64,000 nt of DNA from Novakomyces olei (lineage: Eukaryota), in the NCBI GenBank assembly GCA_016906335.1, contig JADEYG010000003.1, positions 992,001-1,056,000 on the forward strand, in the 5' to 3' direction. The number at the start of each line of letters is the position of its first letter. The stretch's first letter is position 1. Below, piece by piece: positions 1 to 64,000 of this stretch. The notes under the pieces were generated by a model, which saw only the letters and a program-made list of their open reading frames with translations, was not told the DNA's origin and ran no database searches. The translations under genes and the position numbers were made by a program.

Positions 1-144
1 GAAAGAGGCGGGTTTAGGTAGCAAATGAATTTATCCGTGTCTCTGGTTTTGCAGGATTTAAAATTGCGTGGGCTGCTTTATTTTTTTGGCGCAAATAGTG
101 CCCGCGCGAGAGATAGAAGCGCGTTGATCCTACAATACCTATCT

Positions 145-720
145 TCAATAGTACAAGAGCCGACTTTCAAGCCTATTGCACATGGGCCAGGATCGAAAGC
201 CAATGTATTGTCTTGAAGAATACCAGTAAAATTGGCATTGTAGTATGGGGCTATGGTCTTTGGTATCGATCTCAATAATGTCGAGTGGGACACGTTTGAG
301 TTGATAGGAAATGCACTTTATGAGCATAAGTTACTGGTATTCATAGAACAGCCGCACATGCTTATGCTTGAAAACCAATTTTGTTTGACGCACGCGTTTT
401 GATAGAGAGCGTAGATCACGCGAAAACTCACATGACCAAGTCTCTCAGCGGCAGAACGAGCCGAAGGCAAAACCGATTTTATCAATGGCATTCTGATGGG
501 GCGCTGTATGACTCGCCTCCGCCAATAGTAGGCTGTTTGCTAGCAATTCAGACACCGAAAGGGCCCGATATCTGTTTCTCGTGGCACAGCGACTACTATA
601 AAGAGGATTTCAGTATCGATAATGCGCCGTGGTCCACCGCGAGGTCCACCGCGAGTATGTGACCAGAAGAGCAGTGTGTGTTGACTGCAAAACAGTGTTC
701 TCGGGAGCCCAAGAATTTGA
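145..720 (+). pseudogene. Degenerate TauD/XanA-like alpha-ketoglutarate-dependent dioxygenase
   Basis: FKPIAHGPGSKAN, intron 205-243, then YGAMVFGIDLNNVEWDTFELIGNALYEHKLLVF...HAF* (stop/frameshift near 400). A different frame then gives RFYQWHSDGALYDSPPPIVGCLLAIQTPKG with the HxD iron-binding motif. There is an apparent internal deletion and no C-terminal half. Confidence 0.7.
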
Positions 721-820
721 GCTGCTAAGTGAGTTTTTGAGTGAGTTTTCTGTAAAGCTAAAAGTCAAACAACTGACACTCATGGTTGGATTGTCTTAAC
801 CGGTCAGTGAGTCGGCGAGT

Positions 821-962
<142 letters not shown>

Positions 963-1193
963 AAGAGGATAATAGATTCATATTTCAACACTTATATATA
1001 ATTGCATGGATAATAAATAGGCATTTAGGTATACGTTTACATGTGGGACAGTGCTATTCCATACATTAATGGAATAATAAAAATAATCTACTTGTCCGCC
1101 AACACAAACTACACAACGACGCGTGGCTTTTAAATTCCTGTGCGGCACTGCACTCCATTGGCTCCGGAATTTACTGCCACTGAGCGGATAGCG

Positions 1194-4100
1194 ATGAATG
1201 TGACCAAGAAGGATGAAGATGGTACGAAGATTGTTATTCAATTCGTTTACTAACGCCTCCCGCAGAGCCAAACACTTTTGCTGGACTGAACAAGGTGCAG
1301 GTGCTTCAAGATGCACGCATCTTCAATCAGTCAAACGTTTCGCTGCTGCGCTGCCGGCTAGTGCTGAGCAAGATCGCGTACTTGCTTGACACTGGCGAGG
1401 TCTTTGCACCTCGCGAAGCGACAGAGATCTTTTTCAATATGACAAAGCTATTTCAACATAAGAACGTAAGCACTAGAACATGAGGAGGAAGAATAATGTA
1501 TAAAAAACAACAAAACAAATCAGAAATGGAAACGATGAACAGTGAAATGGAAATGAAAATGATTAATTGATGATTGATGAATTGAATACTAAGTGATAGG
1601 AAAAACTGCGACAAATGGTGTACGTCGTGATCAAGCAAATGGCACTCGTAGCCGAGGATGTTATTATGGTGACAAGTATTATAATGAAGGACACTGCTCT
1701 GCCGTCGGACGTGCTCTACCGTCCCAATTCGATCCGTGCTCTGTGTCGCGTAATTGACGCGAGTACTGTTCCCGCAATTGAGCGTTTAGTAAAAACTGCG
1801 ATTGTGGATAAAAATGCGACTGTGTCTTCTGCAGCTCTCGTTTCATCGTACCACTTGTTACCAGTTGCTCGCGAAATTGTGCGCCGATGGGCAAACGAGA
1901 CACAGGAGGCAGTTGTATCTCCACAAGTCGGCTCTCAAGTAGCTACTACTCCTTACTTTGCTAAGCTGGGCTACAAGACTCCTCCTTCCAACTTGACTCA
2001 GTACCACGCACTGGGCTTGCTGTACCAAATGCGTCGTCACGACAAGATGGCTATAACTAAACTCATACAGCAATTGACTTCAAAAACTGCTGTTCTTCGT
2101 CATCCGTACTCGAACGCTTTACTCGTCCGGTTTATTGCAAATTTGGCTCATGAAGATTCAAAGTAAGCGCGACATTTTGTTTATATCAAGTAATGCTAAA
2201 TGCCACAGTGCACGACGTCCAATGTTTGCTTTGCTAGAGCAGTTCTTACGTAACAAGAACGATGCTGTTTCCATCGAAGCAGCCAAAGCTATCAGTGAGC
2301 TCCCGGATCTCACAGACGTAGAGGCATCCAGTGCTATCTCGGGTATGAACTTTTGATAATGTTAATTGTATTTACTTTTGTTTTAATTATTTTCAATTCT
2401 TGTTTTGCTTTCACTCTACTATGATTATTCTGCTATTGGACTATTCTATCAATGCTTTTCGCTTTCCCTTCTTTCGTGTTCTCACAAACACAGCTATGCG
2501 GTCTCTATTGTCGTCTCCGAGATACATCTCCCGTTTTGCGGCTATTAGAGTATTAAATCGCTTTTCTATGACTCGGCCGGGCTTAGTTAACGTGGCAAAC
2601 GAGGAAATTGAGAGCCTTATAACCGATCCGAACCGCTCGATTGCTACCTTTGCCATTACGACGCTGCTCAAAACGGGCAACGAGTCGAGTGTGGACCGTC
2701 TCATGAAACAGATTGAAGACTTCATGGAGGAAATCTCTGACGAGTTCAAGATTATAGTCGTAGACGCAATAAGATCATTGTGCCTTAAATTCCCACGTAA
2801 GCAGGCAAACATGGTGAAGCTTTTGGCGGGCATCCTTCGGGACGAAGGTGGATACGAGTTTAAATCCGTTGCAGTTGATGCAATCTTTGATCTGATCAAG
2901 TACGTTCCCGAAGCCAAGGCAGATGCGCTATCTCAGCTGTGTGAGTTTATTGAGGACTGCGAGTTTAATGTTCTTGCTGTGCGCATCCTTCATTTGCTCG
3001 GTGTTGAAGGCCCCAAAACTCCTCACCCCACAAAGTTTATTCGCTACATTTACAACAGAATCGTGTTGGAAAACGCTGTTGTCCGTGCGGCGGCTGTAAA
3101 TGCTCTTGCACGGTTCGGTACAGACTGCCCTCAGCAAGATTTGGATCTGCAAAACAGTGTCCGCGTGCTTTTGCGCCGGTGCCTAGACGATGCAGACGAC
3201 GAAGTTCGTGATCGGGCAGCAATTCAACTGGACTACCTCGACAATCACATGTCACTGCTTAGAAATGGAGAGGAAAATGATGGAAACAGCAATAAAAACA
3301 ACAATAAAAATAATAAAAAAGCTTCAGCGCTCGTGCCCTTTGTTGGCAATGATGTCTCCTTTTCTCTTCCCGCTCTGGAGCGAAGTCTTGTCATTTACGT
3401 GAGCGGAGACGCCTTTGATACTGCGTTTGATATTGAACAGGTGCCGTTGATTACAAGGGAGCAGGCTGATGCAGAAGCTTTGCTGACAAAAACTCAACAG
3501 ACTCAGGCAATAGCCATGCCAGTGAGCAGTAACGGCTCAGACAAAGCTGGAGCAGAATCGAGAAAGAGGGTCGCTGGATTGCCGGGCAGTTTATCTCATC
3601 TTGCACCACACAGCGCCTACACTGAAGCCCTCTCCAAGATTGCTAATTTTGCACAGTACGGGCCGATTGAGAAATCGTCGCTGGAGCCAATGTACCTGAC
3701 GGAGAGGGAAACAGAGTTTGTAGTGACGGCAATTGCCCACATTTTCAAGGAGCATATTGTTGTTCAGTTTGATATTGAAAACACGCTTGCTGATTCAGTC
3801 TTGGAGAACGTTTCAGTTGCCTGTGCTGTTGAAGACGCGGACGCATCTCAGTTACAGGCAGAGTACGTTCTTCCAGCGCCAACGATTCTGCCAAATACAA
3901 GCGGCAGCGTCTATGTTGCCTTTGCTCGTGTGGATCCTTCGATTCTTGCCGTCGCAGAGTTCACGAATGCCCTGCAATTTACCAGCAGAGAAATTGATCC
4001 TACTACCGGTGGCCCTGAGCCTGGCGATGAAGGTTACGAGGACGAATACCAGATCGAAAACTATGCACTTACCGCCGGAGCCTATATTGTACCCACCCTT

Positions 4101-4424
4101 GTCCCTGATTTTGATAATGTCTGGGAGGCATACGGCCTCGGATCAGAGGCAGCGCAGACCTACCTGCTTGACGGCCAGTCCTCGATTGAACAGGCTATCA
4201 ATAAAGTCATTGCCAGCCTCTCAATGCACCCGGCAGAGGGAACAGAAATTGCTGCCGGCTCTGAGCCCGTGCACACTCTGAAACTGTCGGGAAAGACGGT
4301 CAACGACGCCGCCTGTTTGGCTGTAGTGAAGATGGTTTACAGCGCCAAGACTGGAGTCACTATTAAACTGTCTGTCCGTTCGCCTGACACGGAGACTGCC
4401 CAGTTTGTAGCCGAGAACTTTTAG
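1194..4424 (+). CDS. SEC21: Coatomer (COPI) gamma subunit, 5 exons (introns ~1222-1265, 1466-1599, 2163-2208, 2343-2493)
   Basis: VLQDARIFN, TKLFQ, LLKTGNESSVDRLMKQI, LCEFIEDCEF and IRYIYNR motifs. GT..CTAA..AG introns join the frames. Confidence 0.95.
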
Positions 4425-5136
4425 GCTGTCTAGCGGAGATATTCACATTTAATACAAATGCCTTGATATGGCTTTGAGGCGGTTGAAAGAGTCAAACATG
4501 GTCTTGATGGCTATGGCGCAGGGGCCGTTTGTTTGCGTAGCAGTATTAGAAAGCTTACATAGCAATTCAATTGACCCTATCACGCATGTATAATGGACTA
4601 GATCGCACTATGAAAAGGATGGATGTACCCTTTGGAAACGTGCCAAAATATTGGCAAACTTTTTTAGTAATATTGTGGTAATTAATTAATAATAAATTAA
4701 ACTAAATGAATGTATTTATTTATTTATTTATTTAAAGTCATAATAATTAATTAATTTGTATACTACATAAAATGCTTGCGAATCCTTTATTTAGGAGTCT
4801 ATTTAGTTTGGAATTAACAATGAAATTCTGGTGCAGGGTATTCTGATAAATATATGTATAACGTATTTTTTATATGCCATTACTTTCAAATCACAGAATC
4901 TCGAATGAACAATAATTATTGGTGATTAGCGGCTTGCAGCACAAATAGCATTATAGGAACAAAAGGTCAAGAAATTTGTTGAGGTTATTTCAGGGCAGCT
5001 TCTGCAGTATCTAAATATTATTAATCGGTGTTTCAAAGGCCTTTCATATGGTTCCACATGGCATTATCAACATGTTTCTATATCGGTATCAAGGACGCGA
5101 TTTCGGGCTGTATTTTCTTTTAATAAAAGGTCTATT

Positions 5137-7448
5137 TCAGAGACTATGATTGGTGTCCGTAAATTTAGGTACCACACCTGCCGGAAGCGTAACCTTAAAC
5201 ACCAGAGCCTGATTGTCCAATGTGTATCCAGAGGCGTCTTTGTACGGAAACGATCCAAAGTCCATAGCGCCTACATTGATTAGTTACCGCAGTCAACGCA
5301 CAGTTCAAAATATATACCGTTTTGCGTAATAAAGTCGTTGTCGCTTAACGAAAACAGGAAATATTCGCCGTCCGCACCATTCACACCGTCGACAGGCACA
5401 AGCGCTAGAGATTCCCACTTTTCGTTAAGCAAATTGCTGTCTTGTTCTCCACCATTACGAACACCAAAGCGGGTCAGTTGGGAATTTAAGTTGTAGTCAA
5501 CGAAGGCACAATACGTAGCTGGCATGATTCCTGACTTTAGGTCGCCCGTATCAGGGTCCGCAATACTTTGATTTACAGCATCGTACTGTCCCAATAAATC
5601 CGTCGCTTCATTCACATCAAAGATATCCGCGTGGCGATAAATGCTAGTAGAGTCGTCCTGTCCATGGCCATGGTCGCTATCGCGCGCAAGGATAAGAAAT
5701 TGTCCATCCGAAACATAAAGAATTTCCGACTGAGCCGCAACGTACGGGTTCTTCTTTTTGGATTTTGTAGGCTGTATCAAATCAATATACATGCGGAAAT
5801 ACAAAATCATACTAAAGAAAACTGTGAATTTTTGCACATACATCAGTATACAAGGGCAGCGGAACCACCCATTCGTTGACAAATGCTTTTTGCGCGATAC
5901 TATACTTCAATAGGCGTGCATTTCCTGAATTGGTGTTAATGCAAATCTCCTGTAAAACAATTATATACTCCTCGCAGATTTTGCGCCCAGGTTGCCTTCC
6001 TGGTCGAGAGCCGACTGAATCAGCACGTACAAGTCAGTGCCGTCGCCGCTCAGACCCTCGAAGCCTTGGTTGTTTGCGCGGCCAGAATAAGGACTGCTTG
6101 GAACCACTGTTCTGTTCAGATCGAAGACTGGTGCAGAATCCGCCGAAAGACTGAGGATGTTTTAGATGTAAGCGTTTTAGAATGTATTAGGTTGGACTAA
6201 CCTTTCTGTGCCATTGCGGTAGGGTATGAAAGCCTCTGGTGGTCGAATAGCGTCGACCATGCGACCAGACGTGTCAAAATGATATATGTACGGTCCATAT
6301 TCGTCTGAAATGTAGAAACTTCCGTCAGAATTGAGCACGAGACCTTCTGCATCGAGAGGAATTCGTCGGCCGCCGGGGCCTGCTCCACCAAAGCCATCAC
6401 CTGGATAAGTAGCGATAGGTAGGTCCGGGAACCCTTCAAGCGAAAGGTGTCCGCTCGCGTCACCGTCGATACCAGTTACAGGTGTTCCATCGGGGCCTGC
6501 GTCAGATTAGCCTTGTTTATAGATAGATACTTCTGGATTACCGGTAAGCAGAATACTGTCGAGATACAATAAATTCAGATTGGGTCCAGATGGATTGGCT
6601 ACAGTGGCGGAATCATTCGGAGTAAGCAGAATGCCAAATTTATGCACACGGCCCTGAAAATTAAGTGTGCCAAGCGTGTTCTAAAAGATTGTCAGCAAAA
6701 GAGTAAGTACACTTTAGCTAGCAAAATGTTTTTCTCTCCATCCTACCCAGCCACGGTCGGGAATGGCCCATAAGATTCCGCTGTAGGATCCATTTAAGTG
6801 CCTTTTCCACGAGGAATGTTCAATGGCAATTGAACTGCCATAGCCGCCCAGTGTATCGCCAAATTTATCTTTGGCATTACCACTCACAAAGCCGTAACCG
6901 GCAAGCGCATTGTAAGCGTAGGTCTTGCCATTGCAGACTGTTGTGTTGACAGCTGCAGAAGAAGTTGTAGTTGTGGAAGACGCTGTCGTCGAATTTGCAT
7001 AATAAAAGCCAGTTACAGAGCTTGTAGCATAACTAGTGAGGCCGTTGCCATCACTGGAACCGCCATCATTTTCGTTGGGCAGACTTGCGATAGGTAAGCT
7101 GTTCCCTCCACTGGCACTGCCGCTCCTGCGAATGCTGCCCGCAGTGACGGAAGGATAAGCGCTCCCGGTAGTATATTCGGCCGGACTCGAGTATGCAGCA
7201 GAAGGAAAAAGTACGGTTGAGCGTTCAAGTGTTATCGTCTGGTACACAGTACTGTACACTGTCTCAGTAACGGCATACTCACCTTTGTTGCCATTGCCAT
7301 TGCCATTGCCATTGCCATTGCCATTGCCATTGCCATTGCCATTGCCATAGATGTAGTGTGTCACTGTCGCATGCTCACAGCTGTAAGGAGCTGCATGAGT
7401 AGGCACGCTGAGCAAGAGACCCACGGACAGTTGCCAGAGCCCACGCAT
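5137..7448 (-). CDS. Secreted phytase-like/esterase beta-propeller protein with S/T-rich and Gly-Asn N-terminal region; several introns
   Basis: Signal peptide MRGLWQLSVGLLL. Motifs DKFGDTLGGYGS, WAIPDRGW, SDEYGP, LNEKWESLAL and SDNDFITQ resemble the phytase-like domain family. Confidence 0.75.
7288..7347 (-). repeat. (GGCAAT)n coding hexamer repeat encoding ~10 Gly-Asn units
   Basis: ttgcca repeats on the + strand. Confidence 0.95.
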
Positions 7449-7484
7449 TTTTGCAATATGGCCCGAATGCTCAGCAGCTGCCGA

Positions 7485-7618
7485 TATATATACTAGAAGG
7501 TTTCCTGTGCGTCACATGCAGGTTTTGCTATGTACACTAATTCCTATTGACAGTCAAAACAAATCACTACTTTTGCAGTTTGGCATGTGCACGTGCCACA
7601 TAATATACCGTCCACGTG
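7485..7618 (-). promoter_or_regulatory. TATA-like element plus two CACGTG E-boxes upstream of the phytase-like gene
   Basis: TATATATA ~7485-7492; CACGTG at 7590 and 7613. Confidence 0.45.
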
Positions 7619-8152
7619 TCAGTTACGGAGAATGCTCATTGCGTACGCCCTTCGGCAACTGCTCCCCAACTCGAATGCCGAGTGAATAAGCGGGACATAC
7701 GGGCATTTCCATGCCGAATATGCCGAGTCACACATCACGCCGCCCACTACTTGCTGCTTCCTTTGGCAAGAACTGACCTTTATTACATATTGTAAATTCA
7801 TGTCTACAGACGGGGATCTAGTCAAACTATAATACTCCCTGCAGATATTACTTCCAAAATCTATAGAGAAATATATTTAGCGAGACAAATAGAAATATAT
7901 AAATTCATATTTGAGGAGGGTTAGGGTTAGTTTGACTAATTTAAGAAAGATTTCTACCTACAAGTGCCAGAGACATTATTTTATATCTGTCGGGATATAG
8001 TTAGTCTAGCCATAGCAAGTCAATAATTATATACAGGCCTATGTAATGAACACACCTCATTTACTACTGCTCATATAATTGTCATACAATTCAAGAGTAC
8101 GCTAATAAATAAATCTATAATCGAGATACGAGTCACTTACGCAACCAGCAGC

Positions 8153-8472
8153 ATGTCGTCAGAAACGCCAAAGAGCGACGCGACGCGGCCGCAGACAAAT
8201 GAATCAAAAGACATAGAAACAGACGCCAAAAAATCTGCAGAAGAGACTATTCCTAGTTTGGGTTTGGAAGAGGACGACGAATTCGAAGATTTTCCAGCGG
8301 AAGGTACGTTGTAAGCATGAATCATGATTGGGCTAATGGGCCACGTTCAGACTGGAACAAGGAAGATACCGATATTGGCGTAAGCAAAGACCAGCTGTGG
8401 GAAGAAAACTGGGACGATGATGACCAGGACGACGATTTTAGTGCGAAATTGAAGCAAGTTTTGGAGAAATAA
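8153..8472 (+). CDS. SEM1: 26S proteasome lid subunit Sem1/Dss1 (intron 8304-8350)
   Basis: LEEDDEFEDFPAE|DW...LWEENWDDDDQDDDFSAKLK; missed by the ORF track. Confidence 0.93.
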
Positions 8473-8848
8473 ACCGGTACAAAGCACGGCATTGATCTTG
8501 GAAACAAGGCTGATCTTGGAAGCAAGGAGCGGCAATCACCAACGCTGACAAGAGTTTATAGTTCGAATTTCTCGGTAGCTATAAAGTTAATTGTTTGGCA
8601 GTTTATCGGTTTAGTCTTTGTGAATATACGAAACATGTGCCAAATGAAGAGGCATAGAGCCTTTATCAACTCACATACAGTTTAATTGCTTGAACCGAAC
8701 TATTACCAGCTATTGAGACCTACAAAAGTGGCACACTGCCTATACTCGTACACCGACTCTACCGTCTTTATCGCGCTGTTTTCCAAACGCCATCGTGTAT
8801 CAGTCCCAGTAATCAACTGCAAGATGGGTCTATAAAGTTATCCATACT

Positions 8849-9446
8849 CTAACGTAGCAATAACTGCAGCTGCTCATTAAGTAGGGCGACGGTCGTTTCA
8901 AGCCCGCTGTATGGTTCCATTTTCTTAATTTGCTCTCGCTGCTTATGTCTTGCCAAAAAGATCCTGTAATTAGCTCGTCATAAAACAATTGTAAAATAAA
9001 TTAATAAATTGAAAAGAAACCCAAGACTTACGGAACATCAAAGCGGCGATGGTACTCGACGCGACAAAGATTCTCTACTATGCTCCGCGCAGCATGGTCA
9101 GAACGTGCTGCCAGCTCGAGGAACTCTAGAGTTGCGTCGACTAGATTTAGCAAACGACCGTTAAACGTTACTATAACCTAGAAACCAGGCAAAACCCACT
9201 TTGATGCTCGAAAGGAGTGCTTTTCTCTTGAAACGCAGCTTTAAGCTTATCTCGAGCAACAAGACGTTGCGGCAGACGATAACGAACGGAGAGACGACAT
9301 AACCGTAGCATTCGTCGATAAAGGCCTTTTACTGTAAAAGTTCCGAACCGCGTGGCCACTGTTGTTCTTCCATTACTGAAGGCCACCGTTCTTTGCACAT
9401 TTTGGCCATTTATAAAAGGGTGAATGAACCGTTGAGCGCTCACCAT
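8849..9446 (-). CDS. LYR-like/DUF1763-type small mitochondrial protein, 3 exons
   Basis: LYRRMLRLCRLSVRY..RDKLKAAF | VDATLEFLELAA..VENLCRV | ..LLNEQLQLLLR*. Confidence 0.6.
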
Positions 9447-9493
9447 TGCCTAAAAGGCAAAGCTCATGTTTGACGTCTGTAAATATTCAATTA

Positions 9494-9848
<355 letters not shown>

Positions 9849-9889
9849 CGCAATCTGTCACATGGCATAAGAGCCGTCGCATTGCCAGC

Positions 9890-11548
9890 ATGACGGACTC
9901 TGTACCCGGTGCGTTTCCCGACGAGGCGATTAATGACAGCAAAGAAAACATTACATCAACTCCATCTGATGCGCCAACTGACGCTCAAGGCGCAAAAATC
10001 GTAGACGATGAGATTACGCGGCTGCGCCAGTCCCTTGACGAAGCTCGTAGGGAAATTGAAGTGTTTCGCTCCCGAGTTTCGAGCGGAGAATTGGTGGCAA
10101 AGAGCGATACTGAAACAGAGCAAGCAAAGTTTCGTAGTGACCTAAACAGGGCCATGCTCGAAAAAGCACAGGCTCAGAAGGATCTACGGTCACTGCAGCA
10201 GGTAAGAATTAGCCAAATAGTGGAGCAGACAAAAGACTGGAGTCCAACAAGAGAAAGCAAAAATTAAACATCAAAAAATAAAAAATAAAAAATAAAAATA
10301 AATGAAACAAAACAGAATAAAAGAGACTTGACAAAAATCCAACAAAAAAAGGACGCAAAACAAGTGGCAGTGTAAACCTTTAGTACAGCAGCAACTAACA
10401 GCGCAAAGGAACTTGAATTGCTGACGGCGGACGTCTTTGAGGAGGCAAATAAGATGGTATCCGTAGTACAGCGGGAGAAAGAGCAGTTACGGCTACAGTC
10501 TGAGGATTTACGGAATATAATAACGTCACGGGAGGCAGAGTGCAACGCCCTCAAAGGCATAATACAGGACATGGACTCAAAGAGCGAAGAAGGGTCAAAT
10601 ATAGCGACGGCCAGTGACGTTCAGCAGACAATTCAGCCTGGAAAGTTATCAAAGGACGCATTAATAAGTCTGTTGGAAAAGTGCCGTGAATCCGAGGAGG
10701 CACGTGAGGCGTCCACTGGACGCGAGGCCGATCATTCGTCCCTTGTCTTTCTGGTTTCACGGTTGCTAAGGTCTGCATCGACTCTAGTACAGTCTTCACA
10801 GTACAGTGACTTTATGCAGCTGGTGCGCACTCCTCAGTCGGGCGGCTACAACAAGCCGAGGCCAGTTAAATCTGCTACTATAGGTGAGGCCGCCACGCCC
10901 ATCGGGCAAAGCACACCCGTGGCAAGAGGCCCACTCATGTCGCCCGTGTTTAATAGTGGAGGGCCCCCATCGAGCCCGGTGAACCAAAGCCCCAATGCCA
11001 CGTGGACAAGTAACAGTCCAGCGGTGGGAGCGGCAGGCTCAAACCTGGCAACAGCGATCATTTCGCTGAAGGATACTCGGTTCGGCAGACGGTGCATTAC
11101 TGAAGAAATTGACCCAACAATCCGGCTAGACTCCTCCTCATTGAGCTACTGGACACGTAGCAAAGTGCACACGGCTATTCTTGAAGGCAATCTAATAATT
11201 GAGCCAGTATCTGCACGGAACCCGTCGACATTGCAAGAGTGTACAATATGCCAAGATTTCCCGAAACCCAAATTTCCCTGGCAGTACGGGTTTCGGAGGA
11301 ACCGGCCCGATGCCGATATTTACGCAATTTGTCCCAACTGCTTGCAGAGGCTGAGGGCAGCTGGAGATTTTATTACGTTTCTACGACAGATCAGGGAGGG
11401 TTACTGGAATACAAACGGGGCCCCGTCGGATAGCGACGAAGTAGCAGCATCAGAGACACAGCAGGAGAGCAAAATATGGGAGGAGTGTACACGGCTACGG
11501 CTTTGCATGGCTCTCGCGCGGTGGGGATTACTGCCACGGCAGAGTTAA
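9890..11548 (+). CDS. SEC2: Rab (Sec4) GEF Sec2 (intron 10202-10408)
   Basis: ELELLTADVFEEANKMV Sec2 coiled-coil motif; C-terminal CxxC pairs and WEECTRLR. Confidence 0.85.
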
Positions 11549-12122
11549 CGCCACATGCATTATAATACATAGATTACATGCCAAAGAAGGCTGCTTTTAT
11601 GACGGTTTCCCGAGGGAGAGGAGGGCCGGATACATGTTTCTACATTGCTATCAATATTAGGAGAGGAAGGACTAATATATAAAATAATATAAAATAAGAA
11701 AGACAAGATAGTATGAGATTGAATCAGTACCAATGGGAGGGATAGGAAGAGCGGGTGTAAGCGCTGGCGCAAGGCCCAGGCGGTATTTATTTCGCCTATG
11801 ACAAATGTTTAAGGCTTTGTTTCAAGTATAAAGATATACTTCAATTTCGTTATGACCTACATGCACTATTCTTGTCCTCTTACCATGCACATTTGCCCAC
11901 AAAACTGGTCGATTGTAGTTGGCGTTTTATGTCATCAATCAAACACAGTTGTCTGCTATATTTTTCATTTAAATTGCAAGTTTACTGGTTTCAATCCCAA
12001 CTAACCCTAACCCTGGTAAAAATACAGCTTTAACCCAGCTTTTTCCAAACTCAAACCCAGTCCCCAAATTTTTCATCTTTTTAAAGTCATCGTCGTCGTC
12101 TAAAAAACGTCTTTTTACATAT

Positions 12123-13871
12123 CTATCCAAACAAATCCTGTGCCTTTCTCTTCTTTTTCAGATCGCTGCTCCAAAGAAAAAAATCACAGCGGTACTCGCG
12201 ATTAACTTGACCCTTTTCGCGAGTCCTGTTATCGTATCCTGGTCCAACTGGCCTCGAGCAGATCCAAAAATTACGGCCATTATTGGGCCCAGGTTTCCGT
12301 GTTGTTAGTTCTATACATTCTTCATTATGTACAAAGCACCGAGGCTTTTCTTTTTGCTGAGAGGCAAAAAAACCTTCCCATTGACTGCTGCCTTCCAGCG
12401 ATGCCATTCTTGCGCTTTCAAGCACGTCCTTGTCAATTTCCAAAGAGTCTTTTTTGTTATTGCCCGTTTCTTTTTCCGTTAAACAAGGCACTTTTGTCTC
12501 TGCCGGCAAGGAGCAATCCGCAACCGGATTCTTTGAGAAAAAGGATGCAAGTGTTCGTTGCCTTGGATCAGCTGTACTTTTCAAGCTGATTGGTTTAGCT
12601 TTTGCCTTGCCAATAACACGGCCTCCTCTGACTGGAGAAGTTGGCGTCTGCTGTACTTTTATCTTGTCTTTTTCCCCAGTCTCTGCACTATTACCATCTC
12701 TAAATATCCTTTTCTCTTCTATTGCAAGGGAAGCCGGCTTTTCCATTCGCATAAACATAGAGCGAATATTTCCACGGGTGCTGTACTCTTCAAAGTAGCG
12801 AGCTGCTCGAGGCGGAGGAGGCGGCAAGTCCCGGCGTCGTTCTCCCGAGACAAAGCAGCCTGGAGGGTTAATCCTGTCTGCTAAAAACTGACCTTGACTA
12901 TTGCGGTCTTTCAAGTCAAGGTACACAGGACAATGATCTGAGCCGTATACTTCGGCCATAATATCGCTCGACTGGGCCCAATCGCGGAAGAACGGTAATG
13001 TACATAGGCAATAGTCGATCCTTGAGCCATAATTTCCCGGCCGAGCATTGATTTTTGTGTTCCAGCAGGTATACATCCCGAGTCGGCGAGGGTGGAAGGT
13101 ACGAGTACAGTCGACAAGGACCCGCCCATGTTCCGGTTCATGTACAAAATCTGCCTGCCGCTGTCCTTGTTCCGATCCGTGCTTTTGTTCTTTTGCTTGC
13201 TCTTTTTGTACCAACTCTTTTTGCTTCAATTCTATCCCATTTCTCTCTTGCCCCGCCTTCTCCACGTGCACAGTGGGCAGTAGTAGCCTGTCCAACCACT
13301 GCCGATGGGGGTAACTCTTGAAATTGCCATCAGGCGAGGCACGTATAGACTCTTGAGGCTCTGCTGTATCAATAGCATCCCTGCACACATTAATATCGCC
13401 AACAACAACAACCTGCCGGCCAGAGGCAGTGAGGTCACGGACTCTAGTACTGAGAGCATCTAAAAAGGCAAGCCGGTACTGCTCTCGCTCGGGGACAGTT
13501 ACGGCTGGGCAGTAAGTACCGATGAAATAAAATAGACCAAAGTCTAAGCAAACGGCACGGCCTTCTTCGTCCGAACCATCGGCACCAGAAATCCCAAACT
13601 CTGCGCGCACAGGAGAGCAAACGTCTCGGCGAACGTAAACAGCGACACCGGAATAGCCTTTTCGCGATTGTGGAAAGGTGAAAAACGCTTCAAATCCGGG
13701 GACATGAACAAGATCATCGCTCAAATCTTTGCGCTGTATTTTGATCTCTTGCAGGCAAATAATGTCGGCCTTGAGAGCATCAAAAATAGTGGCATACGAT
13801 TTTGTTTCGTTCCAGGGCGCATAATTGAACGGGTTACGTATCCCGTTGACGTTCCACGTCACTATGCGCAT
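12123..13871 (-). CDS. APN2: ExoIII-family AP endonuclease with PIP box and GRF zinc finger
   Basis: MRIVTWNVNGIR, GYSGV, GDIN, GSRIDY, GSDHCPV, QRTLASFF, GPNNGRNFWIC. The true ATG is at 13871. Confidence 0.95.
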   Translation of the reverse strand: MRIVTWNVNGIRNPFNYAPWNETKSYATIFDALKADIICLQEIKIQRKDLSDDLVHVPGFEAFFTFPQSRKGYSGVAVYVRRDVCSPVRAEFGISGADGSDEEGRAVCLDFGLFYFIGTYCPAVTVPEREQYRLAFLDALSTRVRDLTASGRQVVVVGDINVCRDAIDTAEPQESIRASPDGNFKSYPHRQWLDRLLLPTVHVEKAGQERNGIELKQKELVQKEQAKEQKHGSEQGQRQADFVHEPEHGRVLVDCTRTFHPRRLGMYTCWNTKINARPGNYGSRIDYCLCTLPFFRDWAQSSDIMAEVYGSDHCPVYLDLKDRNSQGQFLADRINPPGCFVSGERRRDLPPPPPRAARYFEEYSTRGNIRSMFMRMEKPASLAIEEKRIFRDGNSAETGEKDKIKVQQTPTSPVRGGRVIGKAKAKPISLKSTADPRQRTLASFFSKNPVADCSLPAETKVPCLTEKETGNNKKDSLEIDKDVLESARMASLEGSSQWEGFFASQQKEKPRCFVHNEECIELTTRKPGPNNGRNFWICSRPVGPGYDNRTREKGQVNREYRCDFFLWSSDLKKKRKAQDLFG

Positions 13872-13902
13872 CAGTCGCGAGCATAGTCCCGTTGCCAAAC
13901 AA

Positions 13903-14126
<224 letters not shown>

Positions 14127-14185
14127 TATTAAAATCGTTATTTCTCTAATATTGGTTTAGCCAACGGCACTGATCTCGCGCAGCC

Positions 14186-15202
14186 ATGTCCGAGACGCAG
14201 GAAGACGCGTTCGATTTAAATGACTCTGCTTCTAATTTGCAAGAGGGCGGTAATGGGGAAGACGGGTACGACGAAGGATTTGAGCGGGAAATGAACGAAG
14301 AACAAGAGTCCGCAGAGGCAGTAGGCTATGGGCAGCAAGAGCAAGAGCAGCAAGAGGGCAATGGCGAAACGAGTATGGACAAGCTAATCGATGAGCAGCC
14401 GCCTTCAACTCCGGGACAGGACTCCTCACAGATCAGCGGCAGTAGTGCAAATTTCTCCTCCGATCCTAATATGCCAATGGCACTGCAAATCTCAGATTTG
14501 TACTGGTACACTACGGACGCGGACGTGTACAACGTCCTTCGCGGGGCGGGTATCTATGAAAATCTCGTAGATTTTGCGTTTTCCGAGCAAAAGACTTCCG
14601 GTAAATCACGTTCAGCGGCTTATTTGCGCTTCAACGAAAATACTGCGGCCGTTACTGCTCGCGATGCCTTTGTAAACAGCACAAATCCGAGATTAAGGCC
14701 GGCTTCAGGTCAGCCAGTACGTGTTTACTTGTCCAACTATACACGTAACCCTTTCCGGGGCAGTCGGGACGAGGGAACCGCGCCTAGAACTAACCGGCCT
14801 GGGCCTGGGCAGCCGGGTGCTAATACTCCTCAATGGCAGACGAGTACTAATCCCCAATGGCAGCAGTCTAATAGCAAAATGATGGGAGTCGGCCGGCCTT
14901 CTATGGGCATGCAAAGGTCGGCTCCGATAAGAGGCCGGGGAGGAGGGTTCCGCCGGGGTGGAGGGCCAATGCCACAGGCAAATACGGTTGTGGGAGCTGG
15001 AGGATGGCAGCATACGAGGCCCGTAATGCCTCCACAGATGGCTGGACAGTATGGAGGGTTTGGAGCGCCTGTGATGTCGCCCTACCGTGTTGCTCCTTAC
15101 CAGCAGCCGCCAATGATGTACCCTCAGTCGGGAGGGAGGGGGCCTGTGCAGATGCCTTTTAATAACTATAATCCGCACAAACGGCAGCGGAATGACGAGT
15201 AG
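14186..15202 (+). CDS. RRM protein with RGG/Pro-rich tail, CFIm68/CPSF6-like
   Basis: ALQISDLYWYTTDADV..FSEQKTSGKSRSAAYLRF RRM; NPHKRQR terminus. Confidence 0.75.
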   Translation: MSETQEDAFDLNDSASNLQEGGNGEDGYDEGFEREMNEEQESAEAVGYGQQEQEQQEGNGETSMDKLIDEQPPSTPGQDSSQISGSSANFSSDPNMPMALQISDLYWYTTDADVYNVLRGAGIYENLVDFAFSEQKTSGKSRSAAYLRFNENTAAVTARDAFVNSTNPRLRPASGQPVRVYLSNYTRNPFRGSRDEGTAPRTNRPGPGQPGANTPQWQTSTNPQWQQSNSKMMGVGRPSMGMQRSAPIRGRGGGFRRGGGPMPQANTVVGAGGWQHTRPVMPPQMAGQYGGFGAPVMSPYRVAPYQQPPMMYPQSGGRGPVQMPFNNYNPHKRQRNDE

Positions 15203-15734
15203 ATATTGGGAAAGGAGGAAATAAAAAATAGAAAATGAAAAAGAATTATATGAATAAAACAAGAAAACGGTAAAGAAACTATCGATAATGATTGGACGAA
15301 TACCCTTTTGCATACGTATTACAGAATGCAGCTAGTGTGTCTACTAATATGAGGTCTTGTGCATCATAGAATTGGCAAAGCATACTTTTTTGGAGTAGAA
15401 TATTATAGACTCTAGGGTAAAACAGGGAGAGCAATGAGGTAGACAGCAAAAGATGGCGATTATATTTATGATCATTATTTTCGAAATTCACAGATAGGGT
15501 TAGGGTTAATCGAGTATGTTTATAGGCTCCAAAGATTGGCTTCACAGGATAAAGCAAAACCACGAGGTCTGTCTCGTCTCGTACAATTACTCTGGCAATC
15601 AGCTGCTGTGCAGATACGTATCGTCTGAATAAATCTTTTTAACAAGTGTCATTAATATAATCATTAATCATCACAGCGCCCATAAGCATTGCAGGTAAAA
15701 CCACCATTGCCACCATTTAAGCTTGCATGCGTTG

Positions 15735-17147
15735 TTATCGTTTGTACCAGTGATCAATGAGCCACATGAAGGAGACTCCGGCTAGAACGACTCCCGCACC
15801 AGAGACAAAAGGCCCGAAAAAAGCACTTGTAGATAATTTTTGCCACCCAAAGGTTTTACGCCCTTTCTGCTGCTCTTCAATCGCCAATTTTGACCTTTCC
15901 ATTGCACGCTCATGGGCATTTAAATCCGTATTGCTGCCTTTCATAATCTCCTTTAGTCTTTTCTCTGCGTTATCCGCACGAGCTTTCCAAAACTGAGCGC
16001 TTGTCAAAGCCAATTGCAGAACTTTTCGCAGCTCTCCTTCATCAACTGTACCTGTCGATGTTCCCCCGAGTGGTTTCAGCTCCGGCACCGGCCGATCATC
16101 AAGGTTTACGTCCTTTGAAACGAGGCCGTTTTCAATTACGTCCTGTTTGAAACTGTCCATTCCATCTGGCTCCGCTTCAAGTTTTGGTTCCTGTAACGAA
16201 GCGGAACCAAGATCAGCACCGGAGTTGAGCCGTATACTTGCTTTCAAGCTTTGATCTGGTACATTTTCCTGGGCGAAATTTTCGCGTACATCGAGACTGC
16301 CGGACGAGTTGACGGCCAGATTTGCATCTTCAATGCTGCTTTTATTTATATTATTATCATCTTTAGGCCCGTATCCGGGATGAATTGCCATGTTCCGTAT
16401 AACTCGAGAGATTGTGGGCAAAGGCTCGTCAATCCCGTGTTTGGCCATGAGCTCTTCGCTCTCTGCTGGAGCAATGTAATCCTCACCCTCTGCACTATTG
16501 AGGAAGAACTCTTGCTTGATTTTGGCAAACTCATTAGCCGTTGCTACCAGATCAGTGTTTATCATTCGCACGCTTTTGAGCTCGCTGCTTAGAATCATTA
16601 GCAGCGACTCGACATCAATTGGCCCGGCTCCGGCTCCGACTCCAGCATTAGCGTTATTGCCCACAATGTTTTCTGGAGCAGTTGTATCCCTGTTAGAGTT
16701 ACCCTCCAACGCGCTAGAAGTCGGGGCAATATCAGACACACGTGCGGACACCTTTTTATGGACAACTGCCTTGTTGTCCTCGTTCATAATGTCAATGCCA
16801 AGCTCAAGAATATCATCGATCTGCAGCTCGCAAGGCTCAGACTCGACGCCTTCCGGGCTCAGCCTTCGTCCATTAACAAAGGTTCCATTGGACGATTTTA
16901 CGTCACGGATATATACACGGCCATGCGAATCGGCCCACGCTTCCGCATGCTGGCGCGAAAGGACTTTAGAATCGAAATAAAGGTTGGTTCCGCCAGGAGT
17001 TGTTGCCTTGTTTGTCTGTCTGCCGACGCGTAATGTCTCTGGCCATACGGGCAGGGAAACACGTTTACGCGTAAACGTAGAGTTCAGTGATACTAGCGAA
17101 AGGCAGGTAGACATAGCCGTCTCCGACTTGCCGCTTTTACCCGCCAT
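15735..17147 (-). CDS. VPS64: FHA-domain tail-anchored protein (Vps64/Far10/SLMAP-like, STRIPAK)
   Basis: GRQTN, FDSKVLSRQHA, DVKSSNGTFVNG; C-terminal TM helix. First ATG at 17147. Confidence 0.8.
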   Translation of the reverse strand: MAGKSGKSETAMSTCLSLVSLNSTFTRKRVSLPVWPETLRVGRQTNKATTPGGTNLYFDSKVLSRQHAEAWADSHGRVYIRDVKSSNGTFVNGRRLSPEGVESEPCELQIDDILELGIDIMNEDNKAVVHKKVSARVSDIAPTSSALEGNSNRDTTAPENIVGNNANAGVGAGAGPIDVESLLMILSSELKSVRMINTDLVATANEFAKIKQEFFLNSAEGEDYIAPAESEELMAKHGIDEPLPTISRVIRNMAIHPGYGPKDDNNINKSSIEDANLAVNSSGSLDVRENFAQENVPDQSLKASIRLNSGADLGSASLQEPKLEAEPDGMDSFKQDVIENGLVSKDVNLDDRPVPELKPLGGTSTGTVDEGELRKVLQLALTSAQFWKARADNAEKRLKEIMKGSNTDLNAHERAMERSKLAIEEQQKGRKTFGWQKLSTSAFFGPFVSGAGVVLAGVSFMWLIDHWYKR

Positions 17148-17804
17148 CTTAGCGTTGGGTTCGTTATTACGCCAAAGGCTGCATTGCTGCGGATGCAATG
17201 GAAAAGAGATGTATAAAAGAAAAGCGGGTAATGCGCGAGAGCGGACGCGAGATTAGAGGGACAAACGAGACGCTGTACGTTTAGGATTTAATTGATTATT
17301 TTGCTTTATTTACCAATTGCCAGCTGGCTACTGCGCCGAATGACACTTCATCAGCCCACACAATACTCACAAAGGCGGCGCCGTACTCATATGAATGTAT
17401 AATTTATGGAGAAAATAAACGTTTAAATGAATACAGCAAAAGAATAATACAAATGAATATAAATGAATATACAAGTGAATATACAAATGCATACACAAAA
17501 GAATAATACCAAAAAATGAAATAATACTAAAAAATACAAGAAAATGAATAATACAAGAGAATAATAATACGGCAATAATTTAGGTATTTTTTATGAGAAT
17601 TATAGGGTATATCTCTCATATGGGCAAATAAATAAATGCAATTCTTTACTTGTGAATACAGCCGTGTTAAAAGTGTCTAGTAATTTCAAAAAGCTAGAAG
17701 CACAGGCAGTAGAGTAGGGTAGGGTTGTGACTGTCGCCATATGTCTAAACAACATTGGCTATACGCCGACGGTGTCGAGACAACATTACACACAATCAGC
17801 AAAG

Positions 17805-18118
17805 ATGACGAAGGGCACAACGTCTATGGGCAAGCGTAAGTTGTGAAGAGATGTGAAAGTAGAGACTGACTCTGTACAGGCCACTCCAAGACGCACACTT
17901 TGTGCCGTCGCTGTGGAACGCGCGCTTTCCACATCCAAAAGAAGACGTGCGCCTCGTGCGGATACCCTTCGGCCAAGACACGCAAGTACGAGTGGGGCCA
18001 AAAGGCTAAGCGAAGAAAGACTACTGGCACGGGACGTCTCCGGTCTTTGAAGTTGGTCCATCGCCGTTTCTTGAACGGTTTCCGCACCGGATCTGCACCT
18101 ACCAAAACTGAAGTTTAA
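17805..18118 (+). CDS. RPL37: 60S ribosomal protein L37 (intron 17836-17879)
   Basis: [35 protein letters not shown]. Confidence 0.97.
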
Positions 18119-18878
18119 ACTAGTTCATTTTACTAGGGAATAATGCATTTGCAAGGGCACAACTGTCCGAGGGATATTCACCTTTGTTCAATTAAAACTG
18201 CCAAGGAGAAGAAGTATAAAAATCAAATAGATCTACCCAAGGGGACTGGCCTGACGGAGGTTTCGTGGTACTCGCTAATCCAGTGATTGTATTGATTCTC
18301 AATTGCACCCGTTGCTCTATCCCGTTGTAGTTTGATAGCACCAAGGAGCAATACAAGCCTCTCCGTCTACTTGATTATCATTCCTTCTAATTAAGAGTCA
18401 CTGCGCTTTAGATTACACGAATAATCAACGTCAGCCATTCGTCCACACTTTGTCATCGATACTTGAATAAGGCAATAATCTCATTTCGGGCAATGAAAGC
18501 TCAGATACACAAATCAAATGTCCTGTTTTACGAACACGGTTCAGCTTGCTAGTCTGTTACAATTAATAGACAAGCTTCTGTCTCTAAATTTCAATTGCTA
18601 TTCTCGATTGCTGATTGAGTGATTAAGCCTATCTTTACAAGAGCATAATTTCATTTCGGACATTAACCCTAACCCTTATCCCAATTTTATAATATAAAGG
18701 ATATATCCAAAAATGGTCGTAATCGTAGTAAGAGCGTGCTTAAAGCATGTAATAATTTTGTATTTATAGTGTTAGCCATAAAATAGGCTAATATATGAGA
18801 CGCACCGTCATTTACTCAAATCAAATCGCAACATTACGAGCTGCCGGACAGGGCTTGTGTAATGCAGCGGTACTATGA

Positions 18879-20083
18879 ATGGCTACTATGAATGACACGA
18901 GTTATGCGTCGCTGAAAAAGGCTGATTTTGTAATTTATGTATTGTGCAGGATAAATCTAACGGCAATAGCAAACTGAGCAGGAATGGCTTGTGAATCGTA
19001 TCTTTCCAGAGATCATTGCCAATGTCCACACTGGCATTGACGAGTGCGCATCTTTATTGCAACGTCAAGAACCGCAGGTTACGCTACCCGTGACAGATCC
19101 TCGTGTGGACGATCTAAAGGGGATTGTGAGCCGCAGTGGCTGTGGAATCGCTCGACTGGTATTTCGTGTTTTTAATGACGAGTCCTGTTTAACTAATCAA
19201 CTATTCAGGATCTCAATGTAAAGTTTCGGGCCAAGAAGAATTTGTCGCTGCAAATTGCTTTGGCTCATGATCATCATTTCACTATTCCCCAACTTGTCGA
19301 TGCCGTAAAACACATAAGACAAGCCCAGACTAATGCTCGCACTACACTAAGGCAGGATAACAATTGCGATGTATGCCATGGTTTGCTAGATTGGCTTTAT
19401 ATTCTAATCCTATTCTTATGAAACTTAAAGTCTATTATTATTCCCATTTCTGTTTGCGTTCTGTCCCTATTGTTTACCCTTTTTGTACGTACTTTTTTTT
19501 GATAGCTAATGGCAAAGATTATATCCAAGACGCTTCAAGATGTACAGGCTGCCAAGGCAGCTTTGGAATCACCAGCGCCAGCTGAAGTATTTCCTTACTG
19601 TACGGTCGACGCAAAAGTAGGAATTGCTCTTTTATATTCCCTCTAAACCCCAGAATTTCGATCCAGTCATCCCTTCCCTAATACCCCTCACTATATCCGT
19701 GAAGGAAGGATCGCTCGTCGTTGAAGTACGGCTGTTGGGCAGCATTGAACATGGGTCTGGCTTGCAGCACGAGTTTGACCGGCTTACATCCGCATCAGTC
19801 CTGGGCAGCACTTTTAGCAAGCTAATGAGTGCACCGTCCGAGCTCATGACTACTCTAAAGAGCCAAGAAACTCATTTCGAAAGAGCGTAAGCATATGCGA
19901 AACACGCGAAGGCTAATATATGTGTTTAGACGGTACAAGGGCGAGGACGTCGTTATCTTCGAGACTCTCTCCGTCGAGGCGCAGGATCCGCTTTTGCTGA
20001 CGTGTTTGGTAAAGCTATCTGCGCTCGAATCAACGCTCAAAAGCATGTGGCGAAAGGCCAAAATGATCTTTCATGAAGCTTGA
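18879..20083 (+). CDS. RAV2: RAVE complex subunit 2 / Rogdi family, multi-exon
   Basis: EQEWL..GIDECASLL..LKGIVSRSG; C-terminal VEAQDPLLLTCLVKLSALE. Confidence 0.75.
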
Positions 20084-20125
20084 GAGGAATCCGGTATTTT
20101 AACCTTGTTTAGAAGTGGTAATTGC

Positions 20126-20804
20126 TTAGCGCGCAAAGGTTCGTGATAGACGCATCCGTTGTTCCTGCAAATTAGATTCCGTAATCACATAAGCCCCCGA
20201 ATTTATATGCAGTTTTAAAAGAAACCAAATTACCTGCTGTTTTGTCTCCAACGACAGTCGTGTCAATGTAAGCTCTAATCGCTCCTTCTTCATCTTTAAC
20301 TCGCTGTACTGCTGTCGCGTCTCCTCTGAGATTGGATCCGTTGGCTCTTGTAGTGGACTGCTTTGACCTCGTGTGGCCGATGGAATCCGAAACTCTTGCA
20401 GACGCACTTGCTGCAGCTCGCTCTTAGACTTCAACGATCTTTCTTTACGATCGAGCCTCGCAACAGCCTCCTCGGCACGTTTAATGAGCTCAGTAAGTTG
20501 AGGCTCAACATAGTCGCTCAATTCCTGGTGAGCTTTACGCAGTTCCGATTCCCGTACAAGTTCAAAATGCTACACGAGTCAGTTTTGCAAACGATTCGCG
20601 ACTTACCCGATCGTTTCTAACTGCCGCAGCGAGACGCGGGTAGTCGCTCACCCCTTCGTCTAGAGTACCAATGCATTTGAACATCTGCCATATATTAACT
20701 CTTTTCCCACAAATAGCGCTTACCAGCTCGCAGCACGAATCGAGCGTAGATACGCACGCCTCTAAGCCATTACTGCCGCCACCAACTGGCCTTTGGTAGG
20801 CCAT
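20126..20804 (-). CDS. SPC19: DASH/Dam1 kinetochore subunit Spc19, multi-exon
   Basis: LEACVSTL..TLDEGVSDYPRL..HFELVRESEL..VEPQLTELI..LDRKERSL. Confidence 0.85.
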
Positions 20805-21149
20805 TGCCTTTGTTTACGCGTAAGAATAATAACAGCAGAAAATAATATTAGCAAAAGGTTCGATACATTTTAACCCTAATACTGGCAGACTCGCACAAGT
20901 ATTAGATAATCATCGAAAACCCTACCTGCAAGTTTAGAAAATTACAATAATTCAATGCTCAAAGGTTACTTAACCTCTACCAGTAAGTAAACGGCTCGCT
21001 CAGTCCGGCGGCGATAAAACAGATATTTTGCTGCTCAAGGATCAAACCCTCACCCAACGATTACTGTCGGAACGCTGCAAGGTACGGTGACGCCGGTGTA
21101 AGGCTGCACACTAACTCTTTTGCAGTTCATCAGTAGGTACCTGACAACA

Positions 21150-21425
21150 ATGGCTGGACTCAACCCGCCGTTCCTTCGTCCCTTTCACCCGTTCATCATT
21201 GGGGGTAAGTACTCTTTCTACAATAGACAAAGCAGCTGCTAACGTCAATGTACAGGCGTCGTCGTCACATACGGCGTGTTTTCCCTGCGTGATGCGTTAT
21301 GGTCGAGTACGTTTTAACCAATTCACGTTTGTCCTAACTTTTTCACAGGCGAAGCTTTGAAAGACGACCCGCGTAACCCGTTGACCAAAGGTCCGGACGG
21401 CGGCAGACTCAAGGAGCACCATTGA
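21150..21425 (+). CDS. ATP18: Mitochondrial ATP synthase subunit i/j (2 coding introns; probable 5'UTR intron 21082-21125)
   Basis: PFLRPLSPFIIG|GVVVTYGV..|SEALKDDPRNP; missed by the ORF track. Confidence 0.85.
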
Positions 21426-21778
21426 GCACAATTCAAAGGCGAATAAGTTTAGATTACGCTTAATTGAAAACAGTTTTTTGAATACTGGGATTGTGCCACT
21501 TGGCTTGGTAGACTGGTTGAGCGTAGAGAGTTTATGGCCAGTGCACGCTGGATTAGCGTGGGCGTTTTAGACACGATTGTAATTGTTGAGGCTTATGGAT
21601 TTGCTGCCTTTTGATCTGTACTTTGCTTTCCTTTACTTTGCTCGACGATTAGATTTAATTAATAATCGAATAAATAATTCTACAAGTACCATTGCCAATA
21701 CGCACGTGCCCTTGCTCAAACAGCACCCAGGTCTTTTGTAGTTTCCGTAGAGTTCTTGGTCGCCGTCACCATTAATAT

Positions 21779-23491
21779 ATGGAACAAGCCAGAGCGCTCG
21801 TCGAAGCGCTGATTGCCGACGGGTGCACTGTCAATGCCGTCATTCCACGCGCAACAGCTCACGCGGGCAACGGCATTTTTGCTACAAGACATATAAATGT
21901 ACGCGTGCCATTGAAGCTCTACGACTAACAGTTCCAGAAAGGCGAAACGCTATTTACTGTTCCTTACAGGCACCTTTTTAATAAGCCAAATTTATTAAAA
22001 AGTGCTAGTAGCGTGAATCGCAATATCGCTCGTGGCAAGATTACTAGTCACCAGGCTTTGACCGCGTTTCTAGTCTTGGAAGCACTCAAGGGTGGGAAAA
22101 GCAAATGTGCTGCCTATATGAACACTTTACCCGCTCTACAGGAGTACCGCTCAATGGCGATCGTATTGCACATTAAAAACTCGCCTTTAAGTCAGTTTTT
22201 CACTAGTCAAATTAATGGTAACTTTACAACCTACTCGTGCCTTTAATTCTCTTGACTGGGACGGGGTCTATTTTGAGCCTGATTTGTTTACGTATTATTG
22301 CGTTTGTGTCTTTGTCTCTATTTAATTTGCTTTTAATCACGATTAAATTAACGTCAAGACAAGCTACAATGGCAGTTGGCCCAGTACAGTCGCGACGAGT
22401 TTGTTGTTCGACGACGACTTTTACGTTATGTGCTCCTCGATGATCACAGGGCAGCAATCAAGGACGACGAAGAATTCAATGGTCTTTTTATGTGGGCTTG
22501 GATTACAGGTATGGTCTTGAAATGTTAATAAATTACAAACAATAAATAATAAAAAGATAAACAAATGGAAGCATCTTTTGAAGCAGCAACAGCAACGACA
22601 AAAACAGGGCAAAACATGTTACGCAAGTTGTCGAAGATGATTAAAAATATACATAAATTATTCAACGATCCATAACCTATCACTGTTCTTAACGCTTCAG
22701 TAAACACAAGATGCTTGTATTTCAAGGTGACGGCGGACGGGGAATCGCTGGAGGAGAATATGACACTATCGCCCATGGTGGACTTGCTCAACCACACGGC
22801 AGAGGAGTCAGCGGGCGTAGAGCTGCAGTATACAAGGGCCGGTATGAGTATTGTAGCTGGACAATCATATGAAATCGACGATCAAGTGTTTTTGAAGTAC
22901 GGCACACACACAAATCAGACGCTTTTTTTAGAGTATGGGTTTTGCTTGCAGAGCAACCCGACACGGGAACTTAATCTCGACCATATTGTATCCAGCGAGG
23001 CTTCGGCGGAACAGAAACTTTGGCTAGAAAGGCAGGGGTATTGGGCAGATTTGACCCTGAGTGGAACTGAGTCTTCTTTCCGCTCTGAAGTCGCCCTAAG
23101 GGCTCTTCTTATCCCTGATTGTATATTGCAAAGAAGCAATTTGGCATTGAAAACGTTTGAAACAAGCTTGGACCGAGAAATGAATAAAAAAGAAAATTAC
23201 AATACAATCAAGAACAGTTCCATGTTCAAAGACCCCCAATTGCGGGCGCTCGAGCAAATGATGTCTGGTCTGCGCGATGGTTCGTATAACCAGTCGCAAT
23301 ACGAAGCTCAACTAGCAAACATTCTCATAGCTCTCCGAGCTGAGGCTGAAGCCAAAATTGAATCGATCAAGCAGATATGCAACACTGTTGATGGCTTGGC
23401 CCTTTCAAACTTGAACCTTATTTGGCAGGAACAACTTGAATTGTGCAATACTTGGCTCGAAGCATTGGATCCTATACGGCCCAGTAGATAG
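21779..23491 (+). CDS. SET-domain protein lysine methyltransferase (Rkm-type), multi-exon
   Basis: AGNGIFAT, AYMNTLP, VNTRCLY, LSPMVDLLNH, KYGTHTNQTLFLEYGF. Confidence 0.85.
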
Positions 23492-23504
23492 GGCACAAAA
23501 GAAC

Positions 23505-24695
23505 CTAGCCAGTTAATTTGAAAACGCCTTGAATATACGCTCTATCCATAGCGAGCTGAAGCTTGCGATTTTCCACTCTTTGGCCAACACGAGCCAAGGA
23601 AACAGTTTCGAGGCCGGCCGATTGCATGAGGGTTTCAACCCGATCTATTGTGAAAAAATAGCTTATTGTCCCGTCTTGACGAACAAATGTGTTTGGTGCA
23701 ATTTTAGAAGGCTGCTGGCTACGAGCAAAACGGGTGTGTGCAAAATCTCCGCTCGCATAGTCCCGAAATAAAAGCAAAGCACCCCGGCTCATTGCCTTTT
23801 TGATATTTGCTAAGACCGCGGGCTGTTGTTCTGCTGGAATTGCACTCAGGACAAATATACAGCTTACCACGTCAACTGTGCCGGTTGGCACAAGTGGGTC
23901 CTTGGCAACGTCACATACAAACGCCTCACACCTGTCTTGCGTATAAGACTCGTGCTCTTTTAGTAGCCGAATGGCTTCCTTACTGATATCACACGCATAA
24001 AGGAACAGGTTGCTGTGCCGCTCGAGGACTCTGCTGTATTAGCAGCAAACTAATGATTGACGACCTGTGATCATTTAAGCTATTGATATAGGTCTAATAA
24101 ATAAACTTTAGGCAATAGAATAGAAACGAAATCAAACGAAAAAAATTGGATAAATTGGATTGAACTGAACAAAATAGTACAGAATAACAGAAAACAAAAC
24201 AACTCATAATGTAGTCATATTATTGTTTGCAAGCTTTTCATACGGGAATACAAAATTGCCAACACCACAGCCGATTTCTAGCCCAATGACTTTGTCCTTG
24301 CCTGAAAAGACCCCAGCAAACTCGCGGTCGATCCAATGCCTAGGAGGAGTCAGACTAGTGAAAAGTGGAAGAATATAGTCGCAGTCTTTTGCTGTTTATT
24401 TAAGCATGTAATTTTTGTTTCTCATTTTCTTTTTTAATACAAACTTTTAAAGTCTAAATAAGGACATAAAACCTTCGCCAATTCTTACCTGTCTTTGAAA
24501 AACCGTGTACTGTTCCGTTTGTAGAATAAATTCCTGTGCTTTAGTACAGCATTTTCGATATGTAAATGTACCAACTGCGCCCACTTTCACGTTTGTACTT
24601 GTCAACCCAGAAAGCTTTGAGTGTCTGATAAATGTTAGCTCTTGAATATGTGCTGATAAACCTACAGCGATATCTTTATCGTCAAACTCTTCCAT
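23505..24695 (-). CDS. tRNA m3C methyltransferase METTL6/Trm141-like, multi-exon
   Basis: FYKRNSTRFFKDR|HWIDREF, LEIGCGVGN, ACDIS, IFVLSAI, FRDYASGD, RQDGTISYFF. Confidence 0.88.
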
Positions 24696-25247
24696 ATGCG
24701 CTTGATCAGTCCAATGTCTTGATAAGAATCAATTCGCCAGCGTCAAGTTCCAACCCCAACCTATACTAATTTTGTCTGCTATCCTTCGGCATGTCCTTCG
24801 TTTCACTTTGAATACAATGTTTTAATTGTATTTATTTTCATTCTGTTCGTATCAGATTCAATCAAAACTTTACATTATCGTCCACAAATTATGATATCCG
24901 TAATACTTAGTTAGATACAAGGCCAAAGTGGTAAAATAAAGCCAGTATATATATAATTTCAAGGATGGCAATTGTACAGTAAAGATCTTGCAATAATGAT
25001 CGCGACATAGACACGATTCTAAGACTAGCTCATGGAATATTTACAGGCCGCTCTAGCCGCCTCATTCCGTTGGCAAAACCCTTCAACTTGACGCCTTCTG
25101 CAAGCATGTTACTAGTCATAAGTTTACTGGTCATATAGCTTTACAAGAACATGAAATAGTTTCACAGAAATTTGCTACAATAATTAGCTCAATCGACTAT
25201 GCTACTGAAGCCCCACGACCGTTGCGAGTTGCGAGTAAACGGCCCAC

Positions 25248-25963
25248 TTATTCACCAGGCTTGACAAAATTGACCTTGTCGTTCCAGAAAAGTGTCTTCG
25301 TGCCGTCGCCAAAAGGAAAATCGCGAGCGTGCCAGTTCTGGTATTCCATCTGGGGCTTCTCAGGATCGGGCGGGTGTTCATGCAAATGCTCTTCGTGGTC
25401 AGTGAACAGCCTATACGCATTGTAGCCACCGGCTATAATGGCGGGGATACAGAGACTAGATGTTAGATGGAACAAGTAAGCTTATAAATTGCTGCCCTGC
25501 AGCGCTCAAGTGCAGGTTTTGGACTGACGGTCCGGCAAGAGATATTTCGTGGGGGGCAAAACAAAGCAACAAGTTTTTGCCAATTAAAAATGCCTTTAAA
25601 AGTGCCTTTAAACGACCGATTCATGAACCGGCTCGGTGAAGGCTCAGGCAATTGAATAAATGGAAGGCTCCTTACTAGACAGAGATCTTGCGCCACAGAT
25701 CTTGATCGTTAGCGAAACTGCAGTCAAATTTACGCTGTATTCTTCAGCTTACCAGCAGTTCCAGCAGCGTGCTCGCGAGCAGCGGAACGCCTTTCCGACA
25801 GCAGACTGTACTCGTGCTTCAGATTTTCGTCAATCTTGAAAGCGGACGGTGCGGAACTTGCGGGGGCCGCAAATTGGGTTTTAGCCGCGCTGGAAAAGGA
25901 GCGTGCCGCAAGAGCTTGCGTTCTTGCAGACGCGGCCGCCATTGTCGCTACACGCAACACCAT
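25248..25963 (-). CDS. COX13: Cytochrome c oxidase subunit VIa, 3 exons
   Basis: REHAAGTA|..LWRKIS|..YQNWHARDFPFGDGTKTLFWN. Confidence 0.92.
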
Positions 25964-26535
25964 AATGAATTGCAATCGGAACGTAAGCTTGAACCGCAAT
26001 GTGTTTGGTCCTCGTCTGATGTAGCGTCTAGAGTTGGTAGATTGGAGTTAGGGTTTTCGGGCGCATTAGCAGGGTTTTCATTGATGAACCATGCCGGCGG
26101 TGTTACTTGTGTGTGTGCCGTAGTGCATTCATTACATGGTAGGTGTACTATATTGTGGACTAATATTTCATTACCTATAGTTAGTCGCATTCTGGTACAG
26201 TATGGTATAAAACTTTGGAATGTGTGCCTGTTTTAACAGCATTAGACTTCGGTAAAGGGAGGCCGGCTGTTTTATATGGAAGTCGAAAACATTAAATCAA
26301 TTCCCTTTATTTGTGCTTATAGTTGATCCTATTTATTTATCTATTTATTTATTTATTTATCTATTTATTTATTTATTTATTTTATAATAACTTTATTATC
26401 CAACAGGGACTGCACTGTACTATCTATCGCCTACTAAATAACCAACTATACATGACCAAAACTATACAGGTCCACTCTACTAATGCAAAGATCAATGCCT
26501 AATCAATATGTACACTTGCTGTGCCTTTAAACAGC

Positions 26536-28557
26536 TCATGAAGGGTACCGGCTGCCTCGTTCTGCGCTGACTCCATAAACATTCATTGGACCCGTCGCGT
26601 CCAAGCGCGAACGGTAAGGTCGTTGCTGTGGAACTGGCGCACCCAGGTCTCCACCAGCCACAGAGAAATTTGCCCGTGGCGAGATGAAATTGTGCCCACG
26701 AACCCCACCACGGCCCCCACCACGTCCCCCACCGCGACCACCACCTCGAACTGCTCGACCGCCACCGGCTAAAGGCCCCGTGGGTAATTCGAAATCAGGG
26801 TTGTTTGAGAGCAACTGGTTCATTTTGTCTGAGTTATCCTTCCGTCTAGGGTTAATTGCCCCCGTAAACTCTTGGCCCGAGGAGGGCTGCCATTTAGGAT
26901 TAACTCCACGTTGACTAACGCTCGTAAAATTGCTCGAAGTGCTTCCTGTCGGCGACTGCGGCTGCTCCGTAGGCCGAGTCAAATCGTAGTTTGAATCCTC
27001 ATTGCCCATGGCTCCTCTATATAGCTTTGAGCTGCTCCCGTTTGCAGAAGTATTGAAGTTTAGGGCACTATCAAGACTGGACTGGGAAGCGTTTCGCAGT
27101 CCCCCACCAACAAAACTTGTGCTTGCTTCGCGGTAACTCGGCAGAGACTGCTGGTTGTATCGAGGCTGCTGGCTTTGCAATTGCTGTTGCTGCCGAGGCA
27201 AATTTTTGCCGGCAAAGGGAGGACGCGGAGGCATGCCGTCCATACGATTGGGGACTGGATCATCTGCCAATTGCTGAAGCGCCCACTGCTGGCGTGGAGG
27301 CACATAGGTAGGTGCTTGAGCCTCTGTGCTTCTATCCAAGGGTTTTCTTTGCTCAAAAGGTCTTTGTTCGTGTCTCTGGTTAAACCCTCTTTGCTCTCGA
27401 CCTGGCAGAGTCGCCTCCTTTCCGTCTGGTTGTTTTGTTTTAGCCACGGCCGGAACAATTGGGCCTACTGGTCCAGGAGGAAGTCGTCCGACTGGAATTT
27501 GGCCTGGGCCAGAAAATCCTGGCTGAGGGACATTTGCTGGCTGTGCGGAGGAAGGAGCATTGAAGGCAATTTTGGGGATAGTTGGTTCTCCCAACTGCCG
27601 ATGCTGAGGAGGCACAGGCGGAACCGAGGGCACATTTGACTGGATATTATTGGCAGCCCTGTTTGCCCTTTGCGCCGACAGTGGTAGCCTTGATGATGAC
27701 GAGTGTGAGGAAACATTGTAAAGATTGCTAATGTCTGCCGGCCGCCTATAATTGCTATCATCATTGTTATTATTGTCATTCCGAAGCCGACGACTCCTCT
27801 CTGAATCGTCATTATTACGTAAAAGGCTCCGATCCTCCTCGTCACTGCCAGACTGTGAATGCGTACTCGATTTGACAACGTCGATCTCTGTAAACTGTGG
27901 GAGAGACGCTGTATTCTCATGGACGAGCTCCTTGTCCATGTCCCCTTGTTTTGCAAAATAAGCTGCTCCCGACATTTCTGGATTATCAGCAATACGACGG
28001 TGCATTGCCTTGCGCATTGCGACTCGGCGACGGCCAAAGCAAAGAGCAATAGCGGCAAAAATATCAAGAATAGCCGCCACCAGTGTGACCCATGTGCCCC
28101 AGGACGCATTGGCCGCCGGAACAAACAAGAGCATGTCCACAATAAAGGCAAGCAGCGTCACAATCAGCGTTGGAAGCAGAGAAAAAATTGTAAAGGAGAA
28201 GAACCGGGCAGAGTGGGCGGCGGAGCGTATGTGAGCAATAAGTGTTATTAAAAAACTGATAAGGCTGAGCCCGGCAGCAACGGGATGAGCAATAAGGATA
28301 TACGACAAAATGTGACGAGAATTTGCTGACAGCCTGAACGCGTTAGACCCTGTGATTTGAGGGTAGCCGACTCCAATGGGAGAACAATCGTCGCCGACAA
28401 TGCGGCAGTAGCCAAAGACACCATACCGGTACCCGTCTGCCTCTGCCAAGTAGGAAAAAGACGCGATTGGTACAGATACCACAGTGAGTATTAGCAGCAC
28501 AAAGGCGATGAATGTTATTATAGCGCCGAGGGACGCTGTGCGAAATCGCACGGCCAT
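26536..28557 (-). CDS. RIM9: SUR7/PalI family pH-response membrane protein with long disordered tail
   Basis: YGVFGYC..CSPIGVGY, LIAHPVAAGL, 3-4 TM helices, SNFTSVSQRGVNPKW. Confidence 0.85.
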   Translation of the reverse strand: MAVRFRTASLGAIITFIAFVLLILTVVSVPIASFSYLAEADGYRYGVFGYCRIVGDDCSPIGVGYPQITGSNAFRLSANSRHILSYILIAHPVAAGLSLISFLITLIAHIRSAAHSARFFSFTIFSLLPTLIVTLLAFIVDMLLFVPAANASWGTWVTLVAAILDIFAAIALCFGRRRVAMRKAMHRRIADNPEMSGAAYFAKQGDMDKELVHENTASLPQFTEIDVVKSSTHSQSGSDEEDRSLLRNNDDSERSRRLRNDNNNNDDSNYRRPADISNLYNVSSHSSSSRLPLSAQRANRAANNIQSNVPSVPPVPPQHRQLGEPTIPKIAFNAPSSAQPANVPQPGFSGPGQIPVGRLPPGPVGPIVPAVAKTKQPDGKEATLPGREQRGFNQRHEQRPFEQRKPLDRSTEAQAPTYVPPRQQWALQQLADDPVPNRMDGMPPRPPFAGKNLPRQQQQLQSQQPRYNQQSLPSYREASTSFVGGGLRNASQSSLDSALNFNTSANGSSSKLYRGAMGNEDSNYDLTRPTEQPQSPTGSTSSNFTSVSQRGVNPKWQPSSGQEFTGAINPRRKDNSDKMNQLLSNNPDFELPTGPLAGGGRAVRGGGRGGGRGGGRGGVRGHNFISPRANFSVAGGDLGAPVPQQRPYRSRLDATGPMNVYGVSAERGSRYPS

Positions 28558-29429
28558 GCTGTAGTGATTAGGGCTAGGGTTTAGCGGCAAGTCGATATGC
28601 TCTCGAGCCACGAATCAATGCAATGACAAGAAATTATCGCTCAGACGTATCTAACAGACTGTATCGATACAAATTCAAAGTTTACCTTGCGCCAAAGTTT
28701 TCTCAACTGAATTTTTTTTTTTTAAATGAAAAAGGCAACAAAAAGATCGACTGTTTGGATCCGACGAACCCCAATTTGATCGAAAAAGCGTTTCAGTTTG
28801 ATAACGAGCGCAATTCTGGAGCGGCAAGTCGCGTAAATATCTCACACGCGAATAGACCACGGGTCAATTACGTCGCAGATCAAACTTTGTTCAGAGACAA
28901 AAGCGCGACGGGAACAAACCCAAGGGCGACACGGAACTCTAATCTGAGAGCGGACAAAGTGGAGCAGAGCTAAGCTTTACCGGTGACTTTGAATAAATTA
29001 CAAAGATTGACAATAAGCCTTGACCCTGGCCTTGCTCGGTCCTGACCTTTGTACACGGGCAAGTGGGCTCTTTTGCCTCTGGATCGCCTAGTGCCTGTCG
29101 AATGTGGCGCAGAAAACCCTACCAAAGGGCTGGCTAATTCAGCCATTGTTGTTTAATGCACCGATGATAACGCGTTTATATTTAAGTATATTTATGTTTA
29201 AATATATTTATATTTAAGTTAATTATATGATTGTAGAATCTACTATAGTTTACCCACGGATATTACTCGCGACACACAAGTAATTTATTAATGTTTGTTT
29301 TATGATATTGACCCTGGAACTATTGCAACTGCTGAAGCTTTATTTTTCTTTGGAATATTTCGAGCTTATTTTCATAGTAGTTTAAATCCAACAAGTTCTG
29401 TCCCGTATATTATTCTATATTTGTATGAC

Positions 29430-29473
29430 CACAGTATGGGCACAGTATGGGCAACAGTATGGGCATAGTATGG
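29430..29473. repeat. Four ~11-bp CACAGTATGGG tandem units in the RIM9-MAM3 intergenic region
   Basis: Read directly from the sequence. Confidence 0.85.
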
Positions 29474-30492
29474 AGCACGCGCATATATTAATCCATTTTA
29501 TGCCGTTATCTCTCCAATAGCGAATATCAATACTGATTGATATATCAACTTTGTCGACCGACTGAGCTTTATAAATATTTACAGAGGTAGTAAGAATTAT
29601 TATTTCTGTATGTTGTAGAAACAGCGCGGCGACTCAATTTAAGTGGTAATACTAGCTGCACGACTATGTTTCACTTGGTTGCGAAGCACACTTGTCTCAG
29701 CGTATGAGAACATCTAAGAATGAAGTGTATAACCTTGTGCATTGAAAGTGTACGAAAATGGAGTGTTTGACCGTATGTATATACTCAAACCTAATGTAAA
29801 CAAACTGCCTGAACAACACTTTTAAACAGCTTTTTATTAATGAGCTTGACCTCGACGAATAGTATACATATTCAAACGTTCATCTACTCACAACGAACCA
29901 AGCTCCAACGAACCTTCATCGACGCCGCTCCCCGATCTGTATACGCGAGGACCCCGCGTAAATATTATTATCATCGTGACAAGTAACGCTGGCCACCGGT
30001 ATACATATTATGTACACAATTCACAAAAGATACGTAATATTACTTGTACGGTGTGAATAATGTAGTAATTATACTCCGCTTTTCAAGTAATGCTTACTTA
30101 TCACTTGTGTCATCATGTCAGTGAGACAAGACATTGCTTATCGTAATCTATTTACGCACGTCAGCACGTCTATGTTCACACTATATTTGTTAGTTAATAT
30201 ATTGCACGTGCACTTTTACCCGACCTACGCCAAGTCTCGTAGGCGTTTCGTACGGCACCCTTACCGTTCGCTAACACGCGAGCTTGCAATCTGAACTCGT
30301 AATCTTCCAAGACTCATAAAGGCTCTGTTTGACTCAACCAAACTCTGGGAGTCTGGAGTTTCAACTGGTTTATTACACAGTTTCCACTTCAATCAGTCAT
30401 TCCTGACTTTGATATATTTACCGCGCCGGTCGTGGTGACAAATTAAAACAGCTTCTATTCACTCCCCGTCGACTGGTCTTGCCGATTGTTTT

Positions 30493-32613
30493 ATGGTAGA
30501 GACGCAATCGTCTACCAAACACTCTCGCCGCTGCGGTACCCGACTCTTGTCTTTAGCCGATCAATGTGAACAGCTCGCCGAGCCCGCGTTCGCTAAGCCT
30601 CTAGTCCATCGCCCGGTCGATCAAGACTACAGCGAACAGTTTCTGCAGTCAGCCTGGTCCCCACTTGTCTCCAAGTACCTGCACTCTCTGTCCCTGCTGC
30701 TTTTGTGGGTCTACATCGCTGCGGCCCCTACTTGCGCCGCTGCCTCCAACTCTCACTCTGCTCATGCTGGCACGCAGTCTCACCAGAATGCCCACGGCCA
30801 CCATAAACCAGTGTCCGTTTACGTTTGGGAATGGATCGCTGTCCTTTTGCTCGTCTGTGTCTCGGGCGTTTCTGCGGGACTCACTCTCGGGCTTATGAGC
30901 CTCGACGAAACACAGCTGTACGTACTTTCCCAGTCTGGTTCCACCCAGCAGAGAAGGTGGGCTGAAAAGATTATGCCGATTAGGAGAAAGGGCCATTTGC
31001 TACTCGTTTCGCTCCTGCTGCTAAACGTCGTTGTGAATGAATCACTGCCTATTATATCGGAAGACGCGCTGGGCAGTGGCGTCTTTTCCATCGTTGTTTC
31101 CACCATTTTAATCGTCATTTTTAGTGAAATATTGCCACAAGCAATCTGCTCCCGTCACGGGTTGGCTGTTGGCGCAGCCCTGGCTGTTCCCGTCCAGCTG
31201 ATAATCTGGATCGAGTTTATCGTTGCTTACCCTATTGCCCGGCTACTAGACTGGATGCTGGGCCAGCATCATGGTATTATCTACCGTCGAGCTGAGCTGA
31301 AGGAACTCATCCGCTTTCATGCCCAGCAACAGCATCATGGCGGAGACTTGAACGTCGATGCTGTCACCATTATGAGAGGCGCTCTTGACCTTCAGGAAAA
31401 GGTAGTCAGGGATGCAATGACGGATATCGATAAGGCTTTTTGTCTGCCAATTGACTGCCGACTGGACCGGACTACTGTGCAGCGTATAGTTGATTCTGGA
31501 CATTCAAGGATACCTGTTTACGAGGGCACTTTGAATAATGCACAGGACAACGTTGGAGAAGGAAGTGAAGGACAAACAAAAGGAAGTGAGGCAGTTGAAG
31601 GCAATCAAACATTATCATACAAGATTATAGGCTGCCTTTTGACAAAAAGCCTTATTCTTATCGACCCGGACGATGCTCTGCCCCTAAGGGATATAGCAAT
31701 TATCCGTATGCCCTATGTTCAAGACAATCTGCCTCTGTTCGATATACTCAATTCCTTCCAGGAAGGCAACTCGCACATGGCGATCGTTGTGCCTTCGCCT
31801 CCACGTGCCGGTGAAGGTGGCAGTGGGCCAGATAATGGAAGCGATGGCCATCCTGAAAGCTCAAGATCATCATTTGATGACGTCACACAGCCTATGCTTG
31901 CAGGTGGGCAGCAGGTACCGCTTTTCCCGCTGTGGTCAGAGGCTGATATGGAGCAACTGCCGCCTATTGGCATAATAACTCTGGAAGACGTGCTGGAAGA
32001 GCTGATCCAGGAGCCCATCTGGGACGAGTCTGACGTGCAAGAATCGCTGAATAATGCAAGACGGCCTCGAGCTGGGCTAGCTGTTCCCTTGGAGACTGGT
32101 GAGCGGCTTATTTTGGCAACAGACCGGTTTCGTCAGCAAGTTGTAGCTGCACCAAAGGCAGTTCGATCCAAGTCGAACATTGCAAAAGCCGTGGAAGGCA
32201 AAAATGAAGATGCAAGTACAGTGGGGCCCTTAAAGCCAAATTCGCCGACGACTGATGCGATAAGAGAAAAGGAGGATTATTTGGCAATTGATAAGAAACG
32301 TAACGAGGAAGCAGAGCGTTTAATGAAGAAATCTGAGTACCAAGCCAGTCCAGCAGAAACAGGCCAGGTCGAGGATTTTACGCATTATCCCCGCATTCAA
32401 CAGGTGTCTGGCCACAACTCACCCAAAAAGAGCTTGCCGAATCTGCCTGCTGATGCTATTCTGCCTGCTGATGCTATTCTGCCTGCTGATGCTATTCTAC
32501 CTTCTGGTCTCCGTTCAATATCGCCCAGACTTTCTATGGATCAGCAAAAACGCAGCCAATCACCTGCTACCAGGAACAGGTTCAAAAGTATTGCCCTCAA
32601 CTCGAAGCATTAG
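30493..32613 (+). CDS. MAM3: CNNM/DUF21-CBS metal (Mg/Mn) homeostasis protein
   Basis: GLTLGLMSLD, HLLLVSLLL, EILPQAIC.RHGL, SGHSRIPVY, FQEGNSHMAIV, GIITLEDVLEELI. Confidence 0.9.
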   Translation: MVETQSSTKHSRRCGTRLLSLADQCEQLAEPAFAKPLVHRPVDQDYSEQFLQSAWSPLVSKYLHSLSLLLLWVYIAAAPTCAAASNSHSAHAGTQSHQNAHGHHKPVSVYVWEWIAVLLLVCVSGVSAGLTLGLMSLDETQLYVLSQSGSTQQRRWAEKIMPIRRKGHLLLVSLLLLNVVVNESLPIISEDALGSGVFSIVVSTILIVIFSEILPQAICSRHGLAVGAALAVPVQLIIWIEFIVAYPIARLLDWMLGQHHGIIYRRAELKELIRFHAQQQHHGGDLNVDAVTIMRGALDLQEKVVRDAMTDIDKAFCLPIDCRLDRTTVQRIVDSGHSRIPVYEGTLNNAQDNVGEGSEGQTKGSEAVEGNQTLSYKIIGCLLTKSLILIDPDDALPLRDIAIIRMPYVQDNLPLFDILNSFQEGNSHMAIVVPSPPRAGEGGSGPDNGSDGHPESSRSSFDDVTQPMLAGGQQVPLFPLWSEADMEQLPPIGIITLEDVLEELIQEPIWDESDVQESLNNARRPRAGLAVPLETGERLILATDRFRQQVVAAPKAVRSKSNIAKAVEGKNEDASTVGPLKPNSPTTDAIREKEDYLAIDKKRNEEAERLMKKSEYQASPAETGQVEDFTHYPRIQQVSGHNSPKKSLPNLPADAILPADAILPADAILPSGLRSISPRLSMDQQKRSQSPATRNRFKSIALNSKH
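32443..32500 (+). repeat. 18-bp coding repeat (LPADAI)x3
   Basis: ctgcctgctgatgctatt x3. Confidence 0.9.
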
Positions 32614-33248
32614 CGGAATTTTCCTTATTTTTTTGGGTCTGGATCTGATTGTGGCTAGGATTGCTGCTATGATTTTATTTTAGTTTTTATTAGTTGAATG
32701 CGTGTATAAATAACTATCATCAATTCGATTTTATGCTTCATCAAAGCAGATTTGATAAAGCTGCGCAGCATTGCTGAATATCTACAGAGAGCTGATAGTT
32801 GCCAGTGAGGTACGGCTCGCATCGACGCGTCCACAGTTGCATAAATATAAATTTAGATTTCGTTATTATAGAATAAATGAAACGAACACTTGTGCTCCTT
32901 TTGCTTAACAGAAGCATTTCTAGACTCGGCTCTCGTACAAATAATTCATACTTTGGGTATAATTAATATTATTATTTATTTAAAACTTTAACAATATATT
33001 AGGGTATCTACTTCCAGGGTTAGGGCCAATGATACGAGCACTCTATAAACAGATATTAATAGCAATTTAAATCGGTTCCACAGTAAATAAATCGGACGAG
33101 ATGCGTGTAATATAATAAATATTATCAATCTTTAATTATTGGATATTTATTATAATATATAATAATTATAATATATAATAATTATAATATATTTATTGGC
33201 TATTTATTAGATTTGTTGCAACTACCGTCTACGCTCAACGTGGGCCGT

Positions 33249-33302
33249 GACCACTCAGACCACTCAGACCACTCAGACCACTCAGACCACTCAGACCAAT
33301 CA
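33249..33302 (+). repeat. (GACCACTCA)x5 plus GACCAATCA upstream of SED5
   Basis: Read directly from the sequence. Confidence 0.92.
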
Positions 33303-33338
33303 GCTTGAACCCGTCAGCGAGTTTTTATCACGTGCGCC

Positions 33339-34499
33339 ATGTCGCGGACGGAGTCGGCGCCGTCCACCTTTCAGGACCGGACTCATGAGTTTAATGCGTG
33401 TGTTGCGTCTATAAGAACACGGGCGGCCAGACGGCCTGGAGCAACTTTGAACGGAGTCTCATCGGCACCGCTGTCACGAAGCGGAACTCCGACGCGGCCC
33501 GCGTCTCTAGACTCTGGCCGTCGGCTGCCGAAATCAGAATTTTCGCTGGCTGCAAGTCAGATCAGCCAGGGAATCAACGAGTGTGGTGCAAAACTACAGA
33601 AATTGGCCCAGTGTATGCTTTGATTGACTCGAGTGAGATGACTATAAATTAATGGAAAAAAATAATTATGAAAATACAAAAAATATAATTATAATAAAGT
33701 TTGATATATTTGCAAAACGCACGGCAACTAACATGCAGTGGCTAAACGGAAAACCCTGTTTGATGATCGGCCGGTCGAGATCACTGAACTGACGTATATA
33801 ATCAAGCAAGAAATATCGACATTGAACACGCAACTCTCAGATTTGCGTGCGAAAATGAGGGCAGCTCGGCGCGGTCATGGACGCCAGCAGGCGAATGAGC
33901 ATACGGATAATGTGGTTGCTTCACTGCAAACAAAGCTGGCAGATACGAGTCTTACGTTCAAAGACGTATTAGAAATCAGGACACAAAACATCAAGGCGGC
34001 CAAATCACGAGAGGCTCAGTTTACTGCTCGTGCAGGCGCTGGAGCAGCAGGAGGACGGGGTACCCCAGCTTTTTCGCTACCGCAGGCGGGAGCACCTGGA
34101 AATACATCTGGCCAGGAAGCCCAGGATACTGAAAATCTTATCTTGGACATGGACGATGAGTCTGCTGGAGGTAATACTCAATACCAGCAAATGCAGCTTA
34201 TGGAGCAACAAAACAGTGGTGCCAATTATTTGGGAGAGCGCGGGATGGCGATAGAATCAATAGAGAGGACAATCACTGAACTTGGTGGGATGTTTAATCA
34301 GCTGATGCAGATGGTTGCTGAGCAAAGGGAATCCGTGCAGCGAATTGAGTACAATACGGAGGACATTTCGACAAATATCTCTGGCGCACAACGTGAATTG
34401 ATCCGGTACTTCAACCGTGTTACAAGCAACAGGTGGCTCATGCTCAAGATGTTTGGTATTCTCATGCTGTTCTTCCTGCTGTTTGTTTTCCTCAAGTAG
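33339..34499 (+). CDS. SED5: cis-Golgi syntaxin (intron 33613-33738)
   Basis: QDRTHEF, LAKRKTLFDDRPVEI, SNARE IERTITELGGMF, NRWLMLKMF TM. Confidence 0.95.
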
Positions 34500-34717
34500 G
34501 GATAAGGGTGTACGAATATATAAAACTTGGGTTTTTTATAGCCGTAATTTATACACACATTTCGTATTTAGCATCAACACGAATAAACTGAAAGAATCCG
34601 GGAGACTAGTACGATTATACACTGGTATTTTTTGGTAATAAAATTTCATTCTAAAGCGTCAGCACTCGATTCCACCATAATCAAGCGATCAATCAATCAA
34701 TCAATATTATTCGTTGA

Positions 34718-36105
34718 TTATCCATTGCTAGCGGCAGCTTCAATTTGCTCCAGTTCCAAGTCTACATCATTTTTAGTTATAGTACAGTCCTGCAAAGCTT
34801 GTGCTAGAGAAGCCAAAGTATTCTCCCTCGCACTTGACTTTGCCCAGGTAAGGTAGTGCTCAAGGTAGAGAGTGTTGGCCAGGGGAGAAGTGTCGCCGTT
34901 TGCTGCTGCTGCCTTTTCAAACACTTGTGATATATGAAAGAGTACGGAAACAACAGCGCCTGTGCCTTTTTGTAGTATCTGGCAAGTATCCTTCCAGCAA
35001 GCTAAAGCTAGATCCCAGTGCCGGTACAGGGGATAAGACAATGCTCTCCTAATACTGGTCTGTTTCAAGTCCCAGGCACTGGGTATAAAGGCATCTGCTG
35101 AAGAGAGCGCCGGAACCAGCCGACCTATCGTCCACGCGTCTTCCGCCGAAGGCTCTCCCAGAGTAAAGCGCTCGTTATAAGAAAAGGCGTATATGAAGGA
35201 GGCGAGAACGAGATACACGTTTTTATGATCTGCAACGGGTACATCTTCCATGTTTGTACAAGTATTGCTCTCTTCAATCTGCGAATCTTGCTGAGTAGGT
35301 TTAGGGGACGCATCTTTTGTGCTTGCTTCGCTAGATCCGCGTGCCACCAATGTGTCCAGGCATTCCGGGTAATCTGGAATCCTCAATTCGTGTTCAAGGC
35401 TCAAGGCCAGCGCGTCGGGCGGGTCCATATAGTCAGCTGCATAATGCTCATAAGAAAAGTCTTCTTCCTCTACAGACTGCCGCCGCTGTGAGCGTTCGCC
35501 GTTGGTCATCTCCTCGATTGCGTTCGCGTTACGGCCAAAGTCGATGTAGTTTAATGCCACCGCGCTGTCGTCGTAGAACCCATGGAACTGGCAATCGAAC
35601 CCATAACTTTTGCTCTGACTTTGCTATTGCATTAGAAGACAATTGTAAGTAAACACGTATTAAACCAAAAACTGGACTCCTCGTCGGCTCACCCCTTCTT
35701 TTGCTAAAAAATCAATAGAGTCCGCTGTAGTGTTAGCGGCAAAAGTACAAGGCAACGCGTACGTTCTAGGACCTGATCAATGTGCCTTTGCCGAGTGGCC
35801 AAAGGAACAATCGGCCGTTCGTCGAGGGAGACAACGGCAGCCGAGATCAATTCGCCCGGCGCCTTCTTGGACAAGACGATCGACAAAAGGCCGATTGATT
35901 GATTGTATATAGCGGTCGATCGCTCATCCTCTACTACGGCACCTGTCAACTGCAGGCGCAGGTAAAAAGGATCGGCTGATAATATAACGTCCGTTTCCTC
36001 CACAAACGTCTCAATCGCGTCCTCTGCTACACCGGGCAGAAGCACTTTTAAATGGAAAAATTCGCCGTCTTGCTGCGACGTGAATTCTGGCACTATGAGC
36101 GACAT
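34718..36105 (-). CDS. SHQ1: H/ACA snoRNP assembly factor Shq1 (2 introns)
   Basis: N-terminal CS domain (PEFTSQQD..PFYLRL), YGFD, EDAWTIGRL, RRALSYPLYRHWDL. Confidence 0.9.
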
Positions 36106-36423
36106 TGCACAGGATTTGCCAATGAGGTCATAGTGTAGTCGGGAAAAGGTTTGGCCAGAATTTATTACAATTATTCAATATTTAAATTGTTATTCAACAT
36201 TACAATAATCACAACAATTATTTAAATATTACAATTAATTACAATTAATATTCAACATTACAATAATTATTCAAACATTTATCGGTAGATTGTCAAATAC
36301 TGCGTTTATTATGCGTTTATTATACAATAGTGTTTCTGCCTTTACACACATGTGCGTCACTGTCTGAGGCGCCAGACGGTCTATACAGTAATACCGCGAT
36401 CGATTGAGCTCGTTGCCAATAAA

Positions 36424-37322
36424 ATGAACAGGGGTACTTACCTTGAACGCTCATGGCGCGGCTTTAAAGAGCTTTGCGCAGTTGGTACGGATGGAAAGAT
36501 GTATCGCGATAATTAACCCAAGGCTTGAGGCAAAGAGGCCCGGCAGAGCTGCGCAGGGATCTGGTAATGTGCGATTTTTCCCGTGGACACGACGTGGACC
36601 AATTAGCATCTGGATGCGATCGCGACATTTGGGACTCGAGCACGAGCACCGTCAAGGTCGAATACAGCCCGGAGGAAGATGCTGCCCGCTTCCACGGCCG
36701 AATGGGCGCTGGAGGGTACGTGGCCTGGCGTACTCAACAGCCTCTGCCTCATATGTTTGGAGTGCCCAGCTATAACCTTTCTATGCTCAACTATATACAG
36801 TTACGGTAGGATGGAATTGCGCGCTACTTTTTTTAAAATTACATTCTTTTCTGCTTTTTTCTTTTTCCGTACTAGCTTCACTTTTTCGCTCATTTTAAAC
36901 GTACAGACTGAAAGCGATGACGCAACGCAAATTCTACCTAAACATCCAGGCCGACAGTACTGTGCCCACGGATATATACCAGCATCGCGTGTTTCTCACC
37001 ACCCCAGGGCAGTGGGAGACGGTTACTGTAGGTGCCGTGCGTCCAATTGTGGTCTAATTGCAGGTACCTCTGTCAGACTTTGTGCAAACGAACCACGGGC
37101 AAATCGTGCGTGAGCAGGCTCTTATGAACCGCAGCAAAGTACGAACGATCGGCATGTCTATCTTGGATCGGCAGCCAGGGCCGTATGATGTATATATCCG
37201 GGATATTATTGTACGCTGTTTGACTGACTTGTTGCTAATAATTCAAGGCTACTAACAATGCGGGCGACAAGGCGGCCGAGGCTGATAGCGCGGCTGTAGC
37301 AGAGGATGAAAAGCCACAATAG
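36424..37322 (+). CDS. CIA30: Complex I assembly factor CIA30/NDUFAF1, multi-exon
   Basis: SGCDRDI, GYVAWRT, KFYLNIQAD..TDIYQHR, VPLSDFVQTNHG, KVRTIGMS. Confidence 0.85.
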
Positions 37323-37566
37323 TAATCATGAAATTTTTTCGAGTAGACGGCAGTTTGCCATTGCCACGGCAGTAATTAATCGTAATAAATTATAATATTT
37401 CGCGCGAATCTCGCTCATATATTATTGTACATAAATAAATTAATAACCAGTTCCATATTTTATAGCGAAGGTACCAACCGCATCTAATATTCTTAGTATA
37501 CTATAATATATTATAATATATTAGTAGTAAGGTGCGACTTGACGCCAGTTTGAAACAAAAAGAATC

Positions 37567-38564
37567 ATGTCCGCGAGCACGGGCTCTTTGCTTCAGCGGC
37601 AATGGCGTCCGCTATACAGCAAATTGCGGCCGCAAAACAATTCAATGCTATTGGCGCATTATAGTTCAATGCGCCAGTCCTCACTGTCGCTTAATATGAT
37701 GCAAGATCTGCCTTTACTGAGTGAGTCTATCAATCTGACGAGGAAGAGCTCTGGATTATTTAATAGAACATTCGGCTAACATGGGCCGCATTTTCGTTTG
37801 GTCGCTAAAGAGTTTTACGTACCGCCATCGCCGGAAAACAAATTATCGTTTTTCCGTTATCCAATACGGCGATCGAAATGTGCCCTGAGATGGTTTATCC
37901 AGCGAGTTCGTTCTCTCGCTGTTAAACGTTCGTGGGCTCGTCAAACAGGCCTTAAAAGTCAAGTGTGGCATATTAGTGATCTGACAAAGGACGCCTACAT
38001 TAAAATGAACCACGCGCTGGAGAGGTATTGCATGCTTTAATAATTTTTTATATTTTTTTATAGGTTTTGGTAATTTTTTATAATTTTTCTATAATTATTT
38101 TTACATCTGTTTTATTACTTTTTCCGGTTGCTAATTACAGACGCGATCCTGGTCTACTTGAAGAATCGTGCACGGGAAACTTGTCTTATGCACTGCAAAG
38201 CACTTTTAAGCGGCCGGCTACATCAAAGCTGCTTAACGTTATATCATGCCAAGAAAAATATTTTCTTGCCGCACCCATTGACGAGTCTCTAACGCGACAA
38301 ATTGCGTTTGCCGTGGTGCGCATAAAATCTACGCATCTTTTGAAAGACAAGCCTCTTACCTTCGTCGATACCATCGTATTCCAGAGCCGAAGTTGGGTTC
38401 CCGGTAGCCCGTGGAAGGTAAAGTGCCGAGTTGAGGAAACGGATCCCAATTTACAGTTTTCTGCAGTGAGTGGACCCGATGGTCTAGGTAATCCGGTAAG
38501 GATTGAGAAGGAGCAGTCTATTTTCCCCATACCTCCTGCCTTAACGAGAAAGACAAAAAAATGA
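37567..38564 (+). CDS. Tim44-like domain mitochondrial protein (Mba1/mL45-like)
   Basis: Basic presequence; DAYIKMNHALE..LLEESC..AVVRIKS..DTIVFQ..PWKV. Confidence 0.6.
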
Positions 38565-39118
38565 GCATAATCATAGCCCGCTGTATTGAATAGTGACTGC
38601 TTTACAAGTTTCGACCGGAATGGCGAGCATAAGGGTCATTGATATAGAATTAATACAATAAAAAAGCCTATACCCTACGCATGGTCTAGGTACAGCTTGG
38701 CCAGTATTCAGCATTTACAGGTGCAAGCTTTGATATTCGCAAAAGCAAACGTGATCCATAGTTGCACGTAACAATCACTAGTGTCACCAACAGAAGATAT
38801 CTGAATATAAAGGATGAGCCCATCATAAAGTTTAAATTAACCCTAACCCTAGTATCTCTCTTCGATAAGGCTACCAGTCATAGCAGGAAAGATTAGGTGG
38901 ATTTATCGCTAATTAACAACAATCTTTTGATAACAAAGAATAGACAGATCTTCCGTATGGAGAATCCATTTGTTCACACTGTACAATTACACCATACTAA
39001 ATTGCGATTACACCATTAGAGGATATAATTTTTTAAAATAATTAAAATAAATAAACCCCATAGTTAAATTAGACGATAACCGGTAGTAATATTATTTATT
39101 ACCTGTCAATTTGTCGAG

Positions 39119-40607
39119 ATGGTCTACGGCAGCACCGTCAGGCACGGCCTTTCCAGGCTCTCTTGCACACTTCGAAGCGGTAATTTTGCGACTCGGTCTA
39201 TAGCCACTTATGACGCTCTCGTCGTAGGAGCCGGGCCTGGTGGCGTGACGGCAGTTGGCTCAGCGGTAGATAATGGCGCAAAGACTGTGGCCTGGGCAGA
39301 TTCGACACCCGATGGAGGTCGTATCAACGAAAAGTACCGCGAGGTTCCCAGGTAAGCCCCACGCTAACAATATTCGTACTACATCTTTTCAATTCTGTTT
39401 GATTTTATCTGTTTGATTTCGTCTGTTTGATTTATTAGATTTATTTCATAATTGATATAATTGCATTTGTTTGCACGTCTCTCCTTACTCGATTAACCTG
39501 TTTATTACTCTATCGCTTGCCGATTTCTCAAACCAAAGTCTTTTTTATTAAAACTTTAAATTAATTGTATTTTTCATACATTGCCAACATGCTTTTAGCA
39601 ACACAATCATTAAATTCTTTGTCGAGTACGCAGAGGGCACAGACCTGTTCCGCAAGGCTCTGGCGAACGTGCCAAAGCCCAACCCGCTTTCGAGGCTAAA
39701 GGACGCAGACCAGGGCGAAACCACGTCCCTCGCCAATGCTGCAGATCTCGTTGTTTTCATGGCACAGCACTTGCGTACCCGACCAGAAGTTGAACGGTAC
39801 GAAAATAATGTTAAATCAATAGACATTCGCGACGACAATCTGCACCATGTAACCCTAAAATCTGGAGAAGCTTTTACCACTGGCTCCACCGTCCTGGCTA
39901 TAGGATCACATCCGGTGGAGTTGGATCTGCACTTACGGAACCCGCACGTGCAAGAAATCCCACTGGACACCTGCTTGAAACCGAGTGCGCTGGCCTCTCG
40001 CATTTCTGCAAATGATACTGTGGCAATCATAGGCAGCTCGCACTCTGCCATTTTGGCTTTAAAGAACGTCTTTGAGCACCCGTCGGCACCACGAATCCTC
40101 AATTTCTATCGGCAGCCTTTAAAGTATGCTGTTCCACAAGACGGATGGATCTTGTACGACAATACTGGATTAAAAGGTTTGGCCGCCCAGTGGGCTCGAG
40201 ATTACGTGGAAGACTATGAAAGCAAACCTAATGTGGCGGCACGGCTGCAGAGAGTTTGCACTAGAGGATTAGACGAGCAGCAAATATACAACGACTATAT
40301 GCCGGCCTGTACTAAAGTCGTTTATTCCGTCGGATTTCGACGCAATAATCTGCCCGAGATTACGTTAAACGGAGAAGCGGTCGACCCGGTTTTCGATAAT
40401 GTTACAGGCAAATTCTCTTTCACGAAAGCGGATGGAAGAGTTCAAGATATTCCTCGCCTGTTTGGGATCGGGATTGCTTTCCCTGAGCGCGTTACTGATC
40501 CGAGGGGCAATGTAGAATTTGCCGTTGGGTTCAGGAAGTTTCTTAATTTTGCATGCAAAACCAGTCCGACTTGGTTTGACGGTCTGCCTCTCAAGCAGAC
40601 TGCGTGA
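39119..40607 (+). CDS. FAD/NAD(P)-binding pyridine nucleotide-disulfide oxidoreductase-like protein (intron ~39352-39598)
   Basis: VVGAGPGG Rossmann motif, YREVP|SNT, LAIGSHP, AIIGSSHSAIL, LYDNTGLKG, GIAFPERV. Confidence 0.88.
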
Positions 40608-40845
40608 AATATACTGAGGGCAATGCACATAGACTCTCCTAGTAATGGTTTAACTGGGATTTAGATTGATCATTGATTTAATAAAATCAAAAATTGAAAA
40701 AGTACATTGAAAAAAAAAAGATTAAAAACAGTGTAAAAGGTACAAAATAAATTTCAATATGGACAAACAAATCTACGCGCGTAATTCCGCGTACAAAGAC
40801 CCCTCCACAACCAATCAAAGCACTAATCAGGGCGAATTTTGGCCA

Positions 40846-41938
40846 TTATTTTCCGGTTGCCGGAAGCACACTCGAAATTGGCGCCTTTGGTCGAAACAGG
40901 GCGACGGCGATATTCCGCCAAACGCCGAGGGAAAAAGGTCTCTTGTACCGGGCGCCCGTCGACTGCCGTAACTGTACGCGTCAAACAAATATGCACAGAG
41001 CAGGGCTTACGTATTCCGCAGTAGTCTGCCCTCGGCATATAAGAAAGCAGTGGTACGCAAGCAAGTAGGCCACGGGGAGGAGAAACGTGAAAAACAAGCA
41101 AGCCGTTACGATCCCAGCAGCAAACTGGTAGAGGGAGCCCTTATGCCTGTGCGTGTACAATACGCACTGGGCAACGGAAAGACCAATAATAAAACAGCCA
41201 TCTGCCACAGCAAAAGCAAGGCAGGTTATAAAGTAAGAATAGTTTCTTTTGCCAATGCAGGTGTTCATGTACCGGCAATGGTGGTCCGACCGCTCAACGC
41301 ACCTGTCGCACAAACGGCAATGGCTGCTGCGTGGAGGTCTCCACACGTGGCACGTCGTACAGTACCGCACATTAACAGTGTCGACCCCGCGGACGGACTT
41401 TACCGCTACAGGCCGCGCGGGGCTAACGAGCATATCTACACTCGAAACTTTGTGGAGGCCGCGCGGGATTGTCTGGCATTAGCATATGAATGTCTGCAAT
41501 TGTGCTTTGATTTGTATACTGTTTCCAGTCTTGGCTGGCTTTAATTATGATTATTGCCATTGCTATTATGATCAATTGTTTTATATTTATTTATTTATTT
41601 ATATTTATTTATTTATTTATTTTTATTTTATTTTATTTTTTGTTTGTTGTTGTTTGTTGATTTATTTATTTTTATTTTTATTTTTGAAACCTTTTTCATG
41701 TTCAACTCTTTCCTACCCCAGGATCAGTGAGCCATGCTTTTGCAAACGCGACAATGACGACGGCGGTGAGGTAGGCCTCCACTACAGGCACCGCGGGCGA
41801 AATATGGTGCCATATAAAGTAGTAACTTGTATCAGTAACAATGCTTCCCGTAACTTACGCTAAACCTATACGCAAACCAGCAAGAGCGAACAGAAGTGCC
41901 AACGTACACACCAGCGGCAGTGCTCTACATTCTAACAT
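40846..41938 (-). CDS. ERF2: DHHC palmitoyltransferase, Erf2-like, short N-terminus, 3 introns
   Basis: WHHISPAVP..TDPG, YCTTCHVWRPPRSSHCRLCDRCV..DHHC, CIGKRNY, GQTTAEY. Confidence 0.8.
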
Positions 41939-42197
41939 TTATCTGAGCAGTCGCGCTGTTGCATCTGTAAAGCAAATATTGTGCATTATTTATTAGCGGA
42001 GGGTCTATCGGCTATACAATAAATAGTAATAGACTGACAAAATAGGATTATAGTATTTACTTCTTATATATGTGCACTAACATGTATTTGTAAATGCCTT
42101 CATGAAATTACTACACCGAAACGTAAACGCCATGACCCTGAAAATATGCAATGAACCGTTAATGACCAGACGCTATTAGAGCCATCCATAAATTCTC

Positions 42198-42716
42198 TTA
42201 CAGAAGCTTGCGCTTCTTCAATTTTTGGATATCCGCCTCTGAAGTATATCTTTGTCTCATTGTGCTAAACCAATTGCGCAGTTGGGTCCTTGTAAGACCG
42301 GAGAGGCGCAATAGAGCCTCTTTTTCAGCAGGAGTCGGAAAGCACAAAGGAAAATTTGCCACGAAGTACTCTTCGAGCGGTCGGAAATTAGATTTGCGTT
42401 TTTTCTTCAGCATTTCGTTTCTTGTAATAATACCAGAACAGTCTTCCGATAAGCTCATAACGGAGCTCTTCAATGTCTTCGCCAGTCCATGAATTCGAGC
42501 AGTGGTTGAAGAATCGACAGCTTCGTTGCTTTGGTTAAATATTTCAAAACAGGACAGCAAATTGGCATTCAGCTTATGAATCTCTTCAACCGTTAAGGGG
42601 TTCGAATTGTAAGAGCAATTCAGCACATTGACTGCATTTACCATTGAATTAGTTAGTATGTCCGAAACGGCCATATAATCCGAATGAAATGATAGGCAAC
42701 TTGAACTCGAATTCAT
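42198..42716 (-). CDS. Mating-type homeodomain protein, MATalpha2/matPi-like (TALE-type)
   Basis: LEEYFVANFPLCFPTPAEKEALLRLSGLTRTQLRNWFSTMRQR; 172 aa, intronless; near SLA2. Confidence 0.75.
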   Translation of the reverse strand: MNSSSSCLSFHSDYMAVSDILTNSMVNAVNVLNCSYNSNPLTVEEIHKLNANLLSCFEIFNQSNEAVDSSTTARIHGLAKTLKSSVMSLSEDCSGIITRNEMLKKKRKSNFRPLEEYFVANFPLCFPTPAEKEALLRLSGLTRTQLRNWFSTMRQRYTSEADIQKLKKRKLL

Positions 42717-42892
42717 GAGAGAGCAGAAAGTTACTGACTTCGAACACAGAGCGATGTTCGCCGCTCAAGATAACTCTTTGTTTATGGCGTCGCGTAATTA
42801 TAATTTAAATATAATAATAGATATGGTATGACGATAGTAATATAAACCAATACGAACACGTAAGGAACATATTTGCTATCGATATTAGATGA

Positions 42893-45089
42893 ATGATGTC
42901 GATTAGCTGCAGTAGTCCTGAAAAGATTCAGGCTTTCTGCTCCGAGGTAGATGATACTTCGATTGAAGCGGATAAAATGCTAACAAAGTCGGCAAGGATG
43001 GCCTGAGAGCTCTTTCTTCGCGCGTTAAGCAAGCATTGACGGTAATCAAAGTAAGCTCTTCAAAATTTGGCCTACTACTAATTTTGTTCCCAGGAGCTAT
43101 CAGTCTATTTAAGGAAAAATGCTACGCTACGCGATCAGTATTCAAAAGGTATGCAGAAGCACTGTTATATTGGCAGCACTTAAAATAAAATTGTGTAGAT
43201 TTGTCAAAAGCATGCCGTTCTATGAAAGATGGACTTTCGAAGCTAGACTCTTCTCACAGGTAATTATCCTTTCTGCGTTTAAGCATACAATGCCTAACAT
43301 ATTTAATTGAAGTGGAACTGTTGAGTTTATCTCAATACTCCCGAACATGAATGAGATGAGGTCAGAGACTTTCCTACTTATGGCAAACAAGCTGTCTGAT
43401 ATGTCCGAGGAAATATCAGATGAAATTAAGCGGCTTGATCGTGTACGGAAGGTTACTAAGGACGCCGCTATGGCTGACGAAAAAGCACTTACTAATGCCA
43501 AACAAGAATTTGAGAAGGTAAATGTGACAGGAAATTTGATAAATTAATACTTTTGTAGGCAAAGAGCCGCCATCATGCTCTTGAATCTGAATATGAGAAA
43601 TTTAGAGGAATGCAAAATGATCATCAAAAGAAGTCTTTTTCGTTTCGTCAAAAATCAGAGCAACAGGTAATCTATCATACGGCTTGTCAAAGGTATTGAC
43701 TGTCAAATAGATTGCACGACAAGAAGAGGAGCTTAGGCTTAAAGTAGCCGAAGCTCTAAGAGAAATGAAATTGAAAGAATCGGAATTTGAACACAAAGAA
43801 AGGGAGCTTGAGCTTCACGCCAGACCGAAATATGCGGAAGTACGTATAATGTCTACGCTATTTCTTCAACTACTAACATGCAAAGACGTTATTGCAGTTA
43901 CTAGAAGAAGTGAGCCTATACACTCATGCTCAAGTTGAGAAAACGAGTAAGGCATTTGTTGTTACCATACCATATCTAATGAATGATAGGATATCTCGAC
44001 GAGGAATTCATTGTTAGTCTAGGGCTCTCCTGTCAATTAAGTAACTGAGAAATTTGATGGAATCCAACTTTTACTAATCTCTCCAGAAAACAACGGATCA
44101 GCTCTTGCATCGCTATCAAAATTTATTGATTCCTGGACGAAAAGCAAACCGAAACAAACACCAGTTTTGAGTGCAAATGATCGAATAGTGGTAATTTATC
44201 ACAGAATAAATTTAGAGTTTCTAACAACAATAAAGGAACCCTCCGAGGACAACTCGCACAAGAACAAATTATTTGGTGTGAGCTTAGGAGAAATGTTTCA
44301 AGAAAACGGTGCTGCTTCATTTACCACAGTGTTTCAACTAATGGACTGTGTCGAAAAATATGGTATAATTAAACGATGAAATATCGGAAAATCATACTAA
44401 AGCCCCTTTTAGGATCTCATTTGGAAGGCATTTATCGTCTTTCTGGATCGTCGGGCACGATTATTAAATTGAAGCAGAGCCTTGAAGATGGTATAAAATT
44501 TTCTTCATCTGAAATTGTGTGCTGAACATCATTTAGACAGTAATGCTCTGCTCAATCGGCCCGAAGAGGCCGAGAAAGATGTTGTTTCTGTATCTGCGCT
44601 TCTCAAGCAATATTTTCGCGAACTGCCAGACCCTTTGATTCCTGATGAGTTTGCTACCTCATTCGTTTCAGCGGCACAAAGAGGCGGACGTGAGAGCCGT
44701 GACGCGTAAGGCAAAGTTCAATATTCGTTATGCTTACGGACTAGAATACATCGTGCTGTAAATAATCTCCCAGATCCAAACTACGTCATGCTCCGGCGTT
44801 TAATCATTCATCTTTTCCGGTATGATTTGTGTTCTTTTTCGGGACTGAAGAGGCTAATTATACACAGGATTTCTGAGGAGCGCGCTTTTAACAAAATGAA
44901 CGCAAGTAATTTGTCCATTATATGGGGGCCTGCGATTATGTCTTCCGAAGGTAAACTCTTTTTTTTCTTGGCTGCGAATAGTAATTATTAATTGTAGCAT
45001 CGGCCTCAATGGCGGATTTAGGGTGGCACTGCAAAGCTATTGAGATTCTCGTAGAGAACTGCTATTCAATCTTCGATGCAGACTCATAG
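42893..45089 (+). CDS. F-BAR + RhoGAP protein (Rgd1/Rga7-like), ~15 short introns
   Basis: F-BAR LSSRVKQAL..KEK, EFEKAKSRH, EEELRLKV; RhoGAP LFGVSL, EGIYRLSG, LLKQYFRELPDPL, LPDPNYVMLR, NKMNASNLSIIWGP. Confidence 0.88.
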
Positions 45090-45231
45090 ATTTCTCTGTG
45101 ACTTCCAACATAATAATTAATAACCATCAATTAGCAATGTAGCATTACTTATAATAGAAGCAAGTAATATCACGCTGCCGTTTTGGCAATTCTCAAAAAT
45201 AGACGGCTGGTATGCTAAATTGTTGCTAGAC

Positions 45232-45702
45232 ATGAAAGGTAGATTCAGAATTAAGCAAGCCAAGCAACACCTTGACGCAAATGACGCAAAGAAAAGTGCG
45301 GAGATAAGCCGTTATAATCCTTTATTTGTTGTGTTTCCATTGGAAGCAAAATACAAGTCCGTTGTGAATGGCAAAGGTGTGGACGAAGAGATCATATCAC
45401 AATGCGCCCAAGAGTCGAGGCTTTCGTCTTCAAGGAAGATCAGCAAACCATATCTAAAAACCGCCGGCTCCAAGAAAAACAAAAACACAGCTTTATTTTC
45501 ATACAGAATGGGTGGTTTCATTCAGTTTAGGACTCATGTCTCGAATGAAATTAAGAAGCGAGGTCTTAAGGTTGCCCAGCGGAAGCTTTCCTCCGAACTG
45601 TCGAAAATTTGGAAAGAAATGGATTATGATAAAAAGCTGCAATGGAAATCAACGGCAGATGTGGAACACTTTATAGAAACTTACACTCAAAAGTTACCAT
45701 GA
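45232..45702 (+). CDS. Mating-type alpha-box/HMG protein, MATalpha1/matPc-like
   Basis: GGFIQFR...QRKLSSELSKIWKEM..KKLQWK alpha-box/HMG pattern; N-terminal FRIK like alpha1 proteins. Confidence 0.72.
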   Translation: MKGRFRIKQAKQHLDANDAKKSAEISRYNPLFVVFPLEAKYKSVVNGKGVDEEIISQCAQESRLSSSRKISKPYLKTAGSKKNKNTALFSYRMGGFIQFRTHVSNEIKKRGLKVAQRKLSSELSKIWKEMDYDKKLQWKSTADVEHFIETYTQKLP

Positions 45703-45748
45703 AATATTGCCATGACAAGATGACAAGTTATTATCATGTTCAAACGTA

Positions 45749-47733
45749 CTATATATGTTTGGACATTGGAGCTATGACACCCAGATCTTTCTCATCCACC
45801 AACCCGAGCTTCATTATATCACCCCAGAAAAGCATGACTCTCTGCTCGGCGTACAGCAAGTAATCAAACTCGGTTTCATTGGCCTCTTCGATTTCGACCC
45901 ATTCGTCTTGCACCGGCTGCGGAACATTGTTACGATTAATACCCCACAGACTCCAGAAAGCATGACTTGCTGGTCGCCACGCAGTGACAGCTTCAGCAAA
46001 TTTGTCGGATGGAAAGGAAAACTTTGTTTCGCTGTCGATTCCCCATTCAGAATAAGCTTCAATGAAACGCAGTTGCTCAGCGTATGAGGGGTACGCGGTT
46101 TCGTGGAGCACATGTGAGTCCGGCCGGCCATAGTCCGCCATCCATTCACACTAGACAACGATTAGAGGTGATACAGGCAGAATTTTACAAACATGAAATA
46201 AAATATTAGACAAAGTTAGATTTAGAAATAAAATAATTTAATTTAATTTAAGATTAAATTAAATTGCGATGTTAATCGAGTAGAAAATAAGCCGATAATG
46301 TAGCAAGCTAAAATTGACAAATAAAAGCAAACAAGGTAGCTTACAAAATGGTTGGCCACGTCGTAAAAGCGCGGATTTGGCCCGGCGTACTCAAAATCGA
46401 TCGGCGTGAGGCACGTGTTATCGCGTCCCTGCATTTTAACAATATTCCCGTATTGAATCTGGGCATTTAGCAAATATAGACTAATAATAAGTCATACGTC
46501 ATTATGGCAAAAAGCCATGCTTTGCCGCACGTCTCCGTACTCCGTCTTCTCCAGCCACAGCCTGTACCGTTCAACGTACTTTGTAAAAAAATCAAACATA
46601 TCCGTTGAGATACAAGAATGACTACGGTTGAAGGCAGTAGTAAGTCGCCGAGCCAAAGGCAGCCAGTCAAACCACAATTGCCATACAACAGGAAGCGAGT
46701 TCCGTTCAGATTCATTTAAAACGACCGCATCGTGAAATTCGCGCATACGCTGAGCAATCTGGTTGCTTATATCGGGCGACCGCATTTCTTTTGGACTCAG
46801 AGCTGCACAGTCCAGCCACTGCTCGAATCTGCCATTGGCAAAAGTCCCAATTACTCGGGGACCGATCCCGTGTTTGCCCAGCCTCCGCAAGTTCACGGCC
46901 TCTTTCGTACGATCGATCAAAAGGTCTGAAGTCGGACCGAATACTCGGAGTAGCAATCGTCGCCTATGGGGTTTGCTTCGTGAGGGACAACTGTCTCCAA
47001 TCGTTTCGATGGGAGCCATAATGAAATAGACAGAGTTTGTTAGCGCACCAGATAGCCTTTGCACAAAGACATCGGAGGCCGCAGCAATAGGGATATGGCG
47101 CCATGGCGAAATGCACAGTTTGTGTAAGAGGCGTAGCAGTGAGGCTTTAAATTCCTCGCATCTGCTGAAAAGTTAGTGACTACAAGTTGGCGAAAAAGCC
47201 GGTGGCCGATCAAACAAGGGCAGAGAGAAATGTGGATGGTTAAAGTGCAAAAATAAGCAGATACAAAGAGTCGAGTATATAGCTAAATCGACGGAGTAAA
47301 TAACACTGTGCATTTCAAAATTACAGACATTGAAGTAGCACAAAAGAGACGCGTATAGTAACGAGGCAACAAACAGTCGTGAGACATAAATGGTCTATTG
47401 TAATTGGTATTTCAGTCGCAAAAGCTGAGATAAGATCAAACAGGGCTAAATTTAAAAGACAGTTTAGAACAGTAAGAAAGGAACGAAAGCGAGGAAGCAA
47501 AAGCAAAGACGCAAAGCAAAGAAACGAAGCAAAGATACAAAACAAGGAGATAAAGAAAAGGCACTTTTGACATACTTGTCGTCCAGAATATAATCGCAAT
47601 GAGGTACAAAGTACTCTTGGTCGCCAATCAATGTAAGGCCGTCAACATAGCTAGTCACTGGCTGTCTGCCGGCGTGCGATCTTTGGCCTGGTAACGTGGG
47701 CCGAATCAATGGCGATTTTCGAGGATTGTTCAT
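45749..47733 (-). CDS. CKI1: Choline/ethanolamine kinase, multi-exon (first intron ~414 nt)
   Basis: RLSGALTNSVY, LLLRVFG, FANGRFEQW, FCHND|AQYGNI, IDFEYAGPN, DVANHF, SHAFWSLWG. Confidence 0.9.
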
Positions 47734-48234
47734 CTGATCTTCATGTGACTTTTCAGACAGGCAATTGATATATGTTAATATATATATATTTATTTATATA
47801 TATTTATACAGTAAACTGATAGACGCGCCTTGGCCCTGATTTACCGAGTTTTTTATATATACGCAGTGCAATTCAAGTAATTTGGCGAGGTAGAGTCTAG
47901 TGTTAGGGTTATACAACCAAGACAATATCTTAGGGTTAATATTCACGGTATTGCAACCGAGCTAGCTCTAGTTCATTGGGAGAATAATTGCTTTTAGTTG
48001 CGCAACGTATTGCAGGCGCGACAATCCAAATAGCCAGCCAGGCCTATTCCTGCGCGAAACGTCTGCCAGCTTCTACTCTGCTACGGTTGTTTTTATAAGG
48101 ATAAATAAAAGGCCTCGATAAAGAACAATGACAAAGCAATGAATTGACTCTAAACTCCTGTTGTCGTTTTCGCATCCCGAAAACAATCCGAAAGTAAAAT
48201 AACCTTTTTTATATTTCTGTAATAAACGCCGCCA

Positions 48235-49765
48235 TCAGGTACGAAAGTACATTGGACTCGATATATCAGCAGAGCCTGAGCCAGATTGGCTTTGACTCTG
48301 CCTTTCATAAAAGCTTTGTGAGTATACGGAATCGGAAAACGGTTCGTCAGGCATTAACGAGCGACCATTTTCACCATTATCAGTATGCTGCCTCATTAAA
48401 AAGTCGTCGCTGTGTGGCATATCAACGAGGCCATTATATCTTCTTATGGGTGAGGAAGAATATAGATCAGAATCTAAATTGGTCGAGGCACCACGGGAAT
48501 ATTGTTGTGATTGTGCGATATCATACGTCAGATTGTGGCTCTGCGATGGGTTAGGCTTGGCTCGCAATTTTAAGCCTGCGGCCTTATACTTGTCAGGAAA
48601 CGCATTTCGGAACCTGGCGGTCAGCTTAGATTGAAGAGAAAAAATATAAATTAATATTAATATTAATAATAATATTAATAATTAAAAAACAAAGTAAGTT
48701 CCAGAGACTGAATAGAAGGAATTTTAATATTGCATTTTGACTCAATACAGAAGCAGAAGAAGAAAAGAAATTTGAGCTTAAATTGCATGAAATTTTAATT
48801 CAAGGCTCGATGTAAAACAAAATAACGATCCGAAATCAATTAAATTTGAGATAATGTTGAGACTAAATCAATCAAAGAAAGCATACCTGTCCCGTATATC
48901 GGTGCTACGCCTCGTGGATAAGCCTAAACTTGCATCTTTGCGAATTTTAGACCAGCGTGGCCCATACTAGCAATTAGAATGATGTCTTATTTCTGACGAT
49001 AAAAGGCACAGCAGGAATAGAGGGAAAAGGAACAAAACGTAAACAAATTTACGTTAAAACCCCAAAGCTCGAGTACCTTTTGAAACCCTTCCAATAAACC
49101 AGCGTCTTCCTCCGAGGTAAACTCCTTCCGCGGTCTACGTTCGATCTGAGGCAAGATCAAATCGCTCTGAATACCGTAAGGCTTATTCAATTTAGCCTTT
49201 GCATTGGGATAAAACTGATTATAATCTTCTGATGAAATAGTCCGAAATCTAATATTAGCATTGGCAAGGCCGATAGTGGTGCGAACCTGTCTTTTAAATG
49301 TATAGCGCTCCGATCATTAAAGTTAAACCTTTGCCGCAGTTAGGACACGAGTCAAGCGTACGACGTTACCTCTGATCCTGCAATATTTTCTTCCAGTTTC
49401 CAACACCGTATATTTTACAGCCACGTAAAAGATCCTGCGTCTCCGAGTCTGTCCACATTGTGCGTGGCCGTTTCCGCGTATACTGAGGGCTGGTGCCTTT
49501 ATTGATTAACTATGATATTATGACCATCCGCCTACCTCGTTCAAGACCTGACGCGAAATCGCCTTGTAGTTGCGCGTCATTATCACCACCTTCCGCTGTG
49601 ACAAATCCTTTTGCCAAGCATTAGCATCAACAAAGGCCATCGTCTCTTACCTTGCGACACGTGCAGCGGGGAAGACGGCAGACTAAACTGGTGAAACCGG
49701 CCTTGTCCAGTATCTGGCTGCAGCTGATGCGCGTCTAATTTTGTGAACTGAGACTGCCGATCCAT
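48235..49765 (-). CDS. TAY1: Double-Myb telobox DNA-binding protein, Tay1/Teb1-like, multi-exon
   Basis: Myb1 RTMWTDSETQDLLRGCKIYGVGNWKKILQD..LKDRFRT; Myb2 RKEFTSEEDAGLLEGFQKYGPRWSKI..RRSTDIRDRFRNAFP. Confidence 0.82.
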
Positions 49766-49898
49766 ACTCGTGATTTGATACCCGTTTGAGGGTCAAAGGA
49801 GCCGTTTACAGTGTAGCAATCAGGCATCGGCATATCACGATCATGCTGGTACGCGCTGCTCAGTTTATATTCGCATATTAAATAGTTTATCAATTTAA

Positions 49899-50005
49899 TA
49901 AATTATTAAATTATTAAATTATTAAATTATTAAATTATTAAATTATTAAATTATTAAATTATTAAATTATTAAATTATTAAATTATTAAATTATTAATTA
50001 ATCAT

Positions 50006-50036
<31 letters not shown>

Positions 50037-50037
50037 T
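49899..50037. repeat. (TTATTAAA)n ~12 units plus (TTTA)n in the TAY1/SET6 divergent promoter
   Basis: Read directly from the sequence. Confidence 0.95.
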
Positions 50038-50120
50038 CAATGAAATCTATCAATTTTAATTCGCCTTTTTAGTCCCTTGTTAATGCTGATTGCACTGTCG
50101 CCGACCAACTCTATCTTCGT

Positions 50121-51495
50121 ATGACCCAGAATGTCGATAGTCCGGCACAAGTGCGGTCTACGTGCTACGGCGGCCGTGGTGTCTTTTCGCAAAGAAAGTT
50201 CAGCAAAGGAGAACAAATCCTGTCCTGCGACCCCTTCGCATTTCGTGTAAACTCTGAATTTCGCAAAGAAGTTTGTCATTGGTGCTTTGAGTACCGCAAT
50301 GGTCGCAAAATGCCTCTTGCCGGGGCTGCAAGCTCAGGATCAGTCTCAAAAATATACACTTTTTTCTGTTCAGAGTCTTGTAAACTGCAGTTTCACGAAC
50401 AAATTGATACTGATGGTTTATACACTAGAGCATTGGCTCAGGTCGATGCTGCTTGTGCTCATAGGCAAAATGAACAGGGCACTGCTGACAATTTGCCTGC
50501 TTTAGCATGTGAGTATTAATTGAACAAGAGTCCATTAAAAGAAACAAAATTTACGGTTCACAAAACCATGGAGAAGAAAAAACAAAAAGGAAAAAAAAAG
50601 AAAAAAAAAAAAGAAGAAAAAAAACCTAGGACATTGAAAATGCCAATTAGAAACCATCTTTCTGAAAAAATCTGATGAAAGAAAAACTTCGAATAGTCGC
50701 TAATCGCTGCAAAAGATCGACGGGAAAAGGGTATCTTTGAGTACGATGTTTTGGCGTTTTTTGTTTCAGGCCTGGTTGCATTGCAGCAGGAAAGACAAGG
50801 TCGAGTTTCTGGTGCGGGCCAATGCCGTAGCTGGACCGAGTTTTGTAGCCTACAGAGCAATCTATCTCATTTACGAGAGCGCGATTCTTTTATAGATCGC
50901 GATTTGCAAGAGACGGCCAAGTTTATGAAGTCTTGTTTGCCTCCAGAGCTTGGATGTTTGGCAGATGCGTCTATTCTTGGTGATATACTTGGCCGTGACG
51001 CTGGTAATGCTTTTGGTATTTGGGAGCAGCCAGTCACAGGCGACTCGGAGTTTCTGGGATGGGTAAGTTTAAGTGTAATTAAAAACTAATGCACTGTAGG
51101 CCATATACCCACAGGCGTCCTTTTTCAACCATGGTACGTTTTGGTCGCTCTGACTGTAATTATCTTTTATCGATTGTATTTGATTGTATTTTGCATTTAT
51201 CTATTATTTTATTTATTCAATTTGTATTTAACTAAAAGTCTCGTATTTGCTTTAAATTAAACCATAACCAACAATCTAATCCACAGACTGCGACCCCAAT
51301 GTCGTAAAATCGCGAGCTAAACGGACAATGCAGTTCTTTGCCAATCAGGACGTGGAAGCAGACACGGAAATGACAATTAGCTACGGTGTTTTTGATCTTT
51401 CACAGGGCGAACGGCACGAAATGCTTAAAGAGAAATGGTTTTTCGATTGTGGATGTCGCATGTGCCGCCGAAAAGACGATAGAAGAGAGCAGTAA
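50121..51495 (+). CDS. SET6: SET/MYND (SMYD, Set6-like) lysine methyltransferase, multi-exon
   Basis: GGRGVF, RKEVCHWCF, FCSESC, NAFGIW, ASFFNH|DCDPN, ISYG, WFFDCGCRMC. Confidence 0.8.
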
Positions 51496-51565
51496 AAACG
51501 TCAAAAGCATTTGCCTATTCTCCCCCCTTCCCTCTCTCGCCGTAGCACCACCGTCCGTTCATTGT

Positions 51566-54500
51566 CTACTCTTCAAAGCGGTACGATACTTTGCGCATAT
51601 CGCCCAGCTTTTTACGAGCATTACTAAGCTCCTGCTCGTATTTGAGAATGGCCACTTGCTGCTCCATCTCCCGCACTTTGAAATCGCTTGGGGCAAGGGC
51701 GGCATAGTCCACCTGTACCTCCTTTTTGCCGCTTTCTGCGTCCATTATTGCCTCGACCTGTTTCACGAGGGCACGGCAGGCAGCGGAGACTGCCTTGGAG
51801 GCATCCTCCAGCTGCTCCTGTACACGAGAGCCAAACGTCGTTTTGACACGAGAGGCGGCGACCAGTTGGGCGGTTGCCGAGGCAACGTTATTGGAAGCCA
51901 CAATCAAATGCTCCAGGCTCTTTGTGCCGTCGAGCACTTGGTCGGCTGTGTCGATGAGCACATTAGTGGCCGAGGCAACTGCCTTGGCAGCAGAGATAAG
52001 GCCCTGAGTCCACCGGCTGTTCTTCTTGTAGAACTCGGCCCTTGAAGCAGTGCCCCTGCCCTGAGCCACGATCTCTGCCTGTGTGTCGCTCGAGGCCTTT
52101 ACGAGCCGGGCTACTGCCTCCATAATGGCAGTGGCAGCGGACAGGATAGCCTCATTGACCTGCCTGTCCCGAGGCGCAGCACTCTGCGACCTGTCCTGCT
52201 CAAACATGGCCTTGAGCCGGTCAGTAGCGGCATTGATTGCCTTTGCAGCTTTGCCAAACTCGTCGTCGACAATCTCTTCAGCATCTCGCTTGTCTGCGCC
52301 CATTGCAGCGAGCGAACGAGACTGGTCTTGCTGCATAAACTGGTCGACGAGGGTGGAGAGCTGTTGCAGCACTGACTGAACGGCAATGTTCTTGTCAATC
52401 ACGAGTCCCTGCCGAGCTTCAACGTCGAGGTGTGCCACTTTGAAGGAGAGCAGACTGGAGAAAAAGTCCTGCGCCAGCTCGGCAGCCCGAGCAGCGAGCC
52501 GGACAGCCGGCTCGCCCTCGGCCTCGTCGATGTACTGCAGGACGCCCTTGACGTAGGCGAGCACATCGTCCACGCCGGAAGTGAAGGCACTGCTCGCTGT
52601 GATAATTGGAGCCAAAGGCACCTGCTGACCGCCTTCGCCGCCATCGCCATCGCCCTCGGACTCGGCAAAGTAGTCGTTGAAGGCAGTGGCAAAGTCAGTG
52701 GCCGCCACTGACGTCTTTTCTGTGCTCGACAGCAGCAGCTGCGGAGAGGCATGGTACTTGGCTCCCTCCACTGGCGTATCCAGCTGGAAGAGGGAGTCCT
52801 CAATACGCTGAATGGCCGTCTGGAGAACGGCATCAAGCAAGTCGAGCAGCTCGTCTTTGCCCGCTGCCGATGATTTGGTATTGTTTTGCTGAAGCGCATT
52901 CAGCTGCAGCAAAGACTCGTCCATTCCCGCCTTGTACACCTCCAACTCTCCGTCTTTTGCCTCTAATTCAGCCTGCAAATCTTTGCAGCGCTGCTGTAAT
53001 CGTGAATCAGAGTCCTGCAGAGTCTTTGTCTTGTTGCGTAGCGCCTCTTCCATATCCGCAATCTCTCTATTGCACCGAGAGAGAGCAAGAGACAGCTCAG
53101 CGTTCCGATCACGCAGCTCGTTGGCGTCTTTTTCAACGGCAAATTGAATGTCCCTCCGCTGCTTTTCCGCCTCGTTCTTGTGTGAAGCTTTCAGCCTGTC
53201 CAGATCGTGACGGGCACGGTCTCTCTCGCGGATCAAATCGGCCAGCTCAATGTTCTTGGCCTTCATGTCCCGCTCCATCCTCTCCCTCTTGTCGATCGAC
53301 TCCTGTGCAGACTGCGCCTTGAGCTGCATCTGCTTGAACTTGGACAGTTGGTCCAAGTGCTCCTGGCGCAGCTGAGTGTACAGCTTAGCCAGAGACTCGT
53401 ACTTGGACCTCCACATGGTTACTTGCTGCTGCAGCGAATCAATAAGCTGGTCCCGTGAGGATAACTGCTGCAGCGAGTTTTGCTGCAGCTGGCCAATCTC
53501 GTTCTCCAGCGCTTTCACCCTGTTGTCGTACTGCTCCAGCATCAGCTGGTCACGGTCGTACTGGCCCCGCATCGCCAGAATCTCGCGCTCAAGGTCCGCT
53601 AGTCTGCCCTGCGCTTGGTGCTGGTACTGGTCCCTCATCAGCTGATCCTGGGCCATTTGCTGTGCCAGCTCTTGCTGACGCTGCTGCTCTTGGAACTGCC
53701 GCTGCTGCTCTAACGCTTGTTGCCTCTGACGCTCCATCTCTTCCTGCTGCTGACGCTCTATCTCCCGCTGCTGCGCCAGCTGCTGCTGAGCAGCGTTCTG
53801 ATCGCTCCAGAAATCGTCCATCGACTCTGGCTCACTCGGCGTGGTGCTTCGCGGAGCGGCATTTCTGTTGACTCTTGCATCCGTGCCTGTCTGCGCCGGC
53901 CGCTGCGGCAGAGCCGGTGGCATCTCCTCACCTTCAATGTCCAAAATTGGTGGGTCTTGCGGAAGCTTTGGGATGGATATCAGGCTTGTCAGGTAGCGCA
54001 GCGTTGAGCACTCGTAGTAGAACTTGAGTAGCGCATGGTGCTGGGCAATGTACTTTGTTTTTAGCGGCTCAAGAATGTCTTCGCTCTCGACAGCTATTGC
54101 GTTAGATTCGTAAAGTAAGAGAAACACAATATATAAATATAAATTTAAATATAAATTTAAATTTAAATTTAAAAAAATTTATATATATATAATCTAGAAA
54201 TAATTGGAAATTATTGAAATAGACATGATCACAATAAACAGAAAAAGCCAAAGAATTAATGTTCAGCCTACTTGCAGAAAGTGCGCGCAAAAGGCCAGTG
54301 AGAAACTTGTAGATGCCATAGCTCTCGACTACAAGAGGCACAAGTGCAGAAATACGGCATTCGTTAGCTGATCCGGGCACAAATGTAGCAAAGATTAGTC
54401 GCTGGAAATCGTCAATCTCATCGAGCAATCCCTGCATCTCTGACGTCGTCTCGTAACTAACGATTAGACTCGGCTTTTCAACAAGGCAACCCTACCATTC

Positions 54501-55166
54501 GTCCGGGTTGTTAACGTTGCGCAGACTCGTATATTCGTCATAGTCAAAAGTACCTAGAGCGTAAGCAAGAGCAACATAGGCAGCAGCCTACCATTAAACT
54601 CTGGGTGATCACGATGGAAGTATATTTTGTGGATCAAATAAGTCGAGTATCGCTGAATTAGCTGACCGTATCCACGAGCAGTTTGCGTCTGAAATGCTCT
54701 ATTACAGCTTTCGAACCAGTTTACCTGGTTCTGGACGTCCACAAGACACACTTCGTGGCCTTCTTGCAGTACCTTATGCACCAATATGAGCGCTTTAAAA
54801 GTCTGCACTTCGTCCGTGAATATAGGCTGTACCTTCAGACTCGACCAGAATGGGATTGATGTTTGATGATCCCACGTATACACAATACAGCCTGTAAATA
54901 TTGCCTCGTTGCCAACTTGCACGGGTCTCTAAAAGCCCAAGCAAATTCACAAAAAGCGCGATTAGTGCTGAGGGCATTGCAAATGACTCACTTCGAACAT
55001 GCTTCCGCTTGGGCGCACTTTCCACGGGCGTTGTGGCCTTGCGAATACTCGTGATCAAATCGGCGTCCTTGTGATGGACATCCGACCGCATTGGCGGTGA
55101 GACCGCTGAGAAAGGCTGACTATACCTTTTGGAATTAGCAATTAATACACAGCGCCCGACTCACAT
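51566..55166 (-). CDS. SLA2: Endocytic adaptor Sla2/End4 (ANTH, coiled coil, I/LWEQ), multi-exon
   Basis: ESAPKRKHVR, FKALILVHKVLQEGH, CRISALVPLVVESYGIY, FYKKNSRWTQGLISAAKAVA, QLVAASRVK. Confidence 0.96.
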
Positions 55167-55760
55167 TGCGAAATTGGTGGCTCTCAATGCCTCAATGCGT
55201 TTCTGTCCCGCGGTCAATGCGAAACCGCGCCTTCCGTATATCAGTCAACAGTAGGATTTTGTATGCGATAAGATTGTATATAACAATATTATACCGTTGG
55301 CTCTATTATAATAATATACTTGTAAACTTCTTGTAATAAATATTAAATTTAATAAATAAATTTTATGAATAAAATTAATAAATAAAATTAATAAAAATAA
55401 ATAAATAAAACAGATAAACATAATAAATTAAAATAATAATATTCTCGTAAAATATCGAGTATTAATTGCAAATATTAGTTATTTTTAGTGATCTAAATGT
55501 TTATAAAAACCATAGCTTGCCGCGAAGGACACATGATAAAGAAAATATTTAATAATACAAAATACAGAGACAAGAACCAAAAGTATACAACGAGCACATC
55601 AGATACTTCTACGAGTCCAAGCAACAAGCTAAAAGCTGGAAACAGCTTAATTTACAACACAAGTCTACAATTATCTACTGTCCCAATTGTCAATGTCAAT
55701 GATTTTAAATGATATCCTGGTCTAGCCTTACTCCACTCGATATCAAGCTGCCGAAATAAG

Positions 55761-56384
55761 CTATTCCTCCTCCTCTTCAGCGCCCTCAGCGCTCTGCTCT
55801 GCCAGCCTGGCGCGCTTTCTTCGTGTGCGTCCAGGCCGTGCACCACCGAGCGGCGACGACAAGGAGAAATCAATGTGCTTCTGTGAATCGAGGCGGACCA
55901 TAAAGCTGGGAATATTGACAATTTGCTTGCCGACCCTAAACAGTTAGAATTCTTGCCGATAAATACTGGCTTCTTACCGAATATGACGCTGGAAGATTAG
56001 CACACGAGCATGGTGGATGCTCTTGGCAAGACCAAGCTTGAACACCTGAGTCTGCAGACGGCGCTCCAAGAAATCCTCAATGCGCAGAGCCAATACGTAA
56101 TCGAGCTTCATGCGTGATTCGTCCAACACACCCACGCGTACAAGACGGCGGATAAGGGCGTTGCCCTCGAAAAGGCGCTTGGGGTCCTTCTCATCGAGCT
56201 TCAAAAGTTCACGAGCAGCACGACGAATCTTGGACAGAGTGAAAAGCACACGCCAGATTTCGTGCTTGTTTTTTAGGCCATACTCGCCGATAAGCTTGAG
56301 CTCGGAGTCGAGACGCGCCGACTCAAAGGGACGGCGCGGAACCTTATAGGTCTTGCTGTACTTGCGCGGTGCTCCGGCAGCCAT
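55761..56384 (-). CDS. RPS9: 40S ribosomal protein S9/uS4 (intron ~55936-55977)
   Basis: [28 protein letters not shown] | [11 protein letters not shown]. Confidence 0.97.
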
Positions 56385-56981
56385 TGTGTGTCTAGTTGAG
56401 ATTGTGTGTCCCGTCTGCTTGTTTGTTGCTACCAGATGCGTGACGGTTAGGGCTCAACCCTGGAACTGTACGTATTTATATTACGGGGAATATTCAGATT
56501 CAGATATAGCGTATTACTTGTTAGTACTGCTCTATGCACTTTGCCGGGCTATAATATTTTATCTCCTCCATACTAAATGCCTATTATAATAGGCACAATT
56601 TCTCTCATCGAACTATAGTAGGCCTTGTCGTTACATCACCAGCCCGTCCGTTTCGAACTAAATCGGCATAGGAGACCAGTATGGCCTGGGCTAGGTAGAT
56701 CTACAAGGCTGCAGGCTCTACAATTACATCAAATTCGTTCTCTCGATTTTCTTTTAATAATCTTGTTGCTTACCAGTGCTCAATTGTTCCCCAATCCTAT
56801 ACATCTTGAGAGCGAGCAGGGCATCAGCTTTAAATATAATCTATTCAAGAAACTGCTATACGCGTTTCCCAATTACAGCATCAATAGGATCGATTGAATA
56901 GTAAAGAGCACAGTTTGAATAGAAATGATTTATTTTTCCTATATCGGTACTAGCACAAATGGTAGAAAAATAAGATCCTGT

Positions 56982-57777
56982 TTACTCATCATCCTCCTTG
57001 CTTGCACTGGGCTCGGCCTCTGCGGCACCGCCTTCTGATTCTTCCGCCTCGCCGGCAGTAGCTTCCTCCTCTCCACCAGCAGGAGCCTCATCTTCCTCCT
57101 CTTCGTCTTCCTCTTGCACTTTACGGCCCCAGCCGCCATTGTTCCAGCGCTCGTACAGCTCGTTGCTCAAAGGAGCTGCAACAGTCACAGAGTTGAGCGC
57201 GCTTGGTGCTTCACGAGGCGCAGCATTAGGGTCGCCACCAGGATGGTACCTATATTTGAAGGTATCAACACGGTTCTGCGATCCGCTCTCTGACTGCCAT
57301 GGCAGAGCCCCTTTCTCGGGCATCACTACATTCTTGTCAGACGGACTTTCGGTGCCTTTTGTGCCGAGGTAGTATCCCGCGACAGCGAAAATACCGCTCA
57401 GAGCACCGAGTTGAATGATGTTTTCGGGATCACGCCGGAAGCTGAAGATAGTGTCAGTGGTAGGTATAAACAATTAAATAATAAGCATGGCAAACAGCGC
57501 ATGAACAAGACAGTATGTGATTTGTATTTGATATGGCTCAGTTATCTATACAAGCTTATATTAAACTCCATTCAGTCTCATGTCTTGTTCGTAATGAATG
57601 AAGTCCCGAAAACTGCATGAATCGAAGATCCATGACAAGATGCGCAAGCAGCAAATCATAATAAATCGTCATTCTCTTCAATTTTCCAAGCCGAGGCCTG
57701 TGCGACCAGAGTATTCAAAACACAAGGCCAAGTTTGAGTAAAACTTACATTGTTTTAAAGATCTTGGCGCTAGACAT
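56982..57777 (-). CDS. Small single-TM conserved fungal protein with acidic tail (intron ~57442-57748)
   Basis: MSSAKIFKTI|FRRDPE.., TM segment, PWQ, FKYRYHPGGDP..APSAL. Confidence 0.7.
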
Positions 57778-59187
57778 GCTGATGGATCAGAGCGTAGTGC
57801 TTAGGGACGAAGGCTGCAGAATATCCGATGTTGTTTGCGTAACTAAACAACAAGTTAAAACGTGGTGATAAAGGCAGGGAACACCGGCTCCCAAAATTGG
57901 CTGAAAGCAAAGCTAATTGTGCAACTTACAATATAAAGCGATTGACGAGCTCAGCAGGCAACACCTTCCGCCAATGTGGTATTTGGAGAAACAGATTCGG
58001 CCCACTTTATACTTGTTGATTTATTGGTACGCAGTATGAGCGCCGTAAAGTAGTGGAAATATACCTAAAAATGCAAAATATATGAATCAGTATAGTGTCC
58101 GGATATATGATTTATATATGTCGAAGTATCGTACCAAAGAACGATATTGATGTTTTTTTATATAATATGTGTTGAATAAGCTATAAATATGGTCCTAAAT
58201 ATTGGGTTAGGACACATATACATACTACACTCAAACCTCTTAACTGACCGACTTCATTTATCCATTCATTAATTTGTTCAACGACATAGAAAACCCTAGC
58301 CAAACTATATATCTGCGTTGAGCAGACATTAATCAATTAACATCAACGGAATCTAAAGATACGTACTACACATACGTTACCACTGATTGTCTTTCGTCCT
58401 AGTCGATAACCTATCGTAGTTCTCTTTTGAATCCTTTTCTGTTGAGTCCCAACAAATTTTTGAAAATTTTTGGAGCTTTTTATTGGGCTCATATTGCCTT
58501 TGTTCAGAATTGTACGCCTTTACTATCTAATCTCTTAGCATTGTGGATTTCCGTACTATAGCCTGTAAGCGCGTATAACGGGCATTTGATGCCACAGGCC
58601 AGCAAGATTTCACCAGCCGATGAATACCGTAGCATGACTTGTAAGCGAGCAGGCAATCCTACTTGAAGACTTATCAAGTGTGACAAATAAAAACGTGACA
58701 GGCGTGATAAAGTGAGATGGAGTGGAATCATTGTGATACCTGATACCTCGTGATTGGCCACTATGTGCCTGTTTGGGTTCTCGTTTGATACATCTCCTCC
58801 ATTAGACTCGTTCCTACCGTAGAAAGTAAACTACGACCTTGCTGCACCTTGGGAAACTGACAGTTGTATTAATGCGTACGTTTTCTTTTTGCAGTGTATT
58901 CTGAGGGCGCGTATTCCTTCCTTTATTCCTTGTACATGAATTAATAGTAAGTCGGGTCCAAGCTAATGGTATTAGTGTAGCGCTAACACTAGCACCTGCA
59001 TACTGTATGTGGACTAGAGCACTGGAAATTCCCTGTGCTCTATTATTAATCTTACGAGTTGGTATAACTCAGGTATGTTTTTGCTGCCAAAGCAACTGTA
59101 GTTTAAAAATAATGTGGCTTAATTGCTGCCGTTACTCGTCTCTGAACTCTAAAAGTGCAGGGTGGATGCGGCAAACACGTGGTAGTA

Positions 59188-59290
59188 ATATTATATGTAA
59201 AAAATATTATATGTAAAAAATATTATATGTAAAAAATATTATATGTAAAAAATAAAAAATATTATATGTACAAAATATTATATGTAATAA
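59188..59290. repeat. ~16-bp (TATTATATGTAAAAAA) tandem units x5-6 upstream of RAC1
   Basis: Read directly from the sequence. Confidence 0.9.
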
Positions 59291-59679
59291 ATATTTAATA
59301 TAGACTAATTGAATGTGAACGAGGGCGGCAGCACTATGGAGATGGATTACATGAAATCCAGTATCGATATTATATAATACCCCTCGAACAAGCGTGTGCT
59401 GCATGGTACAATATATTCGGTATAAAAAACACAGAATAGTGGACAACAACGTCGATACGATAAAGCCGCCACCGCAGCAGCAAAATCCGGTGGTTTCGAG
59501 CCTTCCTTCCTGTTATTTTCTTACAGTCTACGCTCGTTTTCTTTTACACCCGTTTCTTGTCTCAATTGCGCTTGATTGGTTTGCCGCGCCAAGCAGGGGC
59601 TTTGTATGGTTGAATTGATCCAGATTCACTGAACTTCGTCTCGTCGCCAGAGGTACATGCCGCGCAATCGCTCCGGCAT

Positions 59680-60702
<1,023 letters not shown>

Positions 60703-61610
60703 ATAGCCTGCTTTCTGTTATCAACCTATTTGGAGGTTTTTGTTTCTGGTGTTTTGGATAAAATTCATTTATTTGATCTCGTCAACGTATGAGACTTTAA
60801 TATTTATTGTTTTCAAATCGAAGAAAATGGAGTTATAGAAGATCCATTTAGCACTGCTTTTAGATTTGTAGTATTACGGTTCTACACAACTATGCCAAGA
60901 GGCTGATATGTGTAAAAGACAGGAAATTTGGCTACATCAAGCTTGCTCCAAGGCCTTTGATTGGGCCAAAAGTACAAGCACTTTAATGTGAACCTGCGAG
61001 AGTAATTCGAGGCGAGAGTCTATAACGAACTAACGATTGAATCCTTGTATTGATACTTGATAAATTATAAAGATGACGGCATGTCCGACAAAAGACAAAT
61101 CTATATACAAGAGAACACGCTTGCCGATATTCAAATTGTTCAACAAGTAGTTTCCGCCGCGGTGGCGTCAAGTAGCCAAAGGTACGAAGACCGCAAACCA
61201 ATTTGGCTAAACAAAACTCACCAAAACCAAAAACATCACTCAAGTAAGCGCGTTCTCGGGTAAAAGAGGCTCTCCGCCGAGAATGCATCATCTTCAATAC
61301 GACTCGAAAACAAATAATGTCCCTCCACGTGAACCACAAATAGAGGTCGCAGGAGCAAACAAACGAAAGCAAATGACGATAAAAACAAGGATAGGTAATA
61401 TTATTTCAGAAAAAAGATAGAGCAACTCAAGACTGGTTCACAATATGTACTAATAAATTGGCCGGTATCGAACACGCAGATACGGCAGACTTGTTCGTAG
61501 ACACTCCTCAAGACCGTGCCGATCCTTTTGTATGCTCAACGAGCAAACAAAGAAACCGATGGCAAAGTTGCAAAGCGGTACAAGTCCAAAAACCGGAGCA
61601 GTGTCCGAGA

Positions 61611-61949
61611 TCAAAATCCGTGGATTTTGATGTTACGCTTCGGGATCTGAAGCTGAGCGTGGAGGAACTCACTGACTTTGACACGTTGATCACCCTGGAG
61701 TTGCATCACATTTCCCAGCTCATTATCCGCAACAATAGTGCCGTTGCAAGCAAAATCCTTCTTCAGGACCTTTAGAACCTTCTTGGGGTCATACTCCTCC
61801 GGCAGACCTTGAACAGTAGTCAGCGTCTTGCGTCCGCTGCGCTGCTGAATACGAATATGGATGTAGCCCTTGGCTCCACTGTCGTCGTCGCCAGTATCAG
61901 CAAAGGGATCGACAGTCTTAAAGTTCTGGATCTGATCAACCTGCGACAT
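61611..61949 (-). CDS. SUI1: Translation initiation factor eIF1
   Basis: IHIRIQQRSGRKTLTTVQG, KKDFACNG, QLQGDQR, IKIHGF. Confidence 0.97.
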   Translation of the reverse strand: MSQVDQIQNFKTVDPFADTGDDDSGAKGYIHIRIQQRSGRKTLTTVQGLPEEYDPKKVLKVLKKDFACNGTIVADNELGNVMQLQGDQRVKVSEFLHAQLQIPKRNIKIHGF

Positions 61950-62730
61950 ACAATAGAGGGGCGTCTCGTAGACACGGATAACAGAGGAGGTTGGAAGGGC
62001 GTAAAGAGAGTTGAGTTTTTGAGAGAAAAAGTCTGTGCGGCTTTGTAAGTTTAAAGGCTGAAAGAGTTGAAAAACCGTGAATGCAGGTAAGAGACAGGTA
62101 TCTGCTAAAAACGCCTCTCTTGATCAGCTCTAAAGTTGTGGTGTGGGTTTCTTTGAGAAGAGCGTATGCGGTACACGGACCCGTCGAACAAAATAATATA
62201 TGGGCGGAAAAGGGAGGAAAATTTACGCTTTAATTTTGCACCATAATTATTGGAGGGAACAAAGGTCAAGAAGGGTTTACAAGGGTTATATTACATTCGC
62301 GATAGCTGTAATACTACTGCAATCTTACTTGTTGGTTTGTCAGGCGCGTGATGGACTAAATTTATGGATCGTGGTATTGGGACGTTGAGAATTAAAAGTA
62401 ATGTTGGTGCACGTCATCTACGTTGCAAAAGCGGCCACAGCAGCCAATTAGCACGGCGGCTAATAGCTTTTATTGTACATAATTTGGAGACGTCAGAGGC
62501 ACTATTGCATATTAATTAAATCATATCATACAAAGACACAAAGTCGTAGCATATAATCCTGGAAGCCGGCGCACGTTAAACGTTCAATCAGAGAGTATTT
62601 AACCGCAGCCACAATTAAGTCAAAACTTTAAAAACAAATAAAAGGTAAGGATGCAGTTTCCGATATGTACAGGATGCAGGTAGAAAAAGGAACAACAGAA
62701 ACGCAGACGTGTGTAACCTTAAAAGGCCAA

Positions 62731-64000
62731 TCAAGCAGAGGCCATCAGATTCTCGAACCGAAGACACAGTTCATCAGTCATCGAGGCTTTGGCATTTTGC
62801 TGTCTCAAGCTTTCAGCAATTTGACCAACAATAAAAGCAGACCGAATATTCAGATTTCTTCTTTGTCGCTTGGCAAAAAACGCTTCATATATACCACACA
62901 CCGTCTCCGCACCAGATCTGAGAGATGACGTGTAGTCATTCATGGAAATCACTCCGGCTGAAGCGGTAATTTGCTTGAGTAAAATCTCTATAAATACCAG
63001 GCTCACACAACCCAAGCCACACGTATCAATGCTGGCCTAAAATTATTAGTAAAACACGACTAAAGCTAGAGTAGCACAAAAGTAGATTAGAAAAAAAGTG
63101 AATTCGAAAAAAAGAAGAGTAGAAAAAATATAGATTGTAATAAAGTATGTAATAGAAGCTTTCGATCAAACTTACAGTCTCGCTGGCAGACGAACCCAGA
63201 ACCGTATAATATAGGGTCTCGAGCACCGTTTTCGATCCGCTAATCATTGCAATATTTTCATGGTAGCGTTCGCATACCTGCTGTCGTAGATACGGCGTGC
63301 AAACTTCAAAAAATCCTCGCTTAATAAGCAGGACGCAGGTGCTACATTTGCGTAAAGCACAGTGAACAGAGTACTTTGTGCCATCCATGAGCCCAAATCT
63401 CTGGAGTGTACTAAAGTAATGAATGTCTTGCCTTTCTCTTTCCATTTCGGCCAAATAAGCTGTATCTGCGTCCACTATGCGTGAGCTGATCGGTTCTTCG
63501 AAGAAAAGAGCCTGCATAAAAGCCAGAGAGCAATAAAGTCGCAGCTGCAGCTCTATTGCCACCACGAGACCGGGCGACAGTTTATTGAAACGGCGAGCTT
63601 CCAGGAGAGCTTGAACAATGTTTTTCCCCCCAATAGCATGGCGCCAGTACCCATCCCAATCGTTGCGATTTCGGCAGTAAGAACATAGGATTATGGTCAC
63701 AAGCAATACACGGAGAACATGAGCCTGATCCCACCGGAACAGCTGTATATCTTGCTGTGATCTCTGCAGGGCATTTATATAGAACAATATACCACTGTTC
63801 TCAGATATTGTCCCCATTGCCATTACTGAGCAGGAAGCAGCTTCAGAGGACATGATTGCAGGCACAAAGATATCACTTATGTTTGTTATCCAACCGTCGG
63901 CATAGACTGCGATATGGGGATCACAGGCCATTGACCACTCGGACAAGAAGAGCAATGTATTCTGCATTACTGCTGCTTTCCCAGTCAGTCGACAGTGCCA
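62731..64000 (-). CDS. 3' part of a fungal-specific transcription-factor-domain protein (5' end outside window; intron ~63039-63174)
   Basis: Long ORF with FVPAIMSSEAA..MAMG, YINAL, LLVTIILC..W..H pattern resembling the Fungal_trans_2 region. Confidence 0.5.

Follow-up and report, generated by a model that had tools for sequence, protein, structure and literature searches.

A probable mating-type region of Novakomyces olei with a RhoGAP gene between a homeodomain gene and an HMG-box-like gene

Does the genome of Novakomyces olei carry a mating-type (MAT) locus, and if so, why does a RhoGAP gene lie inside it? The authors of the N. olei genome reported no homologues of matPc, matPi, matMc or matMi, and within the accessible part of the Novakomyces literature only the species description appears to treat MAT at all. 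We analysed a window of 64,000 nucleotides, that is, the whole stretch of contig JADEYG010000003.1 to which the coordinates below refer. The original prediction for this window, made from its letters, was a mating-type locus in which an F-BAR/RhoGAP gene is enclosed between a homeodomain (HD) gene and an alpha-box gene. The features that we observed are collected in Table 1.

The window looks like DNA of an intron-dense ascomycete resembling the Taphrinomycotina. This likeness rests on the short introns of the RhoGAP gene (about 15, each of 39–53 bp) and on the best match of RPS9. The RPS9 encoded in the window scored 256 bits against its best PDB chain, 9axt_AM, which we take to be from S. 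pombe, and 242 bits against the next. The GC content of the window is 43.9%, and the published N. olei genome has a GC content of 43.8% and 5.7 exons per gene.

Table 1. Features of the candidate MAT region and its flanks, in window coordinates
Feature	Position	Strand	Description
APN2-like gene, flank anchor	12123..14114	-	Pfam Exo_endo_phos E 1.1e-22 and GRF zinc finger E 4e-6
MAM3-like CNNM gene, flank anchor	30439..32613	+	Pfam CNNM E 4.1e-30
DHHC palmitoyltransferase exon, next to the HD gene on its left	40981..41478	-	Pfam DHHC E 1.6e-31
TALE homeodomain gene, Pi/alpha2 class MAT candidate	42198..42716	-	ORF, 172 aa
Intergenic region between the HD and RhoGAP genes	42717..42892		176 bp, genes divergent
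rga7/RGD1-like RhoGAP gene	42893..45089	+	manual splice model, 16 exons, 1506 nt, 501 aa
RhoGAP exons 1-6	42893-42946, 42997-43050, 43094-43148, 43199-43259, 43313-43517, 43559-43666	+	
RhoGAP exons 7-11	43711-43839, 43886-43946, 43990-44040, 44087-44190, 44236-44362	+	
RhoGAP exons 12-16	44413-44490, 44537-44705, 44745-44819, 44868-44950, 44998-45089	+	
Diverged HMG-box-like gene, candidate MAT gene of the Pc or Mc class	45232..45702	+	ORF from ATG to stop, 156 aa
Choline/ethanolamine kinase gene, right neighbour	45749..47172	-	Pfam Choline_kinase E 7.8e-32 and 4.7e-11, two exons
SLA2 gene, flank anchor	51566..54928	-	Pfam I_LWEQ E 1.9e-53 and ANTH
SUI1 (eIF1) gene, Taphrinomycotina MAT-associated marker	61611..62123	-	Pfam SUI1 E 5.4e-26

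The first of the three genes agreed with its predicted identity as an alpha2/Pi-like HD gene. Against Pfam Homeobox_KN the ORF scored 31.9 bits (E 1.2e-7; cut-off 24), and its C-terminal 110 aa alone scored 33 bits against the same cut-off. The homeodomain occupies residues ~105–160, at the C-terminal end of the protein. In a PDB search the closest solved relatives were the TALE homeodomains of PBX1/Extradenticle (PBX1 E 6.9e-6), and S. cerevisiae MATalpha2 was matched at E 0.005. We call a homeodomain TALE when it passes the curated profile cut-off and has the three-residue extension of the loop that joins helices 1 and 2; here the profile score is accompanied by an alignment to PBX1 that runs ungapped across the TALE loop, 52 residues to 52. 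The small size of the protein, its C-terminal homeodomain and the MAT-syntenic site of its gene are those of the Pi/alpha2 class, and published matPi proteins likewise have their homeodomain at the C-terminal end. A word-indexed protein search gave no relative of the HD protein (64 candidates, none scored).

The identity of the third gene as an alpha-box gene, in contrast to that of the HD gene, could not be upheld. Its ORF, either whole or as residues 80–156, gave no match to MATalpha_HMGbox (Pfam, E ≤ 10), where it should be noted that the HMMER filters discard the majority of matches weaker than about E 0.1; very weak matches to this profile would thus go unlisted. What we observed instead was a sub-threshold resemblance to the HMG box at residues ~90–150: the scores against Pfam HMG_box were 17.6 and 19 bits (E 0.005 and 0.002), below the curated cut-off of 25.4 above which we would call an HMG box. 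This match is ungapped, with 48 residues aligned to profile positions 7–54, and the ORF ends 14 residues later. A phmmer search against 1.84 billion representatives returned four matches, and no fungal MAT HMG protein was among them; a representative library of this size can be assumed to contain MATA_HMG proteins. The only small match, P0004, is a tandem protein with two HMG boxes. The other three, giant proteins of 4574–5731 aa, were set aside as probable low-complexity matches. The Atlas clusters nearest to the ORF are HMG_box clusters (0.89 and 0.87). No relative came from the word-indexed protein search (50 candidates), and the PDB search gave two matches, at E 0.39 and 1.2, neither of them an HMG protein. 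A single-sequence AlphaFold model had a mean pLDDT of 48.7 and was unusable. We treat the third gene as a candidate ORF of the HMG-box superfamily, of the Pc or Mc class; Pfam, phmmer match P0004 and the Atlas each contribute a weak HMG-box signal. That neither the HD protein nor the HMG-like protein has detectable relatives suggests the fast evolution typical of MAT genes.

We then weighed the type of the HMG-like gene, to which we give an even chance of being Pc-like, that is, of the plus type; an Mc-like identity is appreciably less probable, and any other identity is doubtful. The lean towards Pc comes from the combination of a sub-threshold HMG match with no MAT relative, which parallels the uncertainty about S. 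pombe Pc in the published account (PMC2999568). Protomyces plus-type strains have matPi/matPc, which we counted in the same direction. The HMG-like gene is separated from the stop of rga7 by 142 bp and from that of the kinase gene by 46 bp, which leaves no room beside it for a divergent Mi-like ORF, and this was also counted for a Pc-like gene. If rga7 were removed, the HD and HMG-like genes would be divergent, as we presume Pc and Pi of S. pombe to be.

The ungapped HMG_box match favours an Mc-type gene, as does the fact that matMc/matMi adjoin rga7 in T. deformans, according to the accessible text of PMC4313921. In the description of Martin et al. 2010 (PMC2999568), the alpha1 domain differs from the HMG box by shorter helices 1 and 3 and by a fourth helix at its C-terminal end. 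The ungapped alignment, together with an ORF that ends 14 residues further on, would argue against the helix layout of alpha1.

Since the HMG-like gene may be of either type, a plus-type locus and a fused, primary homothallic locus are both possible. In the latter, the HD gene would be matPi and the HMG-like gene matMc, so that one haploid genome would hold the information of both types, plus and minus, on the two sides of rga7. We consider this arrangement unlikely, with a chance that is nonetheless not negligible. It has precedents in that matPc is missing from Pneumocystis and T. deformans, which possess matMc, matMi and matPi, and the fused MAT of Pneumocystis, a primary homothallic, resembles this locus in having HD and HMG genes within a few kb. 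The T. deformans adjacency would fit it too, as would the match to HMG_box positions 7–54, which is more in keeping with a plain HMG box than with an alpha1 domain. As originally predicted, no second MAT gene of the opposite type was seen: a crude six-frame motif scan of the window found only the HD and HMG-like genes. Nor were there, in the 64 kb, any flanking repeated boxes or inverted repeats of the kind used in cassette or flip-flop switching; only AT-rich simple repeats and (ATT)n runs were present. That neither a second HMG or HD gene nor a cassette-like repeat was seen in the 64 kb was counted for a fused locus. However, the HMG domain is still recognisable in published matMc proteins, whose overall identity to S. 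pombe is about 27%, whereas this ORF falls below the Pfam cut-off, and an exhaustive search with phmmer brought up no fungal MAT HMG protein for it. It is far more diverged than the HMG gene of Pneumocystis, and, unlike there, a matMi candidate cannot be placed: a divergent matMi next to the HMG-like gene has no space.

Between these two genes a complete RhoGAP gene had been predicted, and an open 16-exon model of a RhoGAP gene could be built there. The frame has no internal stop, and the product would be 516 aa long if the in-frame intron at 44191–44235 were kept. We recognise a RhoGAP by a profile score above the cut-off together with the catalytic arginine finger: two exons scored 38.9 and 26.8 bits against Pfam RhoGAP (cut-off 24.5), and the arginine finger motif GIYRLSG is readable in the translation of the model. 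Three exons are collinear along the Pfam profile (positions 18–39, 38–86 and 118–146), and one exon matched seven solved RhoGAP domains at E ≤ 0.01 in the PDB search. The other half of the gene, N-terminal and putatively F-BAR, comprises ~8 short exons and was assigned by reading the translation; its largest exon, searched alone, had no FCH match in Pfam and nothing below E 0.6 in the PDB. A word-indexed search of longer proteins with a RhoGAP exon found no relative (44 candidates). From its synteny with MAT and sui1 and its domain content, we lean towards the gene being the orthologue of rga7.

The flanks of the block were examined for known MAT neighbours. Besides the domains listed in Table 1, the upstream exons of SLA2 matched Pfam ANTH at E 1.5e-25 and 6.7e-11. 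APN2 is ~28 kb and SLA2 ~6 kb away from the MAT candidates, with unrelated genes between. In budding yeasts the ancestral context of MAT consists of SLA2, APN2 and MAM3, as stated in the accessible text of Krassowski et al. 2019 (PMC6692504), and in filamentous ascomycetes MAT usually has these genes as neighbours, according to the portion available of PMC3778014. As for the Taphrinomycotina, sui1, rga7 and cox10 served as MAT-associated markers in Protomyces (Wang et al. 2019, bioRxiv 10.1101/594028, accessible part). The presence of APN2, MAM3, SLA2 and SUI1 within one window indicates that the locus occupies the ancestral ascomycete MAT site. With SLA2 as the query, 27 loci at 38–63% identity were recovered from metagenomes. 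When these were searched by tblastn (E ≤ 1e-4), SLA2 was recovered in all 27, APN2 in three and RPS9 in one, and rga7, the HD gene, the HMG-like gene and the other neighbours in 0/27, so no relative of the locus was found among them. An Rfam search gave no match.

With a TALE gene whose homeodomain is C-terminal and with APN2, MAM3, SLA2 and SUI1 around it, the predicted mating-type locus is very probably real. The fuller reading that we prefer, to which we give somewhat better than an even chance, is that this is the MAT region at the ancestral site between APN2/MAM3 and SLA2, marked by rga7 and sui1, and that it encloses an ordinary rga7. This is a sequence-level reading. In an alternative view, the HD and HMG-like ORFs would be ordinary or spurious genes that flank rga7 by chance, the true MAT being elsewhere. 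The sub-threshold HMG assignment would be compatible with such a view, as would two ORFs that have no detectable homologues. Yet to find a small C-terminal TALE gene together with an HMG-like ORF in 3.5 kb directly around rga7, amid APN2/MAM3, SLA2 and SUI1, would be a striking coincidence, and we regard this explanation as very improbable.

The next question is whether the enclosed rga7 has a part in mating. If the locus were a heterothallic plus-type idiomorph that had captured rga7, the gene would have mating-type-specific alleles, would be co-regulated with the HD gene through their common promoter and would act in polarity or cell fusion. The physical facts are suggestive: rga7 is enclosed, and it shares a divergent region with the HD gene, whose predicted length of ~175 bp turned out to be 176 bp between the HD ATG (42716) and the RhoGAP ATG (42893). 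Inside this region we observed the decamer CTCTTTGTTT at 42774–42783 (+), which agrees at 9/10 bases with what we take to be the S. pombe Ste11 TR box. However, the 8-mer core of the TR box, TCTTTGTT, is at chance frequency: it occurs four times in the window, where 4.0 would be expected, and one of these copies is within the 176 bp; the decamer is for that reason a lead only. The GC3 of the three genes (0.40–0.45) is likewise below that of the immediate neighbours (DHHC 0.61, kinase 0.50–0.53), but this says little, because APN2 (0.41) and a SET gene (0.39), both outside the block, are equally low.

Capture of non-mating genes by MAT loci is known elsewhere. The MTL of Candida albicans encloses PAP, OBP and PIK, so that, as in N. 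olei, the transcription-factor genes for mating type are physically separated by housekeeping genes. The two Candida idiomorphs are both known, and the genes enclosed in them have diverged alleles, whereas here a single haplotype was analysed and no second allele was seen. In S. pombe, rga7 presumably lies outside the mating-type cassette, which we counted against capture. The literature, as far as the accessible text of PMC4313921 goes, describes rga7 merely as a MAT neighbour. Taking these points together, we judge capture for a mating role improbable.

In the reading that we prefer, the locus would be defined by two small, fast-evolving transcription-factor genes, a TALE HD gene of the Pi/alpha2 class and a highly diverged HMG-box gene, and the enclosed RhoGAP would be an ordinary rga7 orthologue and long-standing neighbour of MAT. 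A local rearrangement may have left rga7 flanked by the two MAT genes, with no recruitment of rga7 to mating. If the proteins work as their S. pombe counterparts do, pheromone and receptor genes specific to the mating type would be driven by the HMG factor, and the homeodomain factor would work after conjugation to license meiosis, while rga7 would retain its housekeeping role. Being physically enclosed by the MAT genes, rga7 would be dragged into any recombination-suppressed block.

We compared this locus with the closest known systems. The original prediction had placed the S. pombe rga7 gene next to mat1; this is right and already in print, since the accessible part of Almeida et al. 2015 (PMC4313921) reports that rga7 adjoins MAT in Schizosaccharomyces and T. 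deformans, and hence the ancient linkage of rga7 and MAT is known and not new. The locus shares with S. pombe mat1 and T. deformans MAT an rga7 gene as immediate neighbour with sui1 nearby, and small HD and HMG transcription factors, of which the Pi-class protein has a C-terminal homeodomain. It differs in that rga7 is between two MAT genes and not beside them, and in that no H1/H2-type repeats or silent cassettes of the S. pombe kind are visible in the 64 kb. It also links APN2, MAM3 and SLA2, a linkage that the accessible text of PMC4313921 and related literature does not report for S. pombe or T. deformans. In this respect, with its MAT candidates placed between APN2/MAM3 and SLA2 along a single stretch of DNA, it resembles the ancestral APN2-MAT-SLA2 context of the Pezizomycotina and the early-branching Saccharomycotina (in Lipomyces the order is SLA2/MAM3 ... 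MAT ... APN2/MLH3; PMC6692504, part available). Unlike in those APN2-MAT-SLA2 systems, the MAT genes here are of a Taphrinomycotina kind, with a Pi-like HD gene and a degenerate HMG gene, and clear alpha1 or a1/a2 genes are absent.

What looks new is the position of rga7 between two MAT genes and the meeting of the rga7/sui1 and APN2/SLA2 contexts at a single locus. We found no published description of a Taphrinomycotina MAT locus with the SLA2/APN2 context in the sources as accessible; gene orders in the supplements to Wang et al. 2019 (MAT-locus figures) and to Almeida et al. 2015 (tables) may bear on this novelty. A bolder proposal is that the fission-yeast mat1 site (rga7, sui1) and the APN2-MAT-SLA2 site of the other two ascomycete subphyla are one ancestral site, and that rga7 has here been swallowed by the MAT block and is recombination-suppressed, with mating-type-specific alleles. 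We hold this proposal to be rather unlikely. If true, it would make the locus a missing link in the evolution of ascomycete MAT.

If the MAT reading is true, this would be the missing MAT locus of the N. olei lineage. The HMG-like gene may be a further example of the poorly understood Pc-type class, on which Martin et al. 2010 (PMC2999568) called for more Taphrinomycotina sequences, and a locus that unites rga7 and sui1 with the APN2/SLA2 context would establish where MAT lay ancestrally in the phylum as a whole. The origin and expansion of sex-determining regions are studied mainly with MAT loci as the model. An essential-looking cytoskeletal regulator that lies between MAT genes would offer a natural test of whether enclosure alone drives the divergence of alleles, which is the first step in the expansion of such a region.

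We observed that the window unites the mating-type (MAT) synteny markers of the Pezizomycotina and Saccharomycotina with those of the Taphrinomycotina. The neighbouring genes were called by Pfam on the larger stop-to-stop ORFs, and APN2, MAM3 (CNNM), SLA2 and SUI1 share the 64 kb with the MAT candidates. For budding yeasts, Lipomyces among them, SLA2, APN2 and MAM3 are described as the ancestral neighbours of MAT (PMC6692504); in filamentous ascomycetes, SLA2 and APN2 are the usual ones (PMC3778014). For the Taphrinomycotina, rga7 and sui1 have been published as MAT-associated (Almeida et al., PMC4313921; Wang et al. 2019), the markers used in Protomyces being sui1, rga7 and cox10 (Wang et al. 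2019, bioRxiv 10.1101/594028). In the main texts covered by our literature searches, we found no report of rga7/sui1 and SLA2/APN2 at a single MAT locus.

Features of the putative MAT region and its synteny anchors
Feature	Position	Strand	Product or evidence
APN2	12123-14114	-	Exo_endo_phos + GRF zinc finger
MAM3-type CNNM gene	30439-32613	+	Pfam
HD gene ORF	42198-42716	-	172 aa
RhoGAP gene (putative rga7)	42893-45089	+	manual model: 16 exons, 1506-nt open frame, 501 aa
Third gene (HMG-like)	45232 (ATG) to 45702 (stop)	+	156 aa
SLA2	51566-54928	-	ANTH + I/LWEQ
SUI1	61611-62123	-	Pfam
SHQ1, DHHC palmitoyltransferase, choline kinase			Pfam
RPS9			Pfam

Because both marker sets surround a small TALE homeodomain (HD) gene and an HMG-like gene, a MAT locus is by far the best reading of the three-gene region, and it is very improbable that these two genes stand beside rga7 by a coincidence unrelated to MAT. 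It also follows that the ancient rga7-MAT linkage, suggested in the original prediction, is correct but was already established in the published texts. An SLA2-based metagenome scan returned 27 loci (38-63% identity), with SLA2 in 27/27 and APN2 in 3/27; look-alikes of rga7, the HD gene and the HMG gene were found in 0/27. Among the synteny anchors also lie two putative genes, ORFs of 148 and 168 aa without a Pfam family (48235-48681, minus strand; 36607-37113, plus strand).

The three-gene feature itself is real: the HD, RhoGAP and third genes are present where they had been predicted, and the divergent HD-RhoGAP spacing, predicted at ~175 bp, measures 176 bp from ATG to ATG. The ATG of the third gene lies 142 bp beyond the RhoGAP stop, and the choline-kinase gene is convergent with it (46 bp, stop to stop). 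As also predicted, no opposite-type MAT gene is visible, a crude six-frame motif scan of the window yielding no further HMG or HD gene. No cassette-type or inverted repeats were found beside the three genes within the 64 kb. Elsewhere, two long microsatellites of (ATT)n/(AAT)n, ~240-360 bp each and inverted relative to one another (9495-9853 and 13892-14133), enclose a Sec2-like gene and APN2, and 18.6 tandem copies of TTATTAAA (49887-50034) separate a Myb-like ORF from a SET-domain gene.

The HD ORF matched Pfam Homeobox_KN above the curated cut-off of 24 (31.9 bits, E 1.2e-7), and its C-terminal 110 residues alone scored 33 bits. A search of solved structures gave 37 distinct sequences at E ≤ 1. 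PBX1 and Extradenticle, TALE homeodomains, ranked highest (E 6.9e-6), followed by S. cerevisiae MATalpha2 (E 0.005). The TALE loop extension is present, because the alignment runs 52 residues to 52 residues. The homeodomain forms the C-terminal end of the protein, a position that the HD protein shares with matPi proteins as described by Almeida et al. 2015 (PMC4313921).

That a RhoGAP gene lies between the HD and third genes is borne out by Pfam RhoGAP on three collinear exons (profile positions 18-39, 38-86 and 118-146), by seven solved RhoGAP domains matched at E ≤ 0.01 by a single exon, and by the arginine-finger motif GIYRLSG in the translated manual splice model. Its introns are 39-53 bp long, many with CTAAC-like branch sites. 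The N-terminal half, split over ~8 short exons, reads like an FCH/F-BAR region; the largest of these exons alone had no match in Pfam or solved structures. A Ras-superfamily small GTPase exon (59984-60343, plus strand; Pfam Ras, E 5.4e-30), Rac/Cdc42-like by eye, lies ~15 kb from the RhoGAP gene.

The original prediction went further, with rga7 captured in the idiomorph, allele-specific and co-regulated; we consider this full version improbable. A weak lead towards a position inside the idiomorph is the low GC3 of the HD, rga7 and HMG genes (0.40-0.45 vs 0.50-0.61 in the immediate neighbours); GC3 is equally low outside the block in APN2 (0.41) and the SET-domain gene (0.39). The SLA2 coding sequence (51566-54178, minus strand) is far richer in GC, with a GC3 of 0.67 against a window GC of 0.44 and 0.40-0.45 for GC3 in the MAT block. 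As to co-regulation, the HD-rga7 intergenic region carries CTCTTTGTTT (42774-42783, plus strand), which we take to be an HMG/Ste11-type site, with 9/10 bases of the Ste11 TR box. This TR-box-like sequence may offer a weak lead; the 8-mer core occurs at chance frequency (4 in the window, 4.0 expected).

The third gene had been labelled an alpha-box gene. Pfam MATalpha_HMGbox gave no match to it at E ≤ 1 or E ≤ 10, and HMG_box stayed below its cut-off of 25.4, the whole ORF reaching 17.6 bits and residues 80-156 alone 19 bits. The HMG_box match is ungapped, 48 residues against profile positions 7-54, with 14 residues before the protein ends. When 1.84 billion representatives were searched exhaustively with phmmer, just four matches came up at E ≤ 1e-3: three giant proteins, and P0004 (251 aa, E 9.2e-4), which carries two Pfam HMG boxes. 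Protein-atlas look-ups, leads only, placed HMG_box clusters first (scores 0.89 and 0.87). The structure-sequence search matched no solved HMG box, and a single-sequence AlphaFold model was too poor for use (pLDDT 48.7). On the Pfam, phmmer and atlas results, the gene can be placed by its sequence in the HMG superfamily, taken loosely; these results do not support the alpha-box label. According to Martin et al. 2010 (PMC2999568), alpha1 domains have shorter helices 1 and 3 and an added fourth helix, and S. pombe Pc is not firmly classable as alpha1 or HMG.

The chances are about even that the HMG gene is Pc-like, with a plus role. It is extremely diverged, whereas the Mc proteins described in PMC4313921 retain a recognisable HMG domain; it is divergent from the HD gene once rga7 is disregarded, and there is no space beside it for a divergent Mi partner. 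An Mc-like (minus) role is possible but less favoured: the box is canonical and ungapped, and matMc/matMi adjoin rga7 in T. deformans (PMC4313921). A fused homothallic locus combining Pi and Mc appears rather unlikely.

The window is eukaryotic and rich in introns, with an overall GC of 43.9%. For RPS9, the best match among solved structures is PDB chain 9axt_AM, which we take to be from S. pombe (256 bits vs 242 for the next match), and this match and the intron style point to a Taphrinomycotina-like host. Most likely, such a fungus carries its MAT locus here, at the site ancestral to ascomycetes. We infer the MAT account as a whole, in which rga7 would be an old MAT neighbour that now lies between two MAT transcription-factor genes, probably through a small rearrangement and probably with unaltered function. 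By analogy to S. pombe, the HMG factor would govern pheromone and receptor genes that are specific to mating type; the HD factor would govern the entry into meiosis that follows conjugation. The importance of the locus would rise sharply if rga7 proved to be part of a non-recombining block in a second haplotype, or if a synteny survey confirmed a single ancestral site.
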